A stretch of 64,000 nt of DNA from Botryllus schlosseri. Lineage: Eukaryota. Shown piece by piece: positions 1-64,000 of this stretch (positions within the stretch are counted from its first letter, which is position 1; the number at the start of each line of letters is the position of its first letter). A program made the position numbers and the translations under genes. The DNA lies in NCBI GenBank assembly GCA_051294905.1, contig CM119382.1, forward strand, positions 11,098,001 to 11,162,000, given 5' to 3'. The notes under the pieces are model-generated. The model had not been told where the DNA came from. It worked only from the letters and a program-made list of their open reading frames with translations, and ran no database searches.

Positions 1-3000
1 TTTTACACTCCAGGGACAGGTAAGAGGAGTTTTGACATGATATGATAGTGGGATTAGCTGCAGTATGCTCGTTTATATCATTTTATCATTGGATATATAT
101 GTATTGCGATTATATTGGGAAAGGCATGACCGTTATCGGAACTAGGAAAGTGTTGGCATTTCCCATGAGATTGGGCACTTAGTAACCCATACCAGCTGTC
201 ATGGTTGTCTCATGTCTGGTTTAGCTGTCATTGACCAGGTGTTTAACCCCCACTCCCCCCACCCATGAGTATTGTAGCATCACTCTTTTTGACATAACTG
301 TAAGGATAATGTATGAAGTGGAAATACGTTGATTTTACCCCTGTGCGAATAAAATATTCCCAGTTTTACATTGCGCTACCCGTAGTACCCGTACGTACTA
401 AGCTCGAATTGGCCCTATAATTTTGAGTTCAACTAATCGCCAGAATCCAAATCCTCGGTACCTGCTCACTCACCGGTTTTAAATTTTAGGATGCACGACC
501 ACTCTGCTGCCGATATCGTCCGCGCAAAGTGCCGCGCTGAACGTCAACCAAGGGCGATGCGTCTCGGACATGGACATCACCCGTATCACGCATATCGACA
601 ATTCGCGTTTCGCGACACAAAGGGACCGTCACAGCGACGGTTCGGCAGTGGAGCTGGCGCGAGGTCTCGGTAAGTTAAGCAGGCCTTTACAATGCTTGGA
701 AATAGCGCGGTAAATACCCGTGTACTCAGCTAAATTCCGGTTGGCATTATCCATATTTTGTGGTCTCGTGACAGACGTTCAGTAAGTCTTTTTGAGTGCC
801 TTAAAACACATCACTCATTTGTCCAAGAATGTCGCGTAATCGAACGTTTTCTTTCCATAGTAGAGAATTGTTCGAATTAATCGAACTATTCGATACAACG
901 CATAGCTTTTTAAAGTATCGTGTGAAATTTTGTCAAAAATGAGTCCTGACAACCGCTAAAAGCTCTAATACACCGCATTAGAGTTTGAGTCACAAATCGG
1001 ACAGTCGTCTTTTTCCAGACATACTTAGATGTCGAAATATGATGCGATCAGCATTACTTATTGATGAAGACTGTTGATGTGTAGGGCACTGAACATGTAA
1101 GCCTGTACATTTGTATGTGTTCTTGTTTGCAGAACTATTTCATGTTATAGTAGCTGGAATACTAGGCCAAAAATCAAATCCAAATCTACGAAAATTGTAG
1201 TTCTAAGTTGAATAGGCTGATTAAAAACTCCTTGCTGTTCTCAAGCCAAGCTTGGCTGTCCACGATGGACCGTGCCCAAAATGTAAATCTACTAATAAAT
1301 ACCTCCTTCAATATGACTTGCTATGATATCCGAGAAGAATCAACCCGAAAATCAACTGAATCTCAAAAAGCGTAGTCCTAATCCCAATTTCTGCTAAAAA
1401 TACTCGCTTAATTTCAACAGTCCAAACGCATGCATCTTTTACGGGAGAGAAGCGTAGGCCTACAATCTACATGCAATGCCTCTTCATTCTTTCGTAGTAG
1501 GAATTCTATGTCTGACTGTGACTTTTAGACCCTGTCAAAAGTCCCAACCAATTCAAGTCCAAATATGCACACTCACACAGCTACCTGTGTCACCCACAGC
1601 AACTTTACTGTACATAAATTTTGAAATCTAAATTTTGAAATCTATTTCCAGACTACAGAGACCCGCTACTGCACCACACCCACCCCGGGCACGGTGACGT
1701 GGTCAGGTGGCCGGAACACCGCTACGAACAGCCGCTGCCTCAAATCCCGCACTGTTCGACCATCGCGTCCACCGCGTCCGGGCATTACAACCACCTACAC
1801 GAGCACTACCCCAGCGGTAGCCATCACCATTTAGTGCCGCCCGGCGGTTGCAGCCACCAGCGTAACAACCACCATTACGAGACCATGGACCTGCCGCTGT
1901 GCAAGGTAAGCAGGATTGAACTATTCATAACTAACCTACAGATAGATGTGAAACACGAGTAAGTAGTAGGCTTATAGTTTCGATAAGTCGCAAGGTAAAG
2001 GGTCGCATACTTCTCAGTGAATCTGAGATGGCCACTTACAAAATTATGACAAATAAAAAGAGACTGATGACTCAACTAATAGGCACAATTTTCAAAAATA
2101 TATCAAGTCGCCGTGATACAGAGGCTCCAAGACCACTTCGTACTTTATAAACTCCAAAGATTATAAGTAAGTAGTTGTAAGTAGTAGCCCTATAAAGTGC
2201 AAGTAGTCTAAAAGCATAACCATAAAACCAACAAAACTACTTGATAACTCCAAAAATGTAGAAGTACTTGTTACTGATGTAAACATGTCCCAAAACAAAT
2301 TGCCACTGTACACAATCCAAAGTGTGAAAAGTAAGCACTTTACTGAAGAATAGAATGTTGCACAATAGGTAAAGCAACACAGCTGTTCAGGTGTGTAGAG
2401 CAAGCAAGACCTATACTTGAGTAGTCGCAAAAGCTATGCTTGGGTTGGGTTAGTGACCATGAATACCTATGTATGTTTCGCATCTATCCATAGGTTAGTT
2501 ATCTATGTCTAACGCTTGCAAAGGCGTTTCGCAATGAACCGTAAAATAGCCTCGCTTATTCCTAGGAGTGCCCCGCTGAAATGGGCGTGCAGTTGCGCAT
2601 GGATGAAAACGGCCGACCCGAAGCGGTCCACTACCGTCAGTGCGCGGACGACGGACAGCGTCGGACAGTACTGACCGCGCCCATCCGACGTAGCCGGGCT
2701 TCGTTTCCTTGTTGCCAGGCACCTTGCGAGCACCAGCCCGCCACAATGCATCACGGCATTGACCCGGGGCAAGTGTCCAGGCAGGACTGCAGCACCGCGG
2801 TGAACCGTGGATATCTCACGCATACTTCGCAAAATCTAGACGCGGTCCGCCATGGATACCGACCAGACTGCGGACAACGTAGGCCAAAACAAGGCCGGTC
2901 AAACCGGGCTGGTAGATCATCCGACCCACTGTCCACGGACCAGGGTTACGACACGGACACACAAACACGTCCGTGTTGTGACTCGCAAAGCGACAACGAC

Positions 3001-3594
3001 CACTCTTGCAGTCCAAGACCAGGGTCGTCCTCAAAACCAGTCCTGCCTACAATAACAGCCGCGTCTGACCCGGACAGGCAGAGAAACGCGATCGTAGCTC
3101 CGATTCCGATTAAGGGAGTGCCTGCTACATCGCGACGTTCCGCATCGGAAGAATCTCTCTGCTCTGAAAACGATAAGGAAGTCCAAATGATTATATCTGC
3201 AGACCCAAGGTCTGGTAGGCGCGGGCATGATTTTGACGAAATGAACCACAACAATATCCCAAACGTCAAAGCCCCACGCGAGGATATGATAGACACTGCT
3301 TGCGGTGGCAGGTTGAGTATAGCCGAAAGTGTTACCAGCTGGTGCGCCCACGCAGGGTCTAACCCGCGAGCCGTGAATTCATCATACGGCAAACATAATA
3401 AAGGGAAGAGCAAGTCTACGGCTGATCCGGAGGTTATTTTGGCTAACGCTAAAATGAGAGACAGCGGCGACACGCCGCCGCAACAGGCGCGCTCTAAAAC
3501 GTACGTGTACACTCTGCCCGGTACTGCCGCTACTGGCACCAAGGCGAAAATCGATTTGAAGAACGGAGGCATAAGCATGATCACGAACCTGTAG
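1..3594 (+). CDS. 3' coding exons of an unidentified gene (long low-complexity, probably cytoplasmic tail, C-terminal PDZ-binding-type motif -ITNL)
   Basis: Phase-consistent GT-AG exons <1-19, 490-669, 1652-1905 and 2566-3594 give one open frame: FYTPGTGCTTTLLP...DYRDPLLHH...RYEQPLP...HYETMDLPLCKECPAEMGVQ...GGISMITNL*. The 5' part lies outside the window and no family was recognised. Confidence 0.75.
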
Positions 3595-4553
3595 ACGCCC
3601 TTTCTTTCTCTGCTGTTTTCTTTCCGTCGTCGAAAATCATTCATATCCGCTCGTTTCTAAATATGTTGTATAGTTGCCACTGTGATGCCCGGCGCGTTTT
3701 CGTTGGCTGTCGCCGGAAATCATGTTCGTGAGGCGACGCTAGATTTTTCGTTTTTTATCGCAAATGTAACTTGTATGTTGTTCGTTGCTCCGGTGGGCGG
3801 ATACATGGGATTATCCTGCGACTGTGTCAAGTTCCTACATATTTTCCGCCGGAGCTTGTGCGTCATGGGGATTGTGTCCGTTTGTCAACGAAAGCCATCG
3901 ACTGTACGTTGTTCGGTTGGTAAGGCGCCGCACGCCTGCGTTGTAGTTATATTTTTGTTTTCTTATTTCTGCATCATACATTTATATTTAACTTTTTTCT
4001 CTCCTTCTACTTTGAAAAAGTGATTTCTCGTGTTTTATTAAACATGCCTTACGGAAGGATCGAGTGACTTTGCCGGGTCTGGGGGATAGGTTGTTTTGTG
4101 TTAGTATACATGGATTTTCGACTACTTTGGTCATTTTACGCAAGGCTGATAGGTTGTTCGTGGTGATTCCAGATCCGCCGTCTTATCGTAGCACGGCCCG
4201 CTTTCCTGAGGCACCGCTTACCCGGATCGAGAGAGAGAATATTTATTTGTCAACACTGCAAATTAATAACATACACAACAAAAATGTAATTGGGAAAATG
4301 TGATGTACATATTATGAGCAAGGTATAACAGATTCACCAAAGCCAGGATCATCTACCTACAGAAGTCGGTTGGTCTAATGCTGGGGTCACCAACGCGAGC
4401 CCCAGGTAGCCCGCGAGGACCAGATGAGCAGCCCGCGAGCCTGTTCTAAAAATAGATCGAATAGCAGCATTTGCCGATATTCGTCAGATTATTACCAGTG
4501 AGCTTTTACATATATAGATTGATTTAGCTGTTCTTATTTGAATCACTCTAACG

Positions 4554-4852
4554 CAGTGGTTCTCAACCTTTTTTTAGACAAGCCTCCCTTTTTGATAGTG
4601 AAAAATTTCGCGCCCCCCTTATCGTCATATCACAAAATCCAACTTGGATGCAAGTAACCCTAACAGATTGTTTGATGGTATGGACGGTTATGAATGTTGA
4701 TGAGAGAATAAAAATATATGGAATTGGGTCTATGTAGAGAGAAACACGCGTGCATTGGAGGTAAATCGCGCGGAGCGTGAAAATTTTTTCAGGTGACCGC
4801 TTCTTCGCGCCCCCCTTCAGATGTTTCACGCCCCCCAGGTTGAGAACCCCTG
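4554..4852. mobile_element. hAT-type MITE
   Basis: TIRs CAGTGGTTCTCAACCT / AGGTTGAGAACCCCTG; 8-bp TSD CTCTAACG/CTCTAACA (7/8). Confidence 0.8.
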
Positions 4853-5165
4853 CTCTAACATGTAACTTACAAATGATAATATATATAAACACTTGAAATG
4901 ATGATATATCAAATATCCTCAATTACAATTAGTAATATATCAACATGTAATAGAACAACAAGATATCGAAGACGTAGGATATACTACGGTGCACTACTTA
5001 TACAGACGACGTGACGGAATGCCATCCACGGTCTTCTTGAAATGGCGCGGGGGGGTCCGTTATGGTAGCTCGACGTCCAGGACAATACCAAAGTAGTAAA
5101 CGACATTACTATTCGGTAGCAGATATCCGTGAAGTACTACTTATGAATATCTGCATGCTCATTAC

Positions 5166-5366
5166 GAATGTTCCCTCCAATTTTTCACGAGTCTGCGCGC
5201 ACTCACTAACTCACTGCGCGGTCCCTTGGACATGGACAATAGTGCGTGACGACTAAAAAAATAGTCATCACTTCGGCTTTTTTGTGCGCGTCACACATTT
5301 TTCTGTGCGAGCAGACTTTGTCAGCAGTGCGCGCGGGCGCACGCGTGCAGCTCAGTGGGAACATTG
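5166..5366. mobile_element. MITE, inverted copy of the 17227-17419 family
   Basis: Ends AATGTTCCCTC...GGGAACATTG; the internal sequence is the reverse complement of 17227-17419; no clear TSD. Confidence 0.6.
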
Positions 5367-6207
5367 GTTGCAACCAAGTCTGAGGGTTCTGAGTCACAAG
5401 TAAATTTGACTTTAATTGGTTTGACTCGACTCAAATCGAGTCATTTTTAATTCACGGGCAACTCGTTGAGTCATAGTGTTAAGACTCGAGTCCTAGTCCA
5501 CCTCCTTGTGTTTAGTGTTTACTGTTCGGTTTCGAGTTTAAGTCAGGTTCGTCTCAACGAAGGCCTCGGATTCATGATATAATCATTTTTCCTGATATAA
5601 GCATGTTTGTTCAAATAGTTACTAGGCCTATTTTCAATTATCGGTCCTGATATACGAGACTTGAACGAGTCATGTAAAATGTTTCGAGTTATATATAAAA
5701 TAATTTGTGACGTATTGCTACCCATCTAAGCGGTCAAAAGCTTTTTTCTAGCAAGAAATGGTTAATATGAATGAGTCCAGAACTTTCATGAGTCATACTC
5801 GAGTGAGTGAGGATGCATAACACGTCCTTCTTTTATATGAAACGGATGTTTATCAACACAACGAGACCGTCTCAGAGCGCACATGTATTGGTCCGGCTTA
5901 TGTATATGGCGTTCATTTACGTTCTTCAGTATGTTTTGTATTAACTCGACAAATGTTCCGATGAGTACAGGGCTATTTAGGAGGCATTTTAGAATATGAG
6001 TGACAGTAGTTTGTATATATCCACCGCAATCGACGCGAGACACCCAGGTTCTGACGGCGCCTCGACATAAAGTCACGAAAAAGACCCAGTGAAGGCTGAT
6101 TAATGCTGCCAAGAGCACAGAAAAACGATCTTAGATTAAAATACCGCGCTTCAGGGATGATCGACCTGCGTCCGTAGAACAAAAATTTAATTAGCGTGTG
6201 TGGGCAG

Positions 6208-9200
6208 TAGGGTTGTTCAAAATTTGGAAAATGTTTGGAATTCTGCGTGTCCATCGCTTATTCTGTAGATTATTGTTAAAAAACAATAATGGGCTTGAAA
6301 GAAGCTCCCAGGAAAGCCGCTAACATTTGTCTAAATGCGTTTGAAAGTCGTTGTTGAAGAGTGGGCGGGCAACCGACAGCAGAGGCGGGCAATCACGAAA
6401 CCACGGTTCTTGATTGGGTAATCGGCTAAGCTTCACTGATTACTGCAACAGCTGACTCGGATTCGGGAGCTTCGCTTTACTAAATTGAAAGTCTGTTTTG
6501 CTGAGGTAGAGTCTGTTAGTAACGGTTGTGGTTCTGTACAAGCGCGTTGTGGGTTGATGAGTCATTAGTAGTACTGTAACACGTGTTCTTTGAATGCTTC
6601 AGAGTCGATAGCAGTAGTTTATGATTTGGAGCAACAATAGTGCAGTCATGGCAGAGGCAAAACGGCGAAAGATTGCACACATGCCGCAGCGAAGAACAAG
6701 ATCCAAATCTGTGCAGTACTTGGTCGGATATACTTGCGATTACATCTGTGACTCAAGCTTACCTACTATACGAGAAGTAATGAGTTACTTGCTGTATCTG
6801 AAAGAGCATTGTCCTCAGTCAACCCCTACTCATGAACTATGTACTGTGGTGGTGGATGATGTAATGACAGTGTGGAAAATGGCGAGAATTGCGACAATGC
6901 AGAAATCACATGTGGTGCGATCACTTCAAAACCTACACGAAAGATGGCGTGATCTGAAGAAGAATCCGAAACAGGAAAGTGATCCCAAGGGTAAGAGGAG
7001 AAAATTCACTGATAATTTGGACAAGCTGTGGGATATTGGAAGTAGAGATGCCATAACAACAACGAAAAATGACATTTATCTATCACATGAAAGAAAGCTT
7101 GAAGACATTGCATTTTATGAAGATCAACGGCAATCTCGCCAGTCAATAATGTTGGGAAGAGACAAAATTCTGGCTAAAGACCTCAAAAAGAAAACAGCAG
7201 CCATTGCAGATCAAACTGTTGAAAACGTTTCACACGACTCAAGTTCTGACTATGTTGTTTTAGCATCATCGTCATCTTCAAAAAGAGGGTGACAGTTTGA
7301 GTTCAAGTTCTGACTATGATGCTGATGTTGGACTTGGCACCTCGACCCAATCCATTAAACTGATGGCACCTAAAAATATTATGAGAAATACGCATGTGTC
7401 CCAAGCTCTGGATCGATTGCAAGTAACTGACAACGATGCAACGATGCTGATGGAAGCATTTATTAAGGCTTGTGGAGGAGATATAGCCATGTTCTCGCTG
7501 TCAAGATCTTCAACGAAGAGAGCCAGGGAAACAAATCGCCTTGAAATATCTCAGGACATTTTGGAAAAATTTGCCGAAAATAGACCACAGCATGTTGCCA
7601 TTCATTGGGATGGAAAGCTCACAGAGGATAGATTAGGAAATCGATATGAAGCTTTGTCAATTGTTCTATCTTGTCAACCTCAATACTCGGAAGTAAAACT
7701 ACTTGGAATTCAGAAGATACAAAATGCGGCAGGTCAGACACAAGCTGAAACTACTTTCGGCATAATTAAAAAGTGGGATATACAAGATGCTGTAACAGCT
7801 TTGGTTTTTGACACCACAGCAAGCAACAGCGGCTGAAAGAAGGGTGCAGCGAAGATCCTTGAGGACCTTCTAGGAAAGAAGGTTTTTTTACCATGCGTGT
7901 CGGCACCATGTGTATGAGCTAGTAGTCAAAGACGTCTGGAAATGTTTATTTGGAAAAGCAACAACCGGACCAGAGAACACATGGTTTGCCCACCTTAAGA
8001 AGAGCTGGAGCAGTCTTGACAGAAAACAGCAATTCAAGACTCTGACTATTCCTATATGCTTTAAAGAACGAGCAGCAATGACAGTTGAGAACTCCAAGCT
8101 ACCACTCGCCAGAAAAGATTTCTTCAGTACAAACAATGTGTGACTAATGCTCTTGCTCTTCTCGGTGCAGATGAAGATATATATCATCACAAACCTGGTG
8201 CAACACACCATGCAAGGTGGATGGGCACAATTCTGTATGCTCAGAAGATGTTCATGTGGGCTGATCAGTTACATTACAAATCTGAAGAAGTGGAACTACT
8301 GCATCGCTTCAATTTATTTTAAGTTCTCTTTTATATCCCTGCCTGGGTTGCTTCCAGCATTGGTCGTGATGCAGCCGGTAATGACTTGAAATTCATCCAG
8401 GACATGTTGAGTTACAAGGAACATGATGAACAAGTTTCCAAAGCTGCTTCACAAAAGCTTTTAAAGCATGACTGGTATATCGTGGAGGAAACCGCTGTAT
8501 ATGCCTTGTTTTCGCCGAGTGAAAGCAATGAAACCCGAGAAAATATGGCAAAGACGCTCCTGCAGGTAGAGCGAACTTCAAGTTTCAGGAGAGGCCCGCC
8601 CTCGTTGAATGCAACTGTACACATCAACAAGGACACTACTTTGTCTGATTTTATCGGGCCACAGTCGTGGTACATATTTGATGTTTTTGAATGCTCTGGG
8701 GCGTGGCTAGCTCAACCGTTTGATGTTTGGCACTTATCAGATTCCTACACCAGAATGAGCTCCTACATTAGTTCTGTCAAAGTCGTTAATGATGCCGCAG
8801 AACGAGGTGTAAAGCTAAGCACAGACTATGCTGCAATCATGACTGACAATGAACAACAAAGAGACAGTCTGCTTCAAGCTGTGGAACAGCATAGGAAGAC
8901 AGTTGGAGACAGCAGAAAGTCAACTCTAATCAAAAGCCTGTAATCTGCAACTTGTGCCTGACAATACAACACTGATCTGCAACGTACTTTTTTAATGTCT
9001 TTTGTAAATAGTGCTTTTCGCCTTCATTCAATTGTGAATAAAAAGTGTCATATGCGTTCGTTTATGGGTGAGACGTCGACCAGTCATTACAAGCACTACT
9101 GAGATGTTGACTCCTGGTGGTAAATTTTTGAGTTTCACTCACTGTCAGTAACTTTTGGAAAGGTTGAAAGTAGCAAGATGCATGCAGCTAGTTTATTCGT

Positions 9201-9646
9201 ATCTCAACTAGCGAGAGCACCTGTGCAATACATAGCACTTTCTGCAGGTAGATATTAACTTAGGCGGTTGCGATGTTGTACTATGGACTCTTGATGACAA
9301 CATTAACAAAGGCAATATATCATGTCCGTAATGCCACCACCAGAAACGACTGCACAACAGCACGCAAAAATCGTTACCAGCAGTGTTCACAAAGTCGGTC
9401 TTTCAGCCAATCATTAGCTTATTATTACCGGCTTCAACCAATCAGGATTGTTGGCTTCTCTTTGCCCGCCCACTTCATCGATTCCCCGCCCACTCGCCGA
9501 CGGCTACTTTCAAACGCATTTAGACAAATATTACCGGCTTTCCTGCGAGCTTCTTTCAAGCCCATTATTGTTTTTTAACAATAATCTACAGAATAAGCGA
9601 TGGACACGCAGAATTCCGAACATTTTCCAAATTTTGAACAACCCTA
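6208..9646 (+). mobile_element. hAT superfamily (hATm-like) DNA transposon, full length but inactivated
   Basis: Termini TAGGGTTGTTCAAAA...TTTTGAACAACCCTA; ~140-bp near-perfect TIR plus ~80 bp of degenerate extension; perfect 8-bp TSD GTGGGCAG (6200-6207, 9647-9654); internal transposase remnants. Confidence 0.9.
6621..8943 (+). pseudogene. hATm-like transposase pseudogene
   Basis: Motifs IHWDGKL, FDTTASNSG, ACRHHVYELV, PGATHHARWM and VVNDAAERGVKL are spread over ORFs 6621-7292, 7297-7836, 7910-8143, 8140-8322 and 8386-8943. These are broken by in-frame stops (7834, 8320) and frameshifts (~7293, ~7890, ~8140). Confidence 0.85.
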
Positions 9647-9819
9647 GTGGGCAGCCGTCAACATGAAATTTGAATTGAAGAATTGGATCCCAAATTCATG
9701 AGAGACGCAATCCAAAACCCTTTTTCGCGCTTAATGCAGTTCAAGGTGACTTGATTTTTCGTCTATTATAGAGTAGGGTGTTGGCGATCTGAACACTCCG
9801 GCTTCCATACAATATTTAT

Positions 9820-9985
9820 ATATCGACTTTGAATTAAATAAAAGGGCAAAAGAAAACAGGAAACAAAAGAACATCAAAATAATCAGTTTTGGATTCTTGT
9901 TAAGCGTCACCATCGTGGGCGGTCGTGGACGTCTTCGAGCGACAGCGCGCGTTGCGCTAGATCGGTCTCTATGGTCATTTTCCAT
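9820..9985. repeat. Dispersed repeat, inverted copy at ~30175-30345
   Basis: gggcggtcgtggacgtcttcgagcgacagcgcgcgttgcgctagatc and the adjacent ttctttgtttcctgttttcttttgccc tract match 30175-30345 in reverse complement; class unknown. Confidence 0.6.
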
Positions 9986-11739
9986 ACAAATGCGATCCGA
10001 TGAGTAAAATGGTACGCCCCATATGGAAACACAAATTTGGAATCGTGTGCGTCTCGAGAATGACAGTTTTTCTGATACGTTTGAGCGATCCCAATATGTT
10101 TTTCTATTGTGCCTACAATCCTGATGCGGGAACAAGAAATAACGACATGCAACAAATTGATCAATAACAAACCGTAAATCCGTAAATGTCTCGTAATTAA
10201 TTTGTAATCAAACTTTCCGAACATACCTCCGCGCGACAAGAAAGTGAATCCACTTCTATTTAGGACGTTATTACTCTTGATTTTGGTACGTAAAGGAACT
10301 AGGACGTTGTGCTTCTACAATTTGAAAATTTTATGCGCATGCAATTTCACATGAAAACAGTGAGGACACAGAGCGCCACAATGGCTGAACGCGGTGCGAA
10401 TTCCAATTCACCATGGATATTTGGAATATAGTGATCCATAATCAATAATAATAAATAATCGTTGGGTTATAATTTTCATCTGAACAAGTTACACACGATG
10501 TAGCCTACAATGCGATAAGACACAATGTGATGTAGCGAACAGATAGGCGGATGTCGAACGACACGCATCAGTAGCGATCCTTTACTGTAGCATCCACCTC
10601 GGCCTAGAGTCCCCGATGTCACAGTTCTTTTCGATGTTGATCTTTTTGAAGCCGTGGCCCGTTCTACTAGTTCTTTCCATTCTTCGTGAGTGCTTTCTTT
10701 CTTCGGGTCAATTACGACTATCTGCTGGAATGCGGCCGTATACGCGTTATATGTAATCGAAATGCCGTCATGGGTATAGTAAAATTGTTGAACATCCCTG
10801 CCGTACAAGATTTCGACACTCTTCTATCTGTTAGTTACATTGCATTTTACTTTGCGAGTATCGCGTCACACAGTGTCTCAGTATAAGAGTAGCCGATAAC
10901 ATAGGAAATTGCATTGTTATATGCGAGTCCACCCATACAATATAGCACCCTGAGTTCAAATATCACTATTGAGGTGTAACTTCAGACTTCGTAGAGAGTT
11001 TCCTGCTGTTCAAAATTGGTGCTGTTCATAAACCATACACCATTCATAGACAATCGATGCTTGTATTCCCTCAATGGACAATGCTGTGTATTGAATTGAT
11101 AGGAAGATTTCAGAATAACCACGTTCTTAAATACCGTATTGAAATTTCAACTCTCTTTTTGAAGGTGACTCGAGTCAAATGAAGTCGAATTTTCGAAGTA
11201 CGAGGCATGTGTCGATGCCCGTTTCCGAAACGCCGAGTCTGACTGAAATTCAGTCATTTTCGCAAAGCGACTCGGATCCGACTGCGTATCAACGTCAGTG
11301 AATTATGTTTTGCGCTAGCGTAGCGCTTTTAAACTGGTTGTTGACAAGGCAATGCCTATATAATATTGTATCTGTACTATGTAGTCTGCGTAAAGCGTCA
11401 ATTTTTTTGAAGGCCTTGGTTTGAAACACTATGTTTTATTCACAGTTAAACCGATAAATACACACATAATCCGGGGAGCAACCCGATGACAATGGCGCTT
11501 ATCGCCTGCGTACAGGCCGTGTGCGTCACGGCAATGCATTGTTGTAAAGTTCAGGGTCGTTGCTTTTTGGTATTGTGGAAGATTTTCCATGCTCAATTGC
11601 TCACTCACTCACTCGCACTCGTCAGTCACTATCGGCTTTCTTGCGTCCGGTTTCGGGTCTCTGCTGCCGACTTCGGAGCTCGGCTAACTCTTTCTATGGT
11701 CATTTTCAATACGTTGTGTTTACAGCGGGTTCGGCAATG

Positions 11740-11850
11740 AGGAGCCAAGATAGATCTCCGACACATAGAAACTTGGCAGAACCGAGACTGGAACCAGCAA
11801 CCATTGGTGTCGTGACGATGTCGCATAGCACAGTTGATATGACTGGATAA
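11740..11850 (-). mobile_element. Possible tRNA-derived SINE fragment (second copy ~16590-16705)
   Basis: The two loci share gacacata...ggcaga...cgagac...attggtgtcgtgac.gtgtcgc.tagcaca. On the minus strand there is an A-box-like TGGCGCAGTGTG (16690-16701) and a degenerate B-box (GGTTCCAGTCTC). Confidence 0.4.
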
Positions 11851-12009
11851 ATCCGATACAACTGCGGTTCAAGTGATATATTTTGACAGCCTTTCTCGAT
11901 TATAGGGTATTGTGACAAAATGAATAAGGTTGGTAAAAGTGAGAAAATTAGTATATTATGCATGTGAGGCATTCCATATCACTCATTGGTTGTAGATAAG
12001 TCAGTTGAA

Positions 12010-12190
12010 CAAGAGTTGAGCTCGAGATTGAACTGTGAGCACTATGACTTGAACTCGAACGTCTGCTTCCCGACTTGGAATAAGAATTGACTAGGTGTTG
12101 AATAGAAAATGACTCGACTTGACCCGAGTCAAATCCTTCAAAGTGAGATTGACTTGTGACTCGGAGTCTGATTACTTGGTTTTAACCCTG
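12010..12190 (-). mobile_element. Truncated GACTCGAGTC-family hAT MITE just upstream of the peptide-gene promoter
   Basis: Ends ...TTGGTTTTAACCCTG (reverse complement of the CAGGGTTGTAACCAAG terminus); subterminal gactcga/cgagtc motifs as in 31913-32500. Confidence 0.6.
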
Positions 12191-12235
12191 CAAATCACAC
12201 TCCGCGATCTTACGCATTTCTTCATTTCTATTTTT

Positions 12236-12378
12236 ATTGGTAACGATGAACGAAAGCGACGCTTATCGCCAGTAAGGCCAATAGCGTAAACATAAAACTA
12301 CAACTGTTACTCCGACTGTAGCTGAAAATCAAGGTTGATTAGTTGCGGATCTCCGGTTTCTCCAATATCGTTGCAAAG
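12236..12378 (+). promoter_or_regulatory. Putative promoter and non-coding first exon of the antimicrobial-peptide gene
   Basis: ATTGG (12236), GATA site CTTATC (~12262), CCAAT (12278-12282) and TATA-like CATAAAA (12291). Donor AAAG|GTGAGT at 12379; acceptor TAG ends at 12483 directly before the ATG. Confidence 0.5.
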
Positions 12379-12483
12379 GTGAGTTGCTATCTCATGCTGC
12401 TTATATCTGATTCAATAAATATATGCCACCGATACTTAACGTAGCATTGAAGATATTGCTGTGATATCGTTATTGTTATCTAG

Positions 12484-15400
12484 ATGAAATTCCTGGTACC
12501 AGTTTTGCTAATGGTCGTATTATTCCTCGCGATTCACGACGTAAACGCATGGGGAAGAAGGAGACGGAGGGGTAAAGTAAGAAAATGGTTTAAAAAAGTG
12601 GCAAAAAAGACCAAGGCCTGGTTTAAGAAAGCGGCCAGAAAGGTCGGGGCCTGGTATAAAAAGCACAAGTGAGTAACTGACGTGGCTTGTGTACAGTACA
12701 TCTATATATATGGTTTCTAGCAGTATATATCAATTTACGCTTGCTGATAAAATTGTTAGATTGCCTAAAACGCTGCATAGCAATTTCGGCTCAATTCCAA
12801 CCTATAGAAGCATTGCTATATGAGAAAAAATGGATTTATTTATTAAAAATAAATATAAATTAATTCGAATTTTATTGGATGTCTCATGAAATTGTTAGGT
12901 TGTCTGAAAAACGATTAAAACAAATTTGGCTCAATTCCAACCAGTAGAAGCGTAGTTATTGGAGTATCTAATTTAGGCTCTGAAAAAGCTATATTCACTG
13001 TGGCAAATTACGAACAGTTTTACGTGGGTCGTCGCCATCAATTTTGAAGGGTCTTAACTATTGGTTCGCTGGTAACATCGAGACGATATTAAACTTCAAA
13101 GGCAATGTATGAGGTGTATTATCAGCCACCAGCATGACGTCACAATATGATAGCAGAGAGTCAGAGAAGTATTATCCGCGACTGCCAGACTGAGAATATT
13201 CATCTATTTCTTACAGATAACACGTCCTGGTGTAGCTTTTCGGTTTATTTCATGTCCAGTGATAGTGATGACTGTAAATCTGTTCCAATAAGTGCCGTGG
13301 AGTTTCGGAAATGAGCCTTGCTAGATGTCATTATCTTTTGAATAACGACTGAAAATATCGGATTTATCAGTGAAGGTTCAAGTTATCGTTATTGGCTCAA
13401 AATCCAATATCGAGCGGGCTATATGGGGCGTGGGCTGATTTTCATCGACAACACGTTTACTTTACTTATCAAGGCCTCGCCAAATTTTATTGAAGGTAGC
13501 ATTTCCAGGGGTGGATTGCGGTTTTAGTTAGAGCTGACCACAATGATTCGAGTGCTCGAATCTGAATCGAGTATTTATCCTAATGATTCGAGTCTATAGT
13601 AGTAAAAGACCATTTCTTCGATTACTGAAATGGTACGCTCCTCGCCACTAAAAAAATATCAACGTGAATTATAGTTTAGATACTAGTACGACTGTGGAAG
13701 CCTTGAAACCTTTATTGGCCGCCGTATCGCAGCATACCAAACAGTATAGTACGAATCTACGAAGGTTACTGGAAATAACATATTTCTTAAGTCTAATCAA
13801 CCCACAACATTGCCACAAAATGAAATGAAATAGAAACGAGCCATGCTTGCTGTATAGACATTTGCTATTCTCATGAGTCATGCTCGTAAGAATGAACCAC
13901 GACTTGTTGTCGTTGTTGTTTTTACTAAAAGAAAAAAAATGAAGCTTATCACCTGTTGGTATTTTGCACCACGGTTAATATTGGTGTGGCAAGAAATGAA
14001 AAGCAATTAATAATGGCGTACGTAATGGATAGAAGACATATTGTTATAAAATAGTCTTTCAGCACCACGAAAAATTATCAAGGCTGAAATACGTGAATTT
14101 CGGAACGGTGGGAAAATAAAACAGTCACGGCTATTCAGGTTGCAGGATAACACGAATTCAATGATGAGTGGGATAATTTTGTCATCATGTGAGTTGAATT
14201 TCATAGCAGAAATCAACATTTGATTCGGCACATTTCGCAACAAGGAAACTACGATGGAACTCATATTTCGGGCAACGGATCAAAAAATGTTCAGTTCTTT
14301 TCGGATAAAGACAAAGACAGCAAAGTTGAGATTCTACTGAACCAATTCAAAACGAGTGGTCATGCAGAAAGTAGCCGGACTGCAGACGAACAACAATACT
14401 TTCTTCTAAGCGTTTCTACGCGCAGGCGGTTTATTCACAACGGATGAATTTGAACTTTTATAATGAAGTCCCATGTCTGATGTTCGAAATTCACGGTCCC
14501 ATAGATCACGACAGTGTTGTTGAATGATCTTCCGTACTTCGTGATATGATAGCCTCGGTTAATCCTGGACAAGAATGGACGGGAACTTGATTCAAAGTCT
14601 TCGCGAAATCCGTGATTCTAATTCTAATCTAATTTGCAAAAAAAACTGTTGGTATAATTCTAATTTTAATCTATTTTGGAAATAACTGTGTTAGCTATCA
14701 TTCTAATTCTACTTTAATTTGTAAAAAAAGCATTCTAGCTGTATTTCTAATTCTAAACTAATGATGACACGATGAACATTTCCTAGTCCGAGTCTGGATG
14801 CTTATGCTGAATTCAGGAAATGAGCGTATTCGGCATGGCGTAGCTCTCCTATATATTTATACATGAAATTATTAACGACTGCTAATTTGATCACAAGTTT
14901 AATTTTTCATGCAGGAAAGCTATTCATACCGCTGGGAAAGTAGCACTAGCACTAATAACGGGGAAAGACGCTGAAAATCAGCTCGCCAATATCGCTCATC
15001 TCAAAGCTCACGTAAGTCGACTCCAGTGCGCGAGACTTATCAATAAAATTCGATGCTGACTGCAAGTGATAATTATAGCACAAAGCGTCTGCATTTGTTG
15101 AGGTGATTGAATATTTTTTGTTAAAATAAACACGTACAAAGTCAGCGTATGAATTATTTATTGAAAATAATGTTTTAACCCGTTCTCTTCGCGCTAGTCC
15201 ACCTGAGTTCAACTCAACCGTTGTTTGTTTCTTTGTTTAATTCATGAATAACAGTAGTGCTTATCGCCTATGGCAGAGGTGGGCAAACTACGGCCCGCGG
15301 GCCGCATGCGGCCCTCCACACCGTTCTGTGCGGCCCGCGAGAGTTTAAAGAAACTTATTAAAAATAATGATAAAATGCGTACTAAAAATCGAATTAATGC

Positions 15401-18400
15401 AGGGACTTGAATAAACTTTTCTTAGTATATTTCACCATTACAATTCGAAGGCAGTGGTTCTCAGACTGGGGGCGCCTTGGAGGCATGGAAGCATCTGAAG
15501 GAGCGCAAAGCTGAGCTCAACTGAAAAAAAATTTCGCGCTCGGCGCGATTTACATCCCATTCACAACTTTTGCTCTGTATTTAGTCTGAATTATATATTT
15601 AAAAATCTCTCATCCACAGTCGTAACCTTCCATGCCATAAAACTATCAGTTAGGTTTGCTAGCATCCTGCTGGTTGCGTATTGTGATATGTCGATCAGGG
15701 GACGCGAAATCTTTTACCGTCATGAAGGGGCGAGTCTTAAGAAGTTTGAGAACCACTGTTCCAAGGTAAATACTTCCTATAATATTTTTTATATTTAATT
15801 TCTGGCGCGACAGCCGATCTCAAGGCCCACGCAGTTTGAAAGGCTTCAACTGCTAAACATCACAGAAATCTTGAACGAGATTGACATAATTCGGATCACG
15901 AGTGTGATTTCAGATTGGTCATTCCAGTTTTGATTATTTCGGTGATCTGCTTCTAAAAAACGATTCGCGCGTGTCTTAGGTGGATTCGTTCTCTGAATGC
16001 GTGGAATTAAGGTATTTATATTTTATCAACACGTAGTAGACGCGTGTTTGAAGCTAACATGGTTATGATGCTGTCAACATTGTGTGTTCTGGAACTGAAC
16101 CAAAAGTGGAATTAGTAAATATATGAACAGATCGCTGCTCACAGATTTAAATTTCAATCCTGCTCTAAGAAACGGGTCAACCTATTTTTATCTCTATAGT
16201 TTTGATAAATTGGTTATTGAGGTCGACCAGCCTATGAAATCTCGCCACTGTTTCCGACGCGTGTACGATATCATCAAGGCAATGTTTGAATTGTTTTAAA
16301 TAAGCATGAATATTATGTCCATGTCCCTACTAGATCATCAAATACCAATATTGCGTTTTGGTTTATAATCCTAATTTTATATAGTGCGGCCCGCGAATGG
16401 ATTCAGATGTTGAATGCGGCCCGCGAGCTCAAAAGTTTGCCCACCCCTGGCCTATGGGGTCATGTGCTCCAAGACAATGACTTGGCAATGTTCAGGACCT
16501 CTACCTTCGTAATCTTGCGTACGAATTCCACACTCGCGTCCCTCCAACAACAGTCACTCTCGGCTCGGTTCACCATCAATCTGGGCTTTTTTTAACCCAT
16601 TCTATTGCAGTTAGGTTAGCGACACATAAAAACGTGGCAGAGTCGAGACGCGATCCAATACCTATTGGTGTCGTGACCGTGTCGCTTAGCACACTGCGCC
16701 ACTCGCTTCCCTCAACTCAACTGTACTACACTAGGCGTTCGATATAAGCCAGTATCAGTAGATCCGTGATGCTCAAGACACACAAATCAACGCCTACATA
16801 TTTAATGCGTGATGATACGCCCCTCTTGGCCATCATTGGTTGCAGACAATTAGGCTAGATCCGCAGCACAATTGTGACAGCTGTGGTGGTAGTTATGTGC
16901 AGTGGGGCACGCGGGATATGTTGGGTTCGAACCAGAAACCTGTGAACCTTGTGAAATGCCAATCCCATCTACAATATTTATCATCTCGTTTGTAATTAGG
17001 CAATTGGTATCACGCTGTGGCGTTTCGATCGAACTATACGACGCCGCTACCCAAGGTGAAGCCTTGCATTTCTGAACTGGAACGGTAGACATCACTCTGA
17101 TTTGCAATTAATATTCATTATCATGCTTTCATTTTGCTTGAAAACGACATTTGAGTTCCGCGGAGGCATGTAGATTAGCGTAAGTGTTGCGCGGGCTAGT
17201 AAAGGTTAGGAAGAACCGGTCTTAGCCAATGTTCCCTCTAAGCTGCGCACAAACACAATTGCGCAGTGCTCACACGGTCTCTGCACGCAGAAAATCTAAG
17301 TTGTGCACAAAAAATCCGAAGTGATGACCTTTTTTAAGTCGTTACGCACTGTTGTCCAAAGGTCTGCGCGGTGAGTTGGTGAGTGCGCGCAGACTCGTCA
17401 AAAATTAGAGGGAACGTTGGTCTTAGCTAATCTAGAACAGTGGTTCTCAACCTTTTTCACCTCGCGGACCGGTAAAATTTCAAAAAAATGACTGGCGGAC
17501 CGGTGAACTTTCAAAATTGAAATTTAGCCAAAATGTAAAGCATGCAACCGTTTTTTGCAGTTATATGATGCTAGAGAGTGACATTTAGAGGGTTTTGATC
17601 GTGATTAATTATCTTCACGATGGCATCCATGTGATTTTATGGTAGTCAGTCTGCTGAGTCGATGTAAAATTGCCTTATCCAGATAAACGTGCTACCATCG
17701 AGAGTCGTTTACAGTCTTTCGTGCCGAAGGCCGTGGGTTTAACGGACCACGCCAACTCGAATAATATTCATCTCTTTGACAATATCGATACAAGAAGCGT
17801 TTCGGAGTCGAACCAAGCACTTTGTCGTGCTACCTTGCTCATTGCCCACTGGCACTGGACGCATAGGCTACTCTGGCAACTACGAATACAATGCGTGACG
17901 CAAGAAAACACCTTACAGTAACTATACCGGCATCCGTGCCGAAAAAGCACTTCGTAAGCCCACCCCCAAAATCGCTGATCTTGTGCTCCACAGGTCGATA
18001 AAGCCACAGTTGGGAGGATGTTTTCACCTTTCTGAGCACATTCATTCTACTCAGTGTAAGCAAAGAGTTTATAAGTAGCTTAATTGCGTCAATAGCGCAA
18101 ATTTTCCACCATTCATGACTGAATCGGTTTTCTCGCTGCCGTATTTTTGGCACGACTTTCGGAGTAGCATGTTAGCCTAATCTTCATTATTTTGTATTGG
18201 TACGTCATGGCGCGGTAATGGCTGACGCCCAATTGCCTATTTCTATAAATCATGCGTATTTCTCGGAGACGGGCACCTAAGATGCAAGACATTTAGTGTC
18301 ACTAAATCGCGCAAAGAGCGAAAACAAATTGAAAAATGTTGGGAAAAGTTTCAAATAAATACGCTATGATTTATGTTCATCATGGTTGTGTATTGACTCG

Positions 18401-19652
18401 ACTTGTACTCGAGTCATTGCACATGACTCGGACCGAGTGATATGACTCGAGACTGGGTCTACCAAGACAGGCATTTCATTGCAATTTCGAAGAATAGTAA
18501 AGTTATCACGCTGATATTATTTCGTCTGTCCATACTGGCACTTGAAAATGCTACCTGAAACTGTTAAAAGTGACGAAAATGAAGATATTATGAATGAGAA
18601 GCATTCGATATCACCGGGTAGAGTTGTGAAAACTGGGTCTCACATGACATTAACTCGAAACTGGAAAGTCCGCACACAATGACTTGGACTCGGACTGGAG
18701 TCAAAACACTATGACTCAGACTCGACAGTCTACTCAGTGACTTGGACTCGGACTTGACTCGGTGGTGAATTGAAAATGACTCGAATTGACTCGAGTCAAA
18801 ACTAAAAAAGTGAGATTGACTTGTGACCCGGAACCTTATGACTTGGATACAACCCTGATGTTCATTTCCAAAATAATTTCGGGTTCTTTTCAAGCTCGGC
18901 CCTTCTCCTATTAGGCGGTTTGGGGTGCCCCGGTTACGGTCCTGCACAGAATGAATGAATCGAAGACGAATGCTCGCGCAAACTGCGCTGTTTAGCGATG
19001 AATCAGCTCGTACCTGTTCAGTACTTGTCGCTCGCATGTCGTCAAATGGCACGTCTTGAACTTTATGTCAAATCGAACATTTTTTCAGCCCTAGTGTTAC
19101 CTCAAGAAGTTCTGAATCAGTTTAAAATTTAATGTTTTATATATTTGATCAATGGGCAAGCCTTTTACAGTGCATCTTGAATTTAAGGTATAAAATTGTA
19201 ATTTACCTGGCGGACCGGCAGGAATGTCGTCGCGGACCGGCACCGGTCCGCGGACCGGCGGTTGAGAACCACTGATCTAGAACATATTTGACGGAAGTAC
19301 ACCATGATGTACCGAATACTGCCAACGTGAAAATCAGAGATGAAATTCTTTGTTTAATCGCACATAGGATCGAGAGGCGTACGATGACTTTATGCAGCGG
19401 ATTCAGTCAGATGTGGAAGAGAGATTCTCACAGCAAGACGCGGGTCACGTGGTAGCGGTTCTAGATGAATTGACTGACATGCAGCCGGGTAAGTCGATCA
19501 TGCATTGAGTTTCCGTTGCATGAGCTCACTGGTTTAAAATCACAGATGAGCGCTCGCGTTTCTTGCAAAGCATCAGCGAGGATAGCGACGATCATGACCG
19601 TGAAATTCTAGAGGCCTTTTCCGAACCGGACGCCGCTTTTGATGTGGAATAA
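12484..19652 (+). CDS. Secreted styelin-like cationic antimicrobial peptide precursor (169 aa: signal peptide, cationic amphipathic peptide, Gly, acidic propiece)
   Basis: Coding exons 12484-12668, 14915-15011, 19368-19488 and 19546-19652 (510 nt, all GT-AG, phases 2/0/1) translate to MKFLVPVLLMVVLFLAIHDVNA-WGRRRRRGKVRKWFKKVAKKTKAWFKKAARKVGAWYKKHKKAIHTAGKVALALIT-G-KDAENQLANIAHLKAHDREAYDDFMQRIQSDVEERFSQQDAGHVVAVLDELTDMQPDERSRFLQSISEDSDDHDREILEAFSEPDAAFDVE*. The WFKKAARKVGAWYKKHK...IH segment and the DDFMQ acidic tail resemble styelin precursors as I recall them. Confidence 0.85.
14617..14762. repeat. AT-rich minisatellite, ~40-bp unit x ~4, in an intron of the peptide gene
   Basis: attctaattctaatctaatttg-like unit repeated four times. 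Confidence 0.6.
15274..16449. mobile_element. Non-autonomous hAT (Charlie-like) element
   Basis: CAGAGGTGGGCAAACT...AGTTTGCCCACCCCTG; subterminal GGCCCGCG motifs; perfect TSD GCCTATGG. Confidence 0.9.
15452..15758. mobile_element. hAT MITE nested in 15274-16449
   Basis: CAGTGGTTCTCA...TGAGAACCACTG; TSD TTCGAAGG/TTCCAAGG (7/8). Confidence 0.8.
17227..17419. mobile_element. hAT-type MITE (193 bp)
   Basis: TIR CAATGTTCCCTCTAA / TTAGAGGGAACGTTG; perfect TSD GTCTTAGC. Confidence 0.85.
17438..19274. mobile_element. Non-autonomous hAT element
   Basis: CAGTGGTTCTCAACC...GGTTGAGAACCACTG; subterminal GCGGACCGG repeats; perfect TSD ATCTAGAA. Confidence 0.9.
18381..18857 (-). mobile_element. GACTCGAGTC-family hAT MITE nested in 17438-19274
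   Basis: Right end TACAACCCTG, left end CATGGTTGTG; TSD ATGTTCAT on both sides; homologous to 31913-32500. Confidence 0.75.
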
Positions 19653-20008
19653 ACGAGCCTGCTGATTCCTTTTTCATAGCAATCATCTCTTTTTGGAGTA
19701 CTAACCTTTAAATATTCAAGATTGATTCAAGCTGCTCAGTGTATGTGACTATACGCCAACTATCGAAAATGTTCAGCTTTTCCGCATTACATATGAATTA
19801 CTGAATTCCGAATAAGAAGGAAATGCAACAAAAATCAAGTTTAATTGAGTTCATAATCATGGGAATAGAACATTTATACACCATTTCTTGACCCGTTTCG
19901 CACTAATTATATACAGTCAGCCTGCACAGTGAAGTGTAACTATAGACGTAACAGCGGTTTCAAATTATTCGAGAATATATACTCTTTAAATCCTTAATCC
20001 AATCGAAG

Positions 20009-20733
20009 TTACATTATGGCATCCTCTGTTGGGGGGCTGCCAGTAAAACTGCACTCAAGCCACTGCAGAAACTACAGCACAAAGTACTCCGAATCATAGC
20101 TAGGGCCCCAAAGGGACCTGGCTGCCCATCCAATAAGTCACTGCTGAAGAGATTCGGCGTCCTAAACATAGAAGATATGCGGAAACTAGAAATCGCCAAG
20201 TTCATGTATCAGTTTCACTGCGGTCGTTGCCCCGAATATTTCAATGACTTCTTTACCTCTGAATCAAAAGCGCACAAGTACAACACACGCGCGTCCACGT
20301 CGTCCAAATATCATATGATCGACCGAAAAGATCATCGCTCCATCAAATATGCCGGACCTGATGTGTGGAACAGTATCCCGCCGGCCATCCGACAGTCGAC
20401 GAGCATGTCCACATTCAAGTCGAAATACAAGCAATTACTACTAAATAAATACAGTCCATCCTCAAGATTACCGGACCACGACTGACCTATCGATCTCGCT
20501 TCCCATGACATGCCGCCCTATTTCTTGTCGCATTCTTTTTCTATACTATCTTCTTTACTTTCATTCAGTGTGCATGCCTCCTCTTTACATCGCCTAGGCC
20601 AAGGTGGGTGTCAGATTCCATAGACTACTCCTTGTCGCTTCGACATCTTCCTGTCTTTTCATTGTATCGCATTTTTGTGGTGTATTGAACTGATAAAATT
20701 GCTAATAAACCAATGATGATGATGATGATGATA
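20009..20733 (+). mobile_element. 5'-truncated CR1/L2-clade LINE (ORF2 C-terminus, 3'UTR and (ATG)n tail)
   Basis: Frame 20009-20485 reads HYGILCWGAASKTALKPLQKLQHKVLRII...KFMY...HKYNTR...SIKYAGPDVWNSIP...STFKSKYK, followed by a 3'UTR and aatgatgatgatgatgatgat. Confidence 0.85.
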
Positions 20734-21240
20734 TAATTTGAAGCTTATAATGCAGGTCGGAACGGCACCACAGATAGAAGTCGCCTATATAACAATAGAT
20801 TTGAATATAATACTAAATACCTCATCAAGGAGCTCTCAAAAGTCTATAATTCGTATTATCAGGTAATTATATTATTATTATTAGAAGTAAAATCATGATA
20901 GTGGCGATTATCACAGTACAGGTTTTGTACGCCACTTCTATACTGGTTATTACAATGAATCCAACGTGCACATTCAACATACGGAGATAGCCGACAATAT
21001 ACAATACCCAAACACGACATCAACACATTTGGATATACAAATAATGGATATGAATGTATTAGGTAGACTATCTATTCTAAATCGTCCTGAAGATATCACG
21101 ATCTCTAGAATATTATCCAATATCGTTGGATCTGTTAAAACGTTGCATAGCATAGCATATAGCATAGCATAATTGGTCGTCCCCTGGTGACGTATTTTTC
21201 TTGGTTCTTAAAGCCATGGTCAGTCAGATTTTCGAATGAC

Positions 21241-21492
21241 GACCTAGCATATCGATCTCGTCTTCCGCAACATGCCACCTCATTTTGTCGCTAGCCTTTT
21301 ATATTCTCTGCTTTACTTTTCATTCAGTGTACAATGTACATGCCTCCTCTCTACTTCGCCTAGGCAAAGGTGGGTGTCTGATCTCAAAGACTACTCAAAG
21401 TCGTTTCGGCACCTTCCTATCTTTTCATTGTATCGCAGTTTTTGTGGTGTTTTGAAATGATGAAAATATTAATGAACTGATACTAATACTGA
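21241..21492 (+). mobile_element. LINE 3'UTR fragment (same family as 20009-20733)
   Basis: Matches 20485-20720 (cgatctcg...cgcctaggc.aaggtgggtgtc.gat...ttttcattgtatcgc). Confidence 0.75.
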
Positions 21493-23503
21493 CTAGATAT
21501 TCTTGTTAGCACTTCGCGCGATTTATAGTCAATCGATTTCTTGCTTTTAGTGCTGGTACCCCTTCCTGAAAATTAAAAGTACGTCCAATTTATAGAATTG
21601 AGTCTGACTATATTTGCAATTATTAGAGAACGTGTCGCCCAACATCCGACTTTAGGCTATACATGTGCGCTCGCAGAAAGATCGTCGGAAAATGAAACCT
21701 TTGCACAAAATGATTGACGCATCTTCACCGAAATCTTCAATATTTGTACATCCAAAAGCTGATTAATCCTGTCCTTCAGTGACGTGCGGTCAATATGGAG
21801 GCAGGTGAGGCAGTGCCTCACCTGTCGTCGGGGCGAGTACGACAAAATTGTGAAAATCCTCAATAAATATTGAGATATGCATGATTAACTAAACTTGAAC
21901 ATTTTTCACCCAACATCATCAATTCACAAATTTATTATTCAAAGATACGGCGCGAAAAGAGAGGTGAGGCACATGTGAGACACGGGTGGGTCGTGCCTCA
22001 CCTGCGGCAATGCAATTCATGATATACGTCTCATAATTCAAAATAACTGGTGTCAATCAAATGCTATTGTCTGAAAACCCGAATATTATTATTGTCAGAG
22101 CACCAGAACCCCCTTAAAATCGCCAAGGAATGTCAAATTCGGCTATATTGCTCACGACGGAATCGCAGAGGAACAATGGCCAGGTGAGGCACAAACGAAT
22201 CTGCCTCATTCACTCTACTCCCTAACAATCGGACAATCGCAGCACTGTGATACGCGCTATCACCAGGGCCGTAACAGCACTTCGTCAGCCCCCAAAAAAA
22301 CTTTGGTCTTGGGCCCCCCATAGGGTTATAGACCGAACTTCTGGGGGGCTTTGCCCCCCAGACCCCCTCCGGCGATACACTGTTTACCGCTATTCATCAT
22401 ATTCATTGGGAATTTGATTAGTGAATCAGCTTTTGTCGCCTAAGCGCGCGAAGCGCGGAAAATTTCTAGAATTCATGATTTCATCGGTCAGTATGATCGG
22501 GAATTGCATATATTGTTATCAATTTTAATCTTCTCTCTGCTCACGTAATCAGATTTGCCGGTAGAGCTGAGTGAGGTGTGTTTGAAAAGGTAGGACCACT
22601 AAATAATAATTAAACATCTTCGGGCGTATACCCGTTGGCAGGAACGAAACAGCACCTCGTCAGGCCCCCCAAAACCTGGGTCTTTGGCTCCCATAGCGTG
22701 ATAAAACGACCCCCGATCACGTTGTTCGCGTTTGTCACGAAATTATTTGCACCGTATTGTGAGCCAGCGCGAAGCGCGAAAATTTTCGATAATTTATGAT
22801 AAAATCGGTCAATCAGATCGGCGATTGCATATATATTATGCTATCAATTCATTGTCCTCTCTACTCTCGTAATTAGATTACCGGTAGAGCTGAGTGAAGT
22901 GTCTTGAAAACGGGAGGGCCCGTGAATAATGATTAAACATCTTCGGACGGGCGGACCCGTTGATATGACTTCGTTACATGATGTTATTTCGTGACTTCCA
23001 GTCTGCTATATCAAAAAAATATAGAATCGCCCAAACGTAGGCTTCTAAACTAAGAGACGCACACGATTTCAAATTGGTATTTCTTCACTGGCATAAAATT
23101 TTTCCCAGCAGGATGGTATTTGTCTTGTGAGGTTCAGATTGCAAAGACAGGAACATTCGGCGCCAGTTATTTAGGCGCCTATGGACAATTAAACCTATAT
23201 GTATTTTGCAGTGGCGGCTCGTGATAATATCGGATGGTGGGGCAGGGGTGTACGCGATTTTAATTGTCTAAATGACCTCACAATAGTGTATTCCGACGTG
23301 AAAATGTGACTTCGTGGAGGTCACACACAGTTTGTATGGGGTATATACATTAAGCATGGTAAACAAGACTTACGTATTTCAAATTATTCGAAAGAAAATA
23401 TCAAGTACAGTTGTTCATACCTGCATATTTTAACGTTTGTATCAGCAGGCCTATTGCGCGCGGCGTGATTTCATAGTTAAATAGTATATTCATATTGAAA
23501 TGA

Positions 23504-23537
23504 GCCCGAATATTTTCGGCTGACACTCGTCAGGGGT
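23504..23537 (-). ncRNA. Minimal type I hammerhead ribozyme motif (family A)
   Basis: Minus strand ACCC CTGACGA G TGTCAGC C GAAA ATAT TC GGGC. Confidence 0.65.
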
Positions 23538-23554
23538 AATCGTCAGCAACTAGT

Positions 23555-23588
23555 ACCCCTGACGAGTGTCAGCCGAAAATATTCGGGT
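23555..23588 (+). ncRNA. Minimal type I hammerhead ribozyme motif (family A)
   Basis: ACCC CTGACGA G TGTCAGC C GAAA ATAT TC GGGT: complete CUGANGA/GAAA/UH core, 4-bp stem I, palindromic stem III. Confidence 0.7.
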
Positions 23589-24805
23589 TCATTTCAATAT
23601 GAATATACTATTTAATTGTATATTGAAGTTCTGTACCTCCAAGAAGCTCTTCAAAGATTTCATAGTTGCAAAATGTTCAATGAGGAGTTCATTGAAATCT
23701 GGAATACCCAGAATGAGAGCGTTGAGAATCGGGAGCACATCTGACGCATCGAGTCTAATTACTGCAGCAACGTTGATAGAAAGCGATTTTTCAACCATAG
23801 GAATTTTAAAAGTTCACTAGTGGTTACTACTTCGGAAAAAGATGCATTAAAATATAAACAAGTCCACTCGAGCCGAGCAATATCGACTATCGGGTAATAT
23901 CGAGACACCGTTTGCAGTAGACCACATGCTTCAGATCACGATACGATACCCAATTTCGGTCGAACTAGAGACACTGTCCCCTCCCCTGGCACCAGTAGTG
24001 TAAAAGTATATAACATGGCGTCCTTATCCTCGCTTATACGTCTGCCTTTCATTTTTTATCGCAATACGTTGGGAAAAGGTAAGAGTGCGCTTTCCTCCCG
24101 TGTACGATTAGATCAATGAACAATTTCCAGACTGATAAGAGCCGAGTCTTGCCTAAAAACACTGAATTTAGCGTAAAATATATTGAGGAATAGGCTGATC
24201 AATTGATCAGCTGTTAGCCGTCATCGAAAACGAACTAGCTAACGGGCAATTCCATTCACAGACAAACGATGTTCACATCACTACCTCTTCAAATCTCCTG
24301 AAATTTGGTACACGCAGAGATGAGCTTATTCTAAACAGGATGAACTTTATTTTATGAAAATTGGACTTTGGGGTCAAAAGTTACGTCACTTTGAAAATTG
24401 ACAATTTTGTGCTCATTTCGGGTCTGCACATCTCAGGTTTTATTGATGAAATATTCAAGAAGGTGTAGCTAGATGTTGGACGACAGTTGAGATATGGCAC
24501 TTGGATTTATCTGAAGCTTGTCTGATCGTCTATATTTCCAAGTGAAATTTAATACTCTGGAGTTTAGGCTCAAAGGTTAAATTGAGGGGGAAATCTAAAA
24601 TCAGTCAGGCGTTACACGATTTAGACAGCGGATTGCTCAAAAATATATTAAAATATTTTGGAAAAAACGATCTTAAATGGAAGTTTGCTTCAAGGTGAAT
24701 TCGTTCATAGCTGTTTGATTTTGGTTTTGAAGCTGTAAAGTGATGAAATTGCAGTTTTAAGAGCACACTTCATTTGTACATGGAAATGCAGTACTAGTAG
24801 GGCGT

Positions 24806-25490
24806 GCTCGGACATCGAGTCTGGTGTGTGTGCGGCGACATGTCTGGGGTGTTTTCGGACTGTGTTGCCATTCGGACATCGTATCTGGGGTGAGTTCGGA
24901 TTGTTTTTCCCCTCGGACATCGTGTCTGGGGTGTGTTCGGGACATCGTGTCTTGAGTGTGTTTGGACAGTTTTGCAACTCGGATATCGTGCCTAGGCTGT
25001 GTTCGTAATGTGTTGCCATTCGGACATCGTGTCTAGGGCGTGTTCGGACATCATGTCTGGGGTGTTACGACTGTGCTGCCACTCGGACATCGTGTCTGGG
25101 GGTGTTCGGATATCATGCCTGCGGTGTGTTCGGATTGTATTGTCACTTGGACATCGTGTCAGGGGTGTTCGGACATCATGCCTGGGGTGTGTTTGGAATG
25201 TGTTGCCATTCAGATATTGTGTCTGGGGTGAGTTCGGACTGTTTTTCCCCTCGGACATCGTGTCTGGGGTGTATTCGGACATCATGACAGTTTTGCAACT
25301 CGGACATCGTGCGTAGGGTGAGTTCGGAATGTGTTGCCATTTGGACATCGTGTCTAGGGCGTGTTCGTACCTCATGTCTGATGTGTTAGGACTGTGTTGC
25401 CACTGGGACATCGCGTCTGGAGGGAGTTGTTCGGACATCATGCATGGGGTGAGTTCGGACTCTGTTTTCACTCGGACATCGTGTCTGGAA
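24806..25490. repeat. Composite minisatellite in the left foldback arm (mirror array 27345-27905)
   Basis: GGACATCGTGTCTGGGGTGTGTTC (24 bp) alternating with GGACTGTGTTGCCACTC-like units. Confidence 0.85.
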
Positions 25491-25682
25491 TAGGTTTGTG
25501 CTGCGCCAGACATGCCTCAGACCTGATTTTTGCGCACTCTTTTTATCCGGACATGCTCCAGTGCTGATACGTGTGCTCTAAATACCCCCAGGCATGGTCC
25601 GAACCGGATATATGAACGATTAATGGACACAGACATGCGTCGGACGTGATACCTGCGTCCTAAACGACGCATGACCTATATA

Positions 25683-26965
25683 CAGGCCGTGTTATTTTTG
25701 GCATTTCAGGAGCCAGATGCCAAAACTGCCAAAAATAAAAATTTGAAAATGCCAAAAATAAGCAATTTTTGGCATATGCCAAAAATAACACGGCCTGCCA
25801 AATAGTGTATTTCGTTCATGGTGTTGTGTTAACAGGACCGCGTTACAAGCGAGAAGAGCGTTTGTGAAAGGCAGGTTTCTTAATCTGGGTCCAGCCCACC
25901 CATTAGGGGTGAAAGCATGGTGTCCTAAATGGTCTGGGCACGGCGAGATTGAACTGCTGACTGCATTTGGTTTACGTCATACTTTCCATTTGTCCGAAGG
26001 CAATTTTACGACCATTTTTGACCGGCTTGTCGAGCGCTAAATTTGATAAAACGGGTATCAATGAGAAGCTGCCGCAGTACTGATTATTTAAATATAAATT
26101 ATATTCTGCTCATGGAACTGGAACCCCCAAAATCAACCACGATTTTTGCATTGTGATTGAGTTGAACATTGTGACGCAACAAACTGTCTGGCTATTTCTG
26201 AGCTGCATAGTCTCGTTTTGCCAGACAGTCTTGTTGCGTCAATGTTCTTTAACAAGCTAACCTTCCCAGGACTCTTCCATGTGAGTTGGTAATATTAAAG
26301 CCACTTGAAATGACAAAAGTCCTCCGAAAATACATCGGTAGACTGAAGGAGAAATGATTGTCGGGCTACTAAATAGAGTGTGTTCAGGAAACTCCTGGAA
26401 AAGGATGCATGGAAGCCGGTTCGGCCCTCCAAAGATTTTGAAGCTCTAAAAACCTTTTGTGGATGACTGGCAACATTCTTTCCCTCAACGGCTACTTTTG
26501 AAGCCGATATTTCCCAGATTTGCTGGGCGAGAAATGAATTTAGGAGAAACTTAACTGACCTGAGTTTGGAAGCACTGTTACAGTATAAACGATTTAAGTC
26601 TATTCAACAGCTGTAACAATCAGCTGTTGAGCGTGTTTGATAGGATTTTCTTTTTTTTTTTGCTTATTGGCACTGATTCCGACGGATACTGCACATTTTG
26701 TGGTTTCGTTTGATATTATTAACCTATGAAATCGTTAGGTTTTTTCTTCTTCTTATTGTTTGTTGGCACTGATTATACGTGGATGCTGCACATTTTGTGG
26801 TGTCTTTTGACAAAGTAGCCCAAATAAAGCGTTTTTGTGACTAATTCGAGGCTGAAACTATCTATTTAGAGGACGATGCCAAAACTGCCAAAAATAAAAA
26901 TCGAAAAATGCCAAAAATAAGTTATTTTTGGCAGTTTTGGCATATGCCAAAAATAACACGGCCTG
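25683..26965 (+). mobile_element. hAT deletion derivative with a transposase C-terminal remnant, level 5 of the stack
   Basis: TIR CAGGCCGTGTTATTTTTGGCA; perfect TSD CCTATATA. 26438-26616 encodes FEALKTFCG*LATFFPSTATFEADISQICWARNEFRRNLTDLSLEALLQ, resembling the hAT dimerisation region. Confidence 0.85.
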
Positions 26966-27344
26966 CCTATATATGACATATGTCTGCAGTTTTTGCTGAT
27001 ATCTGCGATGGCTTGGTATATCCACAGTAGTGATAGGGTATATCTACTGTGGATGTGGAATTGTGGATATAGGCCTACTCAGCAATCGCTACAGTGGATA
27101 TACTCAGCTATCGAAGATATCACCAAACACCGCAAACATAGAGGTCATATATAGGTCACGCATCATTTAGGACGCGGGTATCACGTCTGAAGCATGTCTG
27201 CGCCCATTCAGCGCGCAGATATCCGGTCCGGACCATGCCTGGAGGTATTAGTGCGCAGATATCAGCACCGAAGCATATGTCCGGATAAAAATAGTGCGCG
27301 GATATCAGGTCTGAGGCATGTCTGGCGCAGCACGGACATATCCC

Positions 27345-27905
27345 AGACACGATGTCCGAATGGCAACACAGTCCGAACACATCCCAGGCATGATGTCCGA
27401 ACGCACCCAAGACACGATGTCCGAGTCACAATAAATCCGAACAGACCCGAGGCATGATGTCCGAACACCCCCAGACACGATGGCCGAGTGGCAGCACAGT
27501 CCTAACACCCCAGACATGATGTCCGAACACTCCCTAGACACGATGTCCGAATGGCAACACAGTCCGAACACATCCCAGGCATGATGTCCGAGCACCCCCC
27601 AGACACGATGTCCGAGTCACAATACAACCCGAACACACCCCAGGCATGATGTCCGAACACGCCCTAGACACGATGTCCGAATGGCAACACATTACGAACA
27701 CAGCCTAGGCACGATATCCGAGTTGCAAAACTGTCCATACGCAGTTTACGCACCCAAGACATGATGTCCCGAACACACCCCAGACACTATGTCCGAGGGG
27801 CAAAACAGTCCGAACTCACCCCAGATACGATGTCCGAATGGCAACACAGTCCGAAAACACCCCAGACATGTTGTCCGCACACACACCAGACTCGATGTCC
27901 GAGCA
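27345..27905. repeat. Composite minisatellite in the right foldback arm
   Basis: Reverse complement of the 24806-25490 array with a different copy arrangement. Confidence 0.85.
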
Positions 27906-28744
27906 CGCCCTACTAGTACTGCATTTCCATGTACAAATGAAGTGTGCTCTTAAAACTGCAATTTCATCACTTTACAGTTTCAAAACCAAAATCAAACAGC
28001 TATGAGCGAATTCTCCTTGAAGCAAACTTTCATTTAAGATCGTTTTTTCCAAAATATTTTAATATGTTTTTGAGCAATCCGCTGTCTAAATCGTGTAACG
28101 CCTGACTGATTTTAGATTTCCCCCTCAATTTAACCTTTGACCCTAACCTCCAGGGTATTAAATTTCACTTGGAAATATAGACGATCAGACAAGCTTCAGA
28201 TAAATCCAAGTGCCGTATCTCAACTGTCGTCCAACATCTAGCTACACCTTCTTGAATATTTCATTAATACAACCTGAGATGTGCAGACCCGAAATGAGCA
28301 CAAAATTGTCAATTTTCAAAGTGACGTAACTTTTGACCCCAAAGTCCAATTTTCATAAAAATAAAGGTCATTCTGTTTGGAATAAGCTCATCTCTGCGTG
28401 TACCAAATTTCAGGAGATTTGAAGAGGTAGTGACGTGAACATCGTTTGTCTGTGAATGGAATGGCCCTAACGCGCTTGACATCGGGTTGTCAGCAAATGG
28501 CTTGAAGGCCACAATTTCACGGTGAAATTGACATTGGAGAATATAAAATAAAGTAAATATTTGAATGCAAACCGAGAATCTTAGTAAACTGTTTCATGAG
28601 ATCATCATCTCATCACCTATCTCAGTATGAAACACAGTTAAAATTAGCACAGACCAACGCCGGCTTTTGCGTGAAATCCGCAATGCGGTAGTCGGCGTTA
28701 GGCCTACCATACTCGACCTCGATAATGAAATTGATGCCCTAATC

Positions 28745-29260
28745 ATTGAGTGTCAACCTCGGGACTTGGCACAGCGTTCGATACTGAAATCAAGATATAC
28801 CGTCCAAAAGCTCAAGACGGATATAGGTATGGAGCATCGTTAAAATCGATACAGACCAATACCGGTATATCGTAAAATCTGTCAGTGATAAATGGCGAGT
28901 CAGCTGTCACTCGACTTAGGAAACGAAATTACCACCCACAAAGTTCAGTGATAAACTTTAAACTTGGTACGGCGATCGATACTAACACTTCGACCAACTA
29001 TGCCAAATGTCATGACAGATCTCGGTATGGAACATCGTCAAAATCAATGGAGACCAATACCCGCTTTTGAGTAAAATCTGTTTGCGATACATGACGGATC
29101 AGCACACAGTCAACTTTGGAAACGAAATTACCACCCTACACTTTAAGTAGCAACCCTGAAACTTGGAGCAGTGTTAAATACGACCTTCGCGACAAAACAT
29201 ACCAAGTTTCAAGAATTATCATGGAGCAAAACATCGTCAAAATCGACCTATACCAACAAA
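28745..29260. repeat. Degenerate tandem repeat, ~198-bp unit x ~2.6
   Basis: ACTTGG anchors at 28764, 28962 and 29161; shared catcgt.aaaatc and gaaacgaaattaccacc blocks. Confidence 0.65.
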
Positions 29261-30844
29261 GGTCGACTCAACGCATATGACGGTAACCGAGTTCAGATAT
29301 AGACACGATTGTTACATCACACCTTAAGGGCAACCAGGCAGGTTGCCCCACTTGCTCGGTAATTTTATGAATAGGAGAGAGTAAATCACCGTTTCTTTAT
29401 AGTGCGCGGCTTAGAGAGAATAGACAGTGAAAGCTTGTTATGAGCGCTACCGGGGCAAGCCCCGGCTAGGCATTCACAAAGCGAAAACACAGAAGAGAAT
29501 TCGATTTTCGCAGAGACTTCGCTAGGTATGGGCATTTACAAGCGAAAGCACAAGAATAATGCGGGTTTCGCTCTGATTTCGGTATATATTGAATGTTGTG
29601 CATCTACAAATGGTAAATAATTGTTATTAAACATAATTTTAGGTGGGGCAATGCCCCAGTTGCCCTATAGGACGAGCCGCCACTGGTATTTTGTATAGCC
29701 TATATAACGAAGTCTTAGGTCTGCATAAGGGCATAGACCTTTTCGGCCAAGCTTTTCTCCCTGCCGATCGTTCTGGCACACTTCTTGGAGTCGCATGTTA
29801 TATGGCCTAAAACTTGATTGTATGTCTTGGTGGGTCGTGGCGCGGTAATGGCCCAATACCCAATAATATAGATAAACGGAAATTGCATAAATTTTCAAAA
29901 AATACTACATGATTTATGCTAATTCATGAAATAATTTTGGGCCCCCTTCGAGCTCGAGCCCCCCCAATTGGGGGGTTTGGGGTGCGGCAGTTACGGTGCT
30001 GGCTATCACCTACCCGCTTTCTCTTGCTGCTGTTGTTATTAACATATTTGTACATCTATATCAGGTAGCCTACCTTACGCGTGTGTGCATGAGGTGAAGG
30101 CGGGGGGGGGGGGGGGGGCAGTGCCTCACCAACCACGAACCTCACCGCACGTCACTGCTGTCCTACTCCACGCTCGACGATGGAGACTGATCTAGCGCAA
30201 CGCGGGCTGTCGCTTGAAGACGCCCACGACCGCCTACGTTGGAGACGCTTAACACGAGCCCAAACTGACTATCTCGGTGTTCTTTTGTTTCCTGTTTTCT
30301 TTTGCCCTTTATATTTTATCTAATTGAAAAGTCGATATATATATACTGCTGTCCTTGCCCAATGAGCCGAGCGTTATACAGATGTGACCCGGAATATCTG
30401 CAAGTGACATTATTATTGACCAAATTCGTTCATTAACTTTGACAAATTTTCGCGCTGCGCGCGATTATGACATTATGAATACACACTGACTTTCCATGAC
30501 ATAATTGTTATCGATTTGGATGCGCTTTTTTCAGCGATACCAAATCAGATTCGCTACTATCGGACGACTAAAAAGAGGTCATCAAAAGCCAAGTGGCCCG
30601 CGCAATGGTTCGTAAATCTCATGTGGCCCTTTGGCGGAAAAGGTTGTCAGCCCCTGGCCTACGACGACTATAACAACGATGTTTAGTATACGGAAATGCG
30701 GTCGGAATTCGATATAAAGCATTATACTCTATACTCAAACGAAAAAAGATTCCCTCGTCGTAATTAATCAGTAGCGGTGTCAAAGTAATTCGAATCTGTT
30801 TGTATGTTACATTTGCAAAATTTGGATGGTATTACCAAAAAGTC

Positions 30845-30926
30845 CGCTGCGAGCAGGATTCGAACCTGCGCGGGAATATCCCATTGGATTTCGAGTCCAA
30901 CGCCTTAACCACTCGGCCATCGCAGC
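30845..30926 (-). tRNA. tRNA-Ser (anticodon CGA)
   Basis: GCTGCGATGGCCGAGTGGTTAAGGCGTTGGACTCGAAATCCAATGGGATATTCCCGCGCAGGTTCGAATCCTGCTCGCAGCG: 82 nt, long variable arm, intact A and B boxes, followed by a TTTTT Pol III terminator. Confidence 0.95.
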
Positions 30927-31664
30927 TACGAGTGACGGCGCGTGATATATAAAAATAGATTGCTCGTTCTCGAAATTTGAGCGGGGCTCGCGTAAAATTT
31001 TATATTCTTATTATAATTATGTTTGTTACTGCACAATTATTCTGAATCTAAGCGGCGAATTTATATATACGGCTAATTTGTATGGAAATATGGTGCGAAT
31101 TTTAGATTAGTTTGCGGATGACTGCCCACTACTGTAAATATCAACATTTCTCTTCGCCAGCAGATGTCCTGTTTCTATGGGAACGTATGATCTTCATGAT
31201 ATCTTTCTGTGAAATAAATGTGGAAATGAAAACGCTCTTGGTAAATATTGCCGGGAGCTCATATTTCAACTGCGTAATGGTACGTAAAAATCGACTTCTG
31301 AATTTATAGCGAAGGCAGCTTGGCGAGAATTTATGCGGTGAGCTGTCAGCTTCAATAAATCTCAGGTTTGACAGTCACCACGTAAGCCCGTCAGCGGTTT
31401 TCGTTTGTTTTGCACGACGTGATACAGTGCTTGCGTTGCGGTGCCATGCCAATGCGTGTTTTAGTGTTTTAAAATTCAAAGTATCGAAGATGCACTGACC
31501 GTAAGTGATATTTGTATTGAATATCACACTGCTCTGACATCTAGACCATTTTACCTCTTTCACTCCACTCTACCATCGAATTTCTATTTTGTCAGTGTAT
31601 TTTTTACATCTAACATCATTATCAATAATGTTCTCATTGCGTTGGTAAAAATGCAATAGCAGCG

Positions 31665-34600
31665 ATGGAATCTGTGTCAGAAAGTCCCTCAAATGAAAGG
31701 ACTTTACGGGAACTTGTGCATCTTGCACTTGGAACACCTGAGGTAAGTTTGACTTCATCCTATCTTTTCATTGTATCACTATCTTGTGGTGTTTTGAAAT
31801 GATGTAATTATAAATTTACTGATGGTGATGATTTAGTCCTTTAAGTCAATTGTTCATTGAAGCAACACAATTCATGATGGAAAAACCTTTTCCGGGTGCA
31901 TGTGGCTCATAGCAGGGCTGTAACCAAGTCACAAGGGTCCGAGTCACAAGTCAATCTCACTTTTATAGTTTTGACTCGAGTCAAGTCGAGTCATTTTCAC
32001 TTCACCACCGAGTTAAGTCCGAGTCCAAGTCATCGATCAAAGGGTCGAGTCTGAGTCATGGTATTATGACTCGAGTCAGACTCCAAGTCATTGTGGTGAC
32101 TGCTGATTTCCAGTTAAAGTCTTGTTAAACCCACTTTTTATACCGTAACTCTGTTTCGTGATATCGAATGGTTCGCATTTATATTATACTAATTTTCCTC
32201 ACTTATAGCAGTTTCCGATCTCCTTTTCAAGTAGGCTACCAGTACCAATAGACGGAATGCCTATAGAGTGGTTAATTTACTATTCTTCGAATTACAATGA
32301 AATGTCGGACTTGGCCGTCTGAGTCACGAGTCATATGACTTGGTTCGAGTCATGCGCAATGACTCGAGTCAATACACAGATTGACTCGAGTCGAGTCATT
32401 TCTGTATTTTGAGAAAATGACTCGAGTCAAGTCGAGTAATCAAAAATCGTGTCTCGAGTCGGACTCGAGTCAAGTCATGACTCGAGTCATTACACCCCTG
32501 GCTCATAGATATATGGACTCGTTGTTTAAAATGTTATGTTATATTAATTTGAGATACTGTCCACTTGCAAGTTTGTATTAAGTAGCAGTGGTTCTACCAG
32601 ATAAATAGCGCAATGATAGATCATCCTTCTTCTTTCTTGGTATGTCATGAGTCAATCCTCGGTGGGTTCAAAGATCGTAAATAAACTGGTATGTCCAGTT
32701 TCCCTGCTGGACTCTCTAAACACCAGAATTGTGTGGAGATGAAAATGGTGCTGAGGAATAGATAACCTTGACCGCATCTCCATCGTACAAGCACAATTGA
32801 TGATGCGGACAAAAATATTCTGATGTTCTTCCAAGTTTTGCTATGTAACAAACAATTGAATGAAACAAATCGTTGAATGTTTAGAATTGACGAAAATTGA
32901 CGAAACTGACAAGCTAACCAAAAAAAACATATGTTATAGTACTGTCAATATCCCCTATTGTTTTGTAGTTATCATAAGATTGGGTCGACTTGCGTGCATT
33001 GGAAAAGAACCATTCAAGCCCTCCAAACGTTGCACAGTTTGTTTTTTTGCGCAGATTTCCCACTATGAAATAGCCTACAACCTGTCACATTGCCCTAGTC
33101 TCATAATGCCGGGAAATATATCCTGTCACTTGAGGAAAATTCCCATCATGTGCAATTAATTGTAGAGACAGTACCTAGATTCCATCCAGGCGTGTCGCAC
33201 TGTAATTTATAAGAAGGAGTGAACAGTGAACACTAATGCTTTCAATACTCAATTATATAGCGTAGTTTTAATTATTGAAGATATGCCAGTATGCGTTATT
33301 TTTTATACGACTCAGCAGGATTGTAGCCTACAACTTCAAAACTAGTACTTTCATCCGGGGAATGATCCTGTTAGCGCGATTACTTGTAGAGAACGGATCC
33401 AGCCAGTTGTTATTAATCATTGACTTGGCTCAAACTCTCATGATAAGTCAAATCCACTTCCAACAGAAGTGTTTTCCAAATAATTGAAATTGATATCACT
33501 CAGTTTTAAGGAATGACAAACAATGCTTTGAACAGTAAGAACCATTAAGTGATTATGTAGGCCAAACCTCTATCAAACACATATTAATTTGAATTGAAAA
33601 ATTAGTGGTATATTAAATGTGTTTGAATTACATTTCAGGTTGGTGCTGTGAACTTCAATATCTTACAGTCGCTTCTTCTTGCAATTCTTGAAAAACTCAA
33701 TTTGCAAGAATCCAAGGCAGTTATTGCACCAGGTACAATTTGCGTTCCATCTGTCATATTTAAAGCTTAGTGTTGAAATGCTGATCTGTAAGGTGAAATA
33801 TACCAAATTCAATTCATCATTTGAAGCAAATTTTGAACATTCGTTCCAGTTGTCACTTTTTCATTTTGTTACCTTTATATGATCTATTTATTGTGATTGC
33901 AATATACACTTAAGTGATTGATTGATTTTGATTTTCTCAAGTTAAGTGCAGAATGGTGTCATGCCTTATACACGTGTGTGTATTCAGTACGCAGTGTGAA
34001 ATTGAGAATTACACTGTTTGTGTGCACATTGTTTTGATAATGCTTGATATTGAAGTAGAAGAGGAATTGCACTTATACCTGTCAAGTCAAAACAATGTAG
34101 GCCTAACCAAAATGACTGTAGTATCTGTGTGTAAGGTAGCCTCTAATTCAATCCAAAATTGTGGAATTATCCGGTCGTAATCTTTGAGAAAATTTGGCTG
34201 CCTTTCATTTTGAATAATACCTACCAATCCAAGTCATCAGATTCCTTAATTTTTGTTTGGATAGGATTTTTCTCAATATTTGTAATACAGGGTGTTGGTA
34301 GATTATTGTCACAAAATCTGACACACCTGTTGGTCCGATCATGTAATCTCAGGATCCGGTCCGCGGATTATCTATGTACGGGTGTCGAGATATGTCAGTA
34401 ACAAAGGATAGGGGGGTGTGATATTTCAAGTCAATTTGCTATCGTGGATTTTATTGTTTGAAAATGTATCATTATTAAAGACGTTCTTTATGCTAGCCAG
34501 GCGTGACTGTAATGTGAAGATTCAACAATGAAATCTTTTATTAAGAGTAACTTTTAAATCTACCACCATTCCTTATAATGAAAGACACCTAATGTAATAT

Positions 34601-37600
34601 ATAGACTGACATATATGTAGCCGCAGTAGTATAAATAGCCCACTATCATTAACATGCCCCAAGCATGTAAAACAGGACTATCGACATGTACTTATTACTC
34701 ATATGTTGACAGTGTTGATTAACTCTGTCTGACTATTGAAATGGAAGAGGAAGACTTTTTTAGGTTGACACCAGACTACAAATACGTTCACATGCTACAA
34801 AGTAACGTGTCAGAAGCTGTCCTTATTTCGATTTTGCAACTCACTCAACAAGACAGCTGTTATGAATCAGATATAATATTTCGTGAGCAGTAGGCTGCAC
34901 ATTAGAAATCGGTCCGAAATATTGTCATTTACTGCGCCGATGCATACTTTAGCCTCATCCAAAGAAATAAAAGTTTTGTGAAAACATTCTGGTTACAACA
35001 AGCGATTGAATAATTTTGATTGGGCCCAAGTTTCTAAAGTTTCTATGACACAGAATTGGGAAAACTTTATTTCCTTCAAAATTTTGCTCACACACCACAC
35101 CGCAAGCTGTAAGACATCCGAAAGAAAATTATACTCGCGATGATTCAAAAAATGTATGGTATACTCAAAATATGATTCATAAGTAATACGGAACTTAGCC
35201 AGCCGCGTAGAAAGCTTAAAATAAGGTACCGTATGTACTGTAAGTAAAATTATGCTCTAAACTACAAGTGAATGGTTATGCCTTTACATTTTCCGACATA
35301 ATATATTCACAAGTTAACATCCATACCAAATTTGGTGATGTAAATATGGCGACCTCGGCACACTCGTTTTATGTGTCATGAGCTAATTAATCCCATTTTC
35401 GGTCGTTACATTAGACTCTGTGATTAGGCTAGTTGACCCAAAAGGTTGTATTGATTGTTCCCTGCTGTGCTTGTGTTTTTTTATTCTTATTGTTGCGGTT
35501 TGTTTGTATGTTTGTTCCTCTATGTACTTTGGTTTGATGAAAATAAAGAGTGTTTCTCAAACAATTGAATTATGACAATGAACTCGGCCATTCGCACTGA
35601 TTCAATTTGAGCTCATTTTCGTTTTCTTTCAGTTGTTTTGGAACAGCTACCGACAAGCAACTACCAACAATACCAGCGAGTGGGCAGCATCTCGCAGACG
35701 CCTAACAATGCACAGACGACCGTCCTCGGCCAGACAGCCAACACCGGCCAGACAGTCGGCAACGAGCAGGCATCTAGAGATGGGCAGAGGGCCAGCAGCT
35801 TGCATCCTGCCCCACAAGAGCAGACGTCGCTCGAAAGCACGATTCTAGTGACAAAGTCGTCTTCGTTTGAAGATTTGGACAAGAAAGTTTCGAAAATTGA
35901 AAACCAGCTCACGCTTTTAAATTCGTTACCAAGCAATGCGGATATTATTGGACGAAAAAAGTGGGTGTTTTTGTTGAAATTGTGCAGTAACACAATGCTT
36001 TCTACTCATACTTCAGCAGATTTTCTATACGATATAAAATATACTTGTGAACTGTGCTTATGATGTCGGCGAATTCGTTTCCGGGCTAATTCCAATTCTA
36101 CAGTGTTAGGGACTAAAGTATTCACCTGTTTTTTCAGTCTAGTCAAGTGGAATGATGTTTCGGACAGTTTTACGTCATTTTTTATGAACAATACAGCCGC
36201 AGTATCACAGTCACCACAATATAGTCTCGTATTTATAGCGCAGACATTGTGTGTTATATATAAGAATATGCTACTTGGAATTTTGATAGCTTTGGTCTTT
36301 GGTGTGTCATCCCAAATTTTAGCCCGCCCTCGGAAATTCCTGTGTTTATGCCAGTGGCATCGGTGACTACCTCGATATACTGCAATTTTGGTGCCGTACT
36401 TCTTATTACGGCCGTAGTGCGTGAAAAGTTATGAAGCCCGAAAGGTATATTAAAGCTCATTGCATTCGTAAAAAGAAGTCTGGTCAATAGCGCAAACACG
36501 AAAATAGCACCACCGGTGCTTTATTGGTTGACACAAGTCTTTGCATACTTGTTTAACACATGTTACTGTCGATTTTACTACCCCAAAGTAGAAGCTGGGA
36601 TGTATACTGTCAACAAGGAATTCTCAATAGGATCCATATGGGGTCAGTATGATAGCATTTCTTGAGTAAAGCAACTCTATTTGCGTTGCTTATGCGCTAC
36701 ATCTACAATTCTACATACTGCCATTTATAAAGGTCTGATGCGATTGTTGGTGTACAATTTTTTTTCCAATTCTCTACTAGTTGCTGACGATTATCCCTGA
36801 TGAGTGTCAGCCGAAAACATTCGGGTTCATTTCAATATGATCTACTATGCAATTGTATACTGACGTTCTGTGCCTCCAAGAAGCTCTTGGTAAAGTTGTA
36901 TAATCTAAGTTATCGTAGATATTGTCCGGTAGAGTATAGTTTAAGGCAGTGCATGACCATCATCCATCGCGTTGTGTCTTGTGTATTGCATTGTACATTG
37001 TCTGTTTAAGTCAAATGAAAATATATAATCTGATTACTATTCTACCGTTGTATTCCTAGATCAAGCCATGGCGCTTCGGACCTTTGGCAACACATGACGA
37101 TGCAAAAGACAGTTCAAAATAACGAGACCGGCGTTACGCGGGTATGTGGAACAATGTCGTGTCATGAAATTTACCGCGATTGATAACACCAAACGACTTC
37201 TTCCAAAAACAACGCTTTCCCTGGCAGGCTCTTTCTCTGATTGACGATCTTCTCCAAGAAATGCAGGCGCTGAAGGACCAGCAGAGTAGACTGGGACGGG
37301 AGTTTCTGGATCTCAAAACCCAAATGTCGCAGGTATTTTTTTTTGCCGCATAAAACGTGAAAGGCACACTACAGCGATGATCAATCCTGAATTTAGGAAT
37401 ACGCTCCCCAATTATCGTCAACACCTATCATCATCCCATCCTTGATCATTTGAACTTGATTCGGTATATCCTTCTAATTCTCATCGATGTTATTGTGGAG
37501 ATAGCCAATGTACGCCATTGATGAATTGAAATTTGGTACTTTATTGGCTCGTAGGTTCTTACTAAAGTAGTGATGATGCGGTAAAAATTGTCTTTGAAAA

Positions 37601-40600
37601 CTTTTTCTTGATCCAAAGTAAGCCAAATGTAAACCTTGCCGCCTTATCGGTGTGCAGAATACGTTTTATATACTACTGTTTTTAATTTTGAATAGCACCG
37701 TGTACACTGTGCAATCTTTTGAATTGGCCTAAATTCTTCCAACACTGATATACCACTTACTTTGCTGACTTGAAAATTGGATTGCACGGTCCATTTGTGT
37801 TACATTTTTCCAGATGGGAAACACGGACGAAATTGAATCACGCATCAAAACGCTCGAGGATAACTTTAGCGAATTCGAAAAAATGCAAGAACAGTTGGTA
37901 AGCCCGCGATATTACTTTTCGCAAATGAAATTCCAGAACGTGGCGCCGACCAGTCCGGATGTTCGCACAAAGCCCGAGTAATATTCTCGCAAAATCCCGG
38001 CGTGTTTGTATTGTTGTAAGGAACAGGGGGCGGGCAGACAATGGCATTGAAACTTGAAATGGACGTTGACATTTAAGATAAAGCAATCTTGCCCGGACTC
38101 GCTTGTGTATATACGGATAAGGATTACGGTTTACAATAATGTTGATGAATTGGATTTGTGAGAAAAGAGGCATTTGAAAGGCACAGGGCGTAGCTTGTTA
38201 ATTTATGTTAGAGATCAGCAAGGTGCCTACGTTAGCTATCCCAGGTGTTCAATTTGAGATTTCTCTCATCAGTTATGCTGCCACCAACACATTGTCGGCC
38301 TACTGTGGCTCATCACTCCTGAATACGTACATCTACATACTGTTACTCTGCAAATTACTGATAAATTTATCCGGCAATATAGAAGTACAGCACCAACTAG
38401 TAAGTGTATACTTTCTAATGCCTTAAACCACCGCTTACTTTTTGTGTAGAATGTTGTCTATTCGTAGATCTCCTTCCTTCATCCGATTGATACTGTAACT
38501 ACCACTGGGGAGTTGTAATTTATCATTTTAATTTCATTTATCTGATTAACAAATAATCCTATTGATTACTGTGATTTTAAAGAGACCTTCCATTGTTCAT
38601 TGCTGTTGGTACCGACTGCTATTTTCACGTGCTACACTTTAGTGCTCCATCCTGACACTTGGACAAAAGCTTGCGAAAATGTACCTGCATTTTTTTCGAC
38701 AGATTTAATCCCCATGATCATGATTACCCTGTAGAATATCTATTACCTGAAGAGTACTCGAAGGTGCGAAGATGCGATGCTTTTTGAGCTGTGCTAATCT
38801 GGAAAGAACTTGTACGATGTTTATTTGTGTTCTGTTCCGCTCAACAGGATGAATTGGCCAAAAAGCTCGGACAATATCCCGACGCATCAGAATTTGACAC
38901 TTTCATCACATGGCCGGTGCTGGAGGAAGCTTTGAGCCAGCATATGAAAAAGATGGAAGAATTACAGCAATCTCGGGTAACGACAGTTACATTAATGCTA
39001 CTGAATTTCATAAGAACTGGGCGAAATAGCCGGTGTATCACTGCATTCTTCGGTGCTTTGCGCTGCTGTTGGATTGATATCAGGGTTGTAACCAAGTCAT
39101 CAATTCCCGAGTCACTAGTCAATCTCACTTTTATTGTTCTGACTCGGGTCAAGTCCGGTCATTTCAATTCACCACCAAGTCAGTCCGATTACAAGTCAGT
39201 GAGTAGAGGGTCGAGTCCGAGTCATCATGTTCACTGTTCAGTTTTGAGTTCACTCCGGTTCAACCCACTTTTTTCAACTCTGCAGTGATATAGAATGGCT
39301 CTGATTCATAATATCGTAATTTTACTCAGTCCCAACAGTTTCTGGCCCTATTTTCCAAGTATCAGGACTGATTGACAAAATACCAATAATGTGGTGACTT
39401 TACTATTCTTCGAAGTTACAATGAACTGTCTGTCTTGGTCGTCTTAGTCTCGAATCATATGACTCGGTTCGAGTCATGCACAATGACTCAAGTGCAAGTC
39501 GAGTCCATACACAAATTGACTCGAGTCGAGTCAATTTACGCATTTGAAAAAAAGACGAATCGCAAAAAAAATCGCGACTCTGATTGATTTATGAGGGCTA
39601 TAGGAGTTCCCTTTTATGGCAAAAATTGCTGAAAAGTTGTGTCTCTTGAACTCCAATACCCTCATATATGATTGGAGCACTAGTTTCTTACTTTGATTAC
39701 TACCGCTAATTTAAAAATCTAGTTGAAATATGTCATATCTTGACATTGGCAGAAAATATTGGCATCAGCTCATAATCATGGTGTAGGTCGGGCTCCAGTT
39801 TCAAGCACCCGTTAGTTTACTGATTTTATTACTCCGCGGGAGTTTTATTATAAATAAACTCAATTACTACCGCTAATGAAAAGTTCTAGCTTACATATGT
39901 CATATGTTGACATTGGCAGAAAATAAAGGCTCATAATTATGATGTTGTTAGGGCTCCAGTTTCAAGACTGCCATCTTGCGTGCAGATGCTTAATCGCATT
40001 ACGTTATCTCTCTAGTTGCCACAAGACCCGACGAATGAAGCGTTGTCATTGAAGAAGACGTCAAGCCCGAGCAGTTCAAGGCTGAGCTCAGCGAAAGAAA
40101 AGTTTCCGCAAGCCACCGATATGCTCGAACGCATTGGGTCGCTGGCTGATAAACACACAATAATGGAAGGGAGATTGGACGTTGTGGAGGTAAGGGGACA
40201 TTACAACTTACAATTATACGATGGGGATTATGGTCAAGGGTGGTCAGTAAGGAAGTACTTCTACATTTTCAGAGTACTTAAGTTGATTTTGCCTACTTTC
40301 ATGACTTTATGCTACTTCCTCTGAACTACTTTGCCACCTCTCGCGGTGAATCGAAAGGTGCCGTCGTAGCAAATCAAAGAGAGAACCATACTAGAAATAG
40401 GTTATAGCATGCGTTTTAAATCACTCAGACTTTACATTTTGCGCAATACTTGATCAGAGTTGCAGTAAAAAGTGTCATGGAAAAATAGTAAAAGTTGCAA
40501 GATAAAATTCCCGCAAACAGCTTAAAACATCATACCACATAAATTCCGAGTATTTAGGAAGCTCCCGGAAGCTGTAAAAAAAGTTACAAAATATATATAT

Positions 40601-43600
40601 GGTAAGGATGAATTACAAAGCTCAAATTTGTACCTTGTACACAATCAGCAAATATCAGCCATACAAAATATTCATATTTATTAACCATACCTATAACTAT
40701 ATAACGCTTTGTTACAATTTCGCTGCACAATAAAGTCATTTCTGTGGATTTACTTACCCTCAGACTACGTGGTTTCGATGTTGTGAATCATTACGATCAA
40801 GCCTCAACTCGGATACCATTACTCAAAATGTTATCTGGAATATATTCATTAGGTTCATTCCATAGTTGTGGAACTATTCCAATTACTTTTTACTTTACAA
40901 AATCCAATCGATTCAACTAGTATATTAATTTGAAACTAACCCGAATATTTTCGGCTGACACTCGTCAAGGGTAATCGTCTGCAACTAGTAGAAAATTGGA
41001 AAGAACATTGTATATCAACTGTTATATCAACAAATATGGCGTCACCGGCATGGAATTTCAATCTCGCCTAGATTATACGGGTTTCTTTCAATGTGAATAA
41101 ACTATGTAAATGTATATCGATGTTCTGTACCTCCAAGAAGCTCTTAAAATCCAAAGTGTAAAAAAGCGAGTTGGAAATAGTCTGAAAACATATCCAGTAG
41201 TACTCCAAAACAGTAGAAGTACTCCGTTACTGACTTCATTACTGTATTTACCTGCTCTGGGTTTGTATATCATTTATTCATATTTTCCTCACAGGATACA
41301 CTGCCGACAAAGGCCGACAAGTCAGATCTGGAAGGATTGGGTAAGGACGGCGGTGTTAACTTGCTGAATGTGTGGCGTTAAATTTCTGTTTTCTTTCAGG
41401 CGGCTCGGTGGAAATACCGGAAGATCTACTCGATCAGCTCAATGCGCTGAAGGACGCCGTCAACGCTCTGGAAAATAACAGGGAACAGGTGCCTGGAACT
41501 GTTTATTTTATCTAATATCATTTTCAAAATCATATGTAGCATGCCTAACTCGAGGCACTATGTAAGCAAATGTAGGTAGCCTGTAATATGTGTAAGTCTG
41601 GGCTCCTTATTGGTTGTAAATTTACGTTGTAATCAAATGTAATATCCCGGCATTTAGTCCTTAGCTTTTGTGAAGTTAATGCGACACCTGTAGTGGATCT
41701 TTAGAATATATCGGCCATAGAAAGTTGCAATAGTTGCAGCAGGTACTCATGAGTCTCATACTGAGATGAGAGATACGCAAGTTCACGTAGGCAAGTATTA
41801 TAATGCATGACCTTATTATAAGAGACTGCTGTTACCTACATTACTGTACCAAGCCTGACAATGATGAGTTTAATGTTTTTGTACAGTGTTTGCATACCGT
41901 CTGCGTTAAATCTGACTTAAACTAGGGTTTGAAGCTAGGCAATAGTCAAACGCCACCTTTTCGACTTGGTAGGATTCGCGTTTCGCAAGAATACAACACT
42001 GAGACCAACTGTGCCCATACAGTGGCGCATTACGTAGGCAAAGAATGGAGTATTACTACCAACAAACTTTCTCCATAGCTACATTTGTGAACAATACTAC
42101 TTTGAGGCCATGTGCTGGTCGGACACTCTTGACTTTATAATGTGCAATAGGCACGATTTAATTTTAGCTTGTCCATACTGCCATTTTCTTTGAAAATGCA
42201 TGCGTCCCACATCGATGGAGCCGGAATTCATTAAAAATTCTTGGAATAACATTCATTTGATTTGATGGAACCGGCGTATCCCGGTGTCAGAGGATATCCA
42301 ATGTCTTTATATTCCTCAATGACACATTCGCTTCTTAGTATTGTATGTAATACGAGAATGTAAACGATGTCGGCCATTGTAGCTGTATTTATAGCGCATA
42401 GTTTTAAGGGTGTGGTATCCATTTTCATGTTTTAAATCATAAGTTCAGCGGGAACATGCTCAATTTTTTAGGAAGTGTTGCTGATCTATATTTAGGGTTC
42501 ACAAATCCTCCATGACATCATAGTCATCTTTACAATCGATATGTTGGCTATCTTTTAGGTATTGTCTTCCAATTCTGAACCGGCATTGCAGCCACCACTC
42601 ACATTTAGAGGTTGTTTTTTGTTTAACATCTGTTATCAATTGAGTTTGCATTCATTACAATGGTACGTAATATGCAGTTTTTATGCCAATTTGGTATCAT
42701 TGAGACACTTGTGAAACAGTACTTCTGAACACACTTGAATTACCGTATTTGTACAAAACTTTACCAACATACGTCTCCAGTATTTGGAATCTATGCGATT
42801 CCATCCAAAAATCGTTTACTAGTTGATAGTTATTAATGTCAAAATATTTTTAGCGGGAAAGAATAACTCTTATCAAGTACGGTAATAAATTAGCCTAGCT
42901 AACTAGCCATCACCAATTTCGAAACTATAGCCTTATTAAGACATTTTCGAGCAAAACATGATGCCAAACAAATAAAAATGTGTATAACACCCAGTAATGT
43001 TATGCGATCTTTGCTGGATTGGCTTGTCGAAGCTCCTTTTAACAACCAATGGTAGACCGTCTACCATCAAGTACCCAGTCATTCAGACAATCACAAATTT
43101 TCGGTCGCATGTATATTTTTTGCATCCTAGAATATGAATACGCCTACCCTAATTTTGCTACCGCAGGGGTTCTCGATACTTTTTTTCAGCGCGGACCCCT
43201 TCATTTTTGGGAGGTCGTGTGTACCCCCTAACCTCTAAATTAGGGAGCCTTATGACTAAAAAGGGTTATCACTTTCGCCCAGTCCTAATCACAGTCTAGT
43301 TGCCGTCTGGTCTAGTTAATGCCTAAATAAACTTCATGACTAAATAAAAAAGGGAGGTACCACTGTATTCGAAGTTAACACAGTTACAAACTTGTTCAGA
43401 TAAAGGACGTAGTGCAGATGCAGCAGGAAAGCATAGACAACATGCTAACTTTCAAGGGCGGCCTGCCACTGTTTTCCGACGAGGAAAGCTCAGGCTATGA
43501 GTCGTCTGCCGGAGGTTCTCACATGGAGTTGAGGAAGTTAGAAATTGCGTGCCACAGGCTTGGGTCTAAACTCAACGCTTTGGCGAAGTAAGTTGGAGAG

Positions 43601-46600
43601 ATAGCGAGTTTCCAGTTAGTCAAAGGCACTGCAGCCGTTGAGTCGTAATGTAGGCTGGGCAAAGCCGTCGAATGCTCTTAATAGATTTATTTAATTCAAC
43701 ATATATGTAGGATGTATCCAGACAGAGTAATATTATCCAATCTCAACTTGCTCACATTGTTAGATTAAGTTAATTTTATGAAGTGGGCTTCTGGTGGTAC
43801 AAAACTTCACTATTATAACAAACAATATATTCATATTGCTAAATTTATCCATTCTAAGCTTTTCGACTGACTCATCAGGAACGGACGTCAAAAAATGTGG
43901 TTAACCAAATTCGAAATATAGAAAATAATTTTGTTGTGATGTAACAATGATTAGAGACAGAATCGATAATGGCATATAATAACACACAGTTATACCAGAG
44001 ACAAATTTGTCTATATAAGTAACTGAATAACAGCAACAGATATGAAATATTCCCAGAGTATATCAAGATACTTTTGAGATACAGAACTTCACTATGCAAT
44101 TGAATGGTATGTTCAATCCCAAAGTATATAACATCTCAGTACATAAGAAGTAAGCAGTGTGAGTAAGCAAACACTGCTTGACTACTCCAAAAATTTGAAA
44201 GTAGGTCACTTTGCCTCTGACCACCTTTGTTGAATATTTTGTGGCCTTTTTCCGCCGCGTAGTCAGAGTAGTAACTCAGAGAATTTCAGGCAGTTGAGCG
44301 AAGTGAACATTTCCCTACAAACGCGAGTGGACGAGAACAAAAGCTCGGTTTCCGGGTTGTCCAATCAGCTGACGGATTTCGAGAAAAAGCTCCAGGAGCT
44401 GTCGGAGATGAATAAGAACGTGAACAACACCATCACGCTGCTGAAACACAAAACAGAGAGGGCGATAACACCGGAGGAGCCAAAGATTGTCGAGTCGTTG
44501 TTGTCGACAAAATCTTCGAGGTTGAAGAAACAGGTGCGACTCGGTGATTTAAGTTTGAGCTCAGTTCAGGTTATTTAGAATTTAAATATATCAAACACCA
44601 CGAGATTGCGATACAATGAATAGATGAGAAGGCGTAGAACTACTTGCTGAATTCAATCAATTGAACTCCCACCCTGGCCTGCAAATCAGTAAGAAAAGAA
44701 AGAACGTGATTAAAGGGGCATGCACCGCGCAGTGCGCACTCATAACGAAAGAGCCTACACAATTATACGAAAATGGGCAGGTGATGAAGGGTCACAATAC
44801 ATCACTGGTTACAGGCAAAGTTGATCCTGCAATCTCAATATGCAGGCTAGTGTTTAGCAAGCCGTCCGTGTCTGATTGTTTGAAAATACAGAGGACTCGA
44901 GTGGGTAATGCGAAAAATTTGTCCGTTTTTGAGGCAAAAAAGTTTTTTTCAGGCCAAACTACTTCGTAAGGACAGACAGTTCCAATCAGAAATGAAGATA
45001 AGTAGTACAATTCTAAATTATGTGGGAAAACACCTAATTTGCATACGTCAGGTCAAGTTTGGTCAAAATTAGGATTTTTAAGGTCAAAAAATGTCAGAAA
45101 TTTGAGTTTTAGGTCAAAATCTTCCGTTTTTTAGGTCATAAAAATCGCCCTAATATTAACTAATTCATTTGCTGTACTAGGAACCATGTATTTCAATACT
45201 CGTTAAATAAGGCTAATTTTAAATCATCAATTGTTTTGGGACAAAGTCTAACTAGTTAATTATATGCATGCAATTATGCAAGTGTTCTCTCGCCATATCT
45301 CAATTATACTCAATTACCGGCATGAATTTTCTGATTACACAGGATGACTACCGCACTGCTATGTAGTGTCTCTATTGTAGGAACCTTCAGCTATTTCTTT
45401 TAATAACGGGGCAATGTAGACAGTCGAAATAGTTTCTTTGTAAAAGTCTTTTCGTTTATAGCGACAGAGCTAGACTGCTATTGTTGTTTATTCAATCCAA
45501 TCTCACATTGCCAATTTTGTGCATAGGCCTAGTCTGATTTTTGACAAAAAAATACCTTTTACATGTAAGTAAAGAGATTTTATCATGTTTTAAATTAAAC
45601 AAGTTTCAAGTTTCCTTGCTACACAATGAAAAATGTTCCCATTTTTTATGCTCACACTACAAAATCCGAAGAGTAACTTTGGAATGCTCAAGATGAATAT
45701 GGACACAAGAAATCTGGTTTTAACAGTCATTATCTGGTGTGAGGAATCACACAAATTCGCTGTTATGAACCCGAAAATTGACTTCTGACACACTCGATAC
45801 ATTCTGTATGACTTGTTTTGTATATCAGGATCGATAATGAAACAATAGGCCCAAAAACGATCTTTCGTCGATATGAATAAACATATTCAGAGAATAATGA
45901 GTACGTTATAAATCCGTGGCCTTCGATATCGCCCAAGATTTTCACAGAAGTGGGTTGATCCTGACTTGAAGTCGATACTGAACATTAAACAACATGACTC
46001 GAACTGATTGATCCCTCACTTTTAACAGGACTCCGACGCAATATCCGGAATACAAACATCGCTGCTTAACCTACAAGCCGAAATGGAAAAACTCGCCCGT
46101 CTCATCGATTCCGCCTTGGAAGAGCATAAAGAAAAACAGAAGCACATCGACGTATGCGCAGCGGTCAAAGTAACACTTATAAGCTCACTGTTATAATCGA
46201 AAATTTTGCAGACGCTATACGGACACACGGAAAAGCTCAGCGAGACGAAGGCCGACAAGGAAAACGTTCGAATGGAAATAGACGTGGTTAGTAGCCTACT
46301 TTTTATTTTATTATCTACTACAAATGTGATGTTGAGATGTTCCTATCCACTTGATGTTATTCCACCATGAGCAAATTTCAGAATGGAACGTTTTTCAAAC
46401 TCCGAGTACCAGCACTCAATACCCGAGTCTTGTATTGACTTAGTGCTTTGAGCCAAGTAGGGACAGTAAACTTTGTTGATATCTTGAATTGATGTAACGT
46501 ATACGCAGCGATTCATTACGTTTGTCATAGTGTCCAAAAGATACAAGCAATGAATGAGAGGGTATTTCTGTCATGTTACAAAAGCCAAATCTTGATTGTT

Positions 46601-49600
46601 TGCAGACTATAATGCCACGGGCAGCAATATTTATAATGAATTGATATTATTATAATTTCTCAGGATAAGACACTGGAATTCATGTTTGTCTATAAACATG
46701 GACATCATCCCATTGTGTGTTTACTGAATTGGGTTGTCAGATTTTTTGTCAAAATATCAAAATCTGTGCCACCTGGATTAGTATGGAGGCAACTGAATGA
46801 GTGATTTGTTGAGTTTGTAGAAAGGATATCTGCTGGATTGTACTTCTGTAAGCTTTATGCTACAGCTACAGTATACTGTAGGCCTACATTTGAGTATTCT
46901 TCAGAGCTATCAATATCCTTACACCGTAACATTCGTCACTATGACAGCTCAAGTTATAGTGTACTATATAACTCTGAGTAATTGAGCATGCAAGTATCCC
47001 TCTCATCAGCTGCATTTCTACTACTAGAATACTTCTGCAGTCTAATTTATTCTTGGGTTTCACTTTTCCCACAGAAAGCCGACAAGAGAACAGTAGATAT
47101 GAAAGTCAACACCGCCGATTTCGACTCGGCTACTTCGGCGATCACCAAGAGCCTGGACGAAATGCTCGAAAAACTCCTCGGACAAGTAATGATATGTTTT
47201 GATACGTAATAGGGAACGTTAGTGATTGAAATCTGTCTTTTTTTCAACGTCCCAGGAAGGAAATTGGCAGAAAGCATTGAAAAAGTTGTCTGCCGATGTC
47301 GACGGCAAGCTGGATAGGTTGGAATTGGAGAATCTGAAATTACATCTTGAAAATAGGTGGGAACTTTTCTGATTTCAACGTGCCTTTCCTGGCGTGCATA
47401 TGACCACTTACTCTGTCTTGATTTTGGCCATGGTTTTACACAGATACATGAGCAGTGTCCCTGACTAACTCTAACAACAATATATCAGCATTGATCTTTT
47501 GTGATTTATCAGTAAAATTCATAAAAATAACGAGATCTGGTGACACTGAATGCTTTAAACATAAATCCGAGCAGTCATGATCGAGACGAAAAACATTGCT
47601 GGTTTTGCACTTTACATTTGAGGTCATTTGATTACTATAGTCAGCTACTCACACTAGACCCATTTCTTTAGCTACTGTACTCTCGATAGATAGCAGTATT
47701 GTAGGCTTTTATAAGTCACTGCATTCACAATTAGGACAGCGATAATGAATGTGGTTGAGCCCCGAAACTTTGGTAGGAATTCAAATGCAACTTGGTCAGA
47801 CTCAAACCTCGAACCCATTTGTGGGTGCTGTATCATTGAACATTGGACAGCAATTACAGTAAAGTTGAATTCCGCCATACTGTAATTTAGAAGCACACAT
47901 ATTTGAATGAATTTTAATAAATTATTGGCCGATATCTGCGGATTTTCACCGATGCTGATGTTTGTATCATATCGGCCAATCTATAGGCAAAAATATAGAG
48001 AATTGCATTCGTGTCTACTAGAATGAAAGCAATGAAGAAATTGATCGAGAAACACCAGCCTCAAGAAGTATACAATGAAGGTGACGATGCCGCCGGTTTC
48101 CGCAAGCAATTACTTCAAAACTACCATTGTATCTCGTGCGATCGGCCTGTCGAGCTGACTCAGGGAGGGTAAGTTAAACTATTGTACTCACGGCTCGGCC
48201 GGTCTTTAACGGTGTACTTTGTAACATTTATTTTGCATGCTTTACAGTTTCCAACGCTACAACATAATAAAAAAGACGTGATTTTTGATTTGCAGGCCTA
48301 TGCCGTCCATACCGGGCACTGCCGGACTTCCCGCGACAAAATCCGTGAGACCCTACACTTCTTTCGAACTCGATCAAATAAGGCAGCAAGCTAGAGGGTG
48401 AGATATTTGCGTAACTCCTAAATCAATTTGTCTCTCAGTGGAAAGATTCAAAATGATGAAGTTTCTGACAATGTTGCGTTTTATTCCTCAAAGATTGAAG
48501 CAAATGGATTGCTTTCCGAGCAGTTTTAGGCGTTTCAACTCTGTGCAGAATAGTAATTTGGATTCAAATATAGCTTTACATCGACAGTATGAGCGTAGTC
48601 AAGTTGTTTTGGAATGGATTTGTGATATTTTCCTCTATTTACGTGAATAATTACATGACTTTACACTTGAATCAGATAACTGGCCGGCGTTTCAATCCGA
48701 CTTCCTATAACTTGTTGTGTGGTACCATACACAAGTGTCATTTTCGAGCAACGATGGCTGCCAAGTTTTGAGAGAGGATCCTGAAACATAAGATAATTTA
48801 TTGCCGTATATTGTGATTATCTCACCGTTACACTAGGACGCTGTACAGTAGGGCTAGCAATGAGCATCAAGATTAGAGCTGGGAGCTGATACTAGCAGTA
48901 ATTGTAATACAAGTATGATGAAGTCCTTGGAAAGGCCCAATACCAATATTTCTTCAGAGTCAGAAATGCTTATTATATGCCCAAAAGATTTAGCTCTGTT
49001 TATTTCCAATTGCAAAGTTAAAATATTGTAAAGACAGGTAGCTACTGCAGTTAATACACATACATTTGAATAAGGATAGAGAATTGAACCATACTATTCG
49101 CCTCAAGGTTTGTGTTAAATACTCTATCTTTCAGTGCCATGCCGATCGGACGGAACTCTACCAATTTCCGGGCAGCTTTGGAAGAGAGGGAGATCGCCAG
49201 GCTTAGAAAGCTAGATCAGTTAGCGTACAAAACGCACTACCCGCACAGCGAGACGCCGCTACCTAAAAAGATGTGAGAACCGGCATTAGTACCGTGTTTG
49301 TGCTGTTTAGGCAGGAGAGAGTTTGAGTTGGATTCTCGGTGTTAGTTCGGTTGAAGCTGTTTTCTGTCATAATCTCAGAGTGGTGAATTCACGCGGGTGA
49401 TCTGGTGACGAGTACCATTTACTTTTCAGAGAAACGGAAGAAGAATATCTGCTGCCGTCTGGCCGAAGCTGCGGTGGTGGTTATACCCTCACGTACCCAC
49501 ACAGACGTTACACCAGGCTCACACATCTGAGGTCAGTACTTCAAGTACTGAGGTCTATTCAGAAATCCTCACCATAATAAGCGAATGTTTGACATGATAT

Positions 49601-52100
49601 ATCGAGATAATAGTTTTGTCTGGCATTTAATAGAGAATTCAGCTATCCTTTGGTTGCGTATCTGATATGGCGGAAACCCAAATAGATATGTAGGTGTCTT
49701 AGGGTGCATTGCACAGATGCCGATCAAAATGTAATCTCCTTAATCGGGGATAATTTAACCCGTCAATAAGGTCACCTGGTGGCAGTGTTGCACAGATGCA
49801 GATTCCTCCGCGAGTTAAACTATGGCAGATGATTGACGTAAAATGACGCAATTGACTTACGTTGCCATCATGTCTGGGGTGTGTTCGTACCATTTTGCCA
49901 CTAGGATATCATGTCCGGGGTATGTTCGGTCTGCGTTGCTACTCTGACATCATCTCTGGAGTATGTTCGGACTATGTTGCCACTCGAACATCATGTTGCG
50001 GGTATGATCGAACTGGCTCACCACTCGGACATCGTGTCTGTGGTATGTTCAGAATGATCTGCGAGACATTCTGGGGCATTGAAGCGTCGATTAACTTTCT
50101 GAAGTACCTCTTTGACGATTCAAATTTGACCGATTAAAATTCTCCGATTAGTGGCTAATCGTCACCTGTGTAATGGAAGCAGGTCGATTACTGACATTTA
50201 ATCAGCGATCACGGATCAATGGCTGATTACTTATTGTTGTGGGTTATTTGTGATCTTCACATCTTTTATGATCGACGCAAACAAACTTATGCCTGTGCTT
50301 GGTTTGGCACTAGCAATTACTGTATGCGATCTTGTCGTCATTCCGATTCCTATTTGACTGCAGCGAGCTTTGGCAAGAGGAAGAAGCCGTCGTGGATAAC
50401 GCCAAGCAGGAAGTGGAGCTTCAAGGCCACGACGGTCATATTTACAAAGGCAGACTGCCCGTACTTCAACTGCACCAGGTCTGCTGATACATATTCGATA
50501 ACCATTCTCATTGATGTGGCGGATAGGCATAAGAGACGGAAAGGGTTGGGAAAACGCCCCAATATACAATCATATGCCTGAATTCCTCGTTGTGACTTGC
50601 CTATACTTAGCTTAGCAGTGGCATCCGAAGCAATGGTTCCGTATGAGTTCTTGTCTGACAGTTTCAACTTATATACAATGGTATTGCAACAGCAGTTTAC
50701 CTCCAATATGATGTATTGATTGAATGGATATATACAGTAGAATAGTATATGAATAAGTCTATCACATGATTGAAATACATAGTACATAGTCACGTGATAT
50801 ACAGAGTGGTACATACGTATCGGTATGGGTATATCTCATAATATATAATGAGTAGGGCGATATTTTTTACCTAGAAACGGAAGATTTTGACCTAAAAAAA
50901 CTGAATTTTGACCAAATTTTGACCTCATGTATGTGAATTTGGTGTTTTTGCACACAATGTTAAAATTGGACTACTTATTTTCATTTCTGGTTGGAACTGT
51001 CTGTCCTTACGAAGTAGTTTGGGCTGAAAAAACGTTTTTGGCTCAAAAACTGACAAATTTTTACATGAAAAAAACTAGCATTTCAACGAAATCTGGCTCT
51101 ATAAAAAATTCCAGAAGTTACATCACGCATTATGGTAGAAGTAATTGAAATTTGTTGTAGTACAACGAAAGATACTTTCATACATTCTTGGGTAGAAAGT
51201 GTCTGTCCTTACTGAGTAGCTTGCCAAGAATTGAGAAAGAGTGTACAACAGCGGCAGTTGTTCGCTGGCAACACTGAAGTTGTGCGTACACTGCTGGAAC
51301 ACACCGTGTTGCTTTATTCTGACAATGTTGTCTACATCACAATTTTTCAGCTTGCTCTTCTTGATATAAGAACCATGCAATGCCCAAGCAGCAGTCTTGC
51401 TCCAGTTAGGATATTGCGGTACGTTGACCATAAAACCATGTCATCCTATTTGTTTCATTTGACTGTTTATGATTCACAATGAGAAGACGATGGGTCGTTT
51501 ACAACGGTAGGCCTATAAAGTAGGCTGCAAGCTGTAAAATATCAAATGATAAGTTCACCGACAGTGCAAAATCTACGATACAAACAAAATGCAGAGGTCA
51601 AAAAATTTTGACTTTGTAAATAATTTTGACCTAACACTACAATTTTGACAAAATTTTGACATGTCAAAAAAATATCGCCCTAATAATGAGAGACCAGGGA
51701 ATATCTATCACGTTCACATTCACGCAAGCCCTCAATTCTCACGAATTCTCCTACCGTTATTTAACGCGTTTGTGATTCTCTCAGCACATGACAAACAAAG
51801 CTGCCACCTCGCCAGAAACGGTCTATGACGCGGTTTACGGCAACAAAAAAGGAATACCCACCCGTCCACGCTCCGCACGGTCCCCCACCAGACCTTTCTC
51901 GGCGGGACGAAGAACTCCGGCCAGCGTGGAGCGGCCCAGAACTGCCGGCAGATCGCCGTCCCACATTTCAGTCGCTACGCAAGATGTGCAAAAATCAGGT
52001 ATGGATTACCGTTTGCATTTGCTGTCTGTTGTTGTTTGCGGTATCCATGGTATTTTTGACTACAGTGGTCATTTACACCAGACCGAATTCAGCAACATAG
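31665..52100 (+). CDS. QRICH2/C16orf96-like coiled-coil protein with a DUF4795-type C-terminal domain (~976 aa, 23 coding exons)
   Basis: Phase-consistent GT-AG exons: 31665-31742, 33639-33732, 35633-35960, 37060-37141, 37228-37332, 37814-37897, 38848-38976, 40016-40189, 41295-41340, 41400-41488, 43400-43587, 44263-44533, 46029-46151, 46212-46286, 47075-47185, 47256-47356, 48022-48168, 48296-48397, 49135-49272, 49430-49531, 50364-50478, 51785-51998, 52066-52100 (2931 nt). Family motifs: [31 protein letters not shown] repeats, [64 protein letters not shown]. The 50478 donor is weak. Confidence 0.85.
31757..31832 (+). mobile_element. Short LINE 3' end in intron 1
   Basis: cctatcttttcattgtatc...tgtggtgttttgaaatgatg matches the 3' end of 21241-21492. 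Confidence 0.6.
31913..32500 (+). mobile_element. Complete hAT MITE with arrays of GACTCGAGTC palindromes
   Basis: TIR CAGGGCTGTAA / TTACACCCCTG; perfect TSD GCTCATAG. Confidence 0.9.
36746..36888 (+). mobile_element. Hammerhead-bearing dispersed repeat (family A monomer)
   Basis: ttccaattctctactagttgctgacgatta.cc CTGATGA...ccaagaagctctt, same unit as 62567-62710. Confidence 0.7.
36793..36826 (+). ncRNA. Minimal type I hammerhead ribozyme motif (family A), sense-strand intronic
   Basis: ATCC CTGATGA G TGTCAGC C GAAA ACAT TC GGGT. Confidence 0.6.
39081..39570 (+). mobile_element. 3'-truncated GACTCGAGTC-family hAT MITE
   Basis: Starts CAGGGTTGTAACCAAGTC; collinear with 31913-32450; right TIR missing. 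Confidence 0.7.
40932..41145. mobile_element. Rearranged family A hammerhead repeat (inverted 5' part 40932-41019, direct 3' part 41086-41145)
   Basis: The minus-strand motif 40939-40972 has TTGACGA (C3 to U change in the core); the direct part ends ccaagaagctctt. Confidence 0.65.
43848..43885 (-). ncRNA. Minimal type I hammerhead ribozyme motif (family B)
   Basis: Minus strand TCCGTTC CTGATGA G TCAGT C GAAA AGCT TA GAATGGA: 7-bp stem I with one G-U pair, canonical core, palindromic AGCT stem III, UA cleavage site. Confidence 0.75.
44660..45152 (-). mobile_element. Truncated inverted relative of the 50853-51682 element
   Basis: Ends AAAAATCGCCCTA; 44900-45152 is the reverse complement of 50853-51070; left boundary uncertain. 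Confidence 0.6.
49862..50060. repeat. Decayed copy of the foldback-arm minisatellite in an intron
   Basis: catcatgtctggggtgtgttcg...gccactcggacatcgtgtctg units. Confidence 0.65.
50853..51682. mobile_element. Non-autonomous hAT-type element with TAGGG termini
   Basis: TAGGGCGATATTTTT...AAAAATATCGCCCTA; subterminal TTTTGACC repeats; perfect TSD ATAATGAG. Confidence 0.9.
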
Positions 52101-54940
52101 CATTCCATTATGGTAAGCCCAGTGCTGGGATTCAGCCAGTTTGCACGAAATCTTATAAGATGACCGAACCGGTTAGCGTCAATGGTTACTCTTAAACACT
52201 TTCAATATCGGAACCGGCTGAAAAATATGACTGGCTGACAAAAACTTTGAATCCCACCACTGGATAACCCTACTGATAGGACAGGGGTGTGCAAGCTTTT
52301 GTGACCAAATGTAAACTATGCAGTGAAACGGTGGGGCTCACATAGGATTTGTTGTTGTTGACTAGTTGCAACTTACAAGGACCACCATCTCATTAAGAAT
52401 TGATAATGGTGATAACAAGTCTACTCAATAACACTTGGTATCGGACTAAATTTTGTCAAAGCCTTTGAGTGCGGAGTCCAAATATGCATGATTATTTGAG
52501 TGATTATATTTTGCCCACTCCCTTAGTTCACTTGAGCAGAGCCCAAACGTTTCCGACGAAACTAAATTGGAAATCGTTTGAAATTGTTATTTCTTCACGG
52601 GCTACACAATATTTCTCTATGGACCGCATGTTGGCCCCAGAGCTGTTGGTTGGACATGGACTGGACATCCTTGCATGAGTGAAAACTCTTTCCAAAAGCA
52701 TGTTACACCAGCTAACGATTATGTAAAGTTGTTTCCGTTAATGGCAACTTGCACTGGACGTGAACTACGCAAAGCTGTACAATTGTGTTACAGATATGCC
52801 AAATTCATTTTGTAAATCTTCATTTACTGTGTACGAAATGCAGGGGATTGACCTGTTTCGTGATTTTGTTTTCTAATTATGTGGGCTTTTATTGGATGGT
52901 GCTTGAGTATTCCACTTGATGGCTAATACTCGACTTGTCATCGAGTCACTTGACTATTTGGTTACGCATGGCCTCTGTGTCAATGATACTTGATCATATG
53001 GTCATTTGTTGTCAGATTCCATAATTTATAGAGTTTGAAATTTTTAGAAATTGAAATTCAGGAACTGATTTTGTGTTCTCAAATGCTCTTTTAGTTCATT
53101 ATTGTTAGAGGTAATTGTCTATTTTATTTGTTCGTTTACTTGTTATACATTTAGGACGGTATTCCAGGCAAGCATTTGCAAAGTATAAGAAACTATAGTT
53201 GATACCGTGTACTGCTGTTGACTAGGAAGCTATCATTTGACTTCTTTGCAGCCAAAGTAAACATTTTTGACATTGTGTTAGATTTCAAGTCCATTTTTGA
53301 TATAGTTTGTAGATAAATCAATAAAATTGTCTGTTAAAATGTCCTTCAACATGGCATATTTTGGGACTTGGGTTAAATTCATTTATTCTATTTATCACGC
53401 AAAAACAGCGACTCTGCAATAATTATACGTGTAACTTCTACCTTACGATTGCCACTCTATACAACCGATCCTTTTCTTTTTTAGAATCTCTCGGCGGTCC
53501 TATTTCGATGGCCTCTACGGTGGAACAGTAGAGAAGCATTTCAACACAACTTGATTTTATAACTAGCACTACTTATACGTCACTCTTAGCGATGTTTAGA
53601 TTTTATAAATGTACGCACTTCAAGCATGAATGATATCAATAAATAATGCCCTTAATTTATCAGCTATTCAGAATACGTTTCAAGTGTTTGTAGTTTTATT
53701 GTATCCTATTGCAAGAAACTATTGAGTATCTTCCAAGTCAACTTATTGGTTTCCGCCTCGTGTTTCCTTCAAACGAAAATGTGTACCAAGTATGAAACAT
53801 TGTGTTTATGTACTTTACTGTGACATTTTTGGTATAACTTGTATCCCCACTGTCTTATAATATTCAATGCAAGCGAGTCTCCTTCAATAGCATTACTATT
53901 GCTTGTCTTCTATTTCCATGTTTTCCATCCAGCAGTATATTACATCCCATGCTTCCGAATGTCTAAAGCCATAATAGTGTGAGCATGTAATTAGCAACCC
54001 GTTCAAATTTTCGTACTGTACTGACCAGCAGACTACTGTTTTCAAGAGCGACGAACATCTTGTACTAGGTGTTATCTTTGTTTACCACTATCATAGGAGT
54101 GGTAGTGACAAACTCCCCTTTATCCATTTTGTGATACAAATGTTGAATATCCTCAATAATAAATAATCATTTCATGTCGCAAGTCTGTTGTTGTGGTTGT
54201 TCTTCTTACGCTATCATTTGAATTGGGCATAATGTAGGGTTATCATATTTTGGAATCGGGAAAGGAAGACACTTTTATCAAATTTTAAAAGTTGGTTCGC
54301 CGAAATTGAAAATAGCTGATTTTGAAATATTTACTGTAAATGATGTTGTGTTGACTAAAAAAAAAGGTCATCACTTGGAATCGCCTCCCGTATTATCCGC
54401 TTTTTACTACACTAAAGTGGTGTTGACTAAAACGTCCGCATTACTTATTCGCGTCATTTATGCCGATTTTCAGTTGACCCTGTTCGTTAGCCTAACTGTA
54501 AGTGCTGTCTAGGAGGAAGATTTGCTAAAAGGAGGTCATGGCGTCCTTGGAGGACATTCTCAATTTCCGGGAAAATAAGGACTTATATATGGTATTGGTA
54601 ACCCTATACGATGAAACTTCATTTGTTGACACGGGAAAGAAATTTCGATCGTCTTTCGTTCGCCTACAGTCCTTTTGTCCTACACCGATTCCATAGTATG
54701 GAATTAATAGAGAAGATTTAGCAGCAGGACTCTCCAAATCGCCAACGTACGACAAGGTCAGTAAATGCAATGTCTCTTTCCCCCTGGGATTGATGGTATT
54801 GAATTGAATAAGTCCCAATCTGCGAGTCTAGAATTGCGAAATTCCTTTGCAAAAGAAATGGTTGTCGGCTAGTTCTAGTAGAAGAGACTTAAAGACGTTT
54901 TAACGCTGTAGATTGATTTTGATGCCTGATTACTGACGTG

Positions 54941-55176
54941 ATCAGTATATTGTTAAAAATTTCATCAGATCGATACACCACGAGATTCCTATACGATCAA
55001 AAGACAGCAAGGCGTCGAAACGACTTGGAGTAGTATTTGATAGCAGACACCCACTTTGGCCTAGGCGATGTAAAGAAGAGGCATGCACACTGCACCGCAA
55101 AGTAAACACTGAATGACAGAAATAGAATGTGGCAGAAAGTGACAAAATGATGTGGCATATGTGACGGAAAGCGAGG
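54941..55176 (-). mobile_element. LINE 3'UTR fragment (family of 20009-20733)
   Basis: Reverse complement of 20490-20720, including gacacccactttggcctaggcgatgtaaag. Confidence 0.75.
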
Positions 55177-58100
55177 TTTTACCATAGCCTTTATAAAGGC
55201 CATATATGGTTTTACTATTAGATCGTGGTCCGGTAATCTCGAGCGCTGTACCGTGGGTTAGTAACAGGGCTGGGCAAAATCTACTACCTGAGTTTCGATT
55301 GGTATTTCTTCGACCATATACTATACCTATTTCATTGAACTTTGTGGCAGTGCTGTGGGTTGGTCCCAACTTCACAGACATGTCATTTCCATTAACGTGA
55401 GTAGTTCTGTTTCGTATGCTACGACACGACGACCAATCGAGGATTACAGCCTTCATCAGCGGAATATAGTAGCGAGACTCTCGTCGATAAATTATCTCTT
55501 AGTGGCAAGGAGTGTATAATTTCAGTACTGGAATCATTGTGCCCAGCCCTACAGTTCGTTATCTATAGATATATTTCGACTGAAGTATTTTATAGTCCAG
55601 ACCGCCAGACTTCGTCTGAGATTTTTCTCGCTCTTGCGATATTTGGATTGATGATATATTGCTTTGCAAATAAATGATAGGCCCAGTTCCAGTAGCTAGT
55701 TAGTCCAGCTCAGTCTTGTGCTGTTTCTTGTTTGTGGTTTCCTAAAAATTCCGTAACGTGATTGCGATTGCCCGATGGTCAGCCTGATGAAGGAAATCAT
55801 CCGCTCTGATTGCCCATCGTCCTCGATGTCGACTGTGAGCGCAGTGTTGCATGGTTTATTCACACCTGGTGTTGGACGGAAAAGTAGACCACGGCAGTGT
55901 CTGGGAAGTGTCATGGTAATTCGTCATCACATTCACATCAGAAGACCGTCGTCGCCAGTGACCGCTGCGAGCATAGCGTGCCGAGAACGAGAAGCTCGCT
56001 CCGAGGTATCGGTAGCAACTGAATGTACCGTATGATGAGTATGTGAGTATATCGTTGCGTTTGGTGTGATGCGGCATTGACTATATATGTTCAGGTCATC
56101 ATTGTTAGTCTTGAAATTCCAGACAGAGTGAAGCTGTTCTAGTTTTTTGGAGAATGAGCAGAGGTTATTGTACATTAGTGACCAAACAATCGCACATAAT
56201 GCAAGATAGGACCCCGAAGGTGACCGTGAGCCGTGACCAGGGCGAGGTCTTGTGATATTGCCTTGTCGGTTGTTCTATGTAGTGGTACATCGCACAAAGC
56301 TGTGTCTCTTATTTGAAACGTTTTGACCAGTAATATTCCATTGCTCAGCAGTGTTACTGAATTGATGAGATGGCACAGTACAGCGTTGGCACGTCATGGG
56401 GCTTGAACCCCAGTTGAATCTGGCCACGGACAGGACCTTCCGCTAACTGTGAAACTGCTAGGCCCTCGGCACAGCAGGATTGCATGGAAATACCCCGGAA
56501 CCGGAAGGACTTAACAGACCCTCGCATCCCCCTCGTCAAAGTAACTCGAAGGTGCAGACGAAAATATATGCTCCCTTTTCTGTAGGGTAACAAATGAATT
56601 GATTTTGACCACTGGTATTGCGGAGCTTGTAGTCGGTCATCTCCTTCTAGATGTAACAAAGTGAACCTTCTTTGAGATTTATTGAAAAAGCTATTATCAT
56701 TATTAGTATGGACGTAGCCTCTATATCAGTATTAGCTAGAATATATCCGTTGAAATAGCTCAATTCAGCTGTTTTGAACAATTTTGACGAGAGTTTGTTA
56801 ATATCTGAAGAGGCATTTCTTACCATCGGAACACTATTGAGTCCATGGTGGAACACTTCAGACTTCAAACAATTTCTCTTACCACATGCCCTAATTGAAA
56901 CAATGTAGGCCGGTCTATTCAAGCACCCTGTTTGGAATCGGTGTCCTGTGCTCTCACTATGTTTTATTTTTTCATTATTTTTCATCAAATTACTTCAACT
57001 TGGAAAATCATCGCTGCTCACCTGATATATCAGGCGAAACGGCCAGCGATTCCAGTCATGTCAAGCACATTTAAGTTTAGACCACTGGCACTGCAGGATC
57101 GTCAATCGGTAAGCTCTTGTAAACCCACGACCACGAGTGCTGTATTTAACAAGTTTGTACTTCTATTTTGTTGTATTGATCAAAAATAATATTTTATCCT
57201 GTATTTCGCGTCATTCTGGGTCTTCATTGTCATCAGAACTTGCTAGACTACTGACTGTGTTTGTCATGCTATAAATTGCAGAAACTGTGACACTGTCCTG
57301 GACGTGAGACAAATCTTGAAATTTTCGCCCCATTCCCTTCAAGTGTGTGGATGTATGTGTTATGTACATATCTAAATCTCTCAAGTTCTTGTCTTGCCTT
57401 TTGACTCAAATATCTGAGTCTATATTTGGTCATTTTACAATGCCAAAATGTTGTAGGTTCGATTTTTGAATTAACAATCCTCCATGATTTTTACTTGAAT
57501 GGAGCACTAATGATTGCTGCATTGATGGAATACGAAGCACTAATTATTGCTGCATTCATGGAGTACGAGCGTGTGGCTGCGATTGCATGTTGTATTTCAA
57601 TGTCTGTAGATGCCAGTAATGACAGCTACTGAGCGCTTCGGATTTACGCTTCGATTACTTTCATTCTTCAATATTATTAAGCTCGAGTTGAGTTGTTGAC
57701 TGGATTTTAATGTCTGCATTAACGGAGTGAATGACCACATTAAACATTGTGAATGATACCAAGGCAAGATGGGCAGGGCATTGTATAGATATCGAAGCTT
57801 GTGGCATGATCATTGATCAGCCGTCCTGGATTAATCTTGGAGGTATTACATCTCATAACTTCATTCATACTCAATTGATGATGTCTGGCATTGGTTGCAT
57901 CACTCCCAAACCTGATCACATTTTTATTAGATATAAACCATCAAAGCTATCAGTGCGATTTCAAGTTGAATTTCAAATGTCGATTCATTTAATATTGTAA
58001 AATTCAGGGTCTATCGTAATTGTGATTTGCAGAACAATGAAAAGTCAATATTTCAAGCCCAGTCTACTGTTGAAAACAACTCTAGGAGCCCGGCTGATCA

Positions 58101-61100
58101 GAATTTTGATCTAATACAGATATTGCATATATTTTTGCTGATAGTGGAGGTATTTCATGCCGATGTCAAGATGGAATTAGAAATTCTAATTTGTGACTGT
58201 AATTTGAAAAAAATATCCCCTAATAAACATTTTTTTACAATAACACCCAGCAGAGAAAGAAATTAGTGTTCCCATTTAGACAGGCACAGGCCTACTTGTA
58301 GTTAAAGGAGCAACTGCATGAATTTTCGACTGCAAAGCGCGTGAAGATTCAATCTGCTTTGAGATATATTTAAAAAAAATTACAAGTTAGTATAGCCTAC
58401 TCAATTAACCTTATCTTAGGAAAGTTTTTGCAACTTTGTTTTTTACAGCTTTCGGCAGCTTCCCAAATACTTGTAAGATATGTAGAATGCTGTTTGAAGG
58501 AATCTTGTAGTGCAACTTTTGTCCATTTTTTTTCATGCAACTTTCCACGGATTTAACTGCAACAAAAACTTGCCCTAGTTTTAACCAAACGAGACATCGT
58601 ATGGGAAAACTTTTTCAGAATGAACAGCTGAACAAAATAATTCAATGTCAATGTTTCACCAATTGTTTACAAGTAGATAGGCTACGACATATCTTTTGAA
58701 ATCCCTGTAGTTAGTTAATAGATATCGAATCTGTGTAGCAATGACACATTGCAGTCAAGTTTCCTATGGCATTTTCAACAGTTGAGCTTTTTGTCACTGG
58801 ATGCGAGGTGGATTGCTGAATTTGGTGGTGACTGGTTAAAATTTCTTATTCGACCTAGTTCCGTGTACATGTACTAGTATGTCAACTCATGACTACCTAT
58901 TGTAGAGCTCTGTATCTGTAGACCGCTTATTCCTCTTTTCCTCCTAATTGTCTTTGTGATTACATTGCACATACCTTGAATAGTTTGAATCATAACCAGC
59001 AGCCCTCATAATGCTGGCAGACTGTGACTCTTTTTGCTCCAGTTCGTAGGTTAGTAGTTGTCTGATTGTGGTTATGACCATAACAGCGACTCATTATACG
59101 ATGCGTCATCTTCCGTTATGCAAATACAGTCATGATTGTGTTTCTTGTAATTAGCTTGTGTCAATGAAAGGCGGCTGTGACAGGCATCAGCTATCAATTG
59201 GTAGATTGCCAAACATGTAAATTGCGACTTAGTTTTGCCAGTCCCGGGTGTGCAGGGCATCGTACATGCATAGAATCCGCATGTCAAATATATAGTCATG
59301 ATTGTGCTTCCTTGTAATTTGTTTGTGTGAATGAGAAGAAGAATCAATGACCTATGATAGGTTAGGCGTTACCGCTAACTCTGGATTATTTAGTCTCTGA
59401 ATTGCCGGTGGAATTTCGTTATGAAGTCAGGTTTCAAATCGATTTTAGCACGCACGCGTTACACAGTGGATCCCGTTATCATTAGTGAGCCGGGAGTGGA
59501 AGAGCGAATAGCTTATCCGTTGTGATCGAACAATGCTCTCTCGAAAGTAAAGCGAACAGGAGGTCTGCGGGGGATCGATCGCACAGAGCGGCCCATTTCG
59601 CAGCTTTCGCGCACGATACGCCATTCATTATTCATTGCAGCTGCTTACGATTCGCGAACGGCCGCCCTGCGTAGGTCATACGCTTTCATCACTGACCTGC
59701 TTCGATCGAGAAGGTTAAACGCGCGCTCGCTACGAAGCCTTTCTCGGCCGCGCGTTTATTACGTCGATTCGAGTACTGCGACAAGAGCGCGGGGCGGCGA
59801 GGCGTGACCAATTGCTCTTCAATCTTATCGAGTGAACGCCTCTCGAGTCAGTACTGTGCTTTTTTGCCTCTTGGCGTGCGTTGCACAGGCCTGGCTCCCG
59901 TTTGGGAATTGGGAAACGCCTAGCTCGGCAGTTATTCAGCGGAGCATGGTTGTCAGTTGTCAGCCTAATCGTTATCGTGTACGTCGTCTTGTCTGTGGTA
60001 ATGTTATGTTAAGGCCGCCGTTACATCGGAGGAAAAGCGCGTCCATCGATCCGTCTCCCACTGTTAGCGAGACGCCCCGCTGGCTATTGATTGAGTAATC
60101 CGGCTTTGTTCGCTTCCCGCGTTCTCGGTGGGTGCCAGTAAGTTGAAGTAGTCGGTCATTGTAAGGTTGTTTGAGCTTATATCTTGTTCAGGTTTTATTC
60201 GAGTGCCGGGTTCTTTCCGAACGGCGGAAACTTCATACGTTTGTGCGTCTCGTGTCATTTTTGTATTATGCAACTTGTTCGTTTCATGCTAGTTGCATAG
60301 TAACAAAAGTGATCATTCGACGTTGCAGAATAGCATCTATTCCCGTAGTATCGCGAAGGCTCGCAGTTACGGGCGCGCAGCTATCGAACGGGTAGTAGGC
60401 GGTGTTATGTCTGCCATCGCCTCGGGTTATCGTAGTCGCTCTCGGCACCGGCTTCGACATTTCGATTTGGTAACGAGACTCCGTCAGCCTACTGGTTTCC
60501 TCGACTCTAATATTGCATCGCTATGCCTAACGAGGCTCGGCTTTGATATAGCTACCGAATGGAATTTGAACTGCCGCGATCTCCCGCCGCCTGCGCTCGT
60601 TGTAAAAGACTTCATTGAATTCGGCTCCCGTGTTGACTCAAGGCGGCATGCGTGTTGACGAATATAACGGGTTACATCAAGAGAAGGTTTCAGTTCCATT
60701 CGAGCTTAGTGTAGCTCTCGTTACTTGACATAAATTCCCCTTGTCGACTTGTGTTACCCGTACTGAGCGCGCTTATTTTTCGATAGTAAGTCGATAGTAG
60801 TAAGATATTTCGATATACCGGTTCGGCTCAAAACTCGAATTCAGGCTCCGTTCTCCGTCTCAAAGCGAGTCCCCTTCTTTCGTAATAAAAACGCTTGATG
60901 TTACGATTTATTCCGAAACAATCGTCTATAAATCGCGAATGCTGTCTCGCGATTTGGAATGGCGTGCATAGATTTATTGGACTCTGTAGTCAACTCTGCC
61001 AATACGATTCCATGATAATGTATTATATATATATATTTATGTATTCCCACGGTTGAGTTAACTCTATGAGCGAGAATCAGTATTGATCGTGGGATAACCG

Positions 61101-62096
61101 ATTACTGCGCTTATGATTGTAGTCCGTTACGGAACAGTGGAAATGTAATGAAATTACGCGGGTCCAAGCAACCTGACGCAGTGACATTTCAAATGAATCG
61201 ATTATGACGCTACAAGCGAATGCGTTGCGGTGCGAACCTGGGATTAAAATTTCGTCGTAGGCGAGGCATTCGGAATACTGTTTTGTAATATCGACCTCCC
61301 TTTGTTGTATTTTCATCATGAATGTTCTTCTACGGCGGCTGTCTAGTGGTACCCTCGAGTTGCCCCACCATCACGTTGGTGCTACCTTTGCGGAGGTTAC
61401 TTACGGAGGTGGGCGTTCTAACACATTGTAAATTCGATATTGGCGTGCGCAGTGCAGCATTTGCTCGTGTCTAATTCTACTGAATTTTCGCCCTATGAAT
61501 TATTCAAGTGCCAACATGGATAGCGTCGTTGAAGATATTTATTCGCCTGTCATAACAGCGAGTTCAGGCTACGGGAACGGTTTGCGATGGGTACTGGTCG
61601 GAAGTATATATCTAATTATCCACTACGATGGTTTCCTCTCGAGATCATATGTCAGGAGTGATGAGTGACCCTATTCGTGTTGAAATGATGTGATGCGTAA
61701 CGATATTCCTTTATAATCATCCCAGGTAACAAAACTACACTGGTTAACATAGATTGCGCCATTATACATCTGCTGCTGCACCTCAGGTACCGTTATCTTC
61801 TCTTCATCAACTTAGCGAATCTAACAGCTACCGATACATTATAATAACCGTCTTCACTTGCACCACCCATAGGCATGGCACAATTTTATTGGGTATAAGT
61901 CTTGTGAATTGAGCACGTTATCGATTTGAAAACTCGTAAGAAAAGTGAGACTTATAGCCGATTTACGGTCACCAAGTCCTATCGTGGTAATACTGCACTC
62001 GTGGCCAATGGCCATGTGAGGTTTTCTGTTCATGGAAGCCTGTAGTTATATTTTTCGCGATATATGATAAGAGTCTATTGGTTGCTGGGATTGTAG

Positions 62097-62315
62097 GGCG
62101 AAATGCGTCGGCGACGGCTTCAAAATCGACGAGAACATTCAAATCGAGGGTTCGAGTCCGACAGACGGAGCAAGACGTCGAGCGACTGTATCCTTCGACG
62201 AAGAGGATGATACTGGTTTGTATAAAAACAAACAGCAAAGGATTAGCCGGCTGATAATCTTGCAGGAGCGAAAGTTTTCGACAGTGACATTGCGTCACGG
62301 GTCAATTATGACGAA
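62097..62315 (+). CDS. Candidate coding exons of an unidentified gene
   Basis: Possible exons 62097-62215 and 62266-62315 with a 50-nt GT-AG intron (CTGAT branch-like motif), reading AKCVGDGFKIDENIQIEGSSPTDGARRRATVSFDEEDDTGAKVFDSDIASRVNYDE. A second frame is also open and no flanking exons were secured. Confidence 0.35.
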
Positions 62316-62566
62316 GTGAGCAAAGGACGGCATAATGTTCGAAGTCGCTAATTGCGGGGCGAACGCACCCGTGGCCAGACTTGACAACTGGATATAATTC
62401 TAGTTTTTTAATTAGAGCGAAATGCCGGTAATCTGATTCTAATATCATCTGTTTCTTTGCTTCAATTAGAATATAATTTGCGAATTGATGCTATGCTCTA
62501 AATTCAGGTGTCTCTAACAAGCGGCCCGCGAGATTATTGTGCGGCCCGCGTCGCCGTTTCAGAGTT

Positions 62567-62710
62567 GTTGATATACAATGTTCTTTCCAATTCTCTACTA
62601 GTTGCTGACGATTACCCCTGACGAGTGTCAGCCGAAAATATTCGGGTTCATTTCAATATGAATATACTATTTAATTGTATATTGAAGTTCTGTACCTCCA
62701 AGAAGCTCTT
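62567..62710 (+). mobile_element. Complete family A hammerhead-bearing monomer (~145 nt)
   Basis: gttgatatacaatgttctttccaattctctactagttgctgacgattacccctgacgag...gtacctccaagaagctctt. Confidence 0.7.
62614..62647 (+). ncRNA. Minimal type I hammerhead ribozyme motif (family A)
   Basis: ACCC CTGACGA G TGTCAGC C GAAA ATAT TC GGGT, identical to 23555-23588. Confidence 0.7.
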
Positions 62711-64000
62711 CGTTTTAGAGTTCGGAAGTATTCGACAATATTTGACTGCCACGTATCTTTTTTAATGTTGAACGACTTGAAATTCGCACCAAATCTTCTC
62801 AAAAATCATCAAAACCACTTATCAAACTTCACTATTACATCACTTTCAAAAGTCACCATGAAGTGCCAGATCAGCGATTACGTCACATTACCTGTTTATA
62901 ATAGTAAAACATGACCCGTTGATGATTCGTGACTGGAAATTGTGATTTGGACTTGGGCGCGGCCTATTGGCGAATTACTCGAAATCGGAATGAACGGGTG
63001 ATAAAATAAAAATGACTATAGAGTTGAGTCGGGAAACGTTGCAATCAGAGAAGGACTTGTGACTCAGAACGCCGCGTCTTGTTACAACCACGGACGCAAC
63101 AAACTATTAAATTGCTATGTGTAATAGTAATATGTCGAAGGTCGTAGCTTGCCGAAGTTTCTGAAGTGCGGGACAACATAAAACGAATGACTGTCGTCGT
63201 CGTTCACTAGGCGCAGTACAACGCAATCCCGGAATTGTAATCAAGTTATGGATATGTCAATTTGACATGATATGATCAATAGTCTACTTATCAGAAGTGT
63301 ACCCAATACCCGGATGAGGCTCTACTGCGAAAATGCACTGATATCTGATCAATCTTTGTTAAATAGTGAAGTTTTCTTCGTGTAATTGTAACAATCGTAG
63401 AGTTTTACAATGCGGTAAGACACAATGCGATGGTACGTCAAATGTCCGCAACAGCTGCAAAATTATAACCCGACAGCTTTTACGATGTCCATGTATGTCT
63501 ACTATTTCATGGTGTCTGTAACTAATCATTTTGACAAACTATGCCGAGTACAACAACAATTTCCTTCGTGCCAGTCGTGAATTTCCAACGGTAAATCCCA
63601 TATTCACGATGGGTGTAGAATGCCAGTCTGCAAGGTCCCGTCAAATAAGGCCTACTTGTAAATACATCGAATACCCCTAGTGCTAGTGCTGTGGCCCGCG
63701 ACGCCATCGAAAAGCAGGAAAATGTCCCGCGAGCACATTTGAGTTTAAGACCCCTGCTCTTATTTTTATTCTGAACCATTTCTGTTTTCCCGAAAATTCC
63801 ACAAGAGAACTGTTTAATACGAAACGAGACGAGCTTGTCTACACTGTGTACGAGTGTACGTGCGGCCTTTTGCCATTCTCTTGATTTATCAGAATGAACT
63901 GATTCAATTTTCATGATCTCGCGAGTTCTGTAATACTAATTCTATCTCATTTTAAAAAACAATGGCTAGCACCTAGCATGATTGGAGAATTGTAGTTACC

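What the first reader, a model, noticed from the sequence alone, without database searches (positions are those of the whole stretch)
12484..19652. Styelin-like antimicrobial peptide precursor hidden across four coding exons
Seen: the ORF track shows only a 62-aa fragment, but splicing through 14915-15011, 19368-19488 and 19546-19652 gives a 169-aa protein. It has a 22-aa signal peptide, a 55-aa peptide with 22 Lys/Arg, 4 Trp and no acidic residue, then Gly and a 91-aa acidic tail. Knowledge: Styela styelin precursors share this signal / cationic helix / Gly / acidic-propiece layout; mature styelins are ~31-32 aa. The C-terminal part AWFKKAARKVGAWYKKHKKAIHTAG parallels styelin GWLRKAAKSVGKFYYKHK and GWFGKAFRSVSNFYKKHKTYIHAG (recalled, not searched). 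Inference: a longer, far more cationic, possibly undescribed member of the family, which small-gene annotation could easily miss.
Basis: partly seen in the sequence, partly recalled or inferred. Interest (0 to 1): 0.85.

Follow-up and report, generated by a model that had tools for sequence, protein, structure and literature searches.

The report
Botryllin-like antimicrobial peptide gene paralogue
This is a real, transcribed sea-squirt gene for a 169-residue secreted precursor that is a diverged sister of the published antimicrobial peptide botryllin (styelin family) with one extra helical repeat, so it is a new member of a known family and not a new kind of thing.

Summary
Four coding exons (12484-12668, 14915-15011, 19368-19488, 19546-19652, + strand) have GT-AG borders. 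They join into a 510-nt frame for 169 residues: a signal peptide, a 55-residue stretch with 22 Lys/Arg, 4 Trp and no acidic residue, then Gly and a 91-residue acidic tail.

RNA confirms two junctions directly, and transcript contigs leave the genome exactly at the third.

It is botryllin of Botryllus schlosseri (158 aa, published 2023). It aligns end to end with the spliced product (E 5e-55, about 54% identity) with no gap at any exon junction. The main difference is one extra 11-12-residue repeat unit.

The spliced stretch at residues 45-83 scores 29.8 bits on Pfam Styelin (cut-off 27), higher than botryllin itself. The styelin-family reading is therefore supported.

The genome is most likely B. 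schlosseri, so this is probably an undescribed botryllin paralogue. A 2026 single-cell atlas already speaks of "one Botryllin paralog".

Untested: the borders of the mature peptide, amidation, the cell type and any killing activity.

Verdict: a new member of a known kind, of moderate interest. This scan noted other cationic/acidic precursor genes in the same genome, but none related to this one.

The parts
12325..12379 (+). Putative non-coding 5' exon. The start is approximate and the end is set by the donor gtgagt at 12380.
   Evidence: The botryllin 5' primer (PMC9966394, Table 3) matches 12353-12370 with 2 of 18 mismatches. GT lies at 12380-12381 and ag at 12482-12483, directly before the ATG. 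The 647-nt transcript contig of X29 has 215 nt upstream of 14915, which equals the 185 nt of exon 1 plus 30 nt. Splicing of this exon is inferred, not shown.
12484..12668 (+). Coding exon 1, residues 1-61 plus two bases. It carries the signal peptide (12484-12549), the motif WGRRRRRGK (12550-12576) and most of the three 11-residue repeats.
   Evidence: phmmer finds botryllin with this exon alone (E 4.4e-9). AlphaFold2 single-sequence mode predicts one long helix, residues 4-61, with pLDDT 80-84 over residues 31-60.
12616..14960 (+). Styelin-homologous unit, residues 45-77 (12616-12668 joined to 14915-14960). Gly78 follows at 14961-14963, then Lys79.
   Evidence: Pfam PF17562 Styelin, 29.8 bits, E 7.6e-7, profile positions 2-30, on the spliced stretch. 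Exon 1 alone gives 15.8 bits over positions 2-18.
14915..15011 (+). Coding exon 2, residues 62-94: the end of the cationic peptide, Gly78 and the start of the acidic tail.
   Evidence: Acceptor ag at 14913-14914 and donor gtaagt at 15012. RNA contigs of X25 and X29 start exactly at 14915 and carry 132 and 215 further letters that do not lie on the adjoining intron.
19368..19488 (+). Coding exon 3, residues 95-135 (acidic tail).
   Evidence: Joint 15011>19368 (skips 4356, GT..AG) is seen in 8 raw RNA reads of X23 and in one contig of X29. 23 of 41 residues are identical to botryllin.
19546..19652 (+). Coding exon 4, residues 135-169 plus the stop codon. The 3' UTR runs on past 19760.
   Evidence: The joint that skips the 57-nt intron (GT..AG) is seen in contigs of X25, X29 and X31 and in one read of X23. 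Contigs run 24-25 nt beyond 19760.

Best explanation
The locus is a transcribed gene with four coding exons, probably preceded by one non-coding exon. It encodes a 169-residue prepropeptide of the styelin/botryllin family of sea-squirt host-defence peptides. It is most likely a second, undescribed paralogue of botryllin in Botryllus schlosseri.

Shown here: the exon structure, two junctions in RNA, end-to-end homology with botryllin, a Styelin-profile match above threshold, and a strongly amphipathic helical cationic part made of three 11-residue repeats where botryllin has two.

Inferred mechanism: the signal peptide (cleavage after Ala22 or Trp23) sends the precursor into the secretory pathway of haemocytes. 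For botryllin these are morula cells. The acidic tail (net -18) neutralises the cationic part (net +22) during storage in granules. Convertase-type cleavage then frees the peptide, possibly at the conserved RRRRR-G or at KKTK-A on the N side, and at Gly78-Lys79 on the C side. Gly78 may serve as an amide donor. The freed peptide of 33 to 55 residues lies as a long amphipathic helix on microbial membranes and disrupts them, as synthetic botryllin does.
For: Gene model.

RNA:
- The 4356-nt and 57-nt introns are removed in raw reads and in contigs from four runs of four studies.
- RNA runs from several studies hold 0.38-0.65 of the exon 3-4 words.

Homology:
- phmmer of exon 1 against 1.84 billion proteins gives botryllin as the only credible hit. 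It is named botryllin, WCR67982.1.
- The spliced product aligns with botryllin over 1-167 against 1-158, E 4.7e-55, with 84 of 155 aligned residues identical and no gaps at the junctions.
- The motif DVNAWGRRRRRGK is identical in both.
- Botryllin's published epitopes span our exon 1/2 and exon 2/3 junctions.

Family: Pfam Styelin 29.8 bits against a cut-off of 27.

Biophysics:
- Hydrophobic moment is 0.55 at 100 degrees for residues 33-66. None of 2000 shuffles reaches it, and there is no peak at other angles.
- AlphaFold2 predicts a helix.

Function of the relative: botryllin is made by morula cells, and the synthetic peptide has MICs of 3.1-50 ug/mL (PMC9966394).

Against: - No activity, processing or cell-type data exist for this gene.
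- Depth on the exons is low (about 1-10) in the four runs laid.
- The exon 1/2 junction is shown only by contigs that break at 14915 and by homology. No read was seen laid on both sides.
- Only the first 30 positions of the 59-position Styelin profile match. Exons 2, 3 and 4 alone give no Styelin hit, so homology of the acidic tail to the styelin propiece is not shown.
- The Pfam score was obtained on a 39-residue stretch typed from the output, not on the whole protein.
- The organism is inferred from an earlier scan note, the literature and primer similarity. It was not tested directly.
Confidence: 0.8

Rival explanations
1. The gene is the botryllin locus itself, seen in a divergent lineage or haplotype of the B. 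schlosseri species complex or in a sister botryllid. It would then be an orthologue or allele and not a second gene.
For: No second copy lies in the 64-kb window. The 5' UTR primer site is conserved at 16 of 18 bases. B. schlosseri is a complex of cryptic clades (PMC12448946). The botryllin authors found only near-identical variants in the transcriptomes and genome then available.
Against: Protein identity is only about 54%, there is a 12-residue indel, and primer sites differ at 10 of 57 bases. In contrast, RNA runs under the same species label from four studies match this gene at 95% or more, with only 5 base differences listed on the exons. The 2026 atlas, built on the 2025 assembly, speaks explicitly of a botryllin 'paralog'.
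Confidence: 0.12
2. Only the 33-residue styelin-like unit (residues 45-77) is the mature peptide. The 22-residue Arg/Lys-rich N-terminal stretch would be a removed pro-piece or a separate second peptide, so the reader's 55-residue super-cationic peptide never exists as such.
For: The Styelin profile starts at residue 45-46. Styelins are 31-32 residues long (PMC8659048). Basic sites RRRRR-G, KVRK-W and KKTK-A lie upstream. By my count of 37 residues and net charge +11 against the sequence, the published botryllin mature peptide starts at GWFKK, after RRRRRGKS. Furin is reported in morula-cell granules (PMC9966394).
Against: Residues 33-44 form a third copy of the same 11-residue amphipathic repeat, and the helical moment is highest over residues 32-52. 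This looks like part of the active helix and not like a spacer. The botryllin borders were themselves set in silico and not by peptide sequencing.
Confidence: 0.35
3. The product is not mainly antimicrobial. It could be a cytotoxic or polyanion-binding granule component of morula cells, acting in allorejection or in extracellular traps. Or the gene could be a weakly expressed duplicate drifting towards loss.
For: Depth is low in the runs laid. Three of the five base differences between RNA and window in the coding sequence change the residue (T77R, H121D, V123A). Botryllin is found on extracellular traps, and its release accompanies morula-cell cytotoxicity (PMC9966394).
Against: The frame, all splice sites and the signal peptide are intact. 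The acidic tail is about 50% conserved with botryllin. The gene is transcribed in runs from many studies. The closest relative kills bacteria and yeast in vitro.
Confidence: 0.12

Closest known systems
Botryllin of Botryllus schlosseri (WCR67982.1 / OP851480; Franchi, Ballarin and Cima 2023, PMC9966394)
   Same: It is collinear from the first to the last residue (E 4.7e-55, about 54% identity). The motif DVNAWGRRRRRGK is identical. Both have the WFKK and W-Y-x-K-H-K motifs and a long acidic tail with shared blocks (HDR..YD, DVEE.F, VVA.LDEL, PDERSR, LEA.SEP). Both are predicted to be helical.
   Different: This protein has 169 residues against 158. It carries three 11-residue repeats where botryllin has two, seen as a 12-residue gap in the alignment. 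Only 15 of 46 residues are identical in the cationic part. The net charge of the cationic part is +22, against +11 for the published 37-residue botryllin. It scores above the Pfam Styelin cut-off, whereas botryllin scores 16.9-19.7 bits. It has Gly-Lys after the hydrophobic C-terminal end. No functional data exist.
Styelins A-E of Styela clava (Pfam PF17562 Styelin; Zhao et al. 1997 and Taylor et al. 2000, as cited in PMC8659048)
   Same: Residues 46-74 match profile positions 2-30 without gaps (29.8 bits). The precursor has the same order: a 22-residue signal, a cationic helix, Gly, then an acidic C-terminal piece. An aromatic residue lies at position 2 of the unit, where styelin D carries 6-bromo-Trp.
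   Different: Styelin precursors carry a 31-32-residue peptide directly after the signal and a 26-residue propiece. Here 22 further cationic residues precede the unit, and the tail has 91 residues. No match to the propiece part of the profile was found. The species and genus differ. The modifications are unknown.
Insect cecropins (styelins were called cecropin-like)
   Same: They are linear, Lys-rich, amphipathic helical peptides with Trp near the start and a Gly amide donor.
   Different: No Pfam cecropin hit at E up to 10. This is a resemblance of type only.

Membership tests
Styelin (Pfam PF17562) | Score on the family profile at or above the curated cut-off of 27 bits | tested here: met
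   29.8 bits, E 7.6e-7, profile positions 2-30 of 59, on the spliced stretch at residues 45-83. Exon 1 alone gives 15.8 bits because the unit is split by intron 1. Caveat: the score was obtained on a 39-residue piece and not on the whole protein.
Styelin (Pfam PF17562) | Precursor order: signal peptide, cationic peptide, Gly, acidic C-terminal propiece | tested here: met
   set against the description in PMC8659048.
Styelin (Pfam PF17562) | Sizes: a 31-32-residue peptide directly after the signal, and a 26-residue propiece | tested here: not met
   22 extra cationic residues precede the 33-residue unit, and the tail has 91 residues. Botryllin departs from these sizes in the same way.
Styelin (Pfam PF17562) | Homology of the acidic propiece (profile positions about 34-59) | tested here: inconclusive
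   Exons 2, 3 and 4 give no Styelin hit when searched alone. HMMER's filters drop weak matches, and the joined tail could not be given by reference.
Styelin (Pfam PF17562) | Heavy post-translational modification (6-bromo-Trp, DOPA, hydroxy-Lys/Arg) and C-terminal amide | not testable with these tools
   This needs mass spectrometry of the natural peptide. Only the Trp, Tyr, Lys, Arg and Gly78-Lys79 substrates are visible.
Botryllin | Full-length collinear homology with the cDNA-derived botryllin prepropeptide | tested here: met
   blastp 1-167 against 1-158, E 4.7e-55. MAFFT gives 84 of 155 residues identical, with one 12-residue gap and two small ones.
Botryllin | Conserved KHK motif that the authors stress as shared with the styelins | tested here: met
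   W-Y-K-K-H-K at residues 57-62, against W-Y-N-K-H-K in botryllin.
Botryllin | Same gene organisation (exon number and intron positions) | not testable with these tools
   The published gene scheme is an image in Supplementary Figure S1 and is not held as text. No botryllin genomic locus could be fetched. Indirect evidence: the alignment has no gaps at our three junctions.
Botryllin | Expression in morula cells and storage in their granules | not tested
   Only one bulk raw-read run and contigs of three RNA runs were laid.
Botryllin | Microbicidal activity of the mature peptide | not testable with these tools
   This needs synthesis and MIC assays. Only an amphipathic-helix signature is shown.

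The most novel reading that the evidence does not exclude
The precursor releases either the whole stretch of 49-55 residues (net about +20) as one very long amphipathic helix, or two separate peptides: a 22-residue Arg/Lys/Trp-rich N-terminal peptide and a 33-residue styelin-type peptide. In that case the styelin/botryllin family would evolve by changing the number of 11-residue (three-turn) helical repeats. That would be a modular way of tuning the length and charge of a chordate host-defence peptide.
Probability: 0.25. Interest if true: 0.55.

Novelty: new member of a known kind. Interest (0 to 1): 0.4.

Why it matters
Botryllin is so far the only gene-encoded antimicrobial peptide described from Botryllus, a model for allorecognition, regeneration and chordate immunity. 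A second family member at about 54% identity shows three things. The family is multigenic. Its signal peptide, its RRRRR motif and its acidic tail are the conserved parts. Its active helix varies by whole 11-residue repeats. This gene also links botryllin to the Styela styelins more firmly than botryllin does, because it passes the Pfam Styelin threshold and botryllin does not. In practice it offers a natural length and charge variant for structure-activity work on salt-tolerant peptides, and a possible marker for a haemocyte subpopulation.

Tried and rejected
- A word-indexed protein search with exon 1 found nothing. With botryllin as query it found only botryllin itself. The 169-residue product is therefore not in that collection.
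- An exact look-up of botryllin in the contig collection found no locus. Synteny and intron positions could not be compared.
- tblastn of the spliced protein against the window found no second copy.
- A full-text search for five peptide strings of this protein or of botryllin hit only the botryllin paper, through the botryllin string.
- A search for four recalled styelin strings hit nothing.
- The other three phmmer hits (P0002-P0004) are repeat proteins with W-rich periodic motifs and were dismissed as compositional.
- Weak Pfam hits (CRA, IFN-gamma, Gag_p24_C) are far below their cut-offs and were ignored.
- Lookups of the scan's own notes by sequence were blank.
- The whole spliced protein was not handed to any remote tool, because it has no reference. 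Only a 39-residue stretch was typed. For the same reason the structure prediction covers exon 1 and botryllin, not the full product.
- The AlphaFold2 model of botryllin has low confidence (mean pLDDT 60.9). It was used only for 'all helical'.
Full report
**Observation**

The ORF list shows only a 62-residue ORF at 12484-12672. The exons are 12484-12668, 14915-15011, 19368-19488 and 19546-19652. Together they give 510 nt in frame, or 169 residues plus a stop.

Each donor is gtgagt or gtaagt. Each acceptor is ag after a pyrimidine-rich tract.

- Residues 1-22 are a hydrophobic leader ending V-N-A.
- Residues 23-77 hold 15 Lys, 7 Arg and 4 Trp with no acidic residue (net +22).
- Residue 78 is Gly.
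- Residues 79-169 hold 15 Asp and 11 Glu (net -18).

**Transcription and splicing**

Runs flagged RNA or probable RNA, from five studies under the same species label, hold 0.38-0.65 of the sampled words of exons 3-4 plus 3' UTR. That is about the share left once words touching the 57-nt intron are lost.

I laid one raw RNA run and the contigs of three RNA runs on 13761-19760.
- The joint 15011>19368 (GT..AG, skips 4356) appears in 8 raw reads of X23 and in a 647-nt contig of X29.
- The joint over the 57-nt intron appears in contigs of X25, X29 and X31 and in one read of X23.
- The X29 contig covers exon 2, exon 3, exon 4 and the 3' UTR. It carries 215 further letters upstream of 14915, which equals the 185 nt of exon 1 plus 30 nt.
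- A 230-nt contig of X25 also breaks exactly at 14915.

The third junction is therefore supported but was not seen on both sides. The gene is longer than the 6000 letters allowed per call.

Depth on the exons is low, about 1-10.

The runs show five differences from the window in the coding sequence. Two are silent and three change a residue: T77R, H121D and V123A.

**Nearest relative**

phmmer of the exon 1 product against 1.84 billion representatives gave one credible hit, P0001 (E 4.4e-9). NCBI nr names it botryllin of Botryllus schlosseri, WCR67982.1, 158 aa.

The other three hits are W-rich repeat proteins.

The spliced 169-residue product aligns with botryllin from the first residue to the last. 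blastp covers 1-167 against 1-158 at E 4.7e-55, and 84 of 155 aligned residues are identical.

There is no gap at any of the three exon junctions. Two of botryllin's published antibody epitopes span our exon 1/2 and exon 2/3 junctions. Botryllin was cloned as cDNA (PMC9966394), so this is independent support for the whole splicing model.

Identity by region:

| Region | Identical residues |
|---|---|
| Signal peptide | 13 of 22 |
| WGRRRRRGK | 9 of 9 |
| Cationic part | 15 of 46, with a 12-residue gap |
| Exon 3 | 23 of 41 |
| Exon 4 | 17 of 34 |

The published botryllin primers match the window with 2, 3 and 5 mismatches. One of them lies at 12353-12370, upstream of a gtgagt donor at 12380. 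An ag lies directly before the ATG. This points to a non-coding 5' exon (inference).

**Styelin membership**

Pfam has a Styelin family, PF17562, with 59 positions and a cut-off of 27 bits.
- Exon 1 alone scores 15.8 bits over positions 2-18, because intron 1 splits the unit.
- Botryllin scores 16.9-19.7 bits, below the cut-off.
- The spliced stretch at residues 45-83 scores 29.8 bits, E 7.6e-7, ungapped over positions 2-30.

The styelin-homologous unit is therefore residues 45-77, followed by Gly78-Lys79. The recalled styelin strings themselves could not be found in any text.

The acidic tail gave no Styelin hit when its exons were searched alone, so its homology to the 26-residue styelin propiece remains open.

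**Anatomy of the cationic part**

Residues 33-65 are three tandem 11-residue units, each with W-F/Y-K-K at positions 3-6. Botryllin has two. Eleven residues make three helical turns.

The hydrophobic moment of residues 33-66 is 0.55 at 100 degrees. No other angle shows a peak, and none of 2000 shuffles reaches it.

AlphaFold2 in single-sequence mode predicts one continuous helix, with pLDDT 80-84 over residues 31-60. Botryllin is predicted to be all helical, at low confidence.

**Mechanism**

Everything in this section is inferred by analogy with botryllin and the styelins.

1. The leader directs secretion.
2. The acidic tail offsets the charge of the peptide in storage granules.
3. Cleavage at basic sites frees the peptide. 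Candidates are the conserved RRRRR-G, or KKTK-A.
4. Cleavage at Gly78-Lys79 follows, with Gly as a possible amide donor.
5. The result is an amphipathic helix of 33 to 55 residues that disrupts microbial membranes.

The published botryllin data fit this model. Botryllin is transcribed by morula cells, and both the propeptide and the mature epitope label their granules. Furin is present there. The synthetic 37-mer has MICs of 3.1-50 ug/mL.

By my count, the published 37-residue botryllin is residues 33-69 of P0001. It starts right after RRRRRGKS and has a net charge of +11. If the same rule applies here, the product would have 44-49 residues and not 55.

**Organism and paralogy**

The tools hide the species.
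- The DNA runs of 2025, the single-cell RNA runs of 2026 and the many RNA studies fit the 2025 chromosome-level assembly (PMC12448946) and the 2026 atlas (PMC13635237).
[quoted passage not shown] This implies more than one gene.

Identity to botryllin is about 54%, yet RNA runs under the same species label match this gene at 95% or more, with few differences. A paralogue is the likeliest reading. An orthologue in a cryptic lineage is not excluded.

**Novelty**

The exact protein is absent from the protein collection. Its peptide strings are absent from the searchable literature. The family, the long precursor type and the existence of paralogues are all known.

Verdict: a new member of a known kind, of moderate interest. 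The repeat-number difference and the better Styelin score are its most useful features.

Noticed in passing
window 12040-12190 and 18707-18857: Two copies of a 151-nt dispersed repeat, 79% identical. One lies just upstream of the gene and one in intron 2. The intron copy has very high word depth in RNA contigs (up to about 2170) and many loose ends. It is likely an abundant transcribed mobile element and not part of the gene.
   Followed up: partly
window 11748-11832 and 16609-16693: An 85-nt repeat at 78% identity. The intron copy sits under a sharp pile of raw RNA reads on both strands (about 45x at 16561-16760). Nearly all of those reads run on into unlike sequence. ARAGORN finds no tRNA there. 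It may be a SINE-like or small-RNA-related repeat.
   Followed up: partly
window 14959, 19446, 19453: RNA runs carry residue-changing differences from the window: T77R (the residue before the putative amide-donor Gly), H121D and V123A. There are two silent changes beside them. Replacement polymorphism is therefore high in a small gene.
   Followed up: partly
P0001 (botryllin, WCR67982.1) residues 64-75: The database botryllin reads V-K-K-W-K-K-D-S-D-K-E-L. The paper's Ab2 epitope reads V-K-G-W-G-K-D-S-D-K-E-L. The epitope variant has a Gly-Lys-Asp like the window gene's T-G-K-D. Botryllin isoforms therefore differ at the likely C-terminal processing site.
   Followed up: no
window 38791-39285 (+): A 165-residue ORF with a weak Tuberin-like Pfam match (E 0.0046, 16.6 bits, below the cut-off). 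It may be an exon of a TSC2-type gene.
   Followed up: no
window 23477-23651 and 43785-44100: The scan's notes list hammerhead-ribozyme repeats at these places in this window. I did not look at them.
   Followed up: no
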